From: Trueperaceae bacterium
Lineage (GTDB): Bacteria > Deinococcota > Deinococci > Deinococcales > Trueperaceae
Direction of reading: 5' to 3'
Length of the DNA: 64,000 nucleotides
NCBI GenBank assembly: GCA_965215565.1
Contig: CBDCDZ010000004.1
Location: forward strand, 2,528,001 to 2,592,000
In this document: positions 1 through 64,000 of the stretch, in pieces
How positions within the stretch are numbered: the first letter of the stretch is position 1
How the letters are laid out: each line of letters begins with the position of its first letter
Made by a program: the position numbers and the translations under genes
Notes under the pieces: model-generated
Database searches by the model: none
What the model was told of the DNA's origin: nothing
Seen by the model: the letters and a program-made list of their open reading frames with translations, nothing else

Positions 1-1360
1 ATCCGCGCTTCTCATTTTTACGCACGTCGATGAGCCCCAGAATAGAGTAGAAGCCGAAGCGTTTATACACGAACGCGGCTAAGAGCGTGTTGTAGACCGC
101 CATGCTGGTGGCGGTGGCGGTGGCTGCGCCGACCATCCCCAAGCGCGGAATGAGCAAGAGGTTCAAGGCGACATTCAGAACAGCGCTCGTACCGATGGCT
201 TTGGCGGAGTCGCGCTCGTGCCCCGTCATGTTGAGCATCTGCCCGACGGAGCCAGCGGCGGCGTCTACGAGAAAGCCCAAACTGAGCACAGCTAACGCGG
301 CGTGTCCGGCGGGAAATTCGGGTCCGAAGATGCGCAAGAAGGGGCCTCCGAAAAGGATGAGCCCGAGCGCGAGAGGTAAAGAGCAGAGGAAGATGATGCG
401 GGTGGTGCGGCGAATCGTAGACTCGAGCTTCTCCCGCTCTCCCTGCGCGTAGAGCTTCGCGATGACGGGCGAGAGCGCCGCGTTGACCGCCGCCAACACG
501 AACGCGATGAGCGCCGCGCCCTGCGCCACAATGCGGTAGATGCCCACCTCAGTCTGCGTGCCCAAAAAGCCCAGCATGATGATGTCGGTGCGCGCGTTGA
601 TGATCAGCACGCCGCCGATGAGCAAAAAGGGTAGGGCGCTGCGGAGCCACGCGCCCATCTGATAGTGAGGCGTAGCCTGCGTGACCTCTCGAGCCAACGC
701 CCGCCGCAAAAGCCACGCGCCGACGAGGAATGATACGCCTGTCGCGGCGACGGACATCCCAACCGCCCACGCCGCGTTGAACTCCGAGCCGAGGAAGAGG
801 TAAGCGCCCACGACAAACGCGATAAGCAAAACCGGACGCACCAGCATCTCCGGGACTTGCCCCGCAATCACGTGGTTGAGACCTCTTAGCGCCGCTTGGC
901 GCACCAGCGTCAGCGCCGCCAGCGGAAGCGAACTGAACGCGACGATGAGCGCTAGCGAAGAGGGAGAGAGCCCTTGAACACTCCAAACGATGAGCGTTGC
1001 GGTGAGCGCGATGAGCAGCGAGGCGAGGAGCGCCGCGCCGTTCGCCCACCGCAAGATTCCTTTGAGGTGTCCCCACGCTTCCCTAGTCCGGTAAACCGAG
1101 ACCTCTCTTACTAATAGCTCGCCTAAGCCGAGCACGGCGGGGATAGTGAGCAAATTGACCCAGGCGAACGCCAAAGCGTACGCGCCGAAAGAGGTCGCGC
1201 CTAAGAGGTTGGTTAGCAGGATGCTCGAGGCGAACCCCAGCCCCGTCCCACCCACCTTGAGCGCAAACGTGCCGAGTGCGCCCCTGGCGGTCTTTCCTCT
1301 GACGGCGTCGTAAAGTCGGGATGGTAGCGTAGCCGTTCCTATGTTTTTCAGCGTGTTCAA
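1..1360 (-). CDS. Wzx/MATE-like oligosaccharide flippase (3' end runs off the window)
   Basis: Manual translation from TTG at 1360: ...GALGTFALKVGGTGLGFASSILLTNLLGATSFGAYALAFAWVNLLTIPAVLGLGELLVREVS...; many TM helices. Missing from the ORF track because there is no stop inside the window. Confidence 0.8.
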   Translation of the reverse strand, partial: MNTLKNIGTATLPSRLYDAVRGKTARGALGTFALKVGGTGLGFASSILLTNLLGATSFGAYALAFAWVNLLTIPAVLGLGELLVREVSVYRTREAWGHLKGILRWANGAALLASLLIALTATLIVWSVQGLSPSSLALIVAFSSLPLAALTLVRQAALRGLNHVIAGQVPEMLVRPVLLIAFVVGAYLFLGSEFNAAWAVGMSVAATGVSFLVGAWLLRRALAREVTQATPHYQMGAWLRSALPFLLIGGVLIINARTDIIMLGFLGTQTEVGIYRIVAQGAALIAFVLAAVNAALSPVIAKLYAQGEREKLESTIRRTTRIIFLCSLPLALGLILFGGPFLRIFGPEFPAGHAALAVLSLGFLVDAAAGSVGQMLNMTGHERDSAKAIGTSAVLNVALNLLLIPRLGMVGAATATATSMAVYNTLLAAFVYKRFGFYSILGLIDVRKNEKRG

Positions 1361-1621
1361 ATCGCGTGCCCCCGCGAGTAAGTTGAAGTGAAAGGATGCC
1401 TAAGCGGGGCTCCTTATCTCTAGGATACCAGCATGACAAGTCTTAATGAGGATTGATGAAGGTGCAGCGTAGCGAGCGTTCCCCGTCCACTATGAGCGTA
1501 GCCAAAGCATGAACGCCTTTGGGTTATGCGTTCATGCTCACGTCATCTATTTGACGGGGTCAAGCACTTGACGGAGGACCTGTGCGCGCGGTGCTTCAAT
1601 AGGGTCCGAAAGGGGTTCAAA

Positions 1622-2125
1622 ATGAATAAAGTCGCAGTTATACTTATTATGCTCATGCTAAGTCTGGGTTTCGCTCAGGACACGGGAGGGATGAGCGATA
1701 TGGCGTCTGCCGAACTGTCCGCGACGACGGACAGCGGGACGCCCGAAGCTTACACCGAGGAACGCTGGCAGGAGGCGAGCGGAACGGCGTCTGCCTCGTC
1801 ACAGTCCGAGGGTGAATACACGGTGCGCTTGGAGGCGAGCGGCTTGGTCCCGGATGGGCTCTACACCACCTGGTACGTCATCCCCGGTACCCTGGGCACG
1901 TCCGCCGGGCAAGAAGTAGGTCCTGCGGGGGGTGTGCCCAACGAATTTCGCGCGGACGCCCAAGGAAGCGCCACCTTCGAATTCACGGTGCCCGCCGAGA
2001 ACGACTACCGAGACCTCGTCGTCGCCTACCACGCGGACGACATGACGCACGGCGAGATGCCGGGCGCGATGGGCGAGGTGACGTTTGCTCACCTGATGAC
2101 GGCTTTTCCTGCGCCGAGCAATTAG
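1622..2125 (+). CDS. Secreted hypothetical protein
   Basis: AAGGGG RBS, then MNKVAVILIMLMLSLGFAQ signal peptide; His/Met-containing C-terminus (YHADDMTHGEMPGAMG...HLM). Confidence 0.7.
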   Translation: MNKVAVILIMLMLSLGFAQDTGGMSDMASAELSATTDSGTPEAYTEERWQEASGTASASSQSEGEYTVRLEASGLVPDGLYTTWYVIPGTLGTSAGQEVGPAGGVPNEFRADAQGSATFEFTVPAENDYRDLVVAYHADDMTHGEMPGAMGEVTFAHLMTAFPAPSN

Positions 2126-2253
2126 ACTTTAACCTCAATAAGACCAAGTATGAGTGAGGCGGGTGAGCGCAGATATCGTCTCAGAACGTGCGTGCTAGAC
2201 ACCGCTTTGCATAGTGAGACTGGCTCAAACCAGATGAACTTAGTATAGAGTTG

Positions 2254-3192
2254 TCAAGCCCCCTTCCACCTCTGTGGGTGCTGCTGAGTGACTTGCAGCA
2301 TGAAACGAAAGAGTTCTCTTGCGAGATAGGTTTTGAGACTTCTTAGAGCAGCCCGGCGGGTCTTGCCTTGCTGCTGTTTCTTGTCGAGATAGGCTCTTGT
2401 CGGTTCGCTGTGGCGCAGTCTGACTTGGGCAATCATGTGAAAGGTGCGGTTGAGCCGACGGTTGCCGCCGATGTTGAGTTGCCTTCTCTTCTGACCACCA
2501 GAAGAGCGCTCGACAGGCGCACAACCTGAATACATGGCAAAGGCGTGTTGTGAACGAAAGCGTCGGATGTCACCTGCTTCAGCAAGTAGCGTGGCGGCGT
2601 GAACGACGCCGACGCCAAAGACCTCTAAGAGTTCAGGCATCAGTTCGTCAACGAGGGCTTTCATCGCCTGCTCGAGCGTCTTGAGTTGTTCTTTAAGCAC
2701 TGCAATAACGGCTTCGACGGCTTGGCGAGCCACCTCTAGCTCAAGGCTCGCTAAGCTCAGCTTGTGCGCTGTAAGCTGTTTAGCTAGCGCTTCTCGGGTG
2801 CGGGTCAGATGTTTGAGGTCTTCAACCGCTTGCCGAGGTGCAAACGTAGTCAGCTCAGGATTAGCCAAAGCAGCCCGAGCTACGTTTTCAGCGTCTACCT
2901 CATCACTCTTCTTGCGTCCTCTTTTGCTGCGGTACTGACTCGTCAGACTCGGACTAATGTCCACAACCTTATGGTCCTGCCCGAGCAACGCTTGACTCAA
3001 CCTCCGAGCAAAGGGGTTATTCGCCCCTTCAATAGCGCACCGCTGAACGTCATAGCGCTTTATCCAGTGCTCCAAAGTTGCCAAGCCCTCAGCCGTATTC
3101 GTAACGGTGCAGTGACCTAATACCTTGCCCTGTTTATCTAACGCTGCTGCGGTATGGCTCTGCGGATGTGGATCAACCCCTATAATGACCAT
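2254..3192 (-). CDS. IS110-family DEDD recombinase/transposase
   Basis: IIGVD, IEG and KSDEVDA RuvC-like DEDD residues; C-terminal GCAPVERSSG and GNRRL motifs; AAGGAGG RBS. Confidence 0.95.
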   Translation of the reverse strand: MVIIGVDPHPQSHTAAALDKQGKVLGHCTVTNTAEGLATLEHWIKRYDVQRCAIEGANNPFARRLSQALLGQDHKVVDISPSLTSQYRSKRGRKKSDEVDAENVARAALANPELTTFAPRQAVEDLKHLTRTREALAKQLTAHKLSLASLELEVARQAVEAVIAVLKEQLKTLEQAMKALVDELMPELLEVFGVGVVHAATLLAEAGDIRRFRSQHAFAMYSGCAPVERSSGGQKRRQLNIGGNRRLNRTFHMIAQVRLRHSEPTRAYLDKKQQQGKTRRAALRSLKTYLARELFRFMLQVTQQHPQRWKGA

Positions 3193-3199
3193 ACAACCT

Positions 3200-3350
3200 C
3201 CTTAGGTTGCTGCTCACGGTAGCTGCTTATCCGTCTATGAGGCTACTAAGCGTCTTAGTATCAGGCAAGCTCCGTGTAGCTTAGTGAGCGAGGTGTGCAG
3301 TTCATCTGTTAGCCCTAAAGCTGATACTTGCTGGGCATCACCTCGCTTCT
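3200..3350 (-). ncRNA. Putative IS110 bridge RNA (target-binding and donor-binding loops)
   Basis: GCGAGGTG/CACCTCGC stem encloses AGCAAGTATC and CAGATGA (target guides); the next domain holds ATACTAAG and ATAGACGGA (donor guides). RNA ends are approximate. Confidence 0.8.
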
Positions 3351-3413
3351 CTTAATATACGGATACCTGCTAGTAGAAGGCTCGCCCTTGAAAATAAGAT
3401 AACCTTGTGTAAC

Positions 3414-4060
3414 GTGACAAAAGCCATTATCTTTGACCTTGATCAAACGCTGATTGATAGAACGAAAACATTTCAACGTTTCCTCGAGGCACAGTATTTC
3501 CGTTTCCAGAATGACTTAAATGCCGTGTCTAGAGACCTCTTCATCTCGACAATTCAACATTGTGATAACAACGGGTATACACCGAAAAGAGAGGTTTATG
3601 CTCAGGCTTGTGCGGCGTGGGGCTCGAGCTTAGCGGCGAACTCCACGCTGACTTTGAAGAGGTCTACGGTCAAGAGCCCATCTTATTTGAAGGGGCTAAA
3701 GAGGTGCTTAGGGCGCTACAAGCACATTACAAGCTCGGTTTGATTACGAACGGACGAAGCCAAAGTCAAAACGCCAAAATCGATAACGCTGGCATCCGTG
3801 AGTTTTTCGGCTCGATCAAGATTTCAGAAGAAGAGGGCGTCAAAAAACCAAACCCTATCATTTTCGAGCGTTGTGTCAATCAGCTTGGCGTCACTTCAGA
3901 AGAAGCGGTCTATGTAGGTGACCATCCTGAGAAAGACATTATGGCGGCTCGAGCGGTAGGGCTTAAAGCGGTTTGGGTACGGAATGCTCACTACTCTAAA
4001 CCTAAAAGTGCCGATGGTGCTATCGGTCATCTTAGTGAACTTGTGGACCTCATAGTTTGA
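3414..4060 (+). pseudogene. HAD-superfamily hydrolase, frameshifted near 3610-3625
   Basis: Motif I (IIFDLDQTLID) lies in ORF 3405-3743; ITNG, KPNP and VGDHPEKDI lie in the overlapping ORF 3608-4060. Confidence 0.75.
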
Positions 4061-4090
4061 AGTAGGAGATTAGAATTGTATATGTTTAGG

Positions 4091-4966
4091 AGACCTCTTG
4101 CAAAAGTAGACATATAGCTGCAAAGTAAGGCTATGCGATACGAAGAGATTAGAGGACTAGCGCCAGAAGGGTTCAGACGTTTGACAGGCGTCAAGCCTGG
4201 TGTGTTCAAACAGATGCTCGACGTTCTAGGAGAAGCTGAACGGCAGAAGAAGAAGGCGGGACGCACAAGCAAACTCAGCTTGGAGGACAAACTGCTCTTA
4301 GCGCTGTCGTACTGGCGCGAATACAGGACGCAGTTTCATATTGCGGCGAGTTACGGACTGCACGAGTCCACAGCGAACCGGATCATCACACGGATTGAAG
4401 ACGTACTCATCGCTTCAGGCAAGTTCAGCTTACCTAAAAGGCGCGAGGTGGAAGAGATTGAGTGGACTGTCGTCTTGATTGATGTCACCGAGACGCCTAT
4501 TGAGAAGCCCAAAAAAAGGAGCGACGTTACTTTAGCGGAAAAAAGCAGCGCCACACGCTGAAGAGTCAAGTGCTGGTAGACGCAAGTGACACGAGGATTC
4601 TTTCAACAGCCCACGCCAAAGGTCCCAAGCACGACTACAAGCTGTTCAAAGAAACAGCCCCTAGGTGTAAACCTGAAGTCTGGTACGTCGCTGATAGCGG
4701 CTATCAAGGCTTAGCAACGCGTCATCCACAGACCTGCTTGCCCGTCAAAAAGCCTAAGGGCGGTGAGCTTAGTGATGAAGCCAAACAACACAACCGCGCT
4801 CTAGGACGCTTCCGCATCGCGGTAGAACATGTGATTCGTTCGCTCAAGATCTGGCGTATCCTCAAAGAAACTTACCGTAATAGGCGCAAGCGCTTCTCCT
4901 TACGCTTCAACCTCATCGCCGGGCTCATCAACGCCAACCTCGATTCATGACTTTTGCAAGAGGTCT
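4091..4966 (+). mobile_element. IS5-family (ISL2/IS702-like) insertion sequence, 876 bp
   Basis: Perfect 17-bp inverted repeats AGACCTCTTGCAAAAGT (4091-4107) and ACTTTTGCAAGAGGTCT (4950-4966); 3-bp AGG duplication at 4088-4090 and 4967-4969. Confidence 0.92.
4133..4950 (+). CDS. IS5-family DDE transposase in two frames joined by a -1 shift at the A7 run (4511-4517)
   Basis: HTH part (FRRLTG...KLSLEDKLLLALSYWREY), LIDVTETPIEKP, then the -1 frame reads YFSGKKQRHTLK...ADSGYQG...RIAVEHVI. Confidence 0.85.
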
Positions 4967-4969
4967 AGG

Positions 4970-5566
4970 GAAGAACTCGAGGTCATCTTTGGCGAACAAG
5001 CGTTAGAGCTAGGCTTATTCTATAAAGTTGAGGTCGCACTCCGATTCGAACTGAGTTTGGGAGGCTCGTACATCGATCAATTCAGTACCGCCTTTGACCG
5101 TGGACGTACGATATTGGCTCAAGCTTTTGAAGGCGCTGAAAGGTTTGTTTTCATTATCAGCACCTTCAGCACAAATCCTCCTCGCTTCAGCCATCTAGCT
5201 TTACGTTCACTGAAAGATTGTGGAATCGGCGTTTCTCGACCTTACGAGTACTGGTGCATCGAGCAAGATTTAGGAGCTTTCACGTCAGAAAACAGAGTAT
5301 TTATCGCATTTGAGGGTACGAAGGAACAAATTGGTTATGCCCTTTGGGGCGCTTTAGCTAGAGACCTTGGTATAAAGCCCAAGCTATCTTGTAGTGTTCA
5401 TGTCGCCGCACCTGAACTTGGTATCTTAGCGCATCCCTACGATGATAGAGGAATGGACCTTATCGGCCCGAATCAGTCTCGCTTAAAGTCTTTGTACACC
5501 GAATTTGACAGTTGGCTATTGAATTATGACAGAGAGAGGATGAATAAGATTATCGGAACCCTCTGA
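4970..5566 (+). pseudogene. DUF3885-like gene, separated from its start codon (ATG 4082) by the IS5 element
   Basis: HPYDDRGMD motif. ATG TTT AGG at 4082-4090 joins in frame to GAA GAA CTC... at 4970. Confidence 0.7.
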
Positions 5567-5606
5567 GTACCTCGAGAAACCTTCGCATCCTGTATATTTT
5601 TCAAGC

Positions 5607-5637
5607 AAAAGGGAGTGGGTAGCAAGCTACCCACTCC
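5607..5637 (-). terminator. Rho-independent terminator after ugd
   Basis: GGAGTGGGTAGC/GCTACCCACTCC stem followed by a T-run on the minus strand. Confidence 0.75.
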
Positions 5638-5666
5638 TCGAGCATTTCTGAAGATCTACAGAACGA

Positions 5667-7022
5667 CTACTTCCCAACCCCCACATACGTCAGCCCATGC
5701 TCCTCAACCTCACTCGGGTTGAGCATGTTGCGAGCGTCCATGATGAGGTCGCCGCGCATCCGCGCCTTGATCTCCTCTAGGGGCAAGTGCTTATACTCTT
5801 GCCAGTCAGTGACAACTACGAGTGCGTCGCAGCCCATCGAGAGGCATTCGACGTCTTCGCAATATTCGACGGGCAAGTCCGGGTAGAGCCTGCGGGCGTT
5901 CGCCATCGCGATGGGGTCATGCACGCGGATGACCGCGCCGCGTTCATGCAGGTGCTCGATTAAGGTCAGCGCGGGCGCGTCGCGTAAATCGTCGGTGTTG
6001 CCCTTGAAGGCGAGCCCCATGAGCCCAATCGTCGTGCCGCGTAAGACTTTGAGGTGCTTTTGCAGGCGGTCGATGATGTGAAGGCGCTGCTTCTGGTTGA
6101 CCTCGATGGCGGACTCGACGATGGACATGTCGTAGTCGTAGCCTTTGGCGGTAGCGATGATCGCGCGGGTGTCCTTGCCGAAGCAGGAGCCGCCCCAACC
6201 GATGCCCGCGTTTAAGAACTTGGGGCCGATGCGCGTGTCCAAGCCGATGGCGCGCGCCACCTGGGTGATGTCCGCGCCGATATGTTCCGCTAAGCCCGCA
6301 AATTCGTTGATGAAGCTGATCTTGGTTGCTAAAAAGGAGTTGGCAGCGTACTTGGTCAGCTCGGCGCTGGTGGGCGTGGTGGTGATTAAGGAAGGCAGCG
6401 GGTAGCGTTCGGGGCGTGGGGTCTCGCTGGGGGCGTCGAAGGTTTGCTCCAAAAGAGGTGCGTAGAGTTCGCGGAGCATCCCGATAGCCGTCGCGCCGTC
6501 TGCGCCGATGACCACGCGGTCGGGGTAGAGCGTGTCGTGGACGGCTTTACCCTCAGCGAGAAACTCGGGGTTCGAGGCGACGGAGACGAAGGCCTCGACA
6601 CCCTGCTTTTCCAAGGTGCGCTGCAAAATTCCTTCGACGTGGCGCGCGCTGCCGACGGGCACGGTGGACTTATTGACCACGACGAGCTGCGCGCCCGGCT
6701 CGATGCGCTCGGCCACCTCTTTAGCGGCGGCGTCCACATACTGCAAGTCCGCGTCGCCATTGCCTTTGGTGGGCGTGCCTACGGCGATGAAGACGACGCC
6801 TTCGCCTTTGAGAGAAGGGATTTCCGTCTGGAAGCGCAAGCGGTTTTTAGAACTCCGTAAAAGCTCCTCTAAACCGGGCTCGTGAATCGTGGAGGTGCCC
6901 GTCTTGAGCGTTTCAACGATTTGCGGGTTTTTATCTACGCAGGTGACTTTGTGACCTAAGTAGGCTAGTGCGACGCCCGTGGTGAGTCCGACGTAGCCTG
7001 TTCCGATGATAGTGACGTTCAT
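5667..7022 (-). CDS. ugd: UDP-glucose 6-dehydrogenase
   Basis: IIGTGYVG, VNKSTVP, SNPEFL, GWGGSCFGKD, AFKGNTDDLRD. Confidence 0.93.
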   Translation of the reverse strand: MNVTIIGTGYVGLTTGVALAYLGHKVTCVDKNPQIVETLKTGTSTIHEPGLEELLRSSKNRLRFQTEIPSLKGEGVVFIAVGTPTKGNGDADLQYVDAAAKEVAERIEPGAQLVVVNKSTVPVGSARHVEGILQRTLEKQGVEAFVSVASNPEFLAEGKAVHDTLYPDRVVIGADGATAIGMLRELYAPLLEQTFDAPSETPRPERYPLPSLITTTPTSAELTKYAANSFLATKISFINEFAGLAEHIGADITQVARAIGLDTRIGPKFLNAGIGWGGSCFGKDTRAIIATAKGYDYDMSIVESAIEVNQKQRLHIIDRLQKHLKVLRGTTIGLMGLAFKGNTDDLRDAPALTLIEHLHERGAVIRVHDPIAMANARRLYPDLPVEYCEDVECLSMGCDALVVVTDWQEYKHLPLEEIKARMRGDLIMDARNMLNPSEVEEHGLTYVGVGK

Positions 7023-7024
7023 GC

Positions 7025-8320
7025 TTAACCTCTGCTTTCTGAAATGGAGTTGACGCGGTTGACTTGAGGGGTTGAGGGAGATTGCGGTGTCGGCGTTTTA
7101 GGAGGCGCTATAGCGGCGCGTAAAAAGATAAGAAGCGTGGCGAGCAGCGCGCCCGCGAGGACGGCGAGGATAACGCGCGAGGTGCCCGGCGCGGTGACGG
7201 GCGCGCCAGGTATGCTGGCGCGGTCTAGGAGTCGCGCGGTGCTCGGGACGAGTTCGCGCAGGTAGGCGGCGCGCACTTGGGCGTCAGCGGCGCTCTGAAA
7301 GGCGGTCTCGGCGCGTTCTGCGGCGCGGCTAAGGTCGCGCCCCCGCTGCTCCGGCGCAGCGGCAGGCTGAGTCTGGAGCGCCTCTTCGATGCGCTGAAGT
7401 TGCGCCTGTAAGCTCTCCTGTTCCGCGAGAAGCCCGCTCAAGGTGATCTCTTCGCGCTGCACGTCCGCCATGCGGCTCGGCGTGTTCGTCTGGCGCTGGG
7501 CGCGCAGCGTTTCCAGCCTAGCTCTCGAGGCGTCAGCGGCGCGCGACAGCGACCGCAGTTCCGCTTCGCCCTCGACGAGTTCGGCGGTCAGCCCCTGGAC
7601 CCTAGCCGCCGCGAGGCTGCCTTGGTTTTGCGCCTGAAAGTCTTGCAGTTGCGTCTGGGCGCTCTGCAAGGTCTTTTCGAGCCGCGCCGCCGCCGCGCCC
7701 GTCGCCGCTTCTATCTCGCTCAAGGTTGCCGCGCGCAGGTCATGCACCGCCGCCACCGTACTCTGCGCCCAGGCGTCCGCTAACGCTGCCGCGCGCTCGG
7801 GCTCGGGGAGGGTAACGATGTGCGTGACGACTAAAGACACGTCCTCCCCTGTCTGGTTCGGCCTGGTGTCGCGCCGCAGGCTGCCCGCCGCCCTGAGACC
7901 TGCCGCGCCCATATCGGTACCGGGCACACGGCTGAGCGCGTCCTCTAGCACCGCGTCGCTCAGGGCGAGTTCGCGGTACGCTTCGAAGGGGACCGCGCCG
8001 CTCCGCTCGAGGCTCAGGCGCTGCCCTGCCCCAGAAGACTCGCCCTCGACAGGCAACGGTGAAACGAGCACCGCCGCGCTCGCCACGAAGACGGGCGTAT
8101 GCCGCAGCGTGGACGCGAACGCTAGAGCGCCCGCTAAGAGCGCCGCCCCGATGATCCAGGGAAGCCCGCGCCTAAAGACGAGGTAAAGCTCCCGCAAGGA
8201 GACTTCGTCGTCTTTAAGGGACTCGTCTCTTGGAGGCTCGTCTTTTAGCGTGCGCCTCGCCCGCTCAGACGCAGCGGCTGGCACGCCGTTCGGCGCGTTG
8301 TTTGTAGTGGATTCTGGCAC
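7025..8320 (-). CDS. Wzz/GumC-like polysaccharide co-polymerase
   Basis: DEVSLRELYLVF start, two flanking TM helices, coiled coil, Pro-rich segment before TM2; 2 nt upstream of ugd. Confidence 0.75.
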   Translation of the reverse strand: MPESTTNNAPNGVPAAASERARRTLKDEPPRDESLKDDEVSLRELYLVFRRGLPWIIGAALLAGALAFASTLRHTPVFVASAAVLVSPLPVEGESSGAGQRLSLERSGAVPFEAYRELALSDAVLEDALSRVPGTDMGAAGLRAAGSLRRDTRPNQTGEDVSLVVTHIVTLPEPERAAALADAWAQSTVAAVHDLRAATLSEIEAATGAAAARLEKTLQSAQTQLQDFQAQNQGSLAAARVQGLTAELVEGEAELRSLSRAADASRARLETLRAQRQTNTPSRMADVQREEITLSGLLAEQESLQAQLQRIEEALQTQPAAAPEQRGRDLSRAAERAETAFQSAADAQVRAAYLRELVPSTARLLDRASIPGAPVTAPGTSRVILAVLAGALLATLLIFLRAAIAPPKTPTPQSPSTPQVNRVNSISESRG

Positions 8321-8603
8321 AGACCTGAACTTTCTTTAGAGCGTTGTGTCGGCACGCGAGCGCCGTTACCATAAACTTAGCAAGTATACAAGATTTTGTA
8401 AGTGACAGATGATAGCGCCCCCGCCGAGCCTAGGCGTTAAATTCACGACCGGCTTACTTGTTAGCTCACCCAGTGGCTTACCTGATGGACAATGCGCGAC
8501 TCGCCCCCGAAGGACAATTTAGCAGGCAGCCTCGGAATCTTGACCGGAAAATAGTGCGTTCCAGCGTGCTCTACTGGCGGCAGCACGCTCGCCCGTATCG
8601 GCT

Positions 8604-9515
8604 ATGCCCGTTCACCCATGTCAGCAGAAGAGCCCCAAAATACCGTTCCGCTTGCTATCCTACAAGGTGTACGTACAGACCATCCCCACCCTGCCCGAGA
8701 CCTTACCCCAGCTTACCTCACATCTGCAAGGGCGGCGCGTGCTCGTCCTCTCCGGCGCGGGCATCAGCACCGAGTCGGGCATCCCCGACTACCGGGGACC
8801 CGAAAGTTCGAAGAAGCCGCGTAACCCAATGCGCTATGGGCAATTTGTCGGCAGCGAGGCGGCGCGGCAGCGCTACTGGGCGCGGAGCTTTCGCGGCTGG
8901 CAGCGCGTCTATAAGGCGCAGCCTAACGCGGGGCATAGAGCGTTAGCGCAGCTCGAGCAGGGGCGCGGCTTCACCGGACTCATCACTCAGAATGTCGACG
9001 GGCTCCACCAGGCGGCGGGCAGCCGCAACGTTTTAGAGTTGCACGGCAGCCTAGCCGCCGTGCGCTGCTTGGCGTGCCGGGGCGTGGAGTCGCGGCGGAA
9101 GTTGCAGCGCAGGATGCGCTCGGCTAACCCCGCCCTGCATATAAGCGCTACCGATATCGCACCTGACGGCGACGCAGAGGTGTCCGAAGAGGCGATCCGC
9201 CGTTTCAACGTCCCAGCTTGTGAAAGGTGCGGCGGCGTCCTCAAGCCGGACGTGGTTTTTTTCGGCGAGAACGTGCCCAAAGCGCGCGTCTCGAGGGCGT
9301 GGAGCATGTACGAGCAGGCTGACGTCCTCCTCGTCGTCGGCTCGTCGCTCACTGTCTTTTCGGGCTACCGCTTCGTGGCGCGGGCGGCGAAAGAGGACAA
9401 GCCCGTGGTGATCATCAACGCAGGTCCGACGAGGGGCGACAAGGACGCTTGCTTGTGTGTGGACGCCAGGCTGGGCGAGGTGTTGCCGAGTTTGGTGAAG
9501 ACGCTGTGCACGTAG
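8604..9515 (+). CDS. Sir2-family NAD-dependent deacylase (SIRT4-like); true start probably about 8667
   Basis: GAGISTESGIPDYR, TQNVDGLH, HG, two CxxC pairs, KPDVVFFGE, GSSL. Confidence 0.92.
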   Translation: MPVHPCQQKSPKIPFRLLSYKVYVQTIPTLPETLPQLTSHLQGRRVLVLSGAGISTESGIPDYRGPESSKKPRNPMRYGQFVGSEAARQRYWARSFRGWQRVYKAQPNAGHRALAQLEQGRGFTGLITQNVDGLHQAAGSRNVLELHGSLAAVRCLACRGVESRRKLQRRMRSANPALHISATDIAPDGDAEVSEEAIRRFNVPACERCGGVLKPDVVFFGENVPKARVSRAWSMYEQADVLLVVGSSLTVFSGYRFVARAAKEDKPVVIINAGPTRGDKDACLCVDARLGEVLPSLVKTLCT

Positions 9516-9554
9516 CGCTGACGTCCTCTGAAATCAACTTGCGGCGCTGATAGG

Positions 9555-9617
9555 GAGCAATGAAGAACGAGCAATGAGTTGAAAGTGGAAATCAAAGATT
9601 TTCACTCATTGCTCATT
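9555..9617. repeat. GAGCAAT-heptamer hairpin repeat, copy 1 (others 28799-28890, 39712-39780, 41252-41313, 61897-61990)
   Basis: Tandem GAGCAAT units followed by their reverse complement ATTGCTC in five intergenic regions. Confidence 0.8.
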
Positions 9618-9623
9618 AGCTTT

Positions 9624-12194
9624 TTATAGCCTCGGGTCCACCGGCTCACTCTCCAACGCCAGCACGCCAAACACACATTCGTGCACGCGGTAGAAAGGTT
9701 CGCCTCTCACGAAGCGTTCTAACGCTTCGATTCCTAATGCAAATTCACGTAGCGCTAGCGAACGCTTCGCGGACACGTTGCGCGCCTTTAGCCGCTCTAG
9801 GTGCTGCGGCAGCGCGTATTCTGGACCGTAGATGAGCCTGAGATATTCCCTACCTCTTACCTTGACGGCGGGTTGGACGAGGGTTTGCCTCGCCTCGGCT
9901 TCCGTTTTACCTTCGGCGATAAACTCGAGCGGTTTCACCACCATCCCTTCACCGCCTCTCGCCGTCAAGTCTTCCCACCAAGTCACCGCGTCGGCGACGC
10001 TCGCGTCGTCCTCCAAATCAACTTTGATGAACGCCGTGCGCTGTAACGAGCCTGACAGATACTTCGCCAGCGTCTCCAGGTGCCACACGTGCGTCTTGTC
10101 CGTGTGAACTGCGCCCTCGGTGGCTAAGAGGTGAAAGGGGGCGAGCTTGAGGTCATCCGCCGAGGTGACGTTCCAGCAGTAGCGCCGATACGCCTCGCGG
10201 TAGCGCGTGACGCTCTGGGACCTCTTCGTCATCTCTCCTCGCAAGGTGGACATCTCGAGCCCCCTTCGCTCAGCCTGCTCCAGCGCTGAAAGCGTTTCGC
10301 CCAGAGCGCGCTCCGCCGCCGTCCCTACCGCTGCGTACTGCTCCTCTAGGAGCCGCTGCGCCTTTGCGGACCAGGGCAGGAGTTCGGTGTCCAAACAGAC
10401 CCAGTCGGTTTGGAAGTCGCGCCAGAAGTTCGTCTCCTCTAAAGAGGTGCGGACGCGGGCGAGCAGGTCTTTTTCTAGAGAGGTACTCGAGAAAAAGGGT
10501 CTCCCGGTGCGCGTGTAAAAGATGCCGTCACGCCCGCCTGTCACACCGAAACGCCGCGCCGCGACCGCTCGGTTACGGCAGAGGACGAGGACGGTGCGAG
10601 AGCCCATGTGCTTCTCTTGACACACGACCTCTCGGACCCCTGCGCGGTAGTAACTGGCGAAAGCTTCGTCGGGATGCTCCAACAGCTCCGGGCGCTTCGA
10701 GGTTTGCGGGGCCGCCATCGTCGGCGGCAGGTAGATGAGCCACTTGGGGTTCACGGCGGCGCGGCTCATCACCTCTAAAGCGGCGGCCGCGTTCTCCTCG
10801 CGGATGGTGACGCTACTGCGCAGCCGCGTGGCGATCTGGCGCTTGCCAAGCACATCTTCGATGTCGAGGACGCCACCTGAACGCTCTTTTGTAGGAGAGA
10901 GAAAGGGGCGCGCACTCTCGGCGTAGACCTCTTGCGCGGGGACGGAGACGGTCTCCATCTCCGGGTAGCGGAGCGCCGTGAGCGCGCCGCCGAAGACGCA
11001 GCCCGTGTCGATATTCACCGTGCGGTTGAGGTGATAAGGCTCTGCCACGGGCGTATGGCCGTAAACGACGAACGCCTCGCCCCGGTAAGACGCCGCCCAG
11101 TTGCGCCGTACCGGGAGCCCGTACTCATCGGTCTCGCCCGTCGTGTCGCCAAAGAGCGCGAAGGCGCGCACCGCGCCCGAGGCGCGCCCTTGCAGGTCTT
11201 CCGTGAGCCCCGCGTGCGCCGCGACGAGCTTGCCGCCGTCCAGGATGTAGTGGCTCACCAAACCGTCAATAAAACTCGCCATCTCCTTCTCAAAGGCGGG
11301 GCGCACCTCTTCGGGGAGGGCGTCGAGTTCCTCTACGGTCTTCTCGAGCCCGTGCTTTAGCTTGACCTCCTTGCCGCGCAACTTTTTAAGCAGCTTCACG
11401 TCGTGATTGCCCGGCACGCAGAGTGCGTGACCTGCGCCTACCATCGCCTCGACGAGCCCCAGAGCGTCTAGGTTGCGCGGACCTCGGTCCATCAAGTCAC
11501 CGAGGAAGACCGCCCTGCGCCCTCCGGGGTGCGCGTAGAGACGCGGATAGAAACCTCGTTCTGCGTCCCGCTCCGTCCAGGTGTAGCCGAGCTTACCTAG
11601 CAACCCCTCCAACTCGTCGCAGCACCCGTGCACGTCCCCGATGAGGTCGAAAGGACCGCTTTCGTCTCGCTTGTCCGTCCAGAGGGGTTGACGTACGACG
11701 CGCGCCACGCCCACCTCTTCGGGCGAGCCCAGCACGTATATGTAGCGAAACCCCTCGCGCTTCAGACCCTTGAGCGAGCGTCTGAGTTGCCGGGTCTGGT
11801 TGCGCACGACGTGAGGACCGAAGTCGCGTTCAGGGCGCGCCGCGTTGCGCGCTTGGAGGAGCTTTTCGGGCAAGTCGAAGACGATAGCCGCCGCGAGGCA
11901 GTGGTGCGTGCGGGCGAGTTGCAGCAAAGTGGCGCGGTCTTCGCGCCGCACGCTGGTGGCGTCGATGACGGTCAAGCGGCGGTGTGAGAGGCGCTTAGCC
12001 GCGACGGTGCGCACCAGTTCAAAGGCGTCTTTCGTGACGGAGAGGTCATTTTCGTTGTCGCTAATAGCGGCGCGGCAGGCGTCCGAAGAGATGACCTCGG
12101 TCGGTTTGAAGTGCTTCGCCGCGAAGTGTGATTTGCCCGCGCCCGACGCGCCGACTAAGAGGATGAGGGAGAATTCGGGAACGCTGAGGTTCAC
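9624..12194 (-). CDS. pnkp: Polynucleotide kinase-phosphatase-ligase (bacterial Pnkp)
   Basis: P-loop GASGAGKS; metallophosphoesterase GDVHG, GDLMDRG, GNHD; ligase motif EKHMGSR; C-terminal VDPRL. Confidence 0.95.
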   Translation of the reverse strand: MNLSVPEFSLILLVGASGAGKSHFAAKHFKPTEVISSDACRAAISDNENDLSVTKDAFELVRTVAAKRLSHRRLTVIDATSVRREDRATLLQLARTHHCLAAAIVFDLPEKLLQARNAARPERDFGPHVVRNQTRQLRRSLKGLKREGFRYIYVLGSPEEVGVARVVRQPLWTDKRDESGPFDLIGDVHGCCDELEGLLGKLGYTWTERDAERGFYPRLYAHPGGRRAVFLGDLMDRGPRNLDALGLVEAMVGAGHALCVPGNHDVKLLKKLRGKEVKLKHGLEKTVEELDALPEEVRPAFEKEMASFIDGLVSHYILDGGKLVAAHAGLTEDLQGRASGAVRAFALFGDTTGETDEYGLPVRRNWAASYRGEAFVVYGHTPVAEPYHLNRTVNIDTGCVFGGALTALRYPEMETVSVPAQEVYAESARPFLSPTKERSGGVLDIEDVLGKRQIATRLRSSVTIREENAAAALEVMSRAAVNPKWLIYLPPTMAAPQTSKRPELLEHPDEAFASYYRAGVREVVCQEKHMGSRTVLVLCRNRAVAARRFGVTGGRDGIFYTRTGRPFFSSTSLEKDLLARVRTSLEETNFWRDFQTDWVCLDTELLPWSAKAQRLLEEQYAAVGTAAERALGETLSALEQAERRGLEMSTLRGEMTKRSQSVTRYREAYRRYCWNVTSADDLKLAPFHLLATEGAVHTDKTHVWHLETLAKYLSGSLQRTAFIKVDLEDDASVADAVTWWEDLTARGGEGMVVKPLEFIAEGKTEAEARQTLVQPAVKVRGREYLRLIYGPEYALPQHLERLKARNVSAKRSLALREFALGIEALERFVRGEPFYRVHECVFGVLALESEPVDPRL

Positions 12195-13600
12195 GGCGAC
12201 ACCTCTAGCCTCTCCCGTTCATCTTCTACATTCTCGAGCCTGAACACCCCAACTTGCGTCGGCGCACCTACTTCGTCTTTGAGTAAGACGTCAGTGCTAA
12301 TCGCGCCTAAATGGAGTTTGTAGCTGTACCGCGTCGCCACCCCTTGCGCCCACGCCCGAAACTCCGCCCTGGTCCACTCGAAACGGTGGTCAGGGTGGCG
12401 AAAGGTGCCCTCGTCCATGCCAAAACGCACATTGTAATCCCGGTTCGGCGTCGTGAGGATGACGGTCTCGGGGCGCGCGTGACCGAATACGTTCGCCTCG
12501 AACGCTGTTAGCTGAAAGGGCTCCAAGTGCTCGACGACTTCGACGATAGCAGCAGCGTCAAACCCTGTGAGCCTCGAGTCTCTATAGAGGAGTGAACTTT
12601 GAAAGAGGTTCACCCGCTCTTTCGAAGGTGAGGACCCTAACCAACGCGCCGCTTTCGCAAGTGAACGAGTCGAAACGTCCATCCCGGCAATGTGGGCGAA
12701 CTGCGGCTCCTGGACAAGCAGCTTTAGGAGCTTGCCCTCACCGCAACCGAGGTCGAGCACGCGCCTCGCGCCGCTCTCTTTGAGCCGGTCGCGTACCCAG
12801 TTCAGGCGTTCATCATGGAGTCTGAGCGTGCTTGTCCCGTCTATCTTCGTAGCGGGTTCCGGCTCCTCGTCGGTTAAAGACGCCAACGCCGAGGCCGCCA
12901 AGCCCCGCTGATGCTTAAGGTAGCGCCTCGTGATGAGCTCGCGCTCAGGGTGGCGCTCCAGCCAGCCCTCCCCTTTCGCCAAGAGGTTGTCCACCTCATC
13001 TTCTTCGATCCAGTAGTGCTTGTCGTCGTCTAAAACGGGGATGAGCACGTAGAGGTGGCGCAGCAGCTCGGCGAGCGTGAGCGTGCCCGAGAGGGTCACG
13101 CTGTAGTAGGCGCTCTCGCCCCAACTCGGGAACGCCGCGTCGAGGGGGTAGGGCTCAGCCCTTACGGTATAGCCGAGGGGTCCGAAAAGCCGCTCGAGCA
13201 GCGCGCCGCCCCCCTTATCGCTGCGGCAGGGCAAAGAGGTCAGCTTGGCTTCGAGCGGCAGAGGGGTCTCGGTCAACTCGGGCTTAGCGTTGCACCTGCC
13301 CCCTAACGCGCTGCCAAACACGCGAGCCAGCGCCACGCTTATGAGTGAAGAGGTGGCGTAGGGGCGGTCATTGACGTAGGGCTGCAAGGCGAAACTGGGC
13401 GCGCCGCCGCGCCGCGTCAAGCGCACCGGGTCAACGGCTAGCAGGAGCGCCGCCGTGCAGCGCGCCTCGCCCGCTTCGGGGTAGAAGACGTGCGCTTCGC
13501 CGAAAGGCAGGCTAAAGGTCTGCGCCTTGTCCGGGTGTTTGTGCAAGAGGTAGCCGAGGTCGGTGGCGGGGACGTGGGTGGTAGCGAGGGTCAAGAGCAT
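12191..13600 (-). CDS. hen1: 3'-terminal RNA ribose 2'-O-methyltransferase Hen1
   Basis: ATDLGYLLHKHP N-terminus; VLDLGCGEG, EVVEH, TTPN, RHPDHRFEW; 4-nt overlap with pnkp. Confidence 0.95.
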   Translation of the reverse strand: MLLTLATTHVPATDLGYLLHKHPDKAQTFSLPFGEAHVFYPEAGEARCTAALLLAVDPVRLTRRGGAPSFALQPYVNDRPYATSSLISVALARVFGSALGGRCNAKPELTETPLPLEAKLTSLPCRSDKGGGALLERLFGPLGYTVRAEPYPLDAAFPSWGESAYYSVTLSGTLTLAELLRHLYVLIPVLDDDKHYWIEEDEVDNLLAKGEGWLERHPERELITRRYLKHQRGLAASALASLTDEEPEPATKIDGTSTLRLHDERLNWVRDRLKESGARRVLDLGCGEGKLLKLLVQEPQFAHIAGMDVSTRSLAKAARWLGSSPSKERVNLFQSSLLYRDSRLTGFDAAAIVEVVEHLEPFQLTAFEANVFGHARPETVILTTPNRDYNVRFGMDEGTFRHPDHRFEWTRAEFRAWAQGVATRYSYKLHLGAISTDVLLKDEVGAPTQVGVFRLENVEDERERLEVSP

Positions 13601-13675
13601 AGCGTCCCCGTCCTCACGCTCCGGGTTTCGTGCTCCTTATGTAGAGGTGCGCGCGCGTTCACGAACGCTATTCTA

Positions 13676-13778
13676 TACGGATTCCGACTACATAAACTCC
13701 GACACTGCGTGCTTCTACGGAGCCGGAGTTGATTTCGTCCCTTTCAGGGGTACTTCGTGAAGCTCATCGGAATCCGTA
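13676..13778. repeat. Deinococcus small non-coding repeat / MITE-like element
   Basis: Perfect 12-bp terminal inverted repeat TACGGATTCCGA/TCGGAATCCGTA; internal AACTCCG/CGGAGTT arms. Confidence 0.65.
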
Positions 13779-14130
13779 GTTTTTTCAACTCGTTAGAGAG
13801 TCCTCAACCGCTAGCGGGAGCGAACTAGCCCCAACGGGGCGGGCTTTGCCCGTTCTAGGGTCCACGCGACTGCGTATCATGCCATTGTAAACGGCTCGTA
13901 CTGGCTATTCGTTGATGTTACCATCGGTTGAAGACTCTTTACTCGGATTAATTCTTTTAAGAATTAACCGGAAATGGTGTTAGCACCGACACCCTCGACA
14001 TCAACGCGATGTTCATCAACGCTTCATGAACATCTACTCACAAAATTTGTGGTCGATTCGACGTAGTATTCACATAATGCCACTCGTCAGCATCATATTA
14101 CCGCTGGCATCACATTAAGGAGGCTACATC

Positions 14131-14697
14131 ATGACGATGTCCGCCACTTCACGCACACTCTTACTCCTCACCTGGCTGCTGTTAGGGCTCTTACTGGGCG
14201 CGTGCGCCGAGGGAGACACCCCTGCGGACACGCCCTCCAGGGAAGCTGACTTTGAGGGCACGCTGAACGCGAGCTACTACTTCTTGCCCGAGGACACCAC
14301 CGCGCTACCCGACTTCGACGCGCTCACGCCCGAGGGTGAGTTGCAAAACCCTTCACTGAACATCTCGAGGCGCGACTTCGAGCAGGGCTTCCCAGGTATT
14401 CCAGAACGCACCACCTTCTTTGGGGTTCTCTACACGGGCACCTTTACCCTGGAAACAGAAGGTAGCTACACCTTTAGGCTCCTCTCGGACGACGGCTCGA
14501 GGCTCTACATCGACAACCAACTCGTGGTTGACCTCAACGGCTCTCACGACACGTTGGAGGAGAGCGCAACGGTGACGCTGGACGCGAGCACGCACAGCTT
14601 GCGCGTGGAGTATTTCCAGGGACCCGGCGACGAACTCTCCTTACAGCTTTTCGTGACGCCGCCCGGTGAGGACGAGCAGATTTTCACGGTTCAGTAG
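14131..14697 (+). CDS. PA14-domain lipoprotein
   Basis: Lipobox LLGAC; YTFRLLSDDGSRLYID and LRVEYFQ PA14 signature; AAGGAGG RBS. Confidence 0.85.
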   Translation: MTMSATSRTLLLLTWLLLGLLLGACAEGDTPADTPSREADFEGTLNASYYFLPEDTTALPDFDALTPEGELQNPSLNISRRDFEQGFPGIPERTTFFGVLYTGTFTLETEGSYTFRLLSDDGSRLYIDNQLVVDLNGSHDTLEESATVTLDASTHSLRVEYFQGPGDELSLQLFVTPPGEDEQIFTVQ

Positions 14698-15113
14698 TCG
14701 GGCTCGCCCGAGCACCTTGAATAGATTGTAGACAAGACGTGTATAAAATGGCAGACATTCATCTAACGGGTACCTGACGCGCTGAGAGAAGGAGAGACCA
14801 AGGGTGCATATAGAATATGAGGAGCGCTTCTCCTTCTCCTACGTTCTCTCCCGCACGCTTCTAATGCCACGCTCCAGTACCATTCCACGTTATTAACGCT
14901 CCGCGCGCCTTCAGCGTAAGCCACTTTTGCACGGCTGCTCTCACTCTGTATAAGATGGGGCTGGGCGCTAACGTCATCTAACAACACAACCCTACAGCGA
15001 ACTTCCGCAAGCCCACTAACCCCAACGAAAAATTTTGAATAGTGATGATCTGATGACGAGATAAACGCATGAGGACGAATTACGTGAGACACGTGCGTAG
15101 GAGAGGCAGCCGA

Positions 15114-16445
15114 GTGAAACCGATACCTAAAGACAACATGAAGACCGCCGCGAACACCTCTATGAGCCGAGACCCTGCGCGCTATCCCGCGTGGCTGCGC
15201 CTTCTCGCGCTCACCGCGCTGCTGAGCAGCGGCGTGGGCGCGGCGCAGGGCAGCTTAGAGGCGTTTCTGGCGTCTTTGGACTCTTATCCGGGTTTGCAGG
15301 CAGCGCGCACCTCGTTAGCGCTAGCGGAGGCGCGCTTGCGCAGCGCGTATGACCCTTTCAGCTTGCAGCTTAACAGCGCGTTCGACCCGCAGCCCGCCGA
15401 GGACGATCCGACGTTCACCGCCTCTGCGGGCGCGGTCTTTCGTCCCTTTCTATACGGCGAACGCGCCGACTTCGTACGGCAGAGCGAGTTGGCGTTAGCC
15501 CAAGCGCGGCTCGACTACGCTGAGACGCTCGCCAACTTGGAAGTCGAGGCGCTAGAGGCGGCTTGGAGCTTGCAACTCGCCGAGGAGTCGCTGGAGCTTG
15601 CCCGCGAAGGTGCCACCGTCGCGGAGCGCGCGTTGGCTTCGGCGCAGGCGCGCTTGGAGCGGGGCGTCGCCAACCCGCCCGAGGTGCGCAGCGCCGACCT
15701 CGGGTTGGGCGAAGCGCAGAACCTCCAGGCAGACGCGCAAGACGTGCTCGCGCTCGCGGCGCAGCGCTTGGAGACCTTTGTCGGCGACGTGCAACTCACT
15801 ACGCTACCCGAATACCCAGTGCCCGAGGCGGGCGTGCCCCTCACGGTGCAGCGCGCGCAGCTCGAGGTTGCGCTCGAGCAGATAGACGTCGGCGCAACGC
15901 AGCGCAGCCTCCTACCGGTGGTGCAAGCGAGCTACGACGTGGGCATCGACGCGCGTAACGCGCTCACCGCCTCCATCAGCTCCGACACGTTCGCGCCCCG
16001 CGTCGGCTACAGCTATACGAGCAACGGCGCGGACACGGGCTTCCGCCTGGAGGTCTCCTACAACATTGAGCTGAGCGACTTCGAGACGGTGGACATCGCC
16101 ACGGGCGAAGTGAGCCGCGCCGAAGCCGCCCTGCAAAACGCGGCGCAGCGGGCGCAGCTCGAGCGTTCGGGTTTGGACAACGCTCTCTCTAGCGCGCAGC
16201 GCAACCTAGACCTCGCGCGGCGCACCTTTGAAAACGCGCAGCAGACTCTAGAGGAGACCCAAGCGCGCGAAGAACTCGGGCTCAGCTTGCCCTTAGAGAC
16301 CCAGCAAGCTGCCGTCGACGTGACCCAAGCCGGGCAGAACTTTCAGGCGGCTCGCCTGGCGGTGCAAGCCGCGCGCTTCGACCTCTACGAGTTCTACGCG
16401 CTGCCCCCCTCGAGCGTCACCGCCCAGACAGGGAGCCAACCGTGA
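15114..16445 (+). CDS. TolC-family outer membrane efflux protein (start uncertain, 15069-15138)
   Basis: Signal peptide, Ala/Gln-rich helical repeats, ARLERGVA and EELGLS turns. Confidence 0.75.
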   Translation: MKPIPKDNMKTAANTSMSRDPARYPAWLRLLALTALLSSGVGAAQGSLEAFLASLDSYPGLQAARTSLALAEARLRSAYDPFSLQLNSAFDPQPAEDDPTFTASAGAVFRPFLYGERADFVRQSELALAQARLDYAETLANLEVEALEAAWSLQLAEESLELAREGATVAERALASAQARLERGVANPPEVRSADLGLGEAQNLQADAQDVLALAAQRLETFVGDVQLTTLPEYPVPEAGVPLTVQRAQLEVALEQIDVGATQRSLLPVVQASYDVGIDARNALTASISSDTFAPRVGYSYTSNGADTGFRLEVSYNIELSDFETVDIATGEVSRAEAALQNAAQRAQLERSGLDNALSSAQRNLDLARRTFENAQQTLEETQAREELGLSLPLETQQAAVDVTQAGQNFQAARLAVQAARFDLYEFYALPPSSVTAQTGSQP

Positions 16446-17569
16446 AGCGGCTCATCTTGACCTTTACAGCCGCTTTCGCGCTCATAGCGGGCGCGTTCGC
16501 GCTGACCTTGGAGGAAGCCTTAGAGAGCGCTCTTAACCGCCCCGCTATCCTGACCGCTCAGCTCGAACTCGATGAGGCGAGGGTGAACTTGGAGCGCCGC
16601 GAGGCGGACCCGCTCGCGCTGCGCCCCGAGGTGGAGGCGGCGCGGCAGCGCTCCAGACTTGCGCAAGCGTCTTATGAGCGGGCGTATTTTCAGAGCATCG
16701 CGGAGGTGGGCAGCGCCTACGCGAACGCGCTCAGCGCGCGGCAGGAGGCGGAGCTAGCGAGCCGGCGCGTCTCCCTAAACGAACAGCTCGTTCGCGCCGC
16801 TGAAATCCGCGCGGCGAACGGCACCGCGACGGCGCTCGACTTGCAGGAGGCGCAAACGGCGTTAGAGGGGGCGCAGCAGGCGCAGAGCGCCGCGCAAGAG
16901 GCGCTCAACTTGGCGCAGCGCCGCCTCAACGGGCTTTTGAAGGGAACGGTGCGCTTAGAGTCTTTAGAGCCCATCCCCGACGCGGCGCTCGTAAACGTGC
17001 CGCCCTTGGAGCGTGTTTTAGACGCCGCCGAAGGGCATCCTATCGTGCTGGAGGCGCAGCAGACCTTAGAGCTAGCCGAACTCAGCCGCGACCTCTTAGA
17101 CCCCGTCTTCACGCCGCGCTCCGAGATCGAGAGCGCCCGTGTTCAACTCGAAGCCGCGCAGGAGACCGCTCGAGAAGTCGCCCGCGATTACGCTTTAGAG
17201 ATGCGCGACCTCTACTCGCAAGCGCAGACGACGCGCACGGCGTATAATGTCGCCAGAGACAGGCTCGCGAACGCCCAGGAGCGGCTCGCCGCGCAGCAAA
17301 ACCGCCTAGAAGCGGGGCTCATCTCCGAACTCGAGCTGAGACAGACCGAAATCGCCTTTAACGAAGCCGAGTTCGAGGCGTTGTCCGCGAGAAGCGCCTA
17401 CCTGAGCGCCCTGCTCGCCCTGCAATCGGGCTCACTCACCGAGCTGACGAGCGACTTCCTCAGCGATATCGAGGGAGGTACCGGAGGGCAAAGTGGAGGC
17501 GTCAGCAACACCACGGGCGGAGGCGGCACTGCTGATGCGGGTGAAGATACAGGTGGAGGTACAGAGTAA
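16442..17569 (+). CDS. TolC-family protein
   Basis: ALTLEEALESAL start; RAANGTATALDL and RLEAGLISELEL repeats. Confidence 0.8.
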   Translation: MKRLILTFTAAFALIAGAFALTLEEALESALNRPAILTAQLELDEARVNLERREADPLALRPEVEAARQRSRLAQASYERAYFQSIAEVGSAYANALSARQEAELASRRVSLNEQLVRAAEIRAANGTATALDLQEAQTALEGAQQAQSAAQEALNLAQRRLNGLLKGTVRLESLEPIPDAALVNVPPLERVLDAAEGHPIVLEAQQTLELAELSRDLLDPVFTPRSEIESARVQLEAAQETAREVARDYALEMRDLYSQAQTTRTAYNVARDRLANAQERLAAQQNRLEAGLISELELRQTEIAFNEAEFEALSARSAYLSALLALQSGSLTELTSDFLSDIEGGTGGQSGGVSNTTGGGGTADAGEDTGGGTE

Positions 17570-19209
17570 TGGGATACGAGATGCGGTTTCGCTTGCTGCT
17601 CCTCTTGGGGATGCTCATCGGCGCGGCGCTCCTCGCCGGCTTGTGGTTACAGAACCAGGGCGGCGTCGCGCTACCCGACGTGCTCACTTTGGGGGACAGA
17701 GCGGAACAGGGTAGCGCGGAGCAGAACCTAGCACAGAATTCAGCACAGAACAGCTTACAAGCGGGAGCAGAGGATAGCACACCTCAACCTAACTCTGCTG
17801 ACGCGCCAAGCGGCGCTGAACGCACGACTGAAGCCGTGCCCGGCACCCCAACCGTCACCGCGACCAGTACCCCAAACAACACCGTGAACGTCGCAGCAAA
17901 CCGTCAGACGGGACGCGGCGCGCTGCTCGGCGCTGCTGACGCGGTGGGCGTCGCGCAGGCACAAGCGTCACAGGAGCAGTCAGGACAGGATCAGGCGGGG
18001 CAAAACCAGGCTGCGCAGAGTCAGGCAGGGCAGGGCGGCGCAGGACAAGCTGAAGACCCGGCTGCTCCCCTCCAGCCCCAGGCGCGCCCCGTCAACGTCG
18101 TCGTCGCCGAGCCTGGCACGCTCAACGCGACGCGCATCACCTCGGTCATCGTCGAGCCCGCGCAGGAGAGCCGCATCGCGGCGGGCACGGACGGGCGCGT
18201 GGTGAACGTCTTGAAGCGTAAAGACGCGCGTGTTGCGAGAGATGAGCCCGTCGTCATCCTAGATACGGACACGCTGGAGTTAGAGGAGCAAAACACCGTC
18301 CTCGAGGTAGAGAGCGCCCGCGTCGCCCTGCAGCAAGCGCAGCAGGCGAACCGCGAGGACCAAGCCAGGGCGAACTCCGGGCTGCGCAGCGCCGAAGTGA
18401 CCCTAAACTCTGCGCGCCAGCGCTACACCGAGGCGCAGCAGCTCTACGCCGAAGGCTTTATCTCCTTAGCCGAACTCACCGCTTTAGAGGCGGAATTCAT
18501 CCAGGCTGAAACGGTCTATAACGACGCGCAGAACGCCGTTGCCAGAAGCGTGCGCGCCAACAGCGAGGGCTTAGAGATTTTGCGGCTCACGCTGCAGCAG
18601 GCGGAAACTCGGCTCACGCGCATCCGCCAAGCGCTCCAAGCCGCCACCATCCGCGCGCCTTTCGCGGGCGAGATCGTCGAAATGCTCGTCGAAGAGGGCG
18701 AGAGCGTCCAGGGGGGCGTGCCGGTCTTTCTCCTCGCCAATACCGACGAGCAAGTCGCCCGCTTCAACGTACCTTTGGACGTCGCCAGCCGCATCGTCGA
18801 GCAGGGCATCTTGTATATCAAGTACGGTGGGCTCGACTACGGCGCGAAGGTGCTGAGCCAGAGCCGCGTCGATCCCGAAACGCAGCTCGTCGAGATCACC
18901 GCCCGGCTCTACGGCTCGCAGACCCAAATTCCGAGCGGCGTCGTGACCCAGCTCCCCTACGCTTACAAGGCGGCTGAGGGCATCATCTTGCCCGCTGGCG
19001 CGGTGCAGAGTGAAGTCGGCGAGACCTTCGTCTACGTCGCTGAAGGGGACGCCGAAGGGAGCGTCGCCGCCCGCCAGAACGTCGAGGTGCTCGCCGAAGT
19101 CGAAGAGCGAGTGGCGGTGAACGGTCTGAGTGAAGGTGTGCGGGTCATTCATCCTGTTCCCAACGGCGTGCGTGAAGGGTCGCAGCTCGTTGTGTCGGAG
19201 AGTCCTTGA
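17569..19209 (+). CDS. Efflux periplasmic adaptor (MFP) with a long low-complexity N-terminal linker
   Basis: N-terminal TM; IRAPFAGEIV...VEEGESV lipoyl-like motif; ILPAGAV and GLSEG. Confidence 0.85.
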   Translation: MGYEMRFRLLLLLGMLIGAALLAGLWLQNQGGVALPDVLTLGDRAEQGSAEQNLAQNSAQNSLQAGAEDSTPQPNSADAPSGAERTTEAVPGTPTVTATSTPNNTVNVAANRQTGRGALLGAADAVGVAQAQASQEQSGQDQAGQNQAAQSQAGQGGAGQAEDPAAPLQPQARPVNVVVAEPGTLNATRITSVIVEPAQESRIAAGTDGRVVNVLKRKDARVARDEPVVILDTDTLELEEQNTVLEVESARVALQQAQQANREDQARANSGLRSAEVTLNSARQRYTEAQQLYAEGFISLAELTALEAEFIQAETVYNDAQNAVARSVRANSEGLEILRLTLQQAETRLTRIRQALQAATIRAPFAGEIVEMLVEEGESVQGGVPVFLLANTDEQVARFNVPLDVASRIVEQGILYIKYGGLDYGAKVLSQSRVDPETQLVEITARLYGSQTQIPSGVVTQLPYAYKAAEGIILPAGAVQSEVGETFVYVAEGDAEGSVAARQNVEVLAEVEERVAVNGLSEGVRVIHPVPNGVREGSQLVVSESP

Positions 19210-19887
19210 GTCCCCAATGAGGCTATCCCGAGACTTACATGAAGAAAGGGTTAAGACCCGCGTCATCTTCTCGCCCGGATGCTGTTGCTCGCACACCTCC
19301 GCGCAGATTTTTCGGCTCGTAAACGCGCAGAAGGGGGCTCGAGCCGCTTCAAGTCATACGTCTCACAGTCCTGTTCACCTGCGCTGAACCGTAGACCGCG
19401 CTGCTACATTTACTAAGCTGAAACGCCGACACAGCCTCTATCAAAACAAAGCGGGCTATAGAGAAGAACGCGCGTCTGTGAAGGAGATGACGCCGCCTAA
19501 TGGAAAGGGTACTCTATGCAAAATGTACGAACGGAAGTTGCCCGGTGGTGAGTTTTTCAAGGACACCTTGCGCATTTTTCACATTTACATCTGGAGAGTT
19601 GCGCGAAGCGAGCAACTTGTTATAGACTCCAAACGTGAGAACGAACGTTAATTTTCTCACTTCACCACAAGCGAAACAGTACAGGGGGTAACAGTGCGGG
19701 GACCATGCGGAGGGGACCACTCATGCAGGTGCATCATGTCCAGTCGCGCCCAACACATGACCTACCCAGTATGTTGACGACTATCCAACCAACCTCTGAT
19801 TCAGCCACCACCCAGCATCAGCGCAGCGCCAAACAGACAGCACGTTGCGAACCGTTATCCTAAAAGCAGTTATGAGGGGCAAGCACT

Positions 19888-21357
19888 ATGTTACAACCGT
19901 TCAAAAATTTCACTTGGCGTCCGAGCCGAGCAAAGAAGCGCTCGAGCCTACTCACCTTGCGTATTTCCTTTGTGATCACGGCGCTCGTTCTAACCGACTT
20001 AACAAGCGCCCTCTTCGCGATTCTCGCCGCTGATTATATTCACGTGCTTTTTGGTGCAGAGGTCAGCGTGCTCATCTCGGCGGGCAGAGCGACGCTCTTC
20101 TTTTTGCTCCTATGGCCCCTCATGTACCTGCACGAAGGGCTCTATCCGGGTTACGGTATTACGGCGATTCAACACCTTAGAAAACAAGTCGTCGGCACCT
20201 TTTACGTCGGCTTTATCATCTTAGGAATCAGCTTGTTCGTCAGCGAGTTCATCCTCTTGCCCGTGCTGTTCACGGTTTTAGCCACCACCATAGGGATGGT
20301 GGTGAGCCCGCTCTTCAAATACCTCACCAAGCGTTTTCTATCTTACTTGGGCGTTTGGGGCTCACCTGTCGTCATCATCGGGGCGAACCCGACGGGCAAA
20401 CTCGTCGCCGAGGTCATGAAGTCGCGCCCTTTAGTCGGGCTCAACCCCGTTGCTTTTTTTGACCATAACCCCGAATGCGTTGGGCGATTCGTCGCGGGCG
20501 TGCCCGTCAGAGGCACCTTAGAGGACGCGCAGCATTTCATCGAGAGCCGCGGGCTCAAGCACGTCTTCGTGACGCACACGGGGCTCCCTGACCACGGGCT
20601 CAAGCTCACCGTGGGGCGGCAGGGGGGCGCGCCTAAAAAGCTCAAGTTCATCTCTGACCTCTCGAGCTTGGAGACCACCCAGCGCTACGCTAGCGGTCTT
20701 CACAACATGATGACGCTGGACGTGCGCAACAACCTGGGCTCCGGTCTCAACCGGAGCGTTAAGCGCACCGTGGACGTCGTCGGCTCAGCCCTCGCCCTCC
20801 TGCTTCTCTTTCCTGTTCTCGCGGCGCTCTACCTGTGGATTCGTCTGGACAGCCCCGGCCCCGCGCTCTACCGCAGCCAACGCATCGGTCAGCGCGGCGA
20901 ACCCTTCTCGTGCTTTAAGTTTCGGAGTATGCGCGTGGACGCCGAAGCGCAACTCCAGCGGCTGTTCGAGGAAGACCCCAGATACCGCACTGAATACGCG
21001 CTGTTCCATAAACTCAGCGATGACCCGCGCATCACGAGGGCGGGCAGCGTGCTGCGTAAGTACAGCTTAGATGAGCTGCCCCAACTCCTCAACGTCCTCG
21101 TCGGCGAGATGAGCTTAGTGGGACCGCGCCCCTACCTGATGAACGAACTCGCCGAGATTCCCGAGGCGAACAAGATCGTCTTTGAGGCGAAGCCGGGCAT
21201 GACGGGTCACTGGCAGGTCTCGGAGCGCAACAACGTACGCTTCGAAGAGCGACTTTGGATGGAGGAGCACTACGTCCGCAACTGGTCCGTCTGGTGGGAC
21301 TTCATCTTGCTCTGCGAAACGGTCAAGGTGGTCATCAAGCCCAACGGGGCACGCTGA
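19888..21357 (+). CDS. Undecaprenyl-phosphate sugar phosphotransferase (WbaP/WcaJ type)
   Basis: N-terminal TMs; KRTVD, FKFRSM, DPRITR, SLDELPQL, MSLVGPRP, KPGMTGHWQV. Confidence 0.93.
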   Translation: MLQPFKNFTWRPSRAKKRSSLLTLRISFVITALVLTDLTSALFAILAADYIHVLFGAEVSVLISAGRATLFFLLLWPLMYLHEGLYPGYGITAIQHLRKQVVGTFYVGFIILGISLFVSEFILLPVLFTVLATTIGMVVSPLFKYLTKRFLSYLGVWGSPVVIIGANPTGKLVAEVMKSRPLVGLNPVAFFDHNPECVGRFVAGVPVRGTLEDAQHFIESRGLKHVFVTHTGLPDHGLKLTVGRQGGAPKKLKFISDLSSLETTQRYASGLHNMMTLDVRNNLGSGLNRSVKRTVDVVGSALALLLLFPVLAALYLWIRLDSPGPALYRSQRIGQRGEPFSCFKFRSMRVDAEAQLQRLFEEDPRYRTEYALFHKLSDDPRITRAGSVLRKYSLDELPQLLNVLVGEMSLVGPRPYLMNELAEIPEANKIVFEAKPGMTGHWQVSERNNVRFEERLWMEEHYVRNWSVWWDFILLCETVKVVIKPNGAR

Positions 21358-21502
21358 AGGCTACGTGTACAGATGAGGTGCGGACGCTCAGGTAACACTG
21401 TTAAGAAGAATATGAAAAGGCGGAAGGCAGCAGGCAACATAAAACCTTTAAGTCTTGAACGTGACGCCGCCTCTGCTGAACTTAACCTTAGCCAGTAAAT
21501 TT

Positions 21503-22720
21503 ATGGCGACATCAAACGAGGTAGTTAAAGAGGTGGCTGACACCTCCTCCACCGAACCCACCACTAAACCCATCGTCATCGCCACCTTGCACCGCCCAAC
21601 TGGGACGATAGGCGGCATTCAAAAACACTTCAACGTGCTGTTAGAGGTTGCCAAAGAGGTGGGACTGCGGGCCGATGTCATATCACCCTTCGCCGCCCCC
21701 GCCGCGCTCACCTATCCCTTACTCGGTGTAGGCAAAGGACTGGAGAAGTTGGGCGGTCCCGTCCACGCCTGGTACTACGAACGCGCCCGTTTGCTGCTGA
21801 TGCGCCGCGCCCTAAAGAGGCGGCTGGGTCCTCATACGTCCACCCTCGTGTACGCCCAAGACCCCGTCAGCGTGGAGGCGGCGCTGTCGCTTAAAGACGA
21901 GGGTTATGACCTCGAAATCGTCCTTGCGATTCACGTCAACCTCTCTATGGCGGAGGAGTGGGTGGGCAAAGGGTTCATTACCCGTAAGAGCCGCGTGTAC
22001 GAGCAGATGACGGCTCGAGACCGGCGCGCCCTGCCCCGTATGGACCGTTTGGTCTTCGTTTCACGCTTCATGGAGCAGCAGGTTCTCCGAGCCGTTCCCG
22101 CTATAAAAGACGTGCCGCGTCACGTCGTGCCGAACTTCGTGCAGACGGCGACGCGAAGTACGTCACCGCCTAAAACTGACCTCATCACCATCGGCACCCT
22201 GGAACCCCGCAAAAATCAAGCCTTCTTGCTCCGCACAGTAGCCGCCGCACACCGTGCGGGCTACCCTTACACACTGAGCATCGTCGGTGACGGCTCCGAG
22301 CGAAAGAGGTTGGAGGAACTCACCGACAAACTCGGTTTGCAAGACTTCGTCACCTTTACTGGTGCGACGCCTAAAGCCTGGACCCTCATCCCCGAGCACC
22401 GCGCCTACGTCCACGCCGCGCACATGGAGAGCTTCGGCATCGTTCTCTTGGAGGCGATGGCGGTGGGCAAACCCGTCTTCGCTGCGCCTGTTGGCGGTGT
22501 CCCTGAGGTCTTTCACGACGGCGCAGAGGGACACTACTGGAACTTAGATGACCCGCAGGGCGCAGCAGAGCGACTTGTAGAGGTGTTGGAACGTCCCGAG
22601 CGGTACGAGGCGATGTCGCGCGCCGCGCAGAAACGCCAAGCGGACCTCTTTTCGGTGGAGGCGGTGCGCGAGAGGTTGTTGGGGGCTATTTTGGGGCGGG
22701 CTCGAGGTACCGAGAGGTAA
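21503..22720 (+). CDS. GT4 glycosyltransferase
   Basis: GTLEPRKNQ, ESFGIVLLEAMAVGKPV, GGVPEV. Confidence 0.9.
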   Translation: MATSNEVVKEVADTSSTEPTTKPIVIATLHRPTGTIGGIQKHFNVLLEVAKEVGLRADVISPFAAPAALTYPLLGVGKGLEKLGGPVHAWYYERARLLLMRRALKRRLGPHTSTLVYAQDPVSVEAALSLKDEGYDLEIVLAIHVNLSMAEEWVGKGFITRKSRVYEQMTARDRRALPRMDRLVFVSRFMEQQVLRAVPAIKDVPRHVVPNFVQTATRSTSPPKTDLITIGTLEPRKNQAFLLRTVAAAHRAGYPYTLSIVGDGSERKRLEELTDKLGLQDFVTFTGATPKAWTLIPEHRAYVHAAHMESFGIVLLEAMAVGKPVFAAPVGGVPEVFHDGAEGHYWNLDDPQGAAERLVEVLERPERYEAMSRAAQKRQADLFSVEAVRERLLGAILGRARGTER

Positions 22721-22724
22721 CTCT

Positions 22725-22946
22725 CTACGATTCAAACGCGCTTCTAGGCACACCAGACTGCCGAATGATGGATTGAAGTGTACCTCTTCGAAGCTCAGCG
22801 TGATTAGGGACGGGTACAGTTGTCGTTGTCTCAAGCAACCGCTTTTGCATCACGATGTGGCTGCCGCGCTGCCGCACTTGAGTAAAGCCATACTGCTCGA
22901 GAATCGCACAGACCTCTTTCCCGGAGAGAACGCGCAGTTTACCCAA
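22725..22946 (-). CDS. hicA: HicA-family toxin
   Basis: GFTQVRQRGSHIVM, VPVPNH, GTLQSIIRQSG. Confidence 0.88.
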   Translation of the reverse strand: MGKLRVLSGKEVCAILEQYGFTQVRQRGSHIVMQKRLLETTTTVPVPNHAELRRGTLQSIIRQSGVPRSAFES

Positions 22947-23160
22947 CCGCGACCTCTAAGCGGGTGATGTACACCTCTTCGTGGAGACGCTGCTCAATCT
23001 CAGTGGGTGAGGCGGTTTCAAAGAAAAGCTCGAGCGCTTCTCGTAAGTTTTCCCGCGCCTCTTCAACCGTATCGCCTTGACTAGCGATGTCGAGTTCTGG
23101 GCAAAGCGAGACGTAACCCTCTTGCTCGCGTTCGATGATGGCTGTTAGCTGTTTGCGCAC
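22939..23160 (-). CDS. hicB: Short HicB-family antitoxin
   Basis: YVSLCPELDIASQGDTVEEARENLREALELF; overlaps hicA. Confidence 0.88.
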   Translation of the reverse strand: MRKQLTAIIEREQEGYVSLCPELDIASQGDTVEEARENLREALELFFETASPTEIEQRLHEEVYITRLEVAVG

Positions 23161-23199
23161 AGTGGTTACTCCAATTTCAAGGTTTGCGTGCAGCGAACT

Positions 23200-23400
23200 T
23201 CATATTTTCCCAAAAGACTCAATAGTTCTTTGAATTCGGGGCTCGCCAGCATAGCCTTCCTTCAGGAGCAGATAGTCTTTGACCAGTTGATACGCTGCCT
23301 CGAACAAAACTTCGGGAGGTTGGCTCTGCCAAAACGCGATGTCGAAATCATCATCCTCACCTAGTTTGCTGTAGTTTTCTTGAATGCGCATGTCATTCAT
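23200..23400 (-). CDS. Small hypothetical protein
   Basis: 66-aa ORF (FDIAFWQSQPPEVLFEAA...EPRIQRTI) co-oriented upstream of hicBA. Confidence 0.55.
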   Translation of the reverse strand: MNDMRIQENYSKLGEDDDFDIAFWQSQPPEVLFEAAYQLVKDYLLLKEGYAGEPRIQRTIESFGKI

Positions 23401-23475
23401 TCTACCGCATGAGCGAACTCTATTTTGTCAGCAAGGTAAAGATGAAGGTATATGTCCTCCAATCCAATGTCTCGG

Positions 23476-23946
23476 TCACAATTCTTTCGTCATTTGCACC
23501 TGCCAGGGGGTAAACCCCTCTTTAAGATTAAGCTCGATCATCGCTTTGTTCACGTAGAAGACACCTGTAGTAATACGCTTAGCGCCGTGCTCCCTCAGCC
23601 AAGCTTCCCCCAACCGCTTGAGTTCTCGAGCAATCCCTTTTCGTCTATGCCTTTGGTCTACCCACAGAGATTCGATGCGAGCTACCGTCTCGCCTCCTTC
23701 GTCCTCAACGCTGACCCAGTGAAAGCCTACGAGCTTGTCCTCCTTGTCTCGAGCCACCACCACATGCGTTTTAGCACTACCTGACGAATTCGACAAAACA
23801 GTGTAAATCTGTTCGACCGACGCTTCCTTGACCTCATAACCTTCGATCCAGCCGTGCTCGAGCGGTGCGCTCTGGTGCAAGCGGGCAATGGTTTCGATCT
23901 CTTCTAAATCGGTGAAATCCAAGCCGGAAAAGGTAGTATCGTCCAT
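23476..23946 (-). CDS. GNAT acetyltransferase
   Basis: LWVDQRHRRKGIARELK acetyl-CoA motif; N...LNLKEGF. Confidence 0.85.
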   Translation of the reverse strand: MDDTTFSGLDFTDLEEIETIARLHQSAPLEHGWIEGYEVKEASVEQIYTVLSNSSGSAKTHVVVARDKEDKLVGFHWVSVEDEGGETVARIESLWVDQRHRRKGIARELKRLGEAWLREHGAKRITTGVFYVNKAMIELNLKEGFTPWQVQMTKEL

Positions 23947-24168
23947 TATGAGGTCCTTTCAGTATTTTCTTTGAAGCTTTTGAGAATCTACCTAAGCTCA
24001 AGCGGTACTTTGAGGTGTAGCACTTCTTAGCATCGCTACTTAATCTCGGCAGGCGAGGCTGTTTCGGAGCATAGCTCGAGCCACTCCGACGTACACAATT
24101 CCACATCCTCCGCGCCACCACGCACGAGGACTACCCGCCCACCCCCGCACCTCCTTTATACTACGCAA

Positions 24169-25314
24169 ATGGCAGATTACTACGAGCTACTCGGCGTCTC
24201 ACAGAGCGCGGACGCGAAGGAAATCAAAGCCGCGTACCGAAAGCTCGCGCTGAAATATCATCCCGACAAGAACCCTGGCGACAAAGAGGCGGAGGAGACC
24301 TTTAAGAGCCTCAACGAGGCGTACGCGGTTCTCTCCGACCCGGAGAAGCGCACGCGCTACGACCGCTACGGCTCCGCTGACCCGCAAGCGGCGTTTTCCG
24401 GCGATATCTTCGACATCTTCTCGTCGGTCTTCGGCGGGGGCGTCGCGGGCGGCGGCTTCGGCGGGGCAGGGTTTGGTAGGGCGCGGCAGCGTGGACAGCC
24501 GGGCGAGGATTTGGAGGCGTCGCTGAGCATTACCTTGGAGCAGGCGAGGGCGGGCGAGAGCGTTCCCCTAGAGGTGGAGCGTTTAGGCGTGTGTGACCGC
24601 TGTGACGGAGAGAGAGCCGAGCCCGGCAGCGAAGGGCGCGAGACCTGCCCGACCTGTCGCGGTGCGGGGCAGGTGCGCGCGCAGACGCAGTCGTTCTTCG
24701 GCACGGTTGTGACCAACCAGGTCTGCCCGCAGTGTCGCGGTTTGGGCGAAGTCGTCATCACGCCGTGCGGCAAGTGTGTGGGCAGCGGACGGCAGCGTGT
24801 AAGAGAGACAGTAGAGGTCAACCTGCCCAAAGGCATCGACGCGGGCTACCGCTTGCGTTTGTCGAACGAGGGCAACGCTGGCATCGACGGCGCGAGAAAC
24901 GGCGACTTGTACGTCTACATCGACATGGAGTCTCACCCCCACTTCACCAGGGACGGCGACCACTTGCGCTACGCCCTGCCGCTCGGCTTGGCGCAAGCGA
25001 CGTTGGGGTGCGCCTTCGAGATTCCGACGATGGAGGGACCCGAAGCGCTGAGCATTCCACCTGGCACGCAGCCCGGCACGGAGTTCCGTCTGCGCGGCAA
25101 AGGGATGCCCCGCTTGCAAAAGATCGGCACGGGCGACCTCATCGTCACGGCGGACGTGCAAGTCCCCAAACGGCTCAGCGCAAAAGCGAGGGAGCTACTC
25201 GAGGCGTACGCCGACGAGGTGGACGAAGGCATCGAGGAGCACGAGAACCTTTTGGGGCGATTGCGCGGACTCTTCAAGCATAAAGACCATAAAAAAGACA
25301 AAGTCGAGAAGTAA
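24169..25314 (+). CDS. dnaJ: Chaperone DnaJ
   Basis: J domain with HPD, G/F-rich region, four CxxCxG repeats, C-terminal domain. Confidence 0.96.
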
Positions 25315-25320
25315 GCGCGG

Positions 25321-26088
25321 ATGCCCGGCTCGGTGACAGGTACGGTATCAGGTACGGTGCTCCTGACGGGCGCGACGAGCGGGCTAGGTCTCGAGCTAGC
25401 CCGCCTCTACGCCTCTAAAGGTGCGCCGCTCGTGTTGGTAGGGCGCAAACCCCTCTCTAAGTTGGACGCTTTCTTCACGCCTCAAAACTACTGCCAAGCG
25501 GACCTCTCGCAATCTGGCTCGGTCGACGTCATCCTCGAGTTCCTACAACACGCCCAAATCGACGCGCCCCTGCTCCTCATCCACAACGCGGGCGTCGGGC
25601 TCTACGGCGATGTCGCGGAGCATTCGGAGGGAGAGGTCGAGGCGCTCCTCGAGGTCAACCTCTTCGCCCCCATCGCCCTGACGCACGCACTGAGCGCTCG
25701 CACGAGAAAGGTCGTCTTTATCAGTTCTGTCGTGGCGGACGTACCCGCGCCGGAGTACGCGGCGTACGGCTCCTCCAAAGCGGCTTTAGACGCTCTTGCG
25801 CGGAACTTGCGGCTCGAGGCGAGAGGTGCACCGGAGGTGCAGACCATCCACCCCGGCGCAATCCGTACCGAGATGCACGCGAAGAGCGGCGTGCCCGAAG
25901 GGACGTTCAACGTCGAGCGGTTTCCGAGCGCGGAGAAGGTGGCGGAAGAGGTCTATAGGGCGATTGCGGGTCCTCGCAAAGACGTGACGATCGGCGTGAA
26001 CAACAAAGTGCTGCGCTTCGCGGGTACGTACCTCGCCGGACCTCTTGATAGGTTGATGCGGTACCGGGCGAAGAGGTCTGGAGGGTGA
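25321..26088 (+). CDS. Short-chain dehydrogenase/reductase
   Basis: TGATSGLG, HNAG, YGSSK. Confidence 0.9.
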   Translation: MPGSVTGTVSGTVLLTGATSGLGLELARLYASKGAPLVLVGRKPLSKLDAFFTPQNYCQADLSQSGSVDVILEFLQHAQIDAPLLLIHNAGVGLYGDVAEHSEGEVEALLEVNLFAPIALTHALSARTRKVVFISSVVADVPAPEYAAYGSSKAALDALARNLRLEARGAPEVQTIHPGAIRTEMHAKSGVPEGTFNVERFPSAEKVAEEVYRAIAGPRKDVTIGVNNKVLRFAGTYLAGPLDRLMRYRAKRSGG

Positions 26089-26855
26089 AGCGGTGCGCGG
26101 TTACGGGTGCGGCGAGTGGTATTGGGCGCGCGCTTGCGGCGGCGTACGTTGCCGAAGGTTTTGAAGTTGTGGGCGTTGACCGTGATGAGAATGGTCTGGC
26201 GGCAGTCGCACAAGAACTCGGGGAGCCGTTCTCTTTCATCCAGGTGGATTTAGGTGAGCGGGAAAGGCTCGAGTCCCTCGCCACCCAACTCGCACAAGGT
26301 TCACCTCTCGATGTCTTCATCCACAGCGCAGGCATCAACCACGTAGGCGCGTTTGTAAACTCGGACCTCTCTCGTCAGCGCTCTGTTTTGGAGGTCAACT
26401 TGAGCGCTCCTCTTCTTCTCACGGCGCACCTGCTCCGCCAAGAGGTCTTGAAGCGCGGCAGTTCACTCGTTTTCATCTCGTCGCTGTCGCACTTTGTCGG
26501 CTACCCCGGCGCGGCGGTCTACGCGGCGAGTAAGTCGGGACTCGCGGCGTACGCGCGGAGCTTGTCGGTAGCGCTCGCGCCGCGAGAGATTCATGTGCTC
26601 ACCGTTTACCCCGGTCCGACGCGCACGCCGCACGCGGCGAAGTATAGCCCAGGCGGGGCTTCAGACAAGCGCCTCGAGTCCCGCCGGATGCCGCCGGATG
26701 TCCTGGCACAAAAGATCGTCCGCGCCGTCCGCGCTAAGCGTCCCGTCCTCGTGCCCGGTCTCAGCAATAAGGTCATGGCGTCCATAGGACGTCTTGCGCC
26801 GGGCGTCACAGGAAGGGTAATGCGGCGCGCAATTTTGGACAAGCTGACGCGCTGA
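26085..26855 (+). CDS. Short-chain dehydrogenase/reductase
   Basis: TGAASGIG, HSAG, YAASK. Confidence 0.9.
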   Translation: MKRCAVTGAASGIGRALAAAYVAEGFEVVGVDRDENGLAAVAQELGEPFSFIQVDLGERERLESLATQLAQGSPLDVFIHSAGINHVGAFVNSDLSRQRSVLEVNLSAPLLLTAHLLRQEVLKRGSSLVFISSLSHFVGYPGAAVYAASKSGLAAYARSLSVALAPREIHVLTVYPGPTRTPHAAKYSPGGASDKRLESRRMPPDVLAQKIVRAVRAKRPVLVPGLSNKVMASIGRLAPGVTGRVMRRAILDKLTR

Positions 26856-26941
26856 TGTTGCCGCTCGGTGTGTCCATACTCCCCAACAGAACACGTAACG
26901 CGCAGCGTTTTGTCTCGTGAACGAGGTGATATTCTAGCAGC

Positions 26942-28240
26942 GTGGAAAGCACCTTGACGCAAAAAAAACTCGGCAACTGGCAGCAGGTGGTTCTGGACAG
27001 TCTCGAGGCGTACGCCGTCTTCGTTGCCGATACAGACGGAACGATTCTGACGTGGCAACCCGGCGTCGAGAGTATTCTCGGTTACGACGAAGCGTCTTTT
27101 ATCGGACAGAAGCTACATATCATCTATACCCAAGCAGACCGCGACGCGGAACTTCCTGGGCGGGAGATGCATATCGCTCAGCAAACCGGGCGGGTGCAGG
27201 ACGAACGGTGGCACCTCAAAGCGGACGGCAGCCTCTTCTGGGCGCTGGGCATCGTGACGTCGCTTTATGACGACGCGGGCACGCTCATCGGATTCACCAA
27301 GATTATGCGCGACAACACGCAGCGCAAACGCGAAGCGCTTGCGCTGCAGGAGCGGGAGTCGCAGCTCGCATTCGCGCTCGAGGCGGGCGCGTTGGGCACC
27401 TGGAGCCTGGATATGAGAACGGGTCTGCTGCGCTTCGACGCACGCTGCCGCGAACTTCTTGGCGCGCCTAAGCGGGTGCGCTACCAAGAGGTGTTGGAGC
27501 GCATCCATCCTAAAGACCGCGCCGACGTGTGGGGCGCGGTTCGCGCCGCGCTGACCCCCGCGAGCAACGGCACCTTCGAGGTGAGGTTTCGCCCCACCGC
27601 GTTCTACTCACCGCGCTGGCTTCTTGCACAAGGAAAATGCAGCTTCGAGAGGGACGGCACCGCGCACCAGCCGAGGCGCTTTGTCGGTGTGATGAAAGAC
27701 GTCACTGAGCAGACCCAAAAAGAGCAGACGATGGAGCAACTCGCGTATCAAGACGCCCTGACCGAACTCGCAAACCGCCTCTTTTTCGAAAAGCAAGCCG
27801 AGACGCTCCTGGCGCTTGCACGGCGGCACCAACGCAAGATGTACCTCATCTATATCGACTTAGACGGTTTCAAAGAGGTCAATGACACCCAAGGACACGC
27901 CGCTGGCGACGACTTACTCGTGCAGGTGACGCGGCGCTTCAGGGCGAGGGTACGCTCGAGTGACCTTTTGGGGCGTCTAGGCGGCGACGAATTCGTCGCG
28001 CTCGTCGAGGGCGACGTGAGCGCGAGGACGGTAGGGGAGCGTTACTTAGAGACCTTCGCGGAACCCTTCGACGTGCAGGGACGATCTGTCCATATCGGCG
28101 CGAGCATCGGCGTGGCGGAGTATCCCGAGGAGGGCGGCACCTTAGGGGCGCTCATGAGCAGTGCGGACATGGCGATGTACGAAGCGAAACGTTCGGGTGG
28201 CGGCGTCAAAGTCGCCGACTTGCAGCCGTCCGAGCTTTAA
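26942..28240 (+). CDS. PAS-PAS-GGDEF diguanylate cyclase
   Basis: Two PAS/PAC domains; DALTELANR, DLDGFKEVND, RSSD I-site, intact GGDEF. Confidence 0.92.
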   Translation: MESTLTQKKLGNWQQVVLDSLEAYAVFVADTDGTILTWQPGVESILGYDEASFIGQKLHIIYTQADRDAELPGREMHIAQQTGRVQDERWHLKADGSLFWALGIVTSLYDDAGTLIGFTKIMRDNTQRKREALALQERESQLAFALEAGALGTWSLDMRTGLLRFDARCRELLGAPKRVRYQEVLERIHPKDRADVWGAVRAALTPASNGTFEVRFRPTAFYSPRWLLAQGKCSFERDGTAHQPRRFVGVMKDVTEQTQKEQTMEQLAYQDALTELANRLFFEKQAETLLALARRHQRKMYLIYIDLDGFKEVNDTQGHAAGDDLLVQVTRRFRARVRSSDLLGRLGGDEFVALVEGDVSARTVGERYLETFAEPFDVQGRSVHIGASIGVAEYPEEGGTLGALMSSADMAMYEAKRSGGGVKVADLQPSEL

Positions 28241-28299
28241 TCTCTAGGCGTGTCGGTTCCATGTGCGCCCCCGCCCCTTTTCAGATAGACTGTCGTCTA

Positions 28300-28794
28300 A
28301 TGAGTATCCAAACGAGAGTCAGAAGTGCAGCCGTGCAGGTGCTCATCGAGCTACCTGCGAAGCGGCGCAAGTTCGAGCAGATGGCGCAGAAGCTGGAGAC
28401 TTCGGGGCAGCGTTTAGAGGAGCGTCTCGTAAAGGCTGAAGGTACGCCCGAGCAGAAGCGAACGTTGCGTCACATCATCGGCATCGAACGCTGGGGACAG
28501 CGCCGCTTGTGGCTCGCGGTTCGCTACGGCGGCGAGAGCGGCGTGCGCAGCGCCGAAGCCGCCTTCAGCGACGCGCACCACGCCTACAAGCCCGCTGACA
28601 CCGCCACCTGGGATGAACTCATCACCAAATTCGGAACGACGCGCCAAGAAACCGTCAAGTTGGCACGTTATTTGGCGGAGACCGACATTAACGGAACGAC
28701 GCGCGTTCCGCACAACGACTTAGGTCCGCTGAGCTTGCGCGGTTGGTTGCGCTATCTGCGGACTCACGCGACGTTCGAGGGACGGCGGATTTGA
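28300..28794 (+). CDS. DinB-like protein
   Basis: LRHIIGIERW...PHNDLGPLSLRGWLRYLRTH histidine pattern. Confidence 0.65.
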   Translation: MSIQTRVRSAAVQVLIELPAKRRKFEQMAQKLETSGQRLEERLVKAEGTPEQKRTLRHIIGIERWGQRRLWLAVRYGGESGVRSAEAAFSDAHHAYKPADTATWDELITKFGTTRQETVKLARYLAETDINGTTRVPHNDLGPLSLRGWLRYLRTHATFEGRRI

Positions 28795-28893
28795 AAAAGC
28801 AGCAATGAGGAACGAGCAATGAGCAATGAGTGAAAACCTTTAGGCTTTTACTTTCAGCTCATTGCTTTTAACTGTTTGTTCTCATTGCTGTTT

Positions 28894-29430
28894 TTAAGGA
28901 CAATTATCCGCAATCGGCAGCCACCTAGTCTCAAAGGTCTTCGTGCGCCCCGCCTCGTCCTCCACCTCGAGGTAAAGTTTGCTCTCCCCGATGACGTCGG
29001 GTTCGAAGACGACGATGATGTCTTGCGTTTCTAGGTTCGTTTCCGAGTCCGTCTGCACGGATAAGGGTGCTGCGTAACGAGGAATGGCGTACCTGTCGCG
29101 GATGTAGCCGCGTTCGGACACTTCAACGCTCGAGCTTCTGGGCGTCAACCGCTTCGACTCGGTGACGCCGCCGCGACTCCCCTCTAGGTAGAGCTTCCAG
29201 GAGTCCAAGTCGCCGTCATACGAAAACTCGTACGTCAGGGGCGTTTCTATGTTGTCGCAGATGTAGTTGCGTCCGCTACGGTCGCGGTAGTTGGTAGTGT
29301 AGCGGGCGTCGTAGACCTCGAGCCGTTCCACGTTAGGGCTCGGTGACGGTCCACCATCAACCAACGTGATTTCGCAGCCCGCCAAAAGACCTAGCAGCGC
29401 AAGCAGCAGCCCTATATTGACCCTTCTCAT
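28894..29430 (-). CDS. Hypothetical lipoprotein
   Basis: Lipobox LLAGC; GAGGA RBS. Confidence 0.7.
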   Translation of the reverse strand: MRRVNIGLLLALLGLLAGCEITLVDGGPSPSPNVERLEVYDARYTTNYRDRSGRNYICDNIETPLTYEFSYDGDLDSWKLYLEGSRGGVTESKRLTPRSSSVEVSERGYIRDRYAIPRYAAPLSVQTDSETNLETQDIIVVFEPDVIGESKLYLEVEDEAGRTKTFETRWLPIADNCP

Positions 29431-29522
29431 TCTTATCGTTCCTCTCCACTTAGCCCAGTTCGTCTCCCTATTTTATGAGCCCAACATGAGCGAGAGGTCG
29501 CGCTTTCATGAAGCGGGGTTTA

Positions 29523-29668
29523 TAGCAGGTATCAAAGGCTGTCTCACTTCGCTCGGAGCTGGTCAGAGTGCGCGAAGCCATTCCCGGAGGGAAGCTTCGT
29601 AAGCGAAGCAACACTCTCACTGTAGAAAACACTGCTCAGCACACACTTTAGGGGATGAGGTTCCGTTA
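29523..29668 (+). repeat. Divergent copy of the TAGCAGGTATC repeat family
   Basis: Starts TAGCAGGTATCA; contains CTCACTGTAGAAAACACTG, the reverse complement of a segment in the 37375 copy. Confidence 0.6.
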
Positions 29669-29730
29669 CAGCAAACTGTGAAATCCGCGTGATTCGCTTC
29701 TCAGTGCTTCCGATAACCGCTATAGTTACA

Positions 29731-30948
29731 TTAGCTTCCAACGAGCCTCGTGGCGACTTCAACCTCTTGCGACTCCAAGGTGCGGTGAACGGGGCAGCGC
29801 TCGGCAATCTCTAAAAGTCGCTCGCGCTGCGTTTCGTCGAGGTCGCCGTAGAGTTTGAGTTCGCGGTCGAAGTGGTCATGTCGGGTGGGTTTGCCATTGC
29901 CGTTCTCGCTTTTGACTTTTTTGTGCTTTACTTCGACTTCGACGGCCTCTAAGGGCCACTCCTTGCGGTCTGCGTACATGCGCAGCGTGATGGAGGTGCA
30001 AGAACTCAGCGCGGCGGCGAGGTAGTCGTACGGCGTCGGTCCGGTGTCGGTGCCGCCCATCGACTCGGGCTCATCCGCTAGGAGCATCTCGCCGTGCGTG
30101 AGCACTTCCGTGCGGAAGGTCTCTTCGGTGCGGGCGACGGTGCGCTTCCTGCCGATGTCGTCCGCCCACGTCGGCTGCGCCCTCTTTTCTGGGCGTGTGT
30201 CCAGATACTTCGCCGCCCACGTCGCGATGACCGCGCCCGCGTAGCAGGAGTCTCTGTCCCTCGTCAAGAGGTGGTCCGCGTTGTCCAGCGACACGAAGCT
30301 CTTGGGGTGCTTAGTGGTGATAAAGATATCCGCCGCGTTCTGCACGCCTACCGTGTTGTCGATGGGCGAATGCAGCACGAGCAGCGCCTTACCCAGTTTA
30401 TGAATAACGCGGCGCATGTGCGAGGTGCGCAGATCGTCCAAAAACTGCTTCTTGATGGTAAAGCCACGCCCCGCGAGCGACACCTCCGCGACGCCCTCGC
30501 GCTCGATCTCTTCGCGGCTACTCTCCAAAAGTTTAGTAACGTGCTCGGGCTCGCTCGGTGCGCCTAGCGTCGCTACAGTTTTCGCCGACGGGACGCGGTG
30601 CGCCGCCTGCAAGACCGCCGCGCCGCCCAGCGAATGCCCGACGAGGAGTTGCGGCGCGTCGTAGTGCTCCTCCAAAAACTCCGCCGCCGCTACCAAATCG
30701 TCCACGTTCGACGAGAAGTTCGTGTCGGCGAAGTCGCCCTCGCTCTCGCCCAGACCCGTAAAGTCGAAGCGCAGCACGGCGATGCCCGCCTCGGCTAAGG
30801 CGCGGCTGATGTTCACGGCGGCGTTTAGGTTCTTCGAGCAGGTGAAGCAGTGGGCGAAGAGCGCGTAGGCTTTGGGCTCGCCTTGCGGCAGCTCGAGCCG
30901 CGCCGCTAGCGTGTCCCCGTGCGCCCCCTTAAAGGTCAGTCGTTTCAT
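29731..30948 (-). CDS. Bifunctional alpha/beta hydrolase-OsmC family protein
   Basis: AHCFTC, GHSLGG, ADEP...GPTPYDYL...C, ERCPVHRTL. Confidence 0.9.
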   Translation of the reverse strand: MKRLTFKGAHGDTLAARLELPQGEPKAYALFAHCFTCSKNLNAAVNISRALAEAGIAVLRFDFTGLGESEGDFADTNFSSNVDDLVAAAEFLEEHYDAPQLLVGHSLGGAAVLQAAHRVPSAKTVATLGAPSEPEHVTKLLESSREEIEREGVAEVSLAGRGFTIKKQFLDDLRTSHMRRVIHKLGKALLVLHSPIDNTVGVQNAADIFITTKHPKSFVSLDNADHLLTRDRDSCYAGAVIATWAAKYLDTRPEKRAQPTWADDIGRKRTVARTEETFRTEVLTHGEMLLADEPESMGGTDTGPTPYDYLAAALSSCTSITLRMYADRKEWPLEAVEVEVKHKKVKSENGNGKPTRHDHFDRELKLYGDLDETQRERLLEIAERCPVHRTLESQEVEVATRLVGS

Positions 30949-31079
30949 GTCGGTCTCCTTATGTAAGAGGATGATACAGACTTTGGCTTTGGTCTGTCTC
31001 TATCTTGACACGGGAAGTGGTAGGAAGCTTCTAAATAAGAAGGTTGGAAACCCTGAACACCCAATCACCTGTTGCAAAA

Positions 31080-31721
31080 CTAAATTGATTCTTTCTTCTT
31101 TACGCGCTTTCGTACAAAGGTGTACCAATCCTCAAGATAATTAAACAGCCTTTCAAAACGGTACATCTGTTTCAATGTTTGTTGAAACCAACTTGTAGAT
31201 TTACTCCGACGAATTTTGCGCTGCTTTCGCGCTTCCCCTAATATCTGCGCCCGGTATGTGCCTAAAAGGTAGATGGTTTCACGATTTACATCTTTCTTTG
31301 CTCGACGCAGATCACTTTCTACCCAAAACTTGTCTACTCTTTCTCCTTCAGAAATTTTATTTTTTGCGTTGATAGTGTCTCTGACTGCCAAGTGCAACTG
31401 TGCGATAGCCTGTTCTAAATCTCGAGAAACCGCGAGATTAGGTGAAACCATTATAACGCGCAGTTCAACTTCTAAGATGAATTCATCGAGTCTAGCTCGG
31501 TTCATGTTATTTTCAAGACTTCTCCTAAGGTCAGCAAGAAGCTCCTCCAACTCTTCAAGTTTTTCAATATCATGCTTTCTTAGCGCCTCTTGTATTGCTA
31601 GCTTCTCTTCGTGCCTTCGTCGGCGTGACTCGGTAATATTGCTAAGAAGCCAACTGAGAAATGCACTGAGCACCGCTATGACAGCACCAAACAGATAAAA
31701 TTCCTCACGGCTCATATACAT
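31080..31721 (-). CDS. AT-rich hypothetical membrane-anchored protein
   Basis: N-terminal TM (LFGAVIAVLSAFLSWLL) followed by a helical region; visibly lower GC than neighbours. Confidence 0.6.
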   Translation of the reverse strand: MYMSREEFYLFGAVIAVLSAFLSWLLSNITESRRRRHEEKLAIQEALRKHDIEKLEELEELLADLRRSLENNMNRARLDEFILEVELRVIMVSPNLAVSRDLEQAIAQLHLAVRDTINAKNKISEGERVDKFWVESDLRRAKKDVNRETIYLLGTYRAQILGEARKQRKIRRSKSTSWFQQTLKQMYRFERLFNYLEDWYTFVRKRVKKKESI

Positions 31722-31725
31722 AAAG

Positions 31726-32940
31726 TTAAGAGTTGTCCTCTTCCGAAGGCGGCAGCTCAGGTGACACTTTTGGGGAGGTGCGCCTAAAGCTAGGTAGTCG
31801 CAAGCGCCACCTCTTCTCATCAGGTGCCTCCAGTTCACCCGCCACCGCTCCGTTCTCTAGCTCCACCTCTTCACCCCGGTTCGTCAACCGCTTAGCGAAC
31901 GCCCGCCCGCGCTCCAACGCCGCGTCATAAAACCCGCGCAAGTCCTCCTGGTCGGGCACCTTGCCCCGCGTCGCCCAGAGCTGCACGCTCTGACCGATGG
32001 CCCACGTGCCCGCGTACGACACCGCAACTTTCGGCACAATGCCCCAGACCGGCACGAGTCCGATGAGCTGCCGCGCCACCTGCCGAAAGAGAAAGCCGCC
32101 CCCCAGCACGCCGATAAGTTCGCCCATGACCTCTTGCGGCTGCCCTTTTTTACCCGCAACAAGCGCGATTTTATACGCCATGATGAGCTGATTTTTAGTC
32201 AGCACCACCATGTCGGCGGCGCTGATGGGGATGTTTAAGATAGGGACGACTTGCGCGAGGCCCGTCGAGGTGGCGTAGACGGCGTTCGCGCGGGAGGTCT
32301 CGTCGATGAGCGCGCGCATCACCGCGTCTCGGAAGCGGGGCAAGTGGCGGGCAAAGGAGAGGTGATACCTAGAGGGTAGAGCGCTCAGAACCGCCGGGAC
32401 GAGCACCGCTTCGACGTCACCTCGCCACGTGGGGACGCTCGGCCTACCTAAACGGACCCGCGCTGCCTCACGCTTATGGGGAACCTCTTCGGCCGCGCTT
32501 TCTGCGCCTATGAAAACGACGACAGCGGGCACACCGCGCCGCGCTAGATTCTCGAGGGCTTGCGTCGCCGCCTTGTCGAGCGTCGGCGCTGTATAAGTTT
32601 GTGGGGATTGAGTAGATAATTCTGTAGACCTTGCAGAAAGTTCGGTGGACTTAGCGGGCGCGGCGACGAGGAGAAGCGCCAAGTCAGTGTCTAAGTTATC
32701 CGTGTCGTCCGCGCCGAAAGGCGCTTGAGTGAGCCAGGGGTGGACGTAGCCCGCCCGCTCCTCACCTTTCGCGACGCAGAGCGTCTCGGCGACGAGTTGA
32801 GTGAGGGCATAGTCGCCTAAAATCAGCAGGGAGAAGCGCTGCTCAGCCTCGAGCTGCACCGCTCTTAAGTCCACCTCACGGAGGATGTTGAAGAGCCCGC
32901 CCGTGGTGCTGATGTTCCTGAGACTGTCTAACGCCTTCAT
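31726..32940 (-). CDS. YcjF/DUF697-like protein
   Basis: VVPILNIPISAADMVVLTKNQLIMAYKIA and IPVWG-like C-terminal helices. Confidence 0.65.
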   Translation of the reverse strand: MKALDSLRNISTTGGLFNILREVDLRAVQLEAEQRFSLLILGDYALTQLVAETLCVAKGEERAGYVHPWLTQAPFGADDTDNLDTDLALLLVAAPAKSTELSARSTELSTQSPQTYTAPTLDKAATQALENLARRGVPAVVVFIGAESAAEEVPHKREAARVRLGRPSVPTWRGDVEAVLVPAVLSALPSRYHLSFARHLPRFRDAVMRALIDETSRANAVYATSTGLAQVVPILNIPISAADMVVLTKNQLIMAYKIALVAGKKGQPQEVMGELIGVLGGGFLFRQVARQLIGLVPVWGIVPKVAVSYAGTWAIGQSVQLWATRGKVPDQEDLRGFYDAALERGRAFAKRLTNRGEEVELENGAVAGELEAPDEKRWRLRLPSFRRTSPKVSPELPPSEEDNS

Positions 32941-33480
32941 CTAAAACTCGAAGTCGTCGTTTCTGGAGCGGATAAAGTCTTCGAAGGCGTCGCTGCTGCG
33001 CTTCTTGGTCGTTGCGGTGCTAGGCGCAGGTGTACGCTTTGCGTCCTCGTTTCTCGCCTCAGTATCTCTCTCGGTGTCCCTTGTTCCCGCATCCCTCGTT
33101 TCAGGGTTCCTCGCCCGCGTGTCTCTCGTTCTAGTTCTTGCGCCGGTATTCCACGCCCGCCTGCTCGTCTCAACCTTTTCCCTTCCGGTCTCGCTCGCCC
33201 TATTCGCTTTTGCGTTTGCGCCGCGCACCTCGTCGTTGCTGGAGCCCGCGTAAACTCGAGCCGAGCGTTTCGCACTCCGCTCCTCCGCGCGCGTAGGTCT
33301 CTCCCGCTGAAGGTTCCAAAATTCAGCCTCGTCCTGCTCGGCGTTTTGCACGTCCTCTCGTACGTTTTCCTGTGTGTCGGGCTTGCGCCCCGGCGAGAGG
33401 ATGAACCACAGCGTCAGCACGACGCCGAGAAATAAGATATAGACGAGGAGCATGAGGGTAACGAGTGGACCGAAAGGCAT
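32941..33480 (-). CDS. Hypothetical single-TM protein with a charged repetitive tail
   Basis: N-terminal TM, TRD-rich repeats, DAFEDF C-terminus; abuts the next gene. Confidence 0.65.
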   Translation of the reverse strand: MPFGPLVTLMLLVYILFLGVVLTLWFILSPGRKPDTQENVREDVQNAEQDEAEFWNLQRERPTRAEERSAKRSARVYAGSSNDEVRGANAKANRASETGREKVETSRRAWNTGARTRTRDTRARNPETRDAGTRDTERDTEARNEDAKRTPAPSTATTKKRSSDAFEDFIRSRNDDFEF

Positions 33481-33715
33481 ATGCAACGATTATAGTACGC
33501 CTCTACCACTTCATGTGTTAAGACTCTGGACGGGCTCGAGTTCTAACCTTATCTCTCGCATTGACTCATCAACTGTCAGAAGTTTCAACATCGAGCCATT
33601 AGTCCCTGGCTTTTAGCCGTTAGCCAAAGCTTTTAAGCCAAGACCTAACCGCTAAGAGCTTTGGATAAAGAAATGCGTTCGTTCACAGTGGGTCTATGTG
33701 TTTCTGCAAATTAAC

Positions 33716-33876
33716 AGCAGTTCCACGCTTCGCTGCACCAAGTGAGGGCGTTGCTTCGCAGAACTTCGTACACTATTTCTTCAAGGCTTGCGCGTCACTT
33801 CGCTCCCACTGGCGACTTCGTGAACGCATCCGACAAGCACGTTTCATTGCTACAGCAATGAAACGTGGAGATGCTA
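33716..33876. repeat. MITE-like element with an internal 14-bp perfect hairpin
   Basis: Ends AGCAGTTCCACG/CGTGGAGATGCT (10 of 12 inverted); CACGTTTCATTGCT-AC-AGCAATGAAACGTG at 33838-33867. Confidence 0.6.
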
Positions 33877-33945
33877 TAAGTACACTTAACCGAATCCGCG
33901 ATAGCCCGTCAGTGTTTGAAGCAGTTAGAAAGCAAGACGCGCGAG

Positions 33946-34929
33946 CTACCCACTTAGAATATCAGCTAGCCTCGCCGGGTCCACGTTGCCGCCGCTCACG
34001 AGCAGAACGGTCGGTCCCTCCTTCAGACTGAGACCGTCTACCGGACCCTCCAAAAGCCGCCGATACGCTGCCAAGGTAATCGCGCCGGTCGGCTCGACAA
34101 CGAGTTTGACGTCGGTGAGGTAGTCCCTCGTCGCCTCTAAAATCGCCTCTTCGGACACCGTAACGATACCCGCCACTTTCTCCCGAATAATTGCAAAGGT
34201 GTGCTCGCCTAAGCTCTGCGTTCTCACACCGTCCGCCACCGTCCGCGAAGTGAGCGCCATATCCCACGTTTGTAGCGCGCCTGAGTCGAACGACGCCTTG
34301 CCGTCAGCGGCGAGTTCGGGCTCGACACCGATGATTTGCGCGTCGGGGCAGCGTTCGCGGAGAGCGGTTACGATACCTGACAACAAACCGCCGCCACCTA
34401 AACAGACCAAGACGTTGGCAACTCGGGGCAAGTCCTCGGCGATTTCTAAGCCCACTGTGCCTTGCCCTTCGATGATCCAGGGATGGTCGAAGGGGGGCAC
34501 GAGCGTCTTGCCCGTCTTTTGGGCGAGTTCACGCGCCACGCGCTCACGCTCGCCGCTCCGACTTTCACAGCGCACCACCTCCGCGCCCCACGCTTCAGTG
34601 CGCTGCACCTTGGTGCCCGGTGCGTTATCGGGGATGACGATGGTCGCGCTCACGCCGAAGAGGTGCGCGGCGCAGGCGACGCCCTGGGCGTGGTTGCCGC
34701 TCGAGAACGCCACCACCCCCCTCTCTCGCACTTCACCCAACGACGCGAGAAAGTTGTACGCCCCGCGCAGCTTGAACGAGCCCGTGAGCTGCAAGCTCTC
34801 CGCTTTGGCGTAGACGTTTTCATAGAAGGGTAAACGGATGAGCGGCGTGCGCACAGCGGTTCCTTCTAAACGCTCCGCTGCCTTTTGGATACCTGCAAAG
34901 CTTGCGTGCTCGGATAATACAGAAGTCAT
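33946..34929 (-). CDS. PLP-dependent threonine/serine dehydratase (racemase-like)
   Basis: KAESLQLTGSFKLRGA, SSGNH, GGGGL, VSGGNVD. Confidence 0.9.
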   Translation of the reverse strand: MTSVLSEHASFAGIQKAAERLEGTAVRTPLIRLPFYENVYAKAESLQLTGSFKLRGAYNFLASLGEVRERGVVAFSSGNHAQGVACAAHLFGVSATIVIPDNAPGTKVQRTEAWGAEVVRCESRSGERERVARELAQKTGKTLVPPFDHPWIIEGQGTVGLEIAEDLPRVANVLVCLGGGGLLSGIVTALRERCPDAQIIGVEPELAADGKASFDSGALQTWDMALTSRTVADGVRTQSLGEHTFAIIREKVAGIVTVSEEAILEATRDYLTDVKLVVEPTGAITLAAYRRLLEGPVDGLSLKEGPTVLLVSGGNVDPARLADILSG

Positions 34930-35184
34930 AAGTTCATTAAACGCCCTTTGGACGCCCTAAAACAAGGTTTGACCGAATTTGAAGTAGGAAGATATGGGTG
35001 TGAGGGCTCGAGCCTAAGCGACTCGGCTGCAACTTGAAACCCAAATGAAACTAAGTCAAGTCTGTTCAGAACGGTGAAAACCGCTTCGGGTTCTTAGAGA
35101 GGTGATTTCTCTGTCTCTAAAGAGGTCGTTGGGCAAATCTGAAAAGTGTTATGCAGCCTTCTGTCCAGGTTCGGGTGCAACCTC

Positions 35185-35213
35185 TTGACGAATAGCGCAT
35201 ACGGGTGTATACT
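35185..35213 (+). promoter_or_regulatory. Near-consensus sigma70 promoter
   Basis: TTGACG-17 nt-TATACT; no plus-strand protein gene follows. Confidence 0.7.
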
Positions 35214-35219
35214 TAAACT

Positions 35220-35274
35220 ATATACGCGCTGAGGACGTTGCAAAGAACTGCAAAAGGTCCCTGGCGATTTTTTT
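35220..35274 (+). ncRNA. Candidate small RNA of about 55 nt
   Basis: Starts just after the promoter; CGCTGAGGAC...GTCCCTGGCG hairpin followed by T7. Confidence 0.45.
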
Positions 35275-35300
35275 GTCCCCTATAGTTTGAGGCTCGAGTC

Positions 35301-35475
35301 CAAGCCGCCACTCACAAGAGGTGTATGGTAGAGTCACGGCGCTCCTCAAAGACCGACGGGTGAAGTTGTTACGCCGCAGGAACCCCGGAGGTTTGGCTCT
35401 TCAACCTCGCAGAGAAGCGTTCCGCGCTCCGACGCTCTCCTAAACAGACCCCAAAATGGCTGAGCGAAGCGGTTG
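35301..35475 (+). ncRNA. Candidate rod-like structured RNA (6S-like)
   Basis: Nested end-to-end pairings (AGCCGC/GCGGTT, CTCA/TGAG, AGAG/CTCT, GCGC/GCGC, TGAAG/CTTCA) around an unpaired central region. Strand uncertain. Confidence 0.35.
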
Positions 35476-35505
35476 TAGTTAAAAGCTCGAGGCGAACTTG
35501 TCACC

Positions 35506-37212
35506 TCACGCAAGGTGGTAGACTCGAGCTTCGAACGCCCGCAACTTCACTTCGCGAATATCCTCACTCGGCTCGACCTCATAGTTGCTGATTAGACACG
35601 TCTTCTCCGCAAACTGTACGTCGCTCGGTAGCTTAAACGTGGGCGTGTTCTCCGAGACGTTCAAGATAACGAGCAAGCGCGTTCCTTCTAACGTCCTGGT
35701 AAACGCATAAATCTCCTCGTGCTCCGCTAGCAGCAGATCGTACGCGCCGTAGATGATGACGGGATGCGCTCTGCGCAGTTCGATGAGCGTTTTATAGAAG
35801 GCGAGAATGCTTTCGGGGTCACCGAGAGAATTCTCTACGTTGATATCTTTAGCGTTCGGGTTGACCTCTATCCAAGGCGTGCCCTCGGTGAAGCCCGCGT
35901 GACGCGAGGCGTTCCACTGCACCGGCGTACGGGCGTTGTCGCGGCTCTTTGCCTGGATGAGCGCCAGCACCTCTTGAGGGTCCGTCCCCTTTTCAACGAG
36001 TTCTTGGTACATGTTGAGCGTCGCCACGTCTCGGTAGTCGGAGATGGAGTCGAAGGCGGCGTTCGTCATGCCGATCTCCTCGCCTTGATAGATGTAGGGC
36101 GTCCCCTTGAGCATATGCGTGAGCGCGGCGAGAAGTTTGGCGGATTGGACGCGGTACGCGCCGTCATCGCCGAAGCGGGAGACCGCGCGGGGCAGGTCGT
36201 GGTTGTTGAAGAACTGGGCGTTCCAGCCCCCGTCTAGCTCGAGCTGCCAGCGTGTCAGCACCTCTTTTAACTCCACGAGGCTCCAAGGTACTTGGCTCCA
36301 GTCGGGCGTGTCGCTGCTGCTGTCTTTATCGAGTTCTAAGTGCTCGAACTGGAAGAGCATGTTGAGCGAGCCAGTCTCCTCATGGGTCAGCTCAATGGCG
36401 TGCTCTACCGTGATGAGCCCCGTTTCGCCGACGGTGAGTACGTCGTAGTGGCTGAGCACCTCCTCTTTCATCTCCCGCAGAAACTCGTAGAGCCGGGGTC
36501 CGTTAAAAACGAGCGAGCCGGGAAACTGGTAGCGACTCTCGCTCGTGGCGGGCGCATCAGGCAGCCCCGGCGCTTTAGAAATGAGGTTGATAGCGTCTAG
36601 GCGAAACCCGTCGATGCCCCTGTCCAGCCACCACCGCATCATCTCATAGATGGCGCTACGGACCGCCGGATTCTCCCAGTTGAGGTCAGGCTGCTTCGCA
36701 GAAAAGAGGTGGAGGTAGTACTCGCCCGTGGTTTTGTCATACTGCCACGCCGAGCCGCCGAAGAGTGAGCGCCAGTTGTTGGGTTGCCCCTCTCGACCGG
36801 AACGCCAGATGTAAAAGTTGCGGTAGGGGTTGTCTTTAGATTTGCGCGACTCTACGAACCAGGGGTGCTCGTCGCTGGTGTGGCTGACGACTAAATCCAT
36901 GATGAGCTTCATGCCGCGCCCGTGCAACTCGCTGAGGAGTTCGTCCAGGTCGTCCAGCGTGCCGAACTCCTCAGCGATAGCTCTGTAGTCGCTGATGTCG
37001 TAACCGTTATCGTCGTTGGGCGACTCGTACACCGGGCACAGCCAGACCACGTCGACGCCCAAATCTTGGACGTAGTCGAGCTTCTGAATGACGCCGCGCA
37101 AATCGCCGACGCCGTCACCCTTTGAGTCATAGAAGCTGCGCGGGTAAATCTGGTAGACGACGCTCTCCTTCCACCAAGTCGGGGTGGGCGTCCGGGTTGT
37201 GTCCTTATCCAT
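35506..37212 (-). CDS. GH13 oligo-1,6-glucosidase / alpha-glucosidase
   Basis: YQIYPRSF, DNGYDISDY, QPDLNW, GFRLDAI, VGE, NHD, SRDNARTP. Confidence 0.93.
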   Translation of the reverse strand: MDKDTTRTPTPTWWKESVVYQIYPRSFYDSKGDGVGDLRGVIQKLDYVQDLGVDVVWLCPVYESPNDDNGYDISDYRAIAEEFGTLDDLDELLSELHGRGMKLIMDLVVSHTSDEHPWFVESRKSKDNPYRNFYIWRSGREGQPNNWRSLFGGSAWQYDKTTGEYYLHLFSAKQPDLNWENPAVRSAIYEMMRWWLDRGIDGFRLDAINLISKAPGLPDAPATSESRYQFPGSLVFNGPRLYEFLREMKEEVLSHYDVLTVGETGLITVEHAIELTHEETGSLNMLFQFEHLELDKDSSSDTPDWSQVPWSLVELKEVLTRWQLELDGGWNAQFFNNHDLPRAVSRFGDDGAYRVQSAKLLAALTHMLKGTPYIYQGEEIGMTNAAFDSISDYRDVATLNMYQELVEKGTDPQEVLALIQAKSRDNARTPVQWNASRHAGFTEGTPWIEVNPNAKDINVENSLGDPESILAFYKTLIELRRAHPVIIYGAYDLLLAEHEEIYAFTRTLEGTRLLVILNVSENTPTFKLPSDVQFAEKTCLISNYEVEPSEDIREVKLRAFEARVYHLA

Positions 37213-37374
37213 GAACGTTCCTTTGGAATTCGAAGTAGGTTAAGCCGAGTGAGAAACCACAAAAAATGAGCCCACGAGCGAGATGCCCACGTGTCTAGGT
37301 GCCTACGAAACGCGGCGGCGTCAGCGAAGCGCAACCTCGTGTGGTCCAATCAGTGACGATAACCCATGAGCCAC

Positions 37375-37528
37375 TAGCACTTCCAAAACATATTGAGATA
37401 GGGTGCCGCAGGTCTCAGCGAAGCTAGCGGGATTTCACCTCACAACGTGCGTGCTAATTACGAAGTTTTCACGCAGTGAAACAGTGTTTTCTACAGTGAG
37501 GGTGTTTCAGACCAGATAATACCTGCTA
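37375..37528 (-). repeat. 154-bp MITE/REP-like repeat, long form
   Basis: Differs from 43412-43565 at only 6 positions; TAGCA...TGCTA ends. Confidence 0.9.
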
Positions 37529-37609
37529 CATGTAACAAGGGCTTACTGAGTATCGCTCACTGTTCCTCGCACCGCCTTCTTCGCCCGGTAAAACAGCGAC
37601 AATAGCGCT

Positions 37610-37978
37610 ATGTCTTTCAACCTCTTCTTTATCCTCCACGGAATCGTCACGCTCCTAACCGCCGTTACCTTTTTATTTGCGCCGGGCGTCATGCTCGTCC
37701 TCTTCGGCACGCCCGCGAACCCCGCCATCAACCTCGTCACGCAGCTTTTGGGCGCGGCGTTTTTGGGCATCGGCGGCGTCGCGTTAGCGGCGGGGCGCAT
37801 CGGCAGCGCTGAGTTTAAGCGCACCGCCGCACTGGTTCTACTCGTCGCCAGCGTGATGGGCTTTATCGTCAGCATCATCGGGCAGTTTCGCGGCGTGACG
37901 GGTCCGGTGGGCTGGGGCGCGGTGCTGATTTACGGAACGCTCACGGTGGGGTACAGCATATTTCTAATGAGAGACTAA
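37610..37978 (+). CDS. Small 4-TM membrane protein
   Basis: Four hydrophobic helices in 122 aa. Confidence 0.7.
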   Translation: MSFNLFFILHGIVTLLTAVTFLFAPGVMLVLFGTPANPAINLVTQLLGAAFLGIGGVALAAGRIGSAEFKRTAALVLLVASVMGFIVSIIGQFRGVTGPVGWGAVLIYGTLTVGYSIFLMRD

Positions 37979-38349
37979 CCTCTCGCCCAGGTCCGCGCCT
38001 GTCCCTCTTCCTCCGGCCCAAAGGTTTTCACTTTGGCTTCGGTAAGAGGTGAAGCAAGCTCAGTTGCCGCGTCTTCCCAGCTTTCGTCTCCGACCACGGC
38101 GACTTTCTCGAAATCGTTCAGGTGCTTCGCGTCGAACTTGAGGTCTTCCCATAAGGCTCCGGGCGTTGCGCCTTCAAACTGGGTGATGTCTAAAAGTAGC
38201 CTGACCTTGCCGTGCTCTTGGATAAGCTCCTCGAGCCTCGGCACCACCCGTTCGTAATCCTCTTCGCTCACCTTACCGTCGGTGCGAATCACCGCGAGTT
38301 TAGGCGCTTCGATACTGAGTTCGTACATACTCTCCCCTTTCGTACTCAT
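37975..38349 (-). CDS. SpoIIAA-like (STAS/SEC14) protein
   Basis: GKVSEEDY, HGKVRLLL, ALWEDLKFD, KVAVVGD. Confidence 0.85.
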   Translation of the reverse strand: MSTKGESMYELSIEAPKLAVIRTDGKVSEEDYERVVPRLEELIQEHGKVRLLLDITQFEGATPGALWEDLKFDAKHLNDFEKVAVVGDESWEDAATELASPLTEAKVKTFGPEEEGQARTWARG

Positions 38350-38415
38350 GTTAAAGCGCCGCCACTGACTTGACTGCGGCGCAAACGTAGAAGCGTCAGG
38401 CGGAGCGTTCTCTCG

Positions 38416-38766
38416 TTACGAACGGATAGGTTTGTTAGCTGGGCTCGCCAACGTCTCTATCTGGTCAGCGTCACCGCAGGTTTGGCCTATTTCAGCGAGC
38501 CGCACCTGTACCTCGCTGACGAGGCGGGCAAAACGGTCCACTTCGCCTACGACGCGCTGTAAGTTGCGCTCGGGGCTCGAGTCGCCGCTGTAGTTTTGAA
38601 GAATGATGTTGACCAGGCACCGCGCCGCTTCCTCTTCTAAAGAGGCGGCGCGGCTTGGGTCAGGACCTACGTCATCGTAGGCGCATCTAAAAAAATCACT
38701 CGGGTAGGTTTCGTCGATAAGGTATATCAGCGTATCTAACAAATAGGTATTGTGGTACTTACGCAT
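38416..38766 (-). CDS. Hypothetical protein
   Basis: 116-aa ORF filling the intergenic space. Confidence 0.5.
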   Translation of the reverse strand: MRKYHNTYLLDTLIYLIDETYPSDFFRCAYDDVGPDPSRAASLEEEAARCLVNIILQNYSGDSSPERNLQRVVGEVDRFARLVSEVQVRLAEIGQTCGDADQIETLASPANKPIRS

Positions 38767-38821
38767 AGCCCTAAGTCTGCCATTTTTGGTGCGGAAACGA
38801 TGTTCTCTTTCTTACTTTGTA

Positions 38822-38954
38822 TAGCAGGTATCATCTGGTCAGCTACACTCTATACTTACAGGAACATCGTTTCCTAACGGAAAACTGCGTAATTAGCACG
38901 CATTCTAAGGGATGATATCTGCGAAAAGTGTAGCAATGAAACGTAGAAGCGCTA
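38822..38954 (+). repeat. TAGCAGGTATCATCTGGT repeat family copy
   Basis: Exact IS110 target at 38824-38839; GAAAACTGCGTAA-T-GCACGCA shared with the 45305 copy. Confidence 0.8.
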
Positions 38955-39057
38955 GTAATTAGATTCACATAAAGACGAGGGGCTAGAGCGCCACAATCTC
39001 TCGCGGCAATGTCAGTACTGCTCTAATCTCAACACTTCAAATCGCCTAAAGTTGGGC

Positions 39058-39711
39058 ATGACGAAACTTTTGGTAACAGGCGGCAATGGGTTTATCGGCG
39101 GTGAAGTCTGCAAAGTTGCGCTACAAAGAGGGTGTGAGGTCATCGGCGTAGCGCGGAGCGGTGGACCTGACCTAGACGAGCCCTGGGTAAAAGAGGTCAC
39201 GTGGGTCAAAGCGAACGTCTTAGAGCCCAACCTCTGGCGAGCCCACCTAGCGGGTTGTGACGCGGTAGTCCACTCTATCGGCATCCTCAAAGAGCAGCCG
39301 GATAAGGGCGTGACCTTCGAGCGCATCAACGGCGACACCGCTATCGTCGCAGTAGAAGAGGCGGAGCGAGCGGGCGTAAGCGCGTTCGTGTTCGTGTCCG
39401 CCTCCACCACGCCGCCGACAGTGGACGGAGCCTATCTAGAGCATAAGCGCCGCGCCGAAGAAGAGATCGCGAAAAGAAGTCTGCGCCCCGTCATCTTACG
39501 CCCGTCGCTCGTGTACGGCTCTAGACGCCCTCTCTCCAACGTCGTCGGCAAGGCAGTTGAGTTCGCGCAAAAAATCCCTGGCGTTTCCAAAGAGGACAGC
39601 CCAATGTCAGTCGAGACCTTGGCGAAGGCGGCAGTCAACGCCGCACTTCGAGAAGAGGTCAGCGGAATTCTGGATGTGGGCACAATTGAGGCGTTGGGGA
39701 AAGATAGTTAA
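39058..39711 (+). CDS. NAD-dependent epimerase/dehydratase (NDUFA9-like)
   Basis: TGGNGFIG, YLEHKRRAE, LRPSLVYG. Confidence 0.85.
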   Translation: MTKLLVTGGNGFIGGEVCKVALQRGCEVIGVARSGGPDLDEPWVKEVTWVKANVLEPNLWRAHLAGCDAVVHSIGILKEQPDKGVTFERINGDTAIVAVEEAERAGVSAFVFVSASTTPPTVDGAYLEHKRRAEEEIAKRSLRPVILRPSLVYGSRRPLSNVVGKAVEFAQKIPGVSKEDSPMSVETLAKAAVNAALREEVSGILDVGTIEALGKDS

Positions 39712-39782
39712 AAGCAACGAGCAATGAGCAATGAGTCTAAAGATTTTTACTCATTGCTCATTGCTCGTTACTCATTGCTCTT

Positions 39783-40607
39783 TTATGCAACTACCCGCTT
39801 ACGCATCCGCCACACGCTAAAGGCGCAGAGCGCCGCGCCCACCCCTAAGAGGTACAGCGCACTCCAGGCGAGCCCCGCCACCTCGCCGTTCACGACGCCG
39901 CGCAGAAGCTGAACACCGTGATAAAGAGGCGTCGCTTTGGCGAACGCCACCAAAAAACCGGGGAAACGCTCCTCGACGGGGAAGAAGATATCCGAGAAGA
40001 GAAAGGAGGGCGTGACGAACATGATGAAGAAGTAGGTGAAGAGGTCGATGCTTTTCACGACAGACGTAAATGCCAGACCGATGGCGGAGAAGCAGAAGCC
40101 CGTGAGGATGATGGCGAAGGGCGCGAGTAAGAGCCAGGGCGTGAGCGGTACGCCGAAAAAGAGCGTGATGAGAAGGAAGATGCCGCCGTACATCGCCGAG
40201 CGCGTCGTCGCCCAGAGCGTCTCCCCGATGACGACATCTTCCATATTCACACGAGTCGCCACCACCGCGTCATAAATCCTGTGAATATCGAGCTTGACGA
40301 AGACGTTATACGTCGTTTCGAAGACCGCACCGTTCATCGCGGAGGCGGCAACCAAACCGGGCGCGATAAAGGCGACGTAGCCGTTCTCAAAGGTGCCGCC
40401 GCCCGACACGTACGCCCCTAAGCCCACCCCGAGACCCAAGAGGTAGAAGACCGGCTCGAAGAAGTTCGGCACGAGCGAGTACATCCAGCGGTGCTTGTAG
40501 ACGCGGGCGTTGCGCTCCCAGACGCGCCACGCGCCCGTTAGAGAGATGAGCTTGCGGGAGCCGTAGCCGCCCTTTCGACTTGCCGAACCGAGTGAAGATT
40601 GTGCCAC
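39783..40607 (-). CDS. ABC-2 permease (NodJ-like)
   Basis: EPVFYLLGLG.GLG, FIAPGL, FLFSDIFFP, TPLYHGV; GAGGT RBS before GTG 40607. Confidence 0.85.
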   Translation of the reverse strand: MAQSSLGSASRKGGYGSRKLISLTGAWRVWERNARVYKHRWMYSLVPNFFEPVFYLLGLGVGLGAYVSGGGTFENGYVAFIAPGLVAASAMNGAVFETTYNVFVKLDIHRIYDAVVATRVNMEDVVIGETLWATTRSAMYGGIFLLITLFFGVPLTPWLLLAPFAIILTGFCFSAIGLAFTSVVKSIDLFTYFFIMFVTPSFLFSDIFFPVEERFPGFLVAFAKATPLYHGVQLLRGVVNGEVAGLAWSALYLLGVGAALCAFSVWRMRKRVVA

Positions 40608-40674
40608 TTGATACCTCTTTAACTTCCGTGCAATTTTGTTACTTCTCAATACCTCTTGACCTCGCTCAACGAAT

Positions 40675-41235
40675 TCACAGATTGAACGACCTATCTCCGA
40701 ACAGATACGTCGGCTTACCGTCCAAACTGACCTCATTCTTTTCGCGCCTATAGTCTACGAGCTTCGCCTCACCCTTGCGCTCTGCCCACCGGATGAGGTC
40801 ATCGCGCTCACTCACGTAGTCGAAGAAGGGAACGCTCATTCCGCAAGAGGTCTGCACCAAGTCAACGTTCAGGTCGAAGATTTGGCGCGTGCCGGGCAGG
40901 TCAGGAAAGAGGCCCGCGAGGTCAGACCAAGCCGCGTCTCTAGGATGAACTACCTCAGCCTGTCCGTAGAGCCGTAAGATCATCGGGCGGCCCTCAAAGG
41001 CGCAAAACATGAGGGTCATGCGGTTGGTTTCGGCGACGTGCGCGGCGCTCTCATTGCCGCTGCCCGTGACGCTGAGCCAGACCACGCGGTTTGGACTGAG
41101 TACACGCAGAGAGTCCATCCCCTTGGGTGAAATGTTGACGCGCCCGTCACAGCTCGCTGTGCCGACAAAGAAGAGGTTTTGCGCCTCGATAAAGGTTTGG
41201 TGGACGCTGCTTATCTGCTCATACTGCTTACCCAT
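40675..41235 (-). CDS. Pyridoxamine 5'-phosphate oxidase-like protein
   Basis: FFVGTA, NISPKG, TGSGNESAAH, VQTSCG; AAGGAGG RBS. Confidence 0.85.
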   Translation of the reverse strand: MGKQYEQISSVHQTFIEAQNLFFVGTASCDGRVNISPKGMDSLRVLSPNRVVWLSVTGSGNESAAHVAETNRMTLMFCAFEGRPMILRLYGQAEVVHPRDAAWSDLAGLFPDLPGTRQIFDLNVDLVQTSCGMSVPFFDYVSERDDLIRWAERKGEAKLVDYRREKNEVSLDGKPTYLFGDRSFNL

Positions 41236-41315
41236 GATGCCTCCTTAGTTGAAAGCAATGAGCAATGAGCAGAAGGTTCTAGACTCGTTGCTTTCAACTC
41301 ATTGCTCATTGCTAT

Positions 41316-42290
<975 letters not shown>

Positions 42291-42432
42291 TTTAGCACCT
42301 CGAGCCTCATCATAAGACCTCTTCACGGCTTGCGGGTGTAGGCGAGAGCGCACCCGCTCGCCCCGAAAAACCGTGTGCTGACGCGCTATCCTCACGCGCT
42401 TTCTCTTGCTACGTTCTTTATGGAGGGTAGAT

Positions 42433-42651
42433 ATGGGTAGCTATAACAAAGGCGACACCGTTTCTTGGTCTTGGGGCAACGGCCGCGCCTCGGGTAAAAT
42501 CACCGAGAAGCATAAGGACGACGTGACGAAGACGATCAAAGGTAGCGAGGTCACGAAACACGGCACCGAAGACAACCCCGCCATCCTTATCGAGCAGGAC
42601 GACGGAACGCAGGTCTTAAAACTCGAGAGTGAAGTCGAGAAGGAGTCTTAG
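42433..42651 (+). CDS. DUF2945 (Tudor-like) small protein
   Basis: GDTVSWSWGNG...TIKGSEV...DNPA; GGAGG RBS. Confidence 0.75.
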   Translation: MGSYNKGDTVSWSWGNGRASGKITEKHKDDVTKTIKGSEVTKHGTEDNPAILIEQDDGTQVLKLESEVEKES

Positions 42652-42924
42652 ATGGCAGACAGCAAAACCACCACGGATCACGACACCATCAAGAAGTGGG
42701 CGGAAGAGAGGAACGGGCACCCCGCCACCGTAGAGCGCACCGCCGAAGGCGACGAAGCGGGCATCTTGCGCATCGAGTTTGAGCAGGGCGACAGCAACGC
42801 GCTTACTGAGATAAGCTGGGACGAATTCTTCAGCAAATTCGAAGAGGAGAACTTGGCGTTTTTGTACCAAGAGGAGACGAGTGACGGCGAGACGAGCCGG
42901 TTTTTTAAGCTGGTAAGCCGCTAA
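42652..42924 (+). CDS. Small acidic conserved hypothetical protein
   Basis: TTTDHDTIKKWAEER...ISWDEFFSKFEEENLAFLYQ; adjacent to the DUF2945 gene. Confidence 0.75.
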   Translation: MADSKTTTDHDTIKKWAEERNGHPATVERTAEGDEAGILRIEFEQGDSNALTEISWDEFFSKFEEENLAFLYQEETSDGETSRFFKLVSR

Positions 42925-42937
42925 CTTTTCAGGTATA

Positions 42938-43015
42938 TAGCAAGTATCATTTGGTTTGAAACGCTCTCACGATGTAGAACACTGTGCAGCACGCACATTT
43001 GAGAATGATACTTGC
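42938..43015. repeat. Short palindromic form of the repeat family
   Basis: GCAAGTATCATT...AATGATACTTGC inverted ends. Confidence 0.8.
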
Positions 43016-43068
43016 GCTATTCCAATCAGTACTCATGTTAATTGCTATAACTAGCGCGAGGAGGCGTT

Positions 43069-43323
43069 ATGGGTATCATCTTGTGGATCATCTTCGGAGC
43101 GCTTGCGGGCTGGGTTGCCAGTCTTATCGTCGGCACAAATGACCAACAGGGCTGTTTGATCGACATTATCGTGGGCATTATTGGGGCGTTCATCGGCGGC
43201 TTCGTGTTCTCACGGCTTATCGGTGTAGGCATCTCGGGGTTTAATTTCTCGAGCCTGCTTGTAGCCATTGCCGGTGCGGTGATTCTGCTCTTTATCGTCA
43301 AGGCGATTCGAGGGCGGACCTGA
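43069..43323 (+). CDS. GlsB/YeaQ/YmgE stress-response membrane protein
   Basis: WIIFGALAGWVAS, IVGIIGAFIGG, AIAGAVILL. Confidence 0.9.
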   Translation: MGIILWIIFGALAGWVASLIVGTNDQQGCLIDIIVGIIGAFIGGFVFSRLIGVGISGFNFSSLLVAIAGAVILLFIVKAIRGRT

Positions 43324-43411
43324 ACGCATTGAATTAAGAGGTACAGGAAGTTTAAGAACGTGTAGGGGCACATATTTATTACTGTATGAATCGCCCCTAC
43401 GCCGCATTAGA

Positions 43412-43565
43412 TAGCACTTCCAAAACATATTGAGACAGAGTGCCGCAGGTCTCAGCGAAGCTAGCGGGATTTCACCTCACAACGTGCGTGCTAATTACGA
43501 AGTTTTCACGCAGTGAAACAGTGTTTTCTACAGTGGGGGTGCCTCAGACCAGATGATACCTGCTA
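43412..43565 (-). repeat. 154-bp MITE/REP-like repeat, long form
   Basis: Near-identical to 37375-37528; exact IS110 target at 43548-43563. Confidence 0.9.
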
Positions 43566-43590
43566 AGAGACGCTACGGTTTCGTTTTGAA

Positions 43591-44208
43591 CTAGGCGTGT
43601 TCTTTTAGCACCTCACCTACCGTTTGCAACATATAGTTCATCGAGACTGCCCCAGGATCGAGATGTCCCTCTCCCCGGCCGACTTGCGCCGCGCGCCCCT
43701 TCTCGCTCTTCATCTCTTTAGTCGCTTCCATCCCCTCTTTCGCTGCGGGCAGGGCGCTCTGCCACGCCTCGGCGAGCGGTTTATCCTTCTCGCCTTCCAA
43801 CGCCTCTAAAAAGGGGTGCAGCGTGTCGAGCATCGTCTTCTGCCCCGGCTCGGCGTTGCCTAGCTTTTTCATGCGCTCGTAGCCTAAGCGCATCGCCCCA
43901 AGCACGCCCGCCGTCGTCACCTCTTCGGGGAGCTTGTTGCCGGTGGTGATGATCAAGATGCCCACGAGCGCCCCCGACGAGCCGCCCGCTGCGTCCGAAA
44001 AGGCTGCGCCCGCGTCGCTGATGACGTCGGCGACACCTTTACCCTCGGTTGCGTCCGCTGAGCGCCGCGCCGCCCTAAGCCCCCGCACCATGCCGACGCC
44101 GTGGTCGCCGTCGCCCGCCACCGAGTCGAGCTTACCGAGTTCGTCCTCGTGCTCGCTAATCACCCTGTAGACCTCTTGAAAAATCGCTTTGACGACGTCA
44201 ACTGACAT
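43591..44208 (-). CDS. dhaL: Dihydroxyacetone kinase L subunit-like
   Basis: LDSVAGDGDHG, GGSSGAL, KTMLD, KGRA, DPGA. Confidence 0.88.
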   Translation of the reverse strand: MSVDVVKAIFQEVYRVISEHEDELGKLDSVAGDGDHGVGMVRGLRAARRSADATEGKGVADVISDAGAAFSDAAGGSSGALVGILIITTGNKLPEEVTTAGVLGAMRLGYERMKKLGNAEPGQKTMLDTLHPFLEALEGEKDKPLAEAWQSALPAAKEGMEATKEMKSEKGRAAQVGRGEGHLDPGAVSMNYMLQTVGEVLKEHA

Positions 44209-44210
44209 CT

Positions 44211-45212
44211 CTAACCTCCGGTGTGGGTGTAAGCGGGCGTAGACGCTGGCGCTTCGACAAGCTCCTGCAACTCGTCGTCCAACCAGAAGAGCGTCAGCGA
44301 GCAGCCTGCCATGTCGAGCGAGGACACGACTTGGTTGACGATGGGACGGTAGATTTCGAAGTCGCCGCTGAGCTTTTTGTGCACGCTCCCGTAGAGGACG
44401 AACAGCTCTTCGGGGCTCGTGCGTCCGAGCGTATTCACGATGACGCCGACGCGGTTGCCCTCGACTCGGGGTGCGTCCGCTAAGATGCGTTGAATCATCA
44501 GGTCAGCGATTTCGTGCGCGGGGCGCAGCTCGCCCGTCTCGACACCGGGCTCGCCGTGAATGCCCAAACCGAGTTCCATCTCGCCCTCGTCCACGGTGAA
44601 AAGCGGTTCGCTCTGACCGGGCAGCGTACAGCCCGCAAACGCGACGCCGTAGGTACGGATTCTCTCGTTGACCTTGTCGCCAATGTGTTTGACCTCTTTA
44701 AGACTGTCGCCTCTCGCCGCGCTTGCGCCCGTACACTTGTAGACGAAAAACCCGCCCGCCACGCCGCGCCGCTTCTCACGCTCGTCCGGTCCGCCCGACG
44801 CCACGTCGTCGGTAATCAGCACACTGTCGACTTGGGTGCCGTCGTCCTCTAAGCGCATCCCCGCCATGTTGAAGTTCATCACGTCGCCCGAATAGTTAGC
44901 GACACAAAAGAGGATGCCCGCGCCCCCGTCCACTGCTTTGGAGACGCGGTAGACTTGCTCACCCGATGGGCTGGTAAAAACGTCTCCGATAACTGACGCG
45001 CTCAGCATCCCCTCGCCCACGACGCCCGCGAACGTCGGGTAGTGCCCCGAGCCGCCCCCGTTGATGACCGAGACGTGGCCCTTTTTCGGTGCGCCGTGCG
45101 CCATCACGCCCGCCGCGTTCGGCACACGCTTCCAGTAGCGGCTATACGCCGCCGCCATCCCGGTAATAAGTTCCTCCTTGAAGTCCGTTGGGTCGTTAAC
45201 AAGATTCGCCAC
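44211..45212 (-). CDS. dhaK: Dihydroxyacetone kinase K subunit-like
   Basis: GGGSGHYP, FTSPS, NYSGDVMNF, RRGVAG, GLGIHGEPG, SLDMAG. Confidence 0.9.
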   Translation of the reverse strand: MANLVNDPTDFKEELITGMAAAYSRYWKRVPNAAGVMAHGAPKKGHVSVINGGGSGHYPTFAGVVGEGMLSASVIGDVFTSPSGEQVYRVSKAVDGGAGILFCVANYSGDVMNFNMAGMRLEDDGTQVDSVLITDDVASGGPDEREKRRGVAGGFFVYKCTGASAARGDSLKEVKHIGDKVNERIRTYGVAFAGCTLPGQSEPLFTVDEGEMELGLGIHGEPGVETGELRPAHEIADLMIQRILADAPRVEGNRVGVIVNTLGRTSPEELFVLYGSVHKKLSGDFEIYRPIVNQVVSSLDMAGCSLTLFWLDDELQELVEAPASTPAYTHTGG

Positions 45213-45304
45213 GCGCTACTCCTCTCATTCGTTTATAGGTTGTTCATAGAGTGTAACGTATAGGCGAGGCGTCTACCGGGGTTAGGCGGATACGCGCTTA
45301 CGTT

Positions 45305-45460
45305 TAGCAGGTATCATCCGGTCGGAGACACTCTCGCTTTGTAAAACGATGTTTCCTGCGGAAAACTGCGTAACTGGCACGCACTTTGAGGGATGAAATC
45401 CCGCTAGCTCTGCGAGCTGAGACCTGTACTCATCCGTCTCAGTATGTCTTGGAACTGCTA
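45305..45460 (+). repeat. Long-form repeat copy in the opposite orientation
   Basis: TAGCAGGTATCATCCGGTC...TTGGAACTGCTA; colinear with the reverse complement of 43412-43565. Confidence 0.82.
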
Positions 45461-45530
45461 GTTAATGCGAATCTATGCAGACCGTTGAGTTATAGAAAAT
45501 GCCTCGAGCACACGCTGCAACCCTCGAGCC

Positions 45531-46292
45531 CTAATCTATTTCGCGGTAGTGGTAGGCGTACAGCGTCTTAAAGCCCAACTGCGTGTAGAGCGCCCTTGCC
45601 GCCCTATTCTCCTCAGCCACTTGCAGATACATCACGCCCGCGTCCCTTTGCGCCCCCCAAATCGCCAGCGCGTGGACGGCAGAGCGCGCCGCGCCGCGCC
45701 TGCGCAAACTCGGCAGCGTCGCCATGTTGAAAAGCCCGAGTTGACCGCGCTCCAACACACCTAGACCTACCGCCGCCGGGATGCCCGCAAGTTTCACCGT
45801 GACAAAAGCTGCGTGCGAAGGAATGCGCTGGAAGAGGATACGTTTTGCCTCGAGCTTATACCCCTCTACCCCCGCACTCTGCGCGAAGAGGTTGAGCCAG
45901 TCAGCGGTGAGGCACAGGTCTATCACCGCGTCCGGCACAGCTTGCTTCACCACGCGCCCCAACACCTTGGTAAGCGGCGCACGCTGAATAATTGCGCCGC
46001 TGCTGGCACGGTAGCCTCTCGCGGCGAGCGCGTCGTCCAGATTTTGCGGCTGCGATACGGGGCAGAGTTGAAACCGCGCAGGCTTACCTAAGCGTTCATA
46101 AAACGCCTCGGCGCGGTCTACCTTCTCGTTCAGCGGCGTATCTGGTACATCATATTCCGCCAGCACCGAATTCGCTCTTCGCGTTCCGCCTCCATCAGCG
46201 CGGAGCCGCCAACCCTCGTCCAAGCGAAGTAGCGAAGGGGGTAGGGCGTTAGCGGCGGCTTGCTCGAGGCTTTGAATGTCTTTCATCACCAT
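45531..46292 (-). CDS. GNAT acetyltransferase
   Basis: GWRLRA...RRANSV; LRRRGAAR; LQVAEENRAARALYTQLGF. Confidence 0.88.
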   Translation of the reverse strand: MVMKDIQSLEQAAANALPPSLLRLDEGWRLRADGGGTRRANSVLAEYDVPDTPLNEKVDRAEAFYERLGKPARFQLCPVSQPQNLDDALAARGYRASSGAIIQRAPLTKVLGRVVKQAVPDAVIDLCLTADWLNLFAQSAGVEGYKLEAKRILFQRIPSHAAFVTVKLAGIPAAVGLGVLERGQLGLFNMATLPSLRRRGAARSAVHALAIWGAQRDAGVMYLQVAEENRAARALYTQLGFKTLYAYHYREID

Positions 46293-46300
46293 AAAATATA

Positions 46301-46336
46301 GAAAAAGCGCTCAACCTCTTCGCTGAGCGTTTTTCA
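46301..46336. terminator. Terminator hairpin after the PPIase gene
   Basis: GAAAAAGCGCTCA...TGAGCGTTTTTC. Confidence 0.6.
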
Positions 46337-46378
46337 AGTGTAATAGAACGCTCTTTAGAGTCGCTGAGCTTGAATCAC

Positions 46379-46454
46379 GCAGGTATCATTCTATCGCTTG
46401 CGAGCTAAACAATACTTTATCTGCTGGGAGCGTTGATGACCAGATGATACCTGC
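46379..46454. repeat. Short palindromic form of the repeat family
   Basis: GCAGGTATCAT...ATGATACCTGC; exact IS110 target at 46439-46454. Confidence 0.82.
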
Positions 46455-46460
46455 TGTACT

Positions 46461-46889
46461 TTAGACGATTTCGACGAGTTCAATCTCGAACATGAGGTCT
46501 TTACCCGCTAATGGGTGATTCGCGTCGAGCGTCACCGTGTTGTCCGAGAGGTCTGTGACCGTCACCGAAACGGCTTGTCCGCTCTCTTGGCGTACCTGCA
46601 GTTGCTGACCAAGTTGGAGTTCAATCTCGTTTGGAACTTGCTCGCGGTCGACTTCCATCACCATGTCGTCGCGGCGCGGACCGTAGGCTTTATCGGCTGG
46701 GATGCGCTCGAGCTTCGTCTCCCCCGTCTCCATCCCCGTGACAATCTCTTCAAAGCCCGCGATGATGTTGCCGCCGCCCAGCGTGAATTCTAAGGGCTCG
46801 CGGTCCTTTGACGAATCGAAAACGGTGCCGTCCTCTAAAGTTCCTTGATAATGCACCTTGACGGTGTCGCCATTCTGTGCTTGTGCCAT
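46461..46889 (-). CDS. slyD: FKBP-type peptidyl-prolyl isomerase (SlyD-like, no His tail)
   Basis: VKVHYQGTLEDGTVFDSS, AYG, LDANHPLAGKDL. Confidence 0.9.
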   Translation of the reverse strand: MAQAQNGDTVKVHYQGTLEDGTVFDSSKDREPLEFTLGGGNIIAGFEEIVTGMETGETKLERIPADKAYGPRRDDMVMEVDREQVPNEIELQLGQQLQVRQESGQAVSVTVTDLSDNTVTLDANHPLAGKDLMFEIELVEIV

Positions 46890-47006
46890 GTGCTGCTCCT
46901 TCCCGATATTGACCCTATCGGTATGAGGAGCCAATACCCTATCCATTTAGGGTAACGCAGATGCGTGAGATGTCTGTAGTCTGACCCAAAACGGAACGCG
47001 CTCATA

Positions 47007-47699
47007 TCACGCCGAAGAAGTCGCTCGAGTCTCAGCCATCTCTTGTCCCTCTTTTTTAACCCACCGCTTCGGCGCTTCGGTTTGGGGCGGCGCACCGAAG
47101 AACGTATCTTCGTTCCACAGCGCGACGGGCACCGAGACCGCAGAGGCGAGAACAAGCCAAGGGACGAGCGTAGAGAGCGACGCGACAACTTTGGGGTCCT
47201 CGAGTTTCTCGAGCGCAACGTAAACACTCGCTATACCTAGCCCAAGGTCTGCCACCGACATCGCTGCACCCAGCCTCGGCGAACGAAGCCCGAAATAAGC
47301 CGCATTAAAAGAGGCGTAATTCAGCAACGAGGTTCCCTGTAAGGCGAGGTATGCGCTGCGCCCCGGCGTCTCTTCAGGCTTGTTGAGGACGCGGATTAAG
47401 CCAGAGACTCGAGCCGTATTGTTCACCGCCCACGCAACGGGAAACGCCAGACCCGGCGGCGCGTAGACAGGCTGCTTGAGGCTCTCGTAGAAGGGGTCTT
47501 GCGCCTTTCTATCTGTTCTATTACCCGTCGAGCGTTCCGCGAGCTTACCGAGCCCATAGCTTATAGCTTCAGTAGCGGCGTAGGCGAGCAGCCCGTGATA
47601 CCAACGCCAGCGCTTTGGCTTCTGGTCCTCGAGATGCTCTACGCTGACCTCTTCTTGCCGCGTGACCTCTCGCGATACCTCTTGTTTTGTAACGTCCAT
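47007..47699 (-). CDS. TspO/MBR family protein
   Basis: FYESLKQPVYAPPGLAFPVAW, YFGLRSP, LVPWLVLA. Confidence 0.8.
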   Translation of the reverse strand: MDVTKQEVSREVTRQEEVSVEHLEDQKPKRWRWYHGLLAYAATEAISYGLGKLAERSTGNRTDRKAQDPFYESLKQPVYAPPGLAFPVAWAVNNTARVSGLIRVLNKPEETPGRSAYLALQGTSLLNYASFNAAYFGLRSPRLGAAMSVADLGLGIASVYVALEKLEDPKVVASLSTLVPWLVLASAVSVPVALWNEDTFFGAPPQTEAPKRWVKKEGQEMAETRATSSA

Positions 47700-47796
47700 C
47701 TTCTAACCTCCTCAACCTTAGATTGACACCCTCTTGTCCTATTCCTTCTCTGCGAAGTTGAGGCTCGAGCCCTTCCCAAACCTCTATAATGATTGT

Positions 47797-48267
47797 ATGA
47801 CAAAGAAGCTGCAAAATCAAGTTACTGCACAAAGCAGAAACATAGATGAAGAGGTACAAGCAGCGTTTCAGAGACTTAACGCGATGCTCCTCACGATGAG
47901 CGCCAAAGTTGCTGAGGACACAAGTTTCACCCTGACTGAAATTTTGGTGTGCGAGCACTTGCGTTTATACGGACCGCTTACACCTAAAGAGGTTGGTGAG
48001 CGCGTCGGGCTCAGTTCGGGCGCGGTGACGCGGCTTTTAGACAGATTGGAGGAAAGAGGGTTTACCAACCGCGCCCCTCATCCGAGTGACAGACGCAAAG
48101 TTTTAGTGCACTATGTCGAGCAAGATGCCCAAAACGTGAAACGACCTCTCGCCCTTTTTGAAAGACTGGGGCAGATACTTGATACGCTAGAGACGTCTGA
48201 AAAGCAAATGGTTTTGACGTTTATGAATGAGATGATTGGGGCGGTTGAGGAGAGTTTAGACGGATAA
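47797..48267 (+). CDS. MarR-family regulator, divergent from tspO
   Basis: GLSSGAVTRLLDRLEERG, HPSDRRKV. Confidence 0.9.
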   Translation: MTKKLQNQVTAQSRNIDEEVQAAFQRLNAMLLTMSAKVAEDTSFTLTEILVCEHLRLYGPLTPKEVGERVGLSSGAVTRLLDRLEERGFTNRAPHPSDRRKVLVHYVEQDAQNVKRPLALFERLGQILDTLETSEKQMVLTFMNEMIGAVEESLDG

Positions 48268-48280
48268 AGGTCAGTAGTTT

Positions 48281-48835
48281 TTACGATACGTTGATGCTTA
48301 TGTATAAGTACCAGGGACCGTCAATGTGTCTGAATCTTAAATCATTATTGTATAACGAGCTACTTTCTAATTTATCTTCAAGCCTGCTAGGGTCTACGGG
48401 CTCTGTAGAGTAAAGATAGCCCTTTACTGCGTAGCTCGATTCTGTATCGAAAAGCGTCATCTCCCTCCTTTTGGATCGACTTATATAGACCTCTTTATAG
48501 TTACCGCGTTCCATGTTGAGAGACGCAAGGTCCAGAGTGTTCATGATTTCTGACGGATTACCGAATCCGGTTTCAACCCTTTTGCCGTCTTCTAAGATGG
48601 CATAGTAGGTTTCGGTTGCTCTATTTCGGTAGCACGGTGGACCGTCACAGGACCTCAAAATTTTTAGATCATTCGCCCGCAGAGCGCTTGTCGCTAATTC
48701 ATTGAATAGCTGTTCGTTCTTCTGAAAGTGTCGAATCATTGCCTTGTCACTATAGTTGATGTCAACAGAGCAACCTGATAGAGCACTTAAAAGCGTGAGG
48801 TACAGGAAAACGATAGCGAACCTTCTCGGATACAT
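48281..48835 (-). CDS. AT-rich hypothetical lipoprotein
   Basis: Lipobox LSGC; C-terminal RHIDGPWYLY. Confidence 0.6.
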   Translation of the reverse strand: MYPRRFAIVFLYLTLLSALSGCSVDINYSDKAMIRHFQKNEQLFNELATSALRANDLKILRSCDGPPCYRNRATETYYAILEDGKRVETGFGNPSEIMNTLDLASLNMERGNYKEVYISRSKRREMTLFDTESSYAVKGYLYSTEPVDPSRLEDKLESSSLYNNDLRFRHIDGPWYLYISINVS

Positions 48836-49105
48836 AAGACTTCTCAACTCTTTTTTACCACTCTCCACAATTATCATCCGTGACGAAAAACCATCACCTT
48901 ACTCCAAAGTGTTCTGTTATTCAGTGCCGCTTCCGCGCCTTCCATGTCCCACCATACACATACGTCGGCTCATCCTCTTTGAACTTAGGCAAACAGTCAA
49001 TACAAACGAATATCCACCCGTCCGTCTCACTGTTCTGGATGCGGTAGAACGTATCTCTTTCCCTTTCACAGTTATCACACCTCTTCGTGCGGACGCGCTT
49101 CGCCT

Positions 49106-50689
49106 TCAGAAGCCCACCGCCTGCCCGTCTTTGCGACTGTCAGAAGCGGCTAAGTAGCCATCCCCCAACCGATAAACAAGCTGCGCCCCACCAAAACCGC
49201 CGAACGCCGAACCCTCTACCACAACCTCATGCCCACGGCTGCGCAACTCATCTAAGACGTCAGGCTTGAAACCCGGCTCTACGTGAACCTCTCGCCCGCC
49301 CGCCACGCGCCAACGCGGAGCGTCACTCGCCGCTTGTGGGTTCTGTCCATAGTCACACAGCCGAATCACCATCTGCGCGTGACCCTGAGGCTGCATCGGT
49401 CCGCCCATCACACCGAAGCTCATCAGCGGTTGTCCGTTTTGCGTCAGAAAGCCAGGGATGATGGTGTGAAAGGGACGTTTGCCGCCCGCCACTTGATTCG
49501 GATGCCCCTCTTCTAACGTGAAGCCCGCGCCCCGATTCTGCAAGCTGATGCCCGTGCCCGGCACGACGATGCCCGAGCCGAAGCCGTAATAGTTCGACTG
49601 GATAAACGAGACCATCATGCCTTCCGCGTCCGCCGCCGTGAGGTAGACCGTGCCGCCACGTTTAGGAATTCCGTAGTTTGGGTCTTCAGCGCGTTTCATG
49701 TCAATTTCTTTGGCGCGTTCTTTCAAGTAATCACTGTGAAGCAGGCTTTCCAAGCTCATATCCATCGTGTCCGCGTCGGAAACATAGCGGTAGGCATCGG
49801 CGAAGGCGAGTTTCATCGCCTCGAGCTGCACGTGCAAACTGTCTGCCGAATCCACCGGATAATCCGCCACTGGATGATGCTCTAATATTCCTAGCATGAG
49901 GAGCGCCGCTAAACCTTGCCCGTTCGGGGGAATCTCGTGGAGCGTGACCTCTCGGTAATTCTGAGAGATGAGGTCAACCCAATCCACTCGGTGCTCCGCT
50001 AAATCCTCTTCGGTGAGTAGGGCGTTTGATTTGCTCGAGTGCGCCGCTATCCTCTGCGCCAAGTCGCCTCTATAAAACGCTTCACCCTTCGTTTCAGCGA
50101 TGCGCTCCAAAGTTTTCGCTTGGTCTTCGTATCTGAAAAGCTCGCCCGCATGGGGCGCACGTCCGTTCGGCAAGAACTTAGCCGCGAATTCAGGAAAGTC
50201 ACCGAACACTTTAGGCGCGACGGACCAGGCTTTAGCTGTGATGGGCGAAACGAGATACCCTTCTCTTACGTAGCGAATCGCAGGTTCGAAGAGGTTTTCA
50301 AAGGGAAGTTTGCCGTAACGTTTTGACAGCGACACCCACGACGAGACCGCACCAGGTACAGTAACCGCGTCCCAACCGCTAAGAGGTACAGCGTCCAAAC
50401 CCGCGAAACGCTCTTTCGTAAGCGCTCTAGGCGAGCGTCCCGAAGCGTTAAGCCCGACGAGTTCTTGACCGTCCCAAAGAATCGCGAAAGCGTCCGAGCC
50501 GATGCCGTTCGAGGTTGGCTCAACCACAGTTAAAGCGATTGCCGCCGCGAGCGCCGCGTCTACGGCGTTGCCGCCTTTGCTGAGCATCTGCAACCCCGCC
50601 TGCGCTGCGAGAGGTTGCGACGTCGCCACGACGTTACGCGCCAGCACGGGCATCCGCTGTGAGAAATAGGGAAAATCATAGGTGAACAT
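49106..50689 (-). CDS. ggt: Gamma-glutamyltransferase family protein
   Basis: GGNAVDAA, nucleophile GTVYL, FGSG, PFHTIIP, GVMGG, DSRKDG. Confidence 0.93.
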   Translation of the reverse strand: MFTYDFPYFSQRMPVLARNVVATSQPLAAQAGLQMLSKGGNAVDAALAAAIALTVVEPTSNGIGSDAFAILWDGQELVGLNASGRSPRALTKERFAGLDAVPLSGWDAVTVPGAVSSWVSLSKRYGKLPFENLFEPAIRYVREGYLVSPITAKAWSVAPKVFGDFPEFAAKFLPNGRAPHAGELFRYEDQAKTLERIAETKGEAFYRGDLAQRIAAHSSKSNALLTEEDLAEHRVDWVDLISQNYREVTLHEIPPNGQGLAALLMLGILEHHPVADYPVDSADSLHVQLEAMKLAFADAYRYVSDADTMDMSLESLLHSDYLKERAKEIDMKRAEDPNYGIPKRGGTVYLTAADAEGMMVSFIQSNYYGFGSGIVVPGTGISLQNRGAGFTLEEGHPNQVAGGKRPFHTIIPGFLTQNGQPLMSFGVMGGPMQPQGHAQMVIRLCDYGQNPQAASDAPRWRVAGGREVHVEPGFKPDVLDELRSRGHEVVVEGSAFGGFGGAQLVYRLGDGYLAASDSRKDGQAVGF

Positions 50690-50698
50690 AGATAGCTC

Positions 50699-51244
50699 CT
50701 AGCGAAATAAGGTGATACCCACCACGCCACCCACAACGATCAGGAGAGCAGGGTGAACATCGAAGCGAACTGCCAATACAAACGCGCCGATGGCGAGCAG
50801 CCAAAACGCCCAGTTGCCAAGCCACTCAGAAGGCGAGCCAAACGCGCGCGGGGCAAACTCATAGACAACGAGCGCTAAAAGGGCAATGACCACAGGACGC
50901 ACCCCTTTGAGGAAGTTCTCAAAGATAGGCGCGTCGCGGTAGCGCAAGTAGAGCGCTCCGAGCGCAATCATAGCGATTACAGTCGGCACAGTCACACCGA
51001 CGACACCCGCCGTCGCACCCGCCACGCCCGAGACCTTGTAACCGACATAGCCTGCCATCTTCGTCGCGATCGGACCGGGTAGCGTGTTGCCGAACGCAAA
51101 AGCGTCCAAGAACTCCTCTTGGCTGAGCCAACCTTGCACGTCTACGACCTCTTCTTGGATAAGAGGAATCATCGAAGGACCGCCGCCGAAGCCGAAGAGC
51201 CCAACTTTGGTAAAAGACCAAAAGAGCGACCATATTTCTGTCAT
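50699..51244 (-). CDS. Short-chain chromate transporter (ChrA family)
   Basis: GFGGG, WLSQEEF, LPGP motifs. Confidence 0.88.
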   Translation of the reverse strand: MTEIWSLFWSFTKVGLFGFGGGPSMIPLIQEEVVDVQGWLSQEEFLDAFAFGNTLPGPIATKMAGYVGYKVSGVAGATAGVVGVTVPTVIAMIALGALYLRYRDAPIFENFLKGVRPVVIALLALVVYEFAPRAFGSPSEWLGNWAFWLLAIGAFVLAVRFDVHPALLIVVGGVVGITLFR

Positions 51245-51439
51245 GCTTCGCTTTTACCATGTTTTAGCAAGTCTCAGCCGTGAGGCTAGCGGGTTTTCCT
51301 CTGGTCACAAAGGCCCTTAGCCGTTAAAGTACTGCAAGAACACGCACTATTAAATGATACTTGCGAAATTTTCATAGTTTTTCAAAGCTAGCGTTTTTTA
51401 CGCTAGCCTCATAGCGTAAGACTCGAACCCGCCTCAATT

Positions 51440-51943
51440 CTAAGATTCAACTTTTTTCTTTCTATCCGAAAGCGCCATCTGCGTATAAGACCCTGCAAAT
51501 AAAAACCCGAGCAGATAATAAAGCCCGAGTATCGCTAGCAAAAGGATAAGGGTGCGCAGTTCTGCGCCGACGAGCCACGCGAAAAGCGCGAACCAAGCAG
51601 GCGTCGAAAGGATAACCCCTTGCGCAATGACAGCAGCGAGGGCTCCGCCTTTGCCTTCTTGTACATTGGTGTGGCTACTTTTGGCTCGAGTATTTTGAGC
51701 AGCAAATCGGCCCAAAAGGAGTGCCACGAAGAGTTGCAGGCTGGCAAGTCCTATTAAGGCTTGACTGGTGAAGGGGAGGGGGGACTTGAGCGGTTCCACG
51801 AAAAGTAGCAGCGCCAACCAAAGCAGCAACACCACACTAAGCTGCCCCCAAAACGCAAGCGCGAAGACGAAGCGCAAGCTAAGTGACGCCTGAGACTTCG
51901 TCGGCGCGTCACTCTTGATGAATTGTTGAACAGTCTGAAACAC
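51440..51943 (-). CDS. Hypothetical membrane protein
   Basis: About four TM helices. Confidence 0.6.
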   Translation of the reverse strand: MFQTVQQFIKSDAPTKSQASLSLRFVFALAFWGQLSVVLLLWLALLLFVEPLKSPLPFTSQALIGLASLQLFVALLLGRFAAQNTRAKSSHTNVQEGKGGALAAVIAQGVILSTPAWFALFAWLVGAELRTLILLLAILGLYYLLGFLFAGSYTQMALSDRKKKVES

Positions 51944-51959
51944 GCCGTACTACGCCAAT

Positions 51960-52091
51960 TTAGTGCGCATCCTCCGGCTCTACCGCTTCTTCTGCTAGGA
52001 GATGTCCCACATAGACAAACGCCGCCGCCGTCGCCGTGATACCGCCAAAGACCAACGTGCTGTAAAACATGATTTCGATGAACGTTTCCAC
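51960..52091 (-). CDS. 43-aa single-TM small protein (not in the ORF track)
   Basis: AAGAGGAGG RBS 5 nt before GTG; METFIEIMFYSTLVFGGITATAAAFVYVGHLLAEEAVEPEDAH. Confidence 0.6.
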   Translation of the reverse strand: METFIEIMFYSTLVFGGITATAAAFVYVGHLLAEEAVEPEDAH

Positions 52092-52161
52092 AATGTCCTC
52101 CTCTTGCTAGCTTACCGTAAATGAAAAGGATTGAAGAGAGGAGATGAAAGTGTCCAAACAC

Positions 52162-52191
52162 AAAAAAAGGCTCCGTCGAAAACGGGGCCTT
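52162..52191 (-). terminator. Terminator of the 23S-5S-tRNA operon
   Basis: AGGCCCCGT-TTCG-ACGGAGCCT followed by a T-run on the minus strand. Confidence 0.8.
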
Positions 52192-52198
52192 GATTCTT

Positions 52199-52274
<76 letters not shown>

Positions 52275-52407
52275 GAGATTGGTATCATCAATCAACAAAC
52301 GCAACCACTTGAAACAGCGGCGCTTGCTATTCTCAGATACCATGTCGTTCTTACGTATAAATAAGAGGCGCTACCCAAAGGGCAACACCTCATTAGTTTT
52401 GAAATAA

Positions 52408-52526
<119 letters not shown>

Positions 52527-52612
52527 AAAAAATAAGAGAGGTATCATCTCATACCAGAAACCTCAGAGTTGCGACAATGACGAATAAGAGTGATTGAAAA
52601 TTAGTCCAGAAT

Positions 52613-55538
<2,926 letters not shown>

Positions 55539-55660
55539 TATTTCGATAAAAGCTATTCTAGACACGCTTTTGAGCCTAAACTCAATTACGTTTTTGGATG
55601 CTCAATCACTCTTATTCGCTTGTCATTGTTCGCTGTCGGCTCTTTCGAGCGACAAAAAAT

Positions 55661-55690
55661 AGTGTACACCTACATCCCGAGACGTGTCAA
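55661..55690 (-). promoter_or_regulatory. Promoter of the 23S operon
   Basis: TTGACA-18 nt-TACACT about 120 nt upstream of 23S; no 16S gene upstream. Confidence 0.75.
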
Positions 55691-55958
55691 CCCCCTAGTT
55701 ACATGATTTCGAGGTTTTCTCCACTTCAGGGCTCTTTGGCGAGAGGTTTATCACGAACTTTTGCTGTGAGGGACGCTAGAATTGAGTTTTGGGAAAGAGG
55801 TGGGGTTGGCTCGAGAGAATGGCTGATTTTCTTTGAAAAGCGCTCTACGTAAGGAAAAGTGGCTGCTTATTCCAGGCGAGATCAGCACATTAGAGGGAAG
55901 CCGTAAGAATCTTGTAAGAGTTGAACCTCTACACTACCTTCGCACAGGGAGGTGCAGG

Positions 55959-56584
55959 ATGAAAATTTGTCTCAGTGTCGTTACCTTGATGCTTAGCTTG
56001 GCGTTCGCTCAAAGTAGCACTTACACTTTTGCTGATATTCCTTGGTTGTCCTCGAAAGAAGAAGTCGTGGATGCTATGGAAGCTCGAAATTACACTGTAA
56101 ATTCAATTCTTAAAGCTTATCAAGAGCGCTCTAGTATATGAGCAGCACTGAGCTAACTATATTCAATACAAAGGAAAACCTCTTAGGACGCACCATTGCT
56201 ATATTTGCCAGCTTTAATCAAGGCGAGCAGCTTGTAAGAATGGGGGTTTACCTTTTTCCAAATCACGATCTCCCTCAAGATCAACTTCGCCGTGACACCG
56301 AAGAAGTTTTCTCTAACTTGAAAGAGCTTCTCAAAGAGAAGTATGGATACACTGCTTATGATTTTGAATTTCCTCCAAAACTACACGATACAGGTAGTAG
56401 CTTTGAGGAATTGATTGCCGCTGGCGATGAAATAACTGCTATAACGCACTGGTTTAGCGATACTGATTCAAGTGAACTCTATGTATCTGCAAAGCAAAAT
56501 TCGATAATAACTGTTGCCTATCTGTCACCTCACTGGGAGGCTGAGCCTAAACGTCGTCAAGGACCTCTTGCAAATGACCTCTAA
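55959..56584 (+). pseudogene. Secreted hypothetical protein, probably split by a frameshift (about 56100-56140)
   Basis: GGGAGG RBS, signal peptide and TFADIPW...SKEEV in the first frame; LKEKYG half in the next frame. The ATGA overlap also allows a two-gene reading. Confidence 0.5.
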
Positions 56585-56677
56585 GTAACTCGAAAGTTTA
56601 GCAAAGCGAAAGTAATAAAAGTACAGCTCGAGAAAGGTCTTCAAGGCTTAGCTCGAGCTTTTACTTTTGCCTCGAGC

Positions 56678-56920
56678 CTATCCCGTAAACATCCTCAAGA
56701 GGTCTTCAGGCAACTCGTCAAAGTCCTCCGCCATCCACACCTCACCCTCCCAAATGCGGACGCTCATATCGCGGGGGCTGATGTCGCGTTCATAAGCTAC
56801 GAGCTTGACCAGCGGCTCGCCGCGCTTGCTGATGATGACCTCTTCCCCTGCTAGGGCTCTTTCAATCAGCTTGGATTGGGCTTTGGCATCCGAGATGTTG
56901 ATGGTGTTCACTACTTTCAC
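56678..56920 (-). CDS. Phd/YefM-family antitoxin, no cognate toxin downstream
   Basis: INISDAKAQSKLIERALAGEEVIISKRGEPLVKL...MAEDFDELP. Confidence 0.75.
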   Translation of the reverse strand: MKVVNTINISDAKAQSKLIERALAGEEVIISKRGEPLVKLVAYERDISPRDMSVRIWEGEVWMAEDFDELPEDLLRMFTG

Positions 56921-57289
56921 CTAAGGATAAATACGCAAGTCCTCTGTAAACCCAATCAGCTCACCGTCTTCTAGCACGACTGCCATCCGTCCCACAAAGC
57001 CTCCTGTCATATATGTATCCGTCATCTGCCATTCGGGACGGCCCGCGTGTCGAACAGATAAGCTCGAGTCGCCCAAAACGTCAATGCCTACAACTGCGCT
57101 TTCTCTGGGTAGGATGTCGCCAACGGGATAGCTCGCTTGGTCCGTACCTATAACGACGTTCTCGAGCGTGCCCGGTCCAAGGTTATGCACCGTAACTTCG
57201 ATGTCGCTACCGTCCGTAAAGAAGATGGTTAGCGCTACAGCTACGACTGCCGCTACAGATAGAGGTAGCCAAACTATTCTTCGTCTCAC
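56921..57289 (-). CDS. Hypothetical exported protein
   Basis: GGAAGGA RBS; N-terminal hydrophobic anchor; beta-rich body. Confidence 0.6.
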   Translation of the reverse strand: MRRRIVWLPLSVAAVVAVALTIFFTDGSDIEVTVHNLGPGTLENVVIGTDQASYPVGDILPRESAVVGIDVLGDSSLSVRHAGRPEWQMTDTYMTGGFVGRMAVVLEDGELIGFTEDLRIYP

Positions 57290-57420
57290 ACTATCCTTCC
57301 GTCAGCGTCTTCTTTAGGGAGACGGTTATCTCGAGCCCTAACCTCTTAGTTCCGTCAGGATAAGCCTCTCGCAAATTAGATAGAAACAGGGCCCGTGAGC
57401 GAATTGCCGTACACTAAAGC

Positions 57421-57636
57421 ATGAAAGCCGTCGCTCTGATCGCACACGACAAGAAGAAGTTAGACCTTGCCATCTTCGCCAAAGACCACGCCGATATCTT
57501 GCGCAAGTTCCCTCTCATCGCCACGAGCACCACGGGCGGCATGTTGGAAACGAAGAGTCACCTCAAGGTGGAGCGCCTGATGTCAGGTCCGCAAGGGGAC
57601 GACTTGCCGGTAGGCGCACGCATCTCTACAGTTTGA
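57421..57636 (+). pseudogene. mgsA: Truncated methylglyoxal synthase
   Basis: VALIAHDKKK, ATSTTG and SGPQGD present, but the ORF stops at 71 aa before the FFxDP/PHxxD half. Confidence 0.75.
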
Positions 57637-57905
57637 CACAGCTTCTCCTACTTTCGCTGGAGGTCTAGTGAATGGAGCAGGCTCGAGTTCGTAATTATGA
57701 GTACAACTACTTCGTTTACCATTCAGGTCTATCGCTACTGTATCTAGCACGCTAGCCTTGGAGCACGAAGTTCTCGACTTTCGGGCGCGCTTGGCACGCT
57801 GTCTCCAGCAACTGATAAGCAAGATCATAAAACTTAATATTTACATCTTTAGCCCCTTCAACAAGATAAACCCAATTGTTAGGATAGAAATGCTGAGTGG
57901 GCTAC

Positions 57906-57954
57906 TTGGCTTTACCCCTTGCGGCATGTATACTGAAACTCGGAATAAGTCCGA
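57906..57954 (+). promoter_or_regulatory. Putative suf promoter with a palindromic operator
   Basis: TTGGCT-17 nt-TATACT, then TCGGA-ATAAG-TCCGA (57940-57954). Confidence 0.5.
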
Positions 57955-57955
57955 A

Positions 57956-58033
57956 TAGCAGGTATCATCTGGTTATAAACGCTCCCACTGAGATTGGCGC
58001 AAATTGGCACGCAAATTAAGGGATGATGCCTGC
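57956..58033. repeat. Short palindromic form of the repeat family, upstream of sufC
   Basis: GCAGGTATCATC...GATGATGCCTGC; exact IS110 target at 57958-57973. Confidence 0.82.
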
Positions 58034-58167
58034 GCTAACCTGTCCCGGTAGAAGCGCTAACCGCTTCAAAAGCTCGCCGAAGGGGTGAGCCAAGTCTTCC
58101 AACTTTCTGCTACACGTTTCCACAAACACTACATTTTCATAAGCAGTCTATAAGCAATGAGGTGTCT

Positions 58168-58923
58168 ATGAGTAACCAGCTAGAAATCCGCAACCTGCAC
58201 GCCGAAATCAACGGTGAGCCCATTCTGCGCGGTATCGACTTAGTCGTGCCAACGGGCGAAGTTCACGCGCTGATGGGTCCGAACGGCTCGGGTAAGTCCA
58301 CGCTCGCCAAAGTCATCGCAGGCGATCCTGCCTATGAGGTCACTGAGGGTGACATCTTAGTGGACGGCGAGAGCGTCATGGAGATGGAGCCCGACGAGCG
58401 GGCGCGCGCAGGTCTCTACTTGGCGTTTCAGTATCCTGTCGAGGTTCCTGGCGTTTCCATTGCCAACTTTTTGCGCCTAGCCGTCAACGCTCGCCGCGAC
58501 GATGACGATGAGATCGGCGTGATGGAGTTTTACAACAAGCTCCAGGGCGCGGTCAAAGCGCTCAATTGGGACGACTCGATTATCGAGCGCAACCTGCACG
58601 AGGGCTTCTCCGGCGGCGAGAAGAAGCGCAGTGAGGTCTTGCAGCTTCTCGTCTTAGAGCCTAAGTACGCCATCCTAGACGAAACCGACTCCGGCTTAGA
58701 CGTGGACGCGCTTAAAACTGTCTCGCAGGGCGTGAACGCCGCGAGAGGTGAGAACTTCGGCGCACTCGTCATCACCCACTACCAGCGGCTTCTCAATTAC
58801 ATCGTCCCCGACAAGGTTCACGTGATGTATAAGGGCAAGGTCATCAAAGAGGGTCCGAAAGAGTTGGCGATGGAGTTGGACCAGAAGGGGTATGACTGGT
58901 TGCGCGAAGAGGTAGCGGCGTAA
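58168..58923 (+). CDS. sufC: Fe-S assembly ATPase SufC
   Basis: [47 protein letters not shown]. Confidence 0.96.
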
Positions 58924-59077
58924 AGCAGGTAGTATCTGGTCACAAACGCGCTAAGTGGTCAAAGCATTGACATAAGAATTATCTTTTAGGTTCTAGCTAA
59001 CGGCTAAAAGCTAATCGCCAGCCAGCTAAGTAAGCATTAGCAATATTCTCAGTTACAACCTCCCGAAAGGAGCCCGC

Positions 59078-60487
59078 ATGTCTGACGCAGCCAACCTGCA
59101 AGGAATGCAGCACGAAAAGCAGTACCAGTTCAGCCTACCCGAAGAGTACTTCTTCCGCTCGGAAAAGGGCTTGACCCGCCGCGTCATCGAGCAGATTTCG
59201 TACTACAAAAACGAGCCGGAGTGGATGCTCGCGTTTCGCCTCAAGGCGCTAGAAATCGCTCAGAAGAAAGGCCGCCCCAAGTGGGGACCCGACCTCAACA
59301 ACCTCAACTTTGACGACATCTACTTCTACATCCGCCCGCAGGATAAAAAGGGCACAAACTCCTGGGACGACGTGCCCGAAGAGGTCCGCGAGACGTATCG
59401 CCGCTTAGGGATTCCCGAAGCGGAGCAGAAGGCCTTAGCGGGCGTCGGCGCGCAGTACGAAAGTGAGATGGTCTATCACTCGCTCAAAGAAGAGTGGGAG
59501 AGAAAGGGCGTCATCTTTATGGATACGGATACGGGTCTGCAAGAGCACCCCGAGCTGTTCCGTGAGCACTTCGCGACAGTTGTGCCGCCCGAAGACAACT
59601 ACTTCGCTGCGGTGAACTCGGCGGCGTGGTCAGGCGGTTCGTTCGTGTACGTGCCCGCAGGCGTCGAAATCGAAGTGCCGCTCCAAGCGTACTTCCTCAT
59701 TAACGCGCAGAGCATGGGACAGTTCGAGCGCACGCTCATCATCGGCGAAGAGGGCTCGAAGTTTCATTACATCGAGGGCTGCACCGCGCCCACCTACAAC
59801 TCGGACTCGTTCCACTCGGGCGTTATCGAGATCATCTGTAACGGCAACTCGGACGTGCGCTACTCGACGATTCAAAACTGGTCACATAACGTCTATAACC
59901 TCGTCACGCAGCGTGCCCTAGTTTACAAGGACGCTTCGATGGGCTGGTTGGACGGCAACCTGGGCTCGAAAGTCACGATGAAGTACCCCTCTTGCTACCT
60001 TTTAGATGAGGGCGCAAGAGGTGAAGTCCTGTCCATCGCCTTTGCGGGTGAAGGGCAGCATCAAGACGCGGGCGCGAAGATGGTCCACGCTGCGCCGCAC
60101 ACCTCTTCCTCGGTCGTCTCGAAGTCCATCTCGAAAGATGGCGGGCGCTCCTCGTATCGCGGTTTGGTGGATATTCACGAAGGCGCACGCGGCGCACGCT
60201 CGAACGTCGAGTGCGACGCCCTTCTCCTGGACGACAGCGCGAAGACCGACACTTACCCCTACATCCAGATCAATGAAAAGACTGCGCACGTCGGTCACGA
60301 GGCGACGGTCTCGAAGCTCAACGACGAGCAGATTTTCTACCTGCAGTCGCGCGGACTAGAAGAGGCTGAAGCAGCGGCGCTGATTGTGCGCGGTTTCTTG
60401 GAGCCGGTGGCGAAAGAGTTACCGCTCGAGTACGCCGTCGAACTCAACCGCTTGATTGAACTCGAGATGGAAGGGAGTGTGGGGTAA
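59078..60487 (+). CDS. sufB: Fe-S assembly protein SufB
   Basis: [47 protein letters not shown]. Confidence 0.97.
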
Positions 60488-60568
60488 GAGCAGTTGAAAG
60501 GACTGAGGTAAAAGAGGAAAGAGAAAGTCAGAAACTTTCACCTCAGTCCTTTTCTCTCGCGAAGCATC

Positions 60569-61891
60569 ATGGCAGACTTAGTCGCAAACCCCACCCTATC
60601 CGAAGGCACCGTCGAAGCGCTCATTCAAAAGCATGACGAACCCGCCTGGCTCGCCGAGGAGCGCCGCGCGGCGTTTCGCACCTATGAGGCGACGCCTTTC
60701 CCGACCCGCCGCGATGAGGTGTGGCGCTATACGCAGCTCGAGAGGTTCTCGCTGGAGGGTTTAGAGCCAGTAGGCGCACCTAAGAGCCGCGACGTCTCCG
60801 AGCGCATCCAAATGCGTATCGAGGACTCGGACGCCGAAGGCGTCTTAGTCCACAAGGGCAACGAAATCGTCCACCGCGACAGCAAAATCGGCGAAGAGGG
60901 CGTCATTTTTACCGATTTGCGCACCGCGCTACGCGAGCACGAAGACCTCGTTAGAGAGCACCTCTTCAGTGTTGTCAACGCGCAGCAGACGAAGTATACG
61001 GCGCTCAACGCCGCTTTTTGGGAGAACGGCACGTTCGTTTATGTTCCCAAGAATGTCGAAGTGAATTTGCCACTAGGTGCGTTCAACTCCGCCGACGCGG
61101 GCGGCATCACCGCGCCGCGCACACTGATTATCCTGGAGGCGAACGCCAAAGCCACCTTTATTGACGAATACACTAGCGAAGAGTTCGGCGAGCGGCTGTT
61201 CGTCTCGGGCGGCGCGGAGATCATCTTGGGCGACGGCGCGAAACTCCGCTACGTGAGCTTGCAGAACTGGAGCCGCAGCGTCGTTCATCTCAACAAGATT
61301 CGCGCTAAAGTCGGGCGCAACAGCCGCTTAGAGTCGCTGACCGTCTCACTCGGCGCGGACGCGGCGCGCGCCGAAGTCGAGTCTGTCCTGTCCGGTCCCG
61401 GCTCCGAGTCCGAGATGTTAGGTCTTTATTTCGCAGATAAGGGTCAGCACTATAACCAGTACACTTTGCAGCACCACGCCTCGGACCATGCGTTTTCCGA
61501 CCTCTTGTTCAAGGGCGCGCTGCGCGACTCTTCCGAGGCGGTCTACTCGGGCAACATCGTCGTAGACGAAAACGCGCAGAAAACCGACGCCTATCAGACG
61601 AACCGCAACCTGCTCTTAGACGAAGAGAGCGAAGCGGTCTCGATTCCGCAGCTTGAAATCGCTGCAAATGACGTACGCTGTTCGCACGGCTCGACGGTTT
61701 CCCCCGTACCCGAAGACCAACGCTTCTACCTGATGAGTCGCGGTCTCAAACCTGAAGTCGCTGAGCACGTGCTCGTGACGGGCTTCTTGCACGAGGTTAC
61801 GAGCCGCGTGACGCTACCCAAGGTAGCGGAGTATGTGGAGCGTGTGGTGCAGGCGAAGCTGGGTGTGCCGGGCGTGGAAGAGAAACTTTAA
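60569..61891 (+). CDS. sufD: Fe-S assembly protein SufD
   Basis: EVWRYT, PQLEIAANDVRCSHGST, FYLMSRG. Confidence 0.93.
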   Translation: MADLVANPTLSEGTVEALIQKHDEPAWLAEERRAAFRTYEATPFPTRRDEVWRYTQLERFSLEGLEPVGAPKSRDVSERIQMRIEDSDAEGVLVHKGNEIVHRDSKIGEEGVIFTDLRTALREHEDLVREHLFSVVNAQQTKYTALNAAFWENGTFVYVPKNVEVNLPLGAFNSADAGGITAPRTLIILEANAKATFIDEYTSEEFGERLFVSGGAEIILGDGAKLRYVSLQNWSRSVVHLNKIRAKVGRNSRLESLTVSLGADAARAEVESVLSGPGSESEMLGLYFADKGQHYNQYTLQHHASDHAFSDLLFKGALRDSSEAVYSGNIVVDENAQKTDAYQTNRNLLLDEESEAVSIPQLEIAANDVRCSHGSTVSPVPEDQRFYLMSRGLKPEVAEHVLVTGFLHEVTSRVTLPKVAEYVERVVQAKLGVPGVEEKL

Positions 61892-62005
61892 GAAGTAGCG
61901 AGCAATGAGTAACGAGCAATGAGCAAAAGCCTTTAGACTCACCGTTCGTCCAGCTTGACTGGATTGCTCGTTGCTTTCAACTCATTGCTCCTCCGTAGGA
62001 GGATT

Positions 62006-62323
62006 ATGACTACAGCTAGTTTAGAAGTCGGCAGCGTCGCCGACTTCCCCAATGATTCTATGCACCCCTTTCAGATAGGTGGCAAACCTGTGCTGCTCGT
62101 CCGTCAAAAGGATGAATTTTACGCTCTCGAGGACCGTTGCACCCACGACAACGGTATTTTGCATGACGGCGAACTCTTGGCGGGCGCGGTCAAGTGCGAG
62201 CGGCACGGCGCGAAGTTCAACCTTAAAAATGGACGTCCGACGATGCCCGCCGTTAAAAAAGTGCGGCTTTACCAGACGAGGATAGATGACGGCAAAGTCT
62301 TTATCGATTACCAAGAGAGCTGA
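62006..62323 (+). CDS. Rieske-type ferredoxin
   Basis: CTH...CERH ligands; AGGAGG RBS. Confidence 0.88.
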   Translation: MTTASLEVGSVADFPNDSMHPFQIGGKPVLLVRQKDEFYALEDRCTHDNGILHDGELLAGAVKCERHGAKFNLKNGRPTMPAVKKVRLYQTRIDDGKVFIDYQES

Positions 62324-62746
62324 CGGTGCACCTCATGTGGATTCCATATCAGACGTTTAGCGCCGCCCTCAGCGCGCAGTAGCCAGTTGTAAGCTATTTC
62401 ACTCGTCTTTGCCTGAGCCACCTCAAAAAGGTGACACCGCCGCACCTTTGTAGGGTAGATTAGTGTTGCGCTGTGACGCGGTTGTTAGGTTTGGGAGGGA
62501 CATGAGCCGTTGTTTCGGTACTTTGTCGGAGCGATGGCGAACCTGAGCGCGCTGGTCTGCACCGTCTCCACCCTGTCACTACTGTAGGGCATGACTCTCA
62601 CTATTTCTTCATCACATGTTTGAGTAACTGTGTAAGACTACCGTGCGAGTTTGCGCTTCACATGCGAACGACTTGAAAGGGGGTTGATGAGCCTCAGCAA
62701 GCTCAGATAGACGCACTTCAACCTAAGTTCAACGAGAGAGGATGAT

Positions 62747-63796
62747 ATGAAGAAATTTTTACTAACAATGCTAATCGTGGCGTTCGTGGGCAGTGTTCAC
62801 GCCCAAAGCACGGACTTCCCCGATGTGCCAGCAGGTTCTTACGCTGAGGACGCCGTAGCGCGCCTTTCGGATCTAGGCATCATTCTGGGTTTTCCGGACG
62901 GCACCTTTGGCGGCAACGAGAGCTTCACGCGCTACCAAGCCGCGCTCGTTATCAGCCGCGTGCTCGACTACATCGACGAGAACTACGCCCAAGCCGGTGC
63001 GGGTAGCGAAGAGGACATCGCCTCGCTACGCAACGCCGTACAGGAAGTCTCCTCTGACCTCGACTCGCTCAGCAGCCGCGTCTCCTCGTTAGAGGATACG
63101 GTATCGCAAGGTGGCGACAGCGAAGCGCTGCAGCAGCAAGTGGATCAGCTCAGCGCCGAGTTAGAGTCGCTCCGCGCCCAAATCGACTCGGGCGCGCTGC
63201 AAGGTCCCGAAGGTCCGCAGGGTCCCGAAGGTCCGCAGGGTCCGCCAGGCGAACAAGGTCCGCCAGGTGAGCCGGGCGTCGCAGACGTTACGCCTCAGCC
63301 CGAAATTACCCCAGTTCAGCCCGAACAGGTTGAAGTCGCCCGCGCTGACGATGGCGGCGGTCTCTACTTCGGTGTGGCTGCGCTCAATGAGTTGAACCTA
63401 GAGGACTTCGGCATTCGCGGCGTTCTCGGTGTTGACAAGATTGTCGGCGGTTTCGGCCTCCGCGCCACAGCGGATTATAACCGTCAGTCAGGCGACCTCT
63501 TCGACGGTGGTACGAGCACGTTCATCGGTCACCTTACCTACACGCTCGGCGGCCCAAGGATCAGAGCCTACGTGGGTGCAGGCGCAGGGTACCAGTTTGC
63601 CGATCTCGTCTTCGAAACGGATTCGGATCAGGACGTACTTTTCATCAGCGGACTCTTAGGCGCTGAATACGGTCTCTTCGGTAGCGTTGGCATCTTCGTT
63701 GAAGGTATGGTTGACTATTACCTCGACGATACCGGTTTCGATGGCTACGACGACATCTACCCGACGGTTGCGGCTGGTCTTAACTACCGCTTCTAA
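62747..63796 (+). CDS. SLH-domain envelope protein with coiled coil, collagen-like repeat and C-terminal beta-barrel
   Basis: Signal peptide; FPDVP...GFPDGTF...TRYQAA SLH domain; Gly-X-Y run; alternating strands ending in YRF. Confidence 0.85.
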
Positions 63797-63810
63797 GTCA
63801 AATTTAAACG

Positions 63811-63843
63811 AAAAGACCCCCTCCGAAACGAGGGGGTTTTTTT
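63811..63843 (+). terminator. Rho-independent terminator
   Basis: ACCCCCTC...GAGGGGGT followed by a T-run. Confidence 0.85.
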
Positions 63844-64000
63844 GGTGGTAGCTCTTTCTCTAAAACACTCACCGAATATGAATAAGGGACTAAACAAGGG
63901 GTTGAAACCCCTTGTTTAGCCCGAGTCCCAGTTCAGAGAGTTGCCAAACTTCAACAGTTAAAGCTTCTTCAACTCCGTCAAGATGTCACCCGCGTGGAGC

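Follow-up and report, generated by a model that had tools for sequence, protein, structure and literature searches.

The window, namely the whole stretch of 64,000 nucleotides that was analysed, very probably carries an intact, multi-copy IS110 bridge-recombinase element that occupies one site in the 5' end of a 111-bp repeat, and this single fixed site likely results from base pairing of the predicted bridge RNA with the site itself (Table 1). The genome of the window (G000; 4.49 Mb, 99.99% complete, and the source of all C4 coordinates given below) contains seven full copies of this insertion sequence (IS), which encode an identical protein, together with four left-end scars (C4:160183, 269804, 687468 and 3341776). 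All of them share the site TAGCAGGTA[TC]ATCTG, and their 11 left-end junctions agree in register and have GCAGGTATC throughout; a right-end scar (C4:695979) lies at the same repeat position and continues TCA. The IS110/repeat pairing put forward in an earlier note on this DNA thus held once the flanks of all copies were tabulated, and the closest relatives in a sister species and in a metagenome share the site, which was found for the relatives in G002 (92% amino-acid identity) and L021 (71%).

Table 1. Features of the IS110 element and of the repeat it occupies, with positions in the window.
Feature	Positions	Strand	Remarks
Whole IS	2236..3361	-	Without terminal inverted repeats; seven copies, six identical and one with a single SNP
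IS110 recombinase gene, 312 aa	2254..3192	-	DEDD RuvC-like D7/E55/D97/D100 and Tnp-domain S231
Left end, predicted bridge RNA (target loop, then donor loop)	3193..3361	-	Folding z = -3.36
Short right end	2236..2257	-	-35 box TTGACA (2252-2257, overlaps stop codon), left donor ACTAAGT, core TC (2236-2237)
-10-like box TATATT	3354..3359	-	18 bp from right-end TTGACA in predicted circle
Predicted left target guide GCAAGTATC	3323..3331	-	Matches left target 8/9, mismatch at position 4
Predicted right target guide CAGATGA	3302..3308	-	7/7 complementary to TCATCTG
Predicted left donor guide ATACTAAG	3254..3261	-	Matches donor to position 6, not position 7 or core
Predicted right donor guide ACGGA and handshake TA	3228..3234	-	TA fits target positions 6-7
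First 11 bp of MITE-like repeat (TAGCAGGTATC)	3362..3372	-	Left target, second TC core 3362-3363; at all seven full copies
Rest of MITE-like repeat	2147..2235	-	Right target ATCTG 2231-2235; 3' hairpin arm 2169-2180
5' end of empty repeat copy	38822..38839	+	Other ends: 37511-, 43548-, 45307+, 46439-, 57958+, 58925+
Empty repeat copy, GCAAGTATC subfamily	42938..43048	+	Absent at orthologous place in two sister species

Spanning 1,126 bp with one TC core, i.e., 2236-3361 instead of the 2169-3372 given in the earlier note, the element is of the IS621 type. Its recombinase matches PF01548 (E 6e-22) and PF02371 (E 1e-20) and aligns to the IS621 structure 8wt6 (E 3e-16, 63 bits); among 50 homologues, D7, E55 and D100 are invariant while D97 and S231 are nearly so. 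The ends are unequal, with a left end of 169 bp and a right end of 16 bp plus the core. The IS1111 group is marked by an RNA in a long right end and 7-17-bp sub-terminal inverted repeats; here, the right end is only 16 bp and the guides sit in the left end. The element agrees with the IS110 (IS621) group in its domains, core, scarless site, predicted two-loop left end, covarying target guides and predicted junction promoter. By analogy with IS621, the IS would leave, or be copied out, as a circle, in which the right end joined to the left end would build a TTGACA-18-TATATT promoter; joining the ends in silico indeed gives this spacing and a predicted sigma-70-type promoter across the circle junction. 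Contigs of four out of nine sequencing runs, among which X1 and X2 may represent the source sample, contained neither a circle junction nor an empty-allele joint, assembled contigs being unable to exclude either, and in contigs of another study (X7), which carry a related IS and end at 2229 and 3371, the overlap was too short for bridging. A scan of viral sequences gave 10 pattern matches, none accompanied by the transposase. Just past the IS, the window holds an HAD hydrolase gene split over two frames (3405-4060; 69% orthologue in G001) and then a three-copy DDE insertion sequence with terminal inverted repeats and two overlapping frames (4088-4968; PF13613, PF13359).

Every full copy reads TAGCAGGTA-TC-[IS]-TC-ATCTGGTTTGAG, with twelve bases per side common to all of them and unrelated DNA beyond the repeat. 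Removal of the IS leaving one TC core restores a scarless TAGCAGGTATC^ATCTGG (^ marking the junction), and the rejoined sites match the repeat model across the junction, the one in the window scoring 82.7 bits over model positions 1-100 of 111, with the last ~11 bp of this filled repeat diverged or lost. The earlier note was therefore right that deleting the IS restores a repeat, the length of about 75 bp it gave being that of the hairpin part of the 111-bp element. The exact 16-mer it listed is present at 38824(+), 43548(-), 46439(-) and 57958(+), as are the near copies at 37511, 42940, 45307 and 58925; these eight in-window matches compare with a shuffle mean of 0.29, and eight were reached in 0/100 shuffles. 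Genome-wide, 231 exact 16-mers and 412 within two mismatches were found, where a block shuffle gave 0 and 2. Set against the seven full copies, the 231 exact sites are empty, and about 2% of recognisable repeat 5' ends hold a full IS; among 340 classified 5' ends, 266 are uninterrupted, 54 have a micro-insert, 11 an IS junction and 9 are of other kinds. The multicopy target is also largely intergenic, as the earlier note had it, with 13 of the 231 exact sites within ORFs of at least 200 aa (75% of the genome) and 25 within ORFs of at least 120 aa (85% of the genome). A further IS copy at this position of the repeat (C4:3453286, within C4:3452590-3453500) is garbled, with many small deletions, and has at its flanks a repeat half of 75 bp in duplicate and a duplication of 27 bp; it is possibly an assembly artefact of a polymorphic insertion.

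The structure of the left end is consistent with a bridge RNA. Its consensus, drawn from 13 relatives, has two internal loops and compensatory changes in 24/30 pairs, a number reached in 0/500 shuffles and far above slid controls, the structure having been predicted on the same alignment; Rfam yielded no matching family on the IS end or on the repeat. As inferred from IS621, the target loop would pair with GCAGGTATC and TCATCTG and the donor loop with the junction, while the DEDD/Ser recombinase would exchange strands at TC. Besides the guides in Table 1, AC at 3300-3301, the 2 nt directly after the right target guide, fits a handshake with donor positions 6-7, following the handshake-guide rule (PMC11208158). 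Covariation of guides and flanks was assessed on 29 elements of at least about 41% identity, 26 of which were parsed into 21 distinct guide pairs; the left guide was the best-matching candidate among motif-bounded positions, and the right flank of L020 came from another contig of the same genome. Left target and left guide match at 118/147 positions over the 21 distinct pairs (shuffle mean 67, max 92), right target and right guide at 77/90 in 18 elements (shuffle mean 37, max 62) and the handshake at target position 7 in 20/21 (shuffle mean 14), comparisons that overstate the difference since the left guide is a best candidate, 3/29 elements could not be parsed and the relatives share ancestry. 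On the donor side, the right guide fits at donor position 10 in 20/21, and the left guide matches over 8 nt, consistently ending before position 7 and the core across the clade. For one relative, whose guides are different, the predicted target was counted 78 times in the genome of its own host, versus 2-6 times in four other genomes. Templated copying of guides was considered and dropped: the guide-flank matches end at the functional window, hence give no direct sign of it.

The repeat itself has a modal length of 111 bp (118 copies exactly so), and a profile search recovered 472 merged loci, against 0 in the reversed-genome control. A 13-bp stem pairs positions 3-15 with 66-78; in the GCAAGTATC subfamily its pairs are kept by compensatory changes, seen in 18 copies at each of two positions. 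Twenty-five near-identical pairs, at most one base apart and with unrelated flanks, occur among 343 copies, and 4/5 window copies compared with sister species have no counterpart at the orthologous locus of at least one of these, one of the five appearing present in G001. The exact 15-mer is found in 6/41 genomes, all of the same family as the genome of the window. Regarding the ends, the consensus displays only TAGCAG...CTGCTA within TA-rich flanks, the sister species being too diverged for reading a target duplication; in G001 and G002, synteny is lost past the gene upstream of the window site. REP/REPIN sequences are defined as 20-40-bp palindromes with a GTAG tag (PMC3733652), whereas this repeat is 111 bp long with a G before TAG in 21/143 copies. 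The repeat is not a REP but a MITE-like element: it is short and non-coding, it is present in many copies and it is mobile. It would spread by a mobiliser of its own, and the landing sites would in this way be continually renewed. No such mobiliser was found among the multi-copy elements, orphan ends and bracketed ORFs of the genome. At C4:3786234-3786551, bracketed by short palindromic repeats, a Y1_Tnp (IS200/RAYT-like) domain lies in frame inside a 1,322-aa ORF with a GNPPY motif, which we take to be a methyltransferase; located within this ORF and among unrelated repeats, the match was rejected as the mobiliser. The target was likewise discarded as the most conserved part of the repeat, its conservation of 0.83 exceeding that of the body (0.73) but not that of the 3' arm (0.92), in a set anchored on the right end. 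Short tandem arrays of the repeat 5' motif, with periods of ~20-33 bp, are seen in several genera, e.g., at C4:179848-179929, 1994338-1994433 and 2634253-2634302 and as clusters in G065 and G020.

Repeat copies are themselves frequently interrupted, with inserts in 188/309. Most of the inserts are hairpin modules of 21-25 nt that recur and are often nested, and they occupy about seven fixed positions (8-11, 22-23, 46-50, 67-69, 75-76, 88); these micro-inserts break the landing site in 54 copies and are rare away from the repeat, with window examples at 29523 and 51266. In Nostoc, the SDRs that Elhai is said to have described in 2008 are reportedly modules of 21-25 nt inserted at precise positions. 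The likeness, drawn by description only, is that of precisely placed 21-25-nt modules, here within the repeat, and the difference is the phylum; SDR5 of Nostoc is treated in PMC4390886. The literature searched held no description of this repeat or of its micro-inserts.

One base of the left target guide departs from the target, and the earlier note saw in this mismatch the imprint of a repeat variant occurring at 42940, 43007 and 51356. While GCAAGTATC does occur at all three places, the copy at 42940 has its partner arm at 43007, and 51356 marks the 3' arm of a different copy; no right target follows at 43007 or 51356, so only 42940 is a landing-site variant. It is improbable that the guide was tuned to, or copied from, the GCAAGTATC subfamily, even though its 52 copies match the left guide 9/9 and depart from the right target by one G:T wobble only. 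Landing sites with A at position 4 number 54, versus 237 with G, and despite this supply none is filled, neither at the 11 junctions here nor at three in G002 and L021, an absence from the subfamily that is itself not significant (P about 0.10 for 0/11 junctions); the only two perfect guide matches in the genome are both empty. The guide A faces a G target in 5/5 distinct guides of this register (G000, L002, L021, L116, L152), is kept in G002 where the variant is scarce (5 vs 90 sites), and AAGTATC is also carried by the relative L020, the target of which is unrelated. Of 21 relatives, 6 have a mismatch at position 4, and left-guide positions 1-5 are often mismatched across the clade. IS621 is also mismatched at position 4 (PMC11208160), and the left guide of ISPpu10 tolerates distal mismatches (bioRxiv 10.64898/2026.03.19.712850, with a numbering off by one). 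Pairing between the left guide and the donor guide within the RNA was tried as the cause of the position-4 A and does not hold in L021. The simplest and most likely reading is tolerated slack in the left guide.

Whether the seven full copies stand for seven separate insertions is another matter, since two filled copies have identical bodies. Hitch-hiking may account for part of the copies, a filled repeat having moved as a unit or the IS and the repeat body having recombined into another repeat; we hold this as a possibility of some weight, short of an even chance. The window copy and C4:3107105 have bodies identical over 77 bp where the best empty copy differs at 5-6/74 positions, identical pairs being only 2/6,903 among empty 111-bp copies, and TTTGAG follows in all seven filled copies versus 70 of 232 exact empty sites. 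Against it, the bodies of the other five filled copies differ, the right-end scar continues otherwise, and the filled C4:4136901 matches an empty sibling without a difference over the 100 bp that follow the core, the picture that insertion into a recent repeat copy would give. A strict requirement for TTTGAG after the target, also considered, is ruled out by the TCA of the right-end scar and by TTAGAG in G002. For IS110, flexible ends as well as half-match events are reported in two 2026 preprints. Hitch-hiking is compatible with guided insertion, and would lower the number of independent insertions. Guided insertion might also be assisted by the repeat hairpin, with a dual match as demonstrated for ISPpu10 (bioRxiv 10.64898/2026.03.19.712850). 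The whole target does sit in the 5' arm of the stem preserved by compensatory changes; yet guide pairing by itself suffices to explain the site, the partner arm lies at a distance of 55 bp instead of next to it, and the repeat that holds one G056 copy has another body (8.6 bits), which makes a role of the hairpin rather unlikely. Far less credible still is a repeat derived from IS110 by deletion, or moved by it, with flanks that are IS ends. The twelve shared bases per side would suit such an origin, but the core is 9-11 bp inside the repeat, the bodies vary while the IS is invariant, the empty copies are scarless, and G001 (75 sites) and G005 (13 sites) have the repeat with no close IS found in either.

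Some relatives use other sites. Close homologues were found in 8/128 family genomes. In G056 (75% aa), three full copies with guides GGTAGCATC and GACCAGA sit at CAGG(T/A)AGCATC^TGGT, 3 bp deeper in the same motif; of their rejoined sites, one scores 35.5 bits over the whole repeat model and the others 11.8 and 8.6. Scars of this second register exist in G083, G002 and G065, the last appearing to be the same genome as G041. The full element of G041/G065 (L072, 67% aa; guide GGTATCATC) lies outside the 111-bp repeat, within tandemly arrayed copies of a related motif. The two registers, 3 bp apart, differ by 7 changes in 12 non-core guide positions. Grouping the G056 and G041 recombinases as one clade is rejected (p-AU 0.00014; 10 rows, LG+G4), whereas the first-register group as a clade is borderline (p-AU 0.048, same settings), deeper branching not being settled. 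L022 and L087 sit in other repeats, and the predicted target of the G018 relative occurs once in a 330-contig assembly; as such, repeat targeting is not clade-wide. That the clade records natural re-programming of bridge RNAs, with target loops that change all at once, either rewritten from target DNA or exchanged between elements, and not by base-by-base drift, is a doubtful proposal, convergence on an abundant target explaining the second register without a new mechanism. If true, IS110 elements and the 21-25-nt micro-inserts would compete for a single motif in which the repeat tolerates no change.

Several further elements were encountered. Several of the Deinococcus relatives L074-L085 have the flank GGGTACTGAG and long similar upstream flanks, which hints at targeting of a different mobile element at its end. 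In L002 and L158, the beginning of the transposase gives way to different sequence at ATGGTCATGAAG, and the L002 IS is 78 bp longer than that of the window. A second IS110 (C4:420860-422000; 56% aa, one internal stop) has different guides, of which the left one and the handshake fit its own flank, and is followed by a transposase-like fragment. Apparently identical stretches occur in G001:C1 and in G002:C1/C3 (L108 vs L115), which hints at contigs that are shared or were mis-binned.

IS110 elements that target REPs and MITEs are already published (IS621, ISPpu9/10, IS1111 in QMITE2), and the present case adds little in terms of mechanism. It provides a compact (312 aa), intact Deinococcota bridge recombinase with a TC core, a readable predicted guide and a natural 7-nt right guide, as well as a natural series, i.e., one repeat in two registers, other repeats and a non-repeat target, for testing how guides change target. 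In the part of the Durrant supplementary files that was searched, no Truepera or Deinococcus entry was found. The closest parallel in organisation is IS621 of Escherichia coli, for which bridge RNA, handshake guides and REP targeting are described (PMC11208160, PMC11208158; PDB 8wt6). Both elements combine a DEDD and Ser recombinase, a long left end with a two-loop bridge RNA, a short right end, a dinucleotide core, a junction promoter, handshake guides, a multicopy intergenic palindrome as target and a left-guide mismatch at position 4, the bridge RNA, its guides and the promoter being predictions for the element of the window. They differ in that (i) the proteins are distant (63 bits), (ii) the core is CT there and TC here, (iii) the right guide here is naturally of 7 nt and the left donor guide ends before position 7 and the core, (iv) the mismatch is an rG:dT wobble there but rA:dC, not a wobble, here, and (v) the host here belongs to the Deinococcota and the target is a mobile repeat of 111 bp. 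ISPpu10 and ISPpu9 of Pseudomonas putida are also multi-copy IS110 elements confined to one repeat site (bioRxiv 10.64898/2026.03.19.712850; PMC12288879), and in ISPpu10 the left guide is likewise permissive while the right one is strict (bioRxiv 10.64898/2026.03.19.712850); the sites of both are short REPs with an adjacent stem-loop, in contrast to one arm of a long stem near the end of an element. In Coxiella burnetii, IS1111 lands near the 5' end of the MITE QMITE2 in 20/21 copies (PMC5896051), and is thus another IS110-family element found in a MITE. It belongs however to the IS1111 subgroup, and QMITE2 copies are conserved between strains (PMC5896051), while copies of the repeat of the window include near-identical siblings, and their places differ from one sister species to another.

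What the first reader, a model, noticed from the sequence alone, without database searches (positions are those of the whole stretch)
3193..3363. IS110 bridge RNA with four guide segments readable from the DNA
Seen (minus strand): the empty target is AGCAGGTA-TC-ATCTGG and the circle junction (donor) is CTATACTAAGT-TC-CGTATAT. In the non-coding end, a GCGAGGTG/CACCTCGC stem encloses AGCAAGTATC (+3323-3332; 9/10 match to the target left arm including the core) and CAGATGA (+3302-3308; exact reverse complement of TCATCTG). The next domain holds ATACTAAG (+3254-3261; 8-nt match to the donor left arm, though it stops short of the core) and ATAGACGGA (+3230-3238; 8/9 reverse complement of TCCGTATAT). 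Established: this is the target-loop then donor-loop layout of IS621-type bridge RNAs. Inference: a compact 312-aa Deinococcota bridge recombinase with a TC core, potentially reprogrammable and distinct from characterised ones.
Basis: partly seen in the sequence, partly recalled or inferred. Interest (0 to 1): 0.92.

Follow-up and report, generated by a model that had tools for sequence, protein, structure and literature searches.

The report
Bridge RNA with displaced donor guide
The stretch in front of this jumping gene very probably encodes a guide ("bridge") RNA that spells out both its landing site and its own ends; this is a known kind of system, but one of its four guides sits two bases away from where the best-studied example has it, which would matter to anyone reprogramming this branch.

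Summary
All four matches are at the stated coordinates and are not chance (0 of 20,000 shuffles). The element is a 1,124-bp IS110 with seven near-identical copies, all in one arm of a 76-bp repeat that has 234 empty exact sites. Across 22 homologous ends the two-loop fold covaries, and the target guides track each element's own flanks (permutation 0/200,000; six held-out copies match 11 of 12 positions).

Corrections: the conserved right donor guide is 5 nt, not 9. The left donor guide pairs donor positions -1 to 6 in 15 of 16 homologues (all 16 match the ATAC-anchored 8-mer), against 1 to 8 in IS621. That offset also appears in 11 of 17 further elements, ISEc21 among them, so it marks a branch. 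ISEc21 (29% identical) is closer than IS621, and 312 aa is not unusually small. No RNA or activity data were available.

This scan has logged 454 IS110 bridge-RNA findings on other DNA; my look-ups returned none on this offset. Figures I could not see may show it. Verdict: real; a variant of a known kind.

The parts
2238..3361 (-). IS110-group element, 1,124 bp between the two TC cores; 7 full copies in the genome (6 identical, 1 with one substitution)
2254..3192 (-). 312-aa recombinase: DEDD_Tnp_IS110 + Transposase_20; D7, E55, D97, D100 invariant and S230 nearly invariant in 51 homologues
   Evidence: NF033542, 171 bits over a cut-off of 140
3362..3370 (-). left target plus core (positions 1-9), the left part of the host repeat arm
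2169..2237 (-). core, right target (2231-2237) and the rest of the interrupted 76-bp inverted-arm repeat
3288..3346 (-). target-binding domain: outer stem with a bulged A, internal loop and inner stem-loop (3312-3321)
3323..3331 (-). left target guide, 9 nt, 8/9 match, mismatch at position 4
3302..3308 (-). right target guide, 7/7
3300..3301 (-). target-loop handshake dinucleotide AC; complementary to donor positions 7 and 6, not to target 7 and 6
3212..3280 (-). donor-binding domain: outer stem, internal loop and inner stem-loop (3242-3251)
3254..3261 (-). left donor guide, 8/8 to donor positions -1 to 6; the two following bases do not match positions 7-8
3228..3229 (-). donor-loop handshake dinucleotide UA; complementary to target positions 7 and 6, not to donor 7 and 6
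3193..3210 (-). hairpin covering the Shine-Dalgarno sequence just before the start codon
   Evidence: (z -3.0)
2236..2246 (-). left donor arm in the right end (positions -1 to 7) plus core
3355..3361 (-). right donor arm, the first bases of the left end
2252..2257 (-). -35 box TTGACA of the predicted circle-junction promoter (overlaps the stop codon)
3354..3359 (-). -10 box TATATT, 18 nt from the -35 box once the ends are joined

Best explanation
This is the bridge RNA of a recently mobile IS110-group element from a branch that includes ISEc21-like and actinobacterial IS110s. Shown from sequence and comparison: the element ends, the TC core, the two-loop fold, four guides that change together with their DNA sites, two handshake dinucleotides, and a multicopy repeat as target. 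Inferred from IS621/ISEc21 work: (1) Joining the ends makes a circle and a promoter (TTGACA-18-TATATT). (2) A roughly 140-155-nt RNA starting near 3347 binds recombinase dimers through each loop. (3) The target loop reads 14 bp of the repeat arm (9 nt on the bottom strand, 7 on the top, one tolerated mismatch at position 4). (4) The donor loop reads the circle junction with 5 nt on the top strand and 8 nt on the bottom strand at positions -1 to 6, so the terminal ATA is read by RNA and bottom-strand positions 7-9 are left to protein. (5) After top-strand cleavage the handshake bases go from 0 to 4 Watson-Crick pairs, favouring insertion over excision. (6) A hairpin over the ribosome-binding site dampens recombinase translation (weakest step).
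For: Ends and copies. Chance test 0/20,000. Family fold: 20 pairs, 97.7% of cells paired, 16 pairs with two-sided changes, slid controls 25-49%. Left target guide vs own flank 5.65 of 7 against 2.83 for other clusters (n=20, 13 cluster representatives, 0/200,000 permutations); right target guide 3.94 of 5 against 1.49 (n=16, 12 representatives, 0/200,000); left donor guide 8/8 in 16 of 16 (2/200,000). Right donor position 10 covaries in 18 of 19 (717/100,000); donor-loop handshake base 1 pairs target position 7 in 19 of 19 (186/100,000); target-loop handshake base 1 pairs donor position 7 in 15 of 15; the locking (own-site) pair occurs in 0 of 19 and 0 of 15. Six held-out copies match 11 of 12 target positions each, against a non-cognate mean of 4.7. 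Same donor register in 11 of 17 further elements, including ISEc21. Promoter spacing of 18 nt in 10 of 14 junctions. Catalytic residues conserved.
Against: No expression or activity data. In free folding the guides are only about half unpaired, and a competing hairpin involves the left donor guide here (9.5 kcal/mol to open all loops). Homologues are related, so permutation counts overstate even with cluster representatives. Rows that fit less well: L039 right target guide 2/5; L031 and L034 left target guides fit only when slid by one base; L048 is ambiguous about its core; L038 and L044 right ends did not parse; 6 of 17 further elements gave no rule-based match; 6 of 12 held-out loci were not in the tally (4 gave no parse, L033 lacks its left end, L060 is degenerate and its right target guide does not match). 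The second handshake base is weak in the donor loop (5 of 19 Watson-Crick, 10 with wobble). The target-loop handshake test has little power because donor position 7 is nearly always T (permutation 33,489/200,000). The ribosome-site hairpin is predicted in 18 of 21 rows but most have z near 0.
Confidence: 0.9

Rival explanations
1. seekRNA mode: the working RNA is mainly the short target-loop piece, and the donor loop is secondary, used only for some steps (as reported for ISEc21 and, in part, CazIS110-1).
For: ISEc21, the closest tested element found, moved with a 58-74-nt target-matching RNA (PMC11187229, passages). Target-loop-only RNA was 90% of CazIS110-1 transcripts and supported left-junction transfer (10.1101/2025.10.25.684509). 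This genome has 4 left-junction-only remnants against 2 right-end-only ones.
Against: The donor loop covaries with the donor across all groups tested, so it is under selection. Full transposition needed the full RNA in CazIS110-1. The remnants show microhomology-like joins to repeat-internal sequence and may be plain deletions (seen by eye).
Confidence: 0.25
2. The left donor guide is really a 10-nt guide running from -1 to 8 with a tolerated mismatch at 7, an extension of the IS621 register and not a shift.
For: The last loop base is U in 15 of 22 rows and could pair opposite T8; both bases match in 4 of 16 rows (L035, L004, L045, L046).
Against: Position 7 matches in 5 of 16 and position 8 in 8 of 16, with no covariation. 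In this element neither matches. The equivalent target-loop base is also U in 18 of 22 rows, as are the linker bases U59 and U132 of IS621. U is kept in CC-core relatives L067, L069 and L072, though a wobble is possible there.
Confidence: 0.2
3. The matches are by-products of a conserved end sequence and protein-only recognition; no guide RNA is involved.
For: No RNA evidence could be obtained; donor ends are conserved within groups.
Against: Target flanks are host DNA, yet they track the guides in each lineage; compensatory stem changes; the family is experimentally RNA-guided (PMC11208160, PMC11187229).
Confidence: 0.03

Closest known systems
IS621 / ISCro4 (IS622) bridge RNA-recombinase (PMC11208160, PMC11208158, PMC13626964, 10.1101/2025.05.14.653916)
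   Same: RNA in the left end; target loop then donor loop; 3+9+1-nt left target strand with a bulged A in the outer stem; 14-bp target around a 2-nt duplicated core; handshake dinucleotides; junction promoter; DEDD plus serine; repeat as target; same TGTAT-type right donor arm.
   Different: Core is TC, not CT. The left donor guide pairs -1 to 6, not 1 to 8, and includes the ATA that flanks the guide-read arm in IS621. The right target guide is naturally 7 nt (IS621: 4). Handshake pairs are 0 before and 4 after exchange (IS621: 1 and 3). No 5' stem-loop is predicted. Protein similarity is distant (E 3e-16); IS621 G63 and N84, which read the core, align with N58 and S80 here (read from the alignment).
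ISEc21 seekRNA element (Siddiquee et al. 2024, PMC11187229)
   Same: Closest tested element found (29% over 348 columns). Upstream non-coding RNA; bottom-strand match 5' of top-strand match; same 13-nt donor-loop strand with an 8-nt guide ending one base before a donor TC.
   Different: 358 aa against 312 aa, in a separate, well-supported part of the tree. ISEc21 makes no target duplication and targets IS3-family genes; this element duplicates TC in all 7 copies and targets a non-coding repeat. The passages I read describe only ISEc21's target matches, not a donor loop.
ISPpu10 / ISPpu9, REP-targeting IS110s (10.64898/2026.03.19.712850; PMC12288879, search listing only)
   Same: All copies sit in a multicopy palindromic repeat; mismatches at left-target positions 1 and 4 are tolerated in ISPpu10, and these are the least-matched positions here (13 of 20 each).
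   Different: CT core; Pseudomonas REP. Whether the repeat's stem helps targeting here is untested.

Membership tests
IS110 family (IS110 group) | DEDD RuvC-like domain plus Tnp domain with catalytic serine | tested here: met
   PF01548 and PF02371; NF033542 over cut-off; D7, E55, D97, D100 invariant, S230 in at least 90% of 51 sequences
IS110 family (IS110 group) | Long left non-coding end, short right end, no long sub-terminal inverted repeats | tested here: met
   Left end 169 bp, right end 16 bp after the stop codon; only an ATAC/GTAT-sized repeat around the core
IS110 family (IS110 group) | Site-specific insertion around a short core | tested here: met
   7 of 7 full copies in the same site with TC on both sides; 234 empty exact 14-mers
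Bridge RNA | Two internal loops in a covarying fold | tested here: met
   the distal donor stem was not tested because of indels in the alignment
Bridge RNA | Target guides covary with each element's target | tested here: met
Bridge RNA | Donor guides covary with each element's ends | tested here: met
Bridge RNA | Handshake bases pair with the non-cognate DNA after exchange | tested here: met
   first base 19 of 19 and 15 of 15; second base weak in the donor loop
Bridge RNA | RNA is expressed and binds the recombinase | not testable with these tools
   No RNA run was available to test it; needs an experiment
Bridge RNA | Guide changes redirect recombination | not testable with these tools
   Only natural retargeting is seen (for example G063)
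Bridge RNA | Circular intermediate with a junction promoter | tested here: inconclusive
   Promoter boxes 18 nt apart in 10 of 14 predicted junctions; no circle was observed
IS621/ISCro4 subgroup | CT core | tested here: not met
   TC
IS621/ISCro4 subgroup | Left donor guide pairs donor positions 1-8 | tested here: not met
   The 8-nt slot matches positions 1-8 at 1 of 8 bases in all 16 rows, and the ATAC-anchored 8-mer at 8 of 8
IS1111 group | RNA in the right end and 7-17-bp sub-terminal inverted repeats | tested here: not met
   RNA is in the left end; the right end is 16 bp

The most novel reading that the evidence does not exclude
A broad IS110 branch (this Deinococcota clade, ISEc21-like and actinobacterial elements; TC or CC donor cores) uses a second, so far undescribed donor-recognition geometry. 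The left donor guide is slid two bases away from the core and reads the terminal ATA motif by RNA pairing, leaving the donor bottom strand at positions 7-9 without an RNA partner. This would suit top-strand-only (copy-out, direct-transfer) chemistry, could explain why ISEc21 needs no shared core, and would require different reprogramming rules from IS621. This element would also be a natural example of the engineered 'post-handshake, extended right guide' state.
Probability: 0.3. Interest if true: 0.65.

Novelty: new variant of a known kind. Interest (0 to 1): 0.45.

Why it matters
Bridge recombinases are being developed as editors almost entirely from IS621 and ISCro4, which need CT-type cores. 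This element offers a TC core, a recently active seven-copy system, a full 7-nt right target guide and four handshake pairs in its natural state. The comparative result has wider reach: IS621 design rules applied to the donor loop of this branch would place the guide two bases off, which could make good orthologues look inactive in screens. It also gives ISEc21 a donor loop that can be tested directly, which bears on the seekRNA-versus-bridge-RNA question. The basic biology (an IS110 guide RNA aimed at a genomic repeat) is known, and tens of thousands of bridge RNAs have been predicted, which caps the interest.

Tried and rejected
Rfam: no match up to E 1 in 2000-3600. The genome-contig scan with the single protein found nothing; the alignment found 3 loci there and 27 in metagenomes. 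The right-donor-guide and donor-handshake tests used wrong columns and were discarded; one search is the corrected run. The IS621 slot register for the left donor guide was rejected. Sequencing runs: no RNA holder listed, which says nothing about expression. Contigs of 4 runs (3 samples) listed no joint between the two element ends; contigs drop rare forms, so this says nothing about circles. No predicted structure of the protein was obtained, so fold-level comparison with IS621 is open. Source of the target repeat: one Y1 transposase-like hit in the genome, with no repeat arm printed within 6 kb, and no clear target duplication, so I cannot call it a REP or a MITE. The linear-locus promoter scan found one 9/12 site upstream, at chance level. 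A shared-word search in 21 distant loci was mostly uninformative: 4 gave no hit, and the donor match was printed for L006 only. Literature: searches returned no listing on this element or on a displaced left donor guide, and 'tc core' had 0 occurrences in the 11 papers. I could not see figures (Extended Data Fig. 10c of PMC11208160 with ISAar29; Fig. S12 of 10.64898/2026.10.21.760802), scanned PDFs, the cut parts of two supplement files, or bioRxiv supplements; any of them may show it. Scan look-ups by sequence, relatives and offset wording returned nothing.

Full report
OBSERVATION. The genome G000 holds 7 full copies of a 1,124-bp element; six are identical and one differs by one base. Every copy has TC at both ends, the same left target flank and the same first right-flank bases. 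This fixes the target, the donor junction and the core without using the guides. In 20,000 dinucleotide shuffles of the left end (terminal donor bases removed), single guide matches occurred 155-306 times, two or more together 19 times, and all four never. The ORF at 2254-3192 has both IS110 domains and passes the NCBIfam IS110 cut-off. Its only solved relatives are IS621 and ISCro4, at E about 1e-16 and 1e-14. D7, E55, D97 and D100 are invariant, and S230 nearly so, in 51 of the 120 listed homologues that I aligned.

TARGET. The site is the left arm of a dispersed repeat. The exact 14-mer occurs 234 times empty; the guide-literal version (without the position-4 mismatch) occurs twice; the donor junction does not occur. 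Of 347 near-exact left arms, 241 have a right arm, most often giving 76 bp with a 13-bp terminal stem. The 14-mer occurs in 16 of 61 family genomes searched, and the reversed control pattern in none. The right arm usually differs at target positions 4 and 14, which fits insertion into the left arm only (inference).

COMPARATIVE TEST. I aligned 22 left ends: the window plus 21 loci, at 39-92% protein identity. Left out were duplicates, own-genome copies, loci without a left end, loci under about 35% identity, L033 (cut) and L060 (broken gene). The family fold has two internal loops. Over 20 specified pairs, 97.7% of cells pair, 16 pairs show two-sided changes, and slid controls give 25-49%; the distal donor stem was not counted. 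Left target guide positions 1-7 match the element's own flank at 5.65 of 7, against 2.83 for other clusters (n=20). The right target guide matches at 3.94 of 5, against 1.49 (n=16). With one representative per cluster, 0 of 200,000 permutations reached either value. The rows are related, so these counts overstate.

A covariance model of the alignment found matches in 6 of 141 genomes of the order. Of 12 loci not used in the alignment, six parsed fully (three copies in G063, three on Deinococcus sp. QL22 plasmids). Each matched 11 of 12 target positions (non-cognate mean 4.7, maximum 7) and 47 of 48 left-donor positions in total. Four did not parse, one lacks its left end, and one (L060) is degenerate with a non-matching right target guide. 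Two of the six have scaffolds close to aligned rows.

The two bases after each right guide are handshake guides as defined for IS621 (PMC11208158, section 11 read). Here AC pairs donor positions 7 and 6, and UA pairs target positions 7 and 6. That is no pair before exchange and four after; IS621 has one and three (PMC13626964, Discussion read). In homologues the first base pairs the non-cognate position 7 in 19 of 19 (donor loop; 186/100,000 permutations) and 15 of 15 (target loop; little variation to test), and never the cognate one. The second base is weaker: 5 of 19 in the donor loop, and 9 of 15 plus 4 wobbles in the target loop (L048 left out for an ambiguous core). The conserved right donor guide covers positions 8-12 only. 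Joining the ends gives TTGACA and a -10-like box 18 nt apart in 10 of 14 junctions. A hairpin covers the ribosome-binding site.

THE DISPLACED GUIDE. In IS621 the 8-nt left donor guide ends two bases before the inner stem and pairs positions 1-8, and the ATA motif lies outside it (PMC11208158 sections 7 and 8; supplement rows; PMC11208160 passages). Here the 8-nt guide also ends two bases before the inner stem, but it matches the ATAC-anchored 8-mer perfectly in 16 of 16 rows (positions -1 to 6 in 15; -2 to 5 or -1 to 6 in L048, depending on its core). It matches positions 1-8 at only one base. The next two RNA bases match donor positions 7 and 8 in 5 and 8 of 16 rows, without covariation. A fixed rule applied to 17 further elements (three Deinococcus at about 49% identity, the rest about 29-34%) found the same arrangement in 11, with six different guide sequences and TC or CC after a one-base gap; ISEc21 is one of them. 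Of the six misses, by eye two have the 8-mer but failed the loop pattern, one has a single mismatch, and three show nothing. So 'stops short of the core' is a trait of the branch, not decay. ISEc21 is 29% identical to this protein and lies in a separate starred part of a 25-row midpoint-rooted tree that did not include IS621 (L043 dropped by the program).

MECHANISM. The most likely cycle is circle or copy-out formation, junction promoter, RNA-recombinase tetramer, top-strand cleavage beside the core, and handshake-driven exchange into the repeat arm. The sequence anatomy and covariation are shown; expression, binding, cleavage and circles are inferred from relatives. Against: free folding leaves the guides only about half open, and opening all loops costs 9.5 kcal/mol, so the active fold probably needs the protein (inference). 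Whether the unpaired donor positions 7-9 change bottom-strand chemistry is open. Top-strand-dominant transfer is reported for CazIS110-1 (10.1101/2025.10.25.684509, parts 1-3 of 5 read) and single-strand excision for IS621 itself (10.64898/2026.08.31.748434, abstract only), so the offset is not required for it.

COMPARISON AND NOVELTY. It works like a bridge RNA and meets every IS110-group and bridge-RNA feature I could test, except that the circle test was inconclusive. It fails two IS621-subgroup features (CT core, donor register). Repeat targeting is known (ISPpu10, 10.64898/2026.03.19.712850: abstract, passages and section 8 read). Small size is not special (PMC11187229 passages; 10.64898/2026.08.14.744561 passages). 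Diverse bridge RNAs have been predicted in bulk: 72 orthologues screened (10.1101/2025.05.14.653916, section 5) and 32,190 modelled (10.64898/2026.10.21.760802, passages). In the passages I read, ISEc21's long RNA is left without a role, and a review table lists only its target (PMC13604230, passages). The searches listed under Tried and rejected found no text on the offset, but unseen figures and supplements may show it; I put that at about even odds (judgement). This scan already holds 454 IS110 bridge-RNA findings. The host is inferred to be Deinococcota, probably Trueperaceae, from the closest named relatives.

VERDICT. Observation confirmed; interpretation partly supported; new variant of a known kind; interest 0.45.

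Noticed in passing
L087, L092, L095 (G063): A 75%-identical relative with 3 copies appears to target the same repeat family at the next TC, 3 bp further along, with both target guides slid to match: natural retargeting within one repeat.
   Followed up: partly
G000:C4 687469(+), 3341778(+), 269802(-), 160181(-), 695978(-), about 3452700-3453300(+): Four left-junction remnants (8-23 bases of element, then repeat-like sequence), one right-junction remnant keeping only the 11-nt donor arm, and one internally deleted copy. Deletion scars or aborted one-sided transfers; the matching loci in G001 and G002 did not settle it.
   Followed up: partly
G000 right junctions: 8 of 9 right junctions continue with GTTT after the 14-mer, against 86 of 234 empty sites. 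No RNA bases explain it; two pairs of copies share long right flanks, so there are fewer independent events.
   Followed up: partly
window 2169-2237 with 3364-3370; further arms near 37526, 38824, 43563, 45307, 46454, 57958: A 76-bp repeat family with 13-bp terminal inverted arms and modular inserts, over 200 copies, shared by 16 of 61 family genomes searched; its mobiliser was not found.
   Followed up: partly
L060 (G000:C4 about 420900-421990): A second IS110, 56% identical, with an in-frame stop codon and a degenerate target loop; the RNA model still scores it 60 bits.
   Followed up: partly
L074 (ISEc21): ISEc21 has a readable donor loop (8-nt guide, one-base gap, TC), and the donor TC is not shared with its target, which fits the reported lack of duplication.
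   Followed up: partly
L031, L034: The left target guide fits best (8/9) when slid one base toward the inner stem, so left guides can move within the loop.
   Followed up: partly
window 3193-3210: Hairpin over the Shine-Dalgarno sequence; the site is predicted paired in 18 of 21 rows, but most z-scores are near zero.
   Followed up: partly
L002 (G002): The 92%-identical relative has extra sequence just after its start codon, about 70 bases by eye.
   Followed up: no
window 3405-4060 (+): HAD-family hydrolase apparently split over two overlapping reading frames; only the second hits Pfam.
   Followed up: no
window 4133-4950 (+): DDE transposase in two ORFs (HTH_Tnp_4, then DDE_Tnp_4/DDE_Tnp_1), a second insertion sequence next door.
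   Followed up: no
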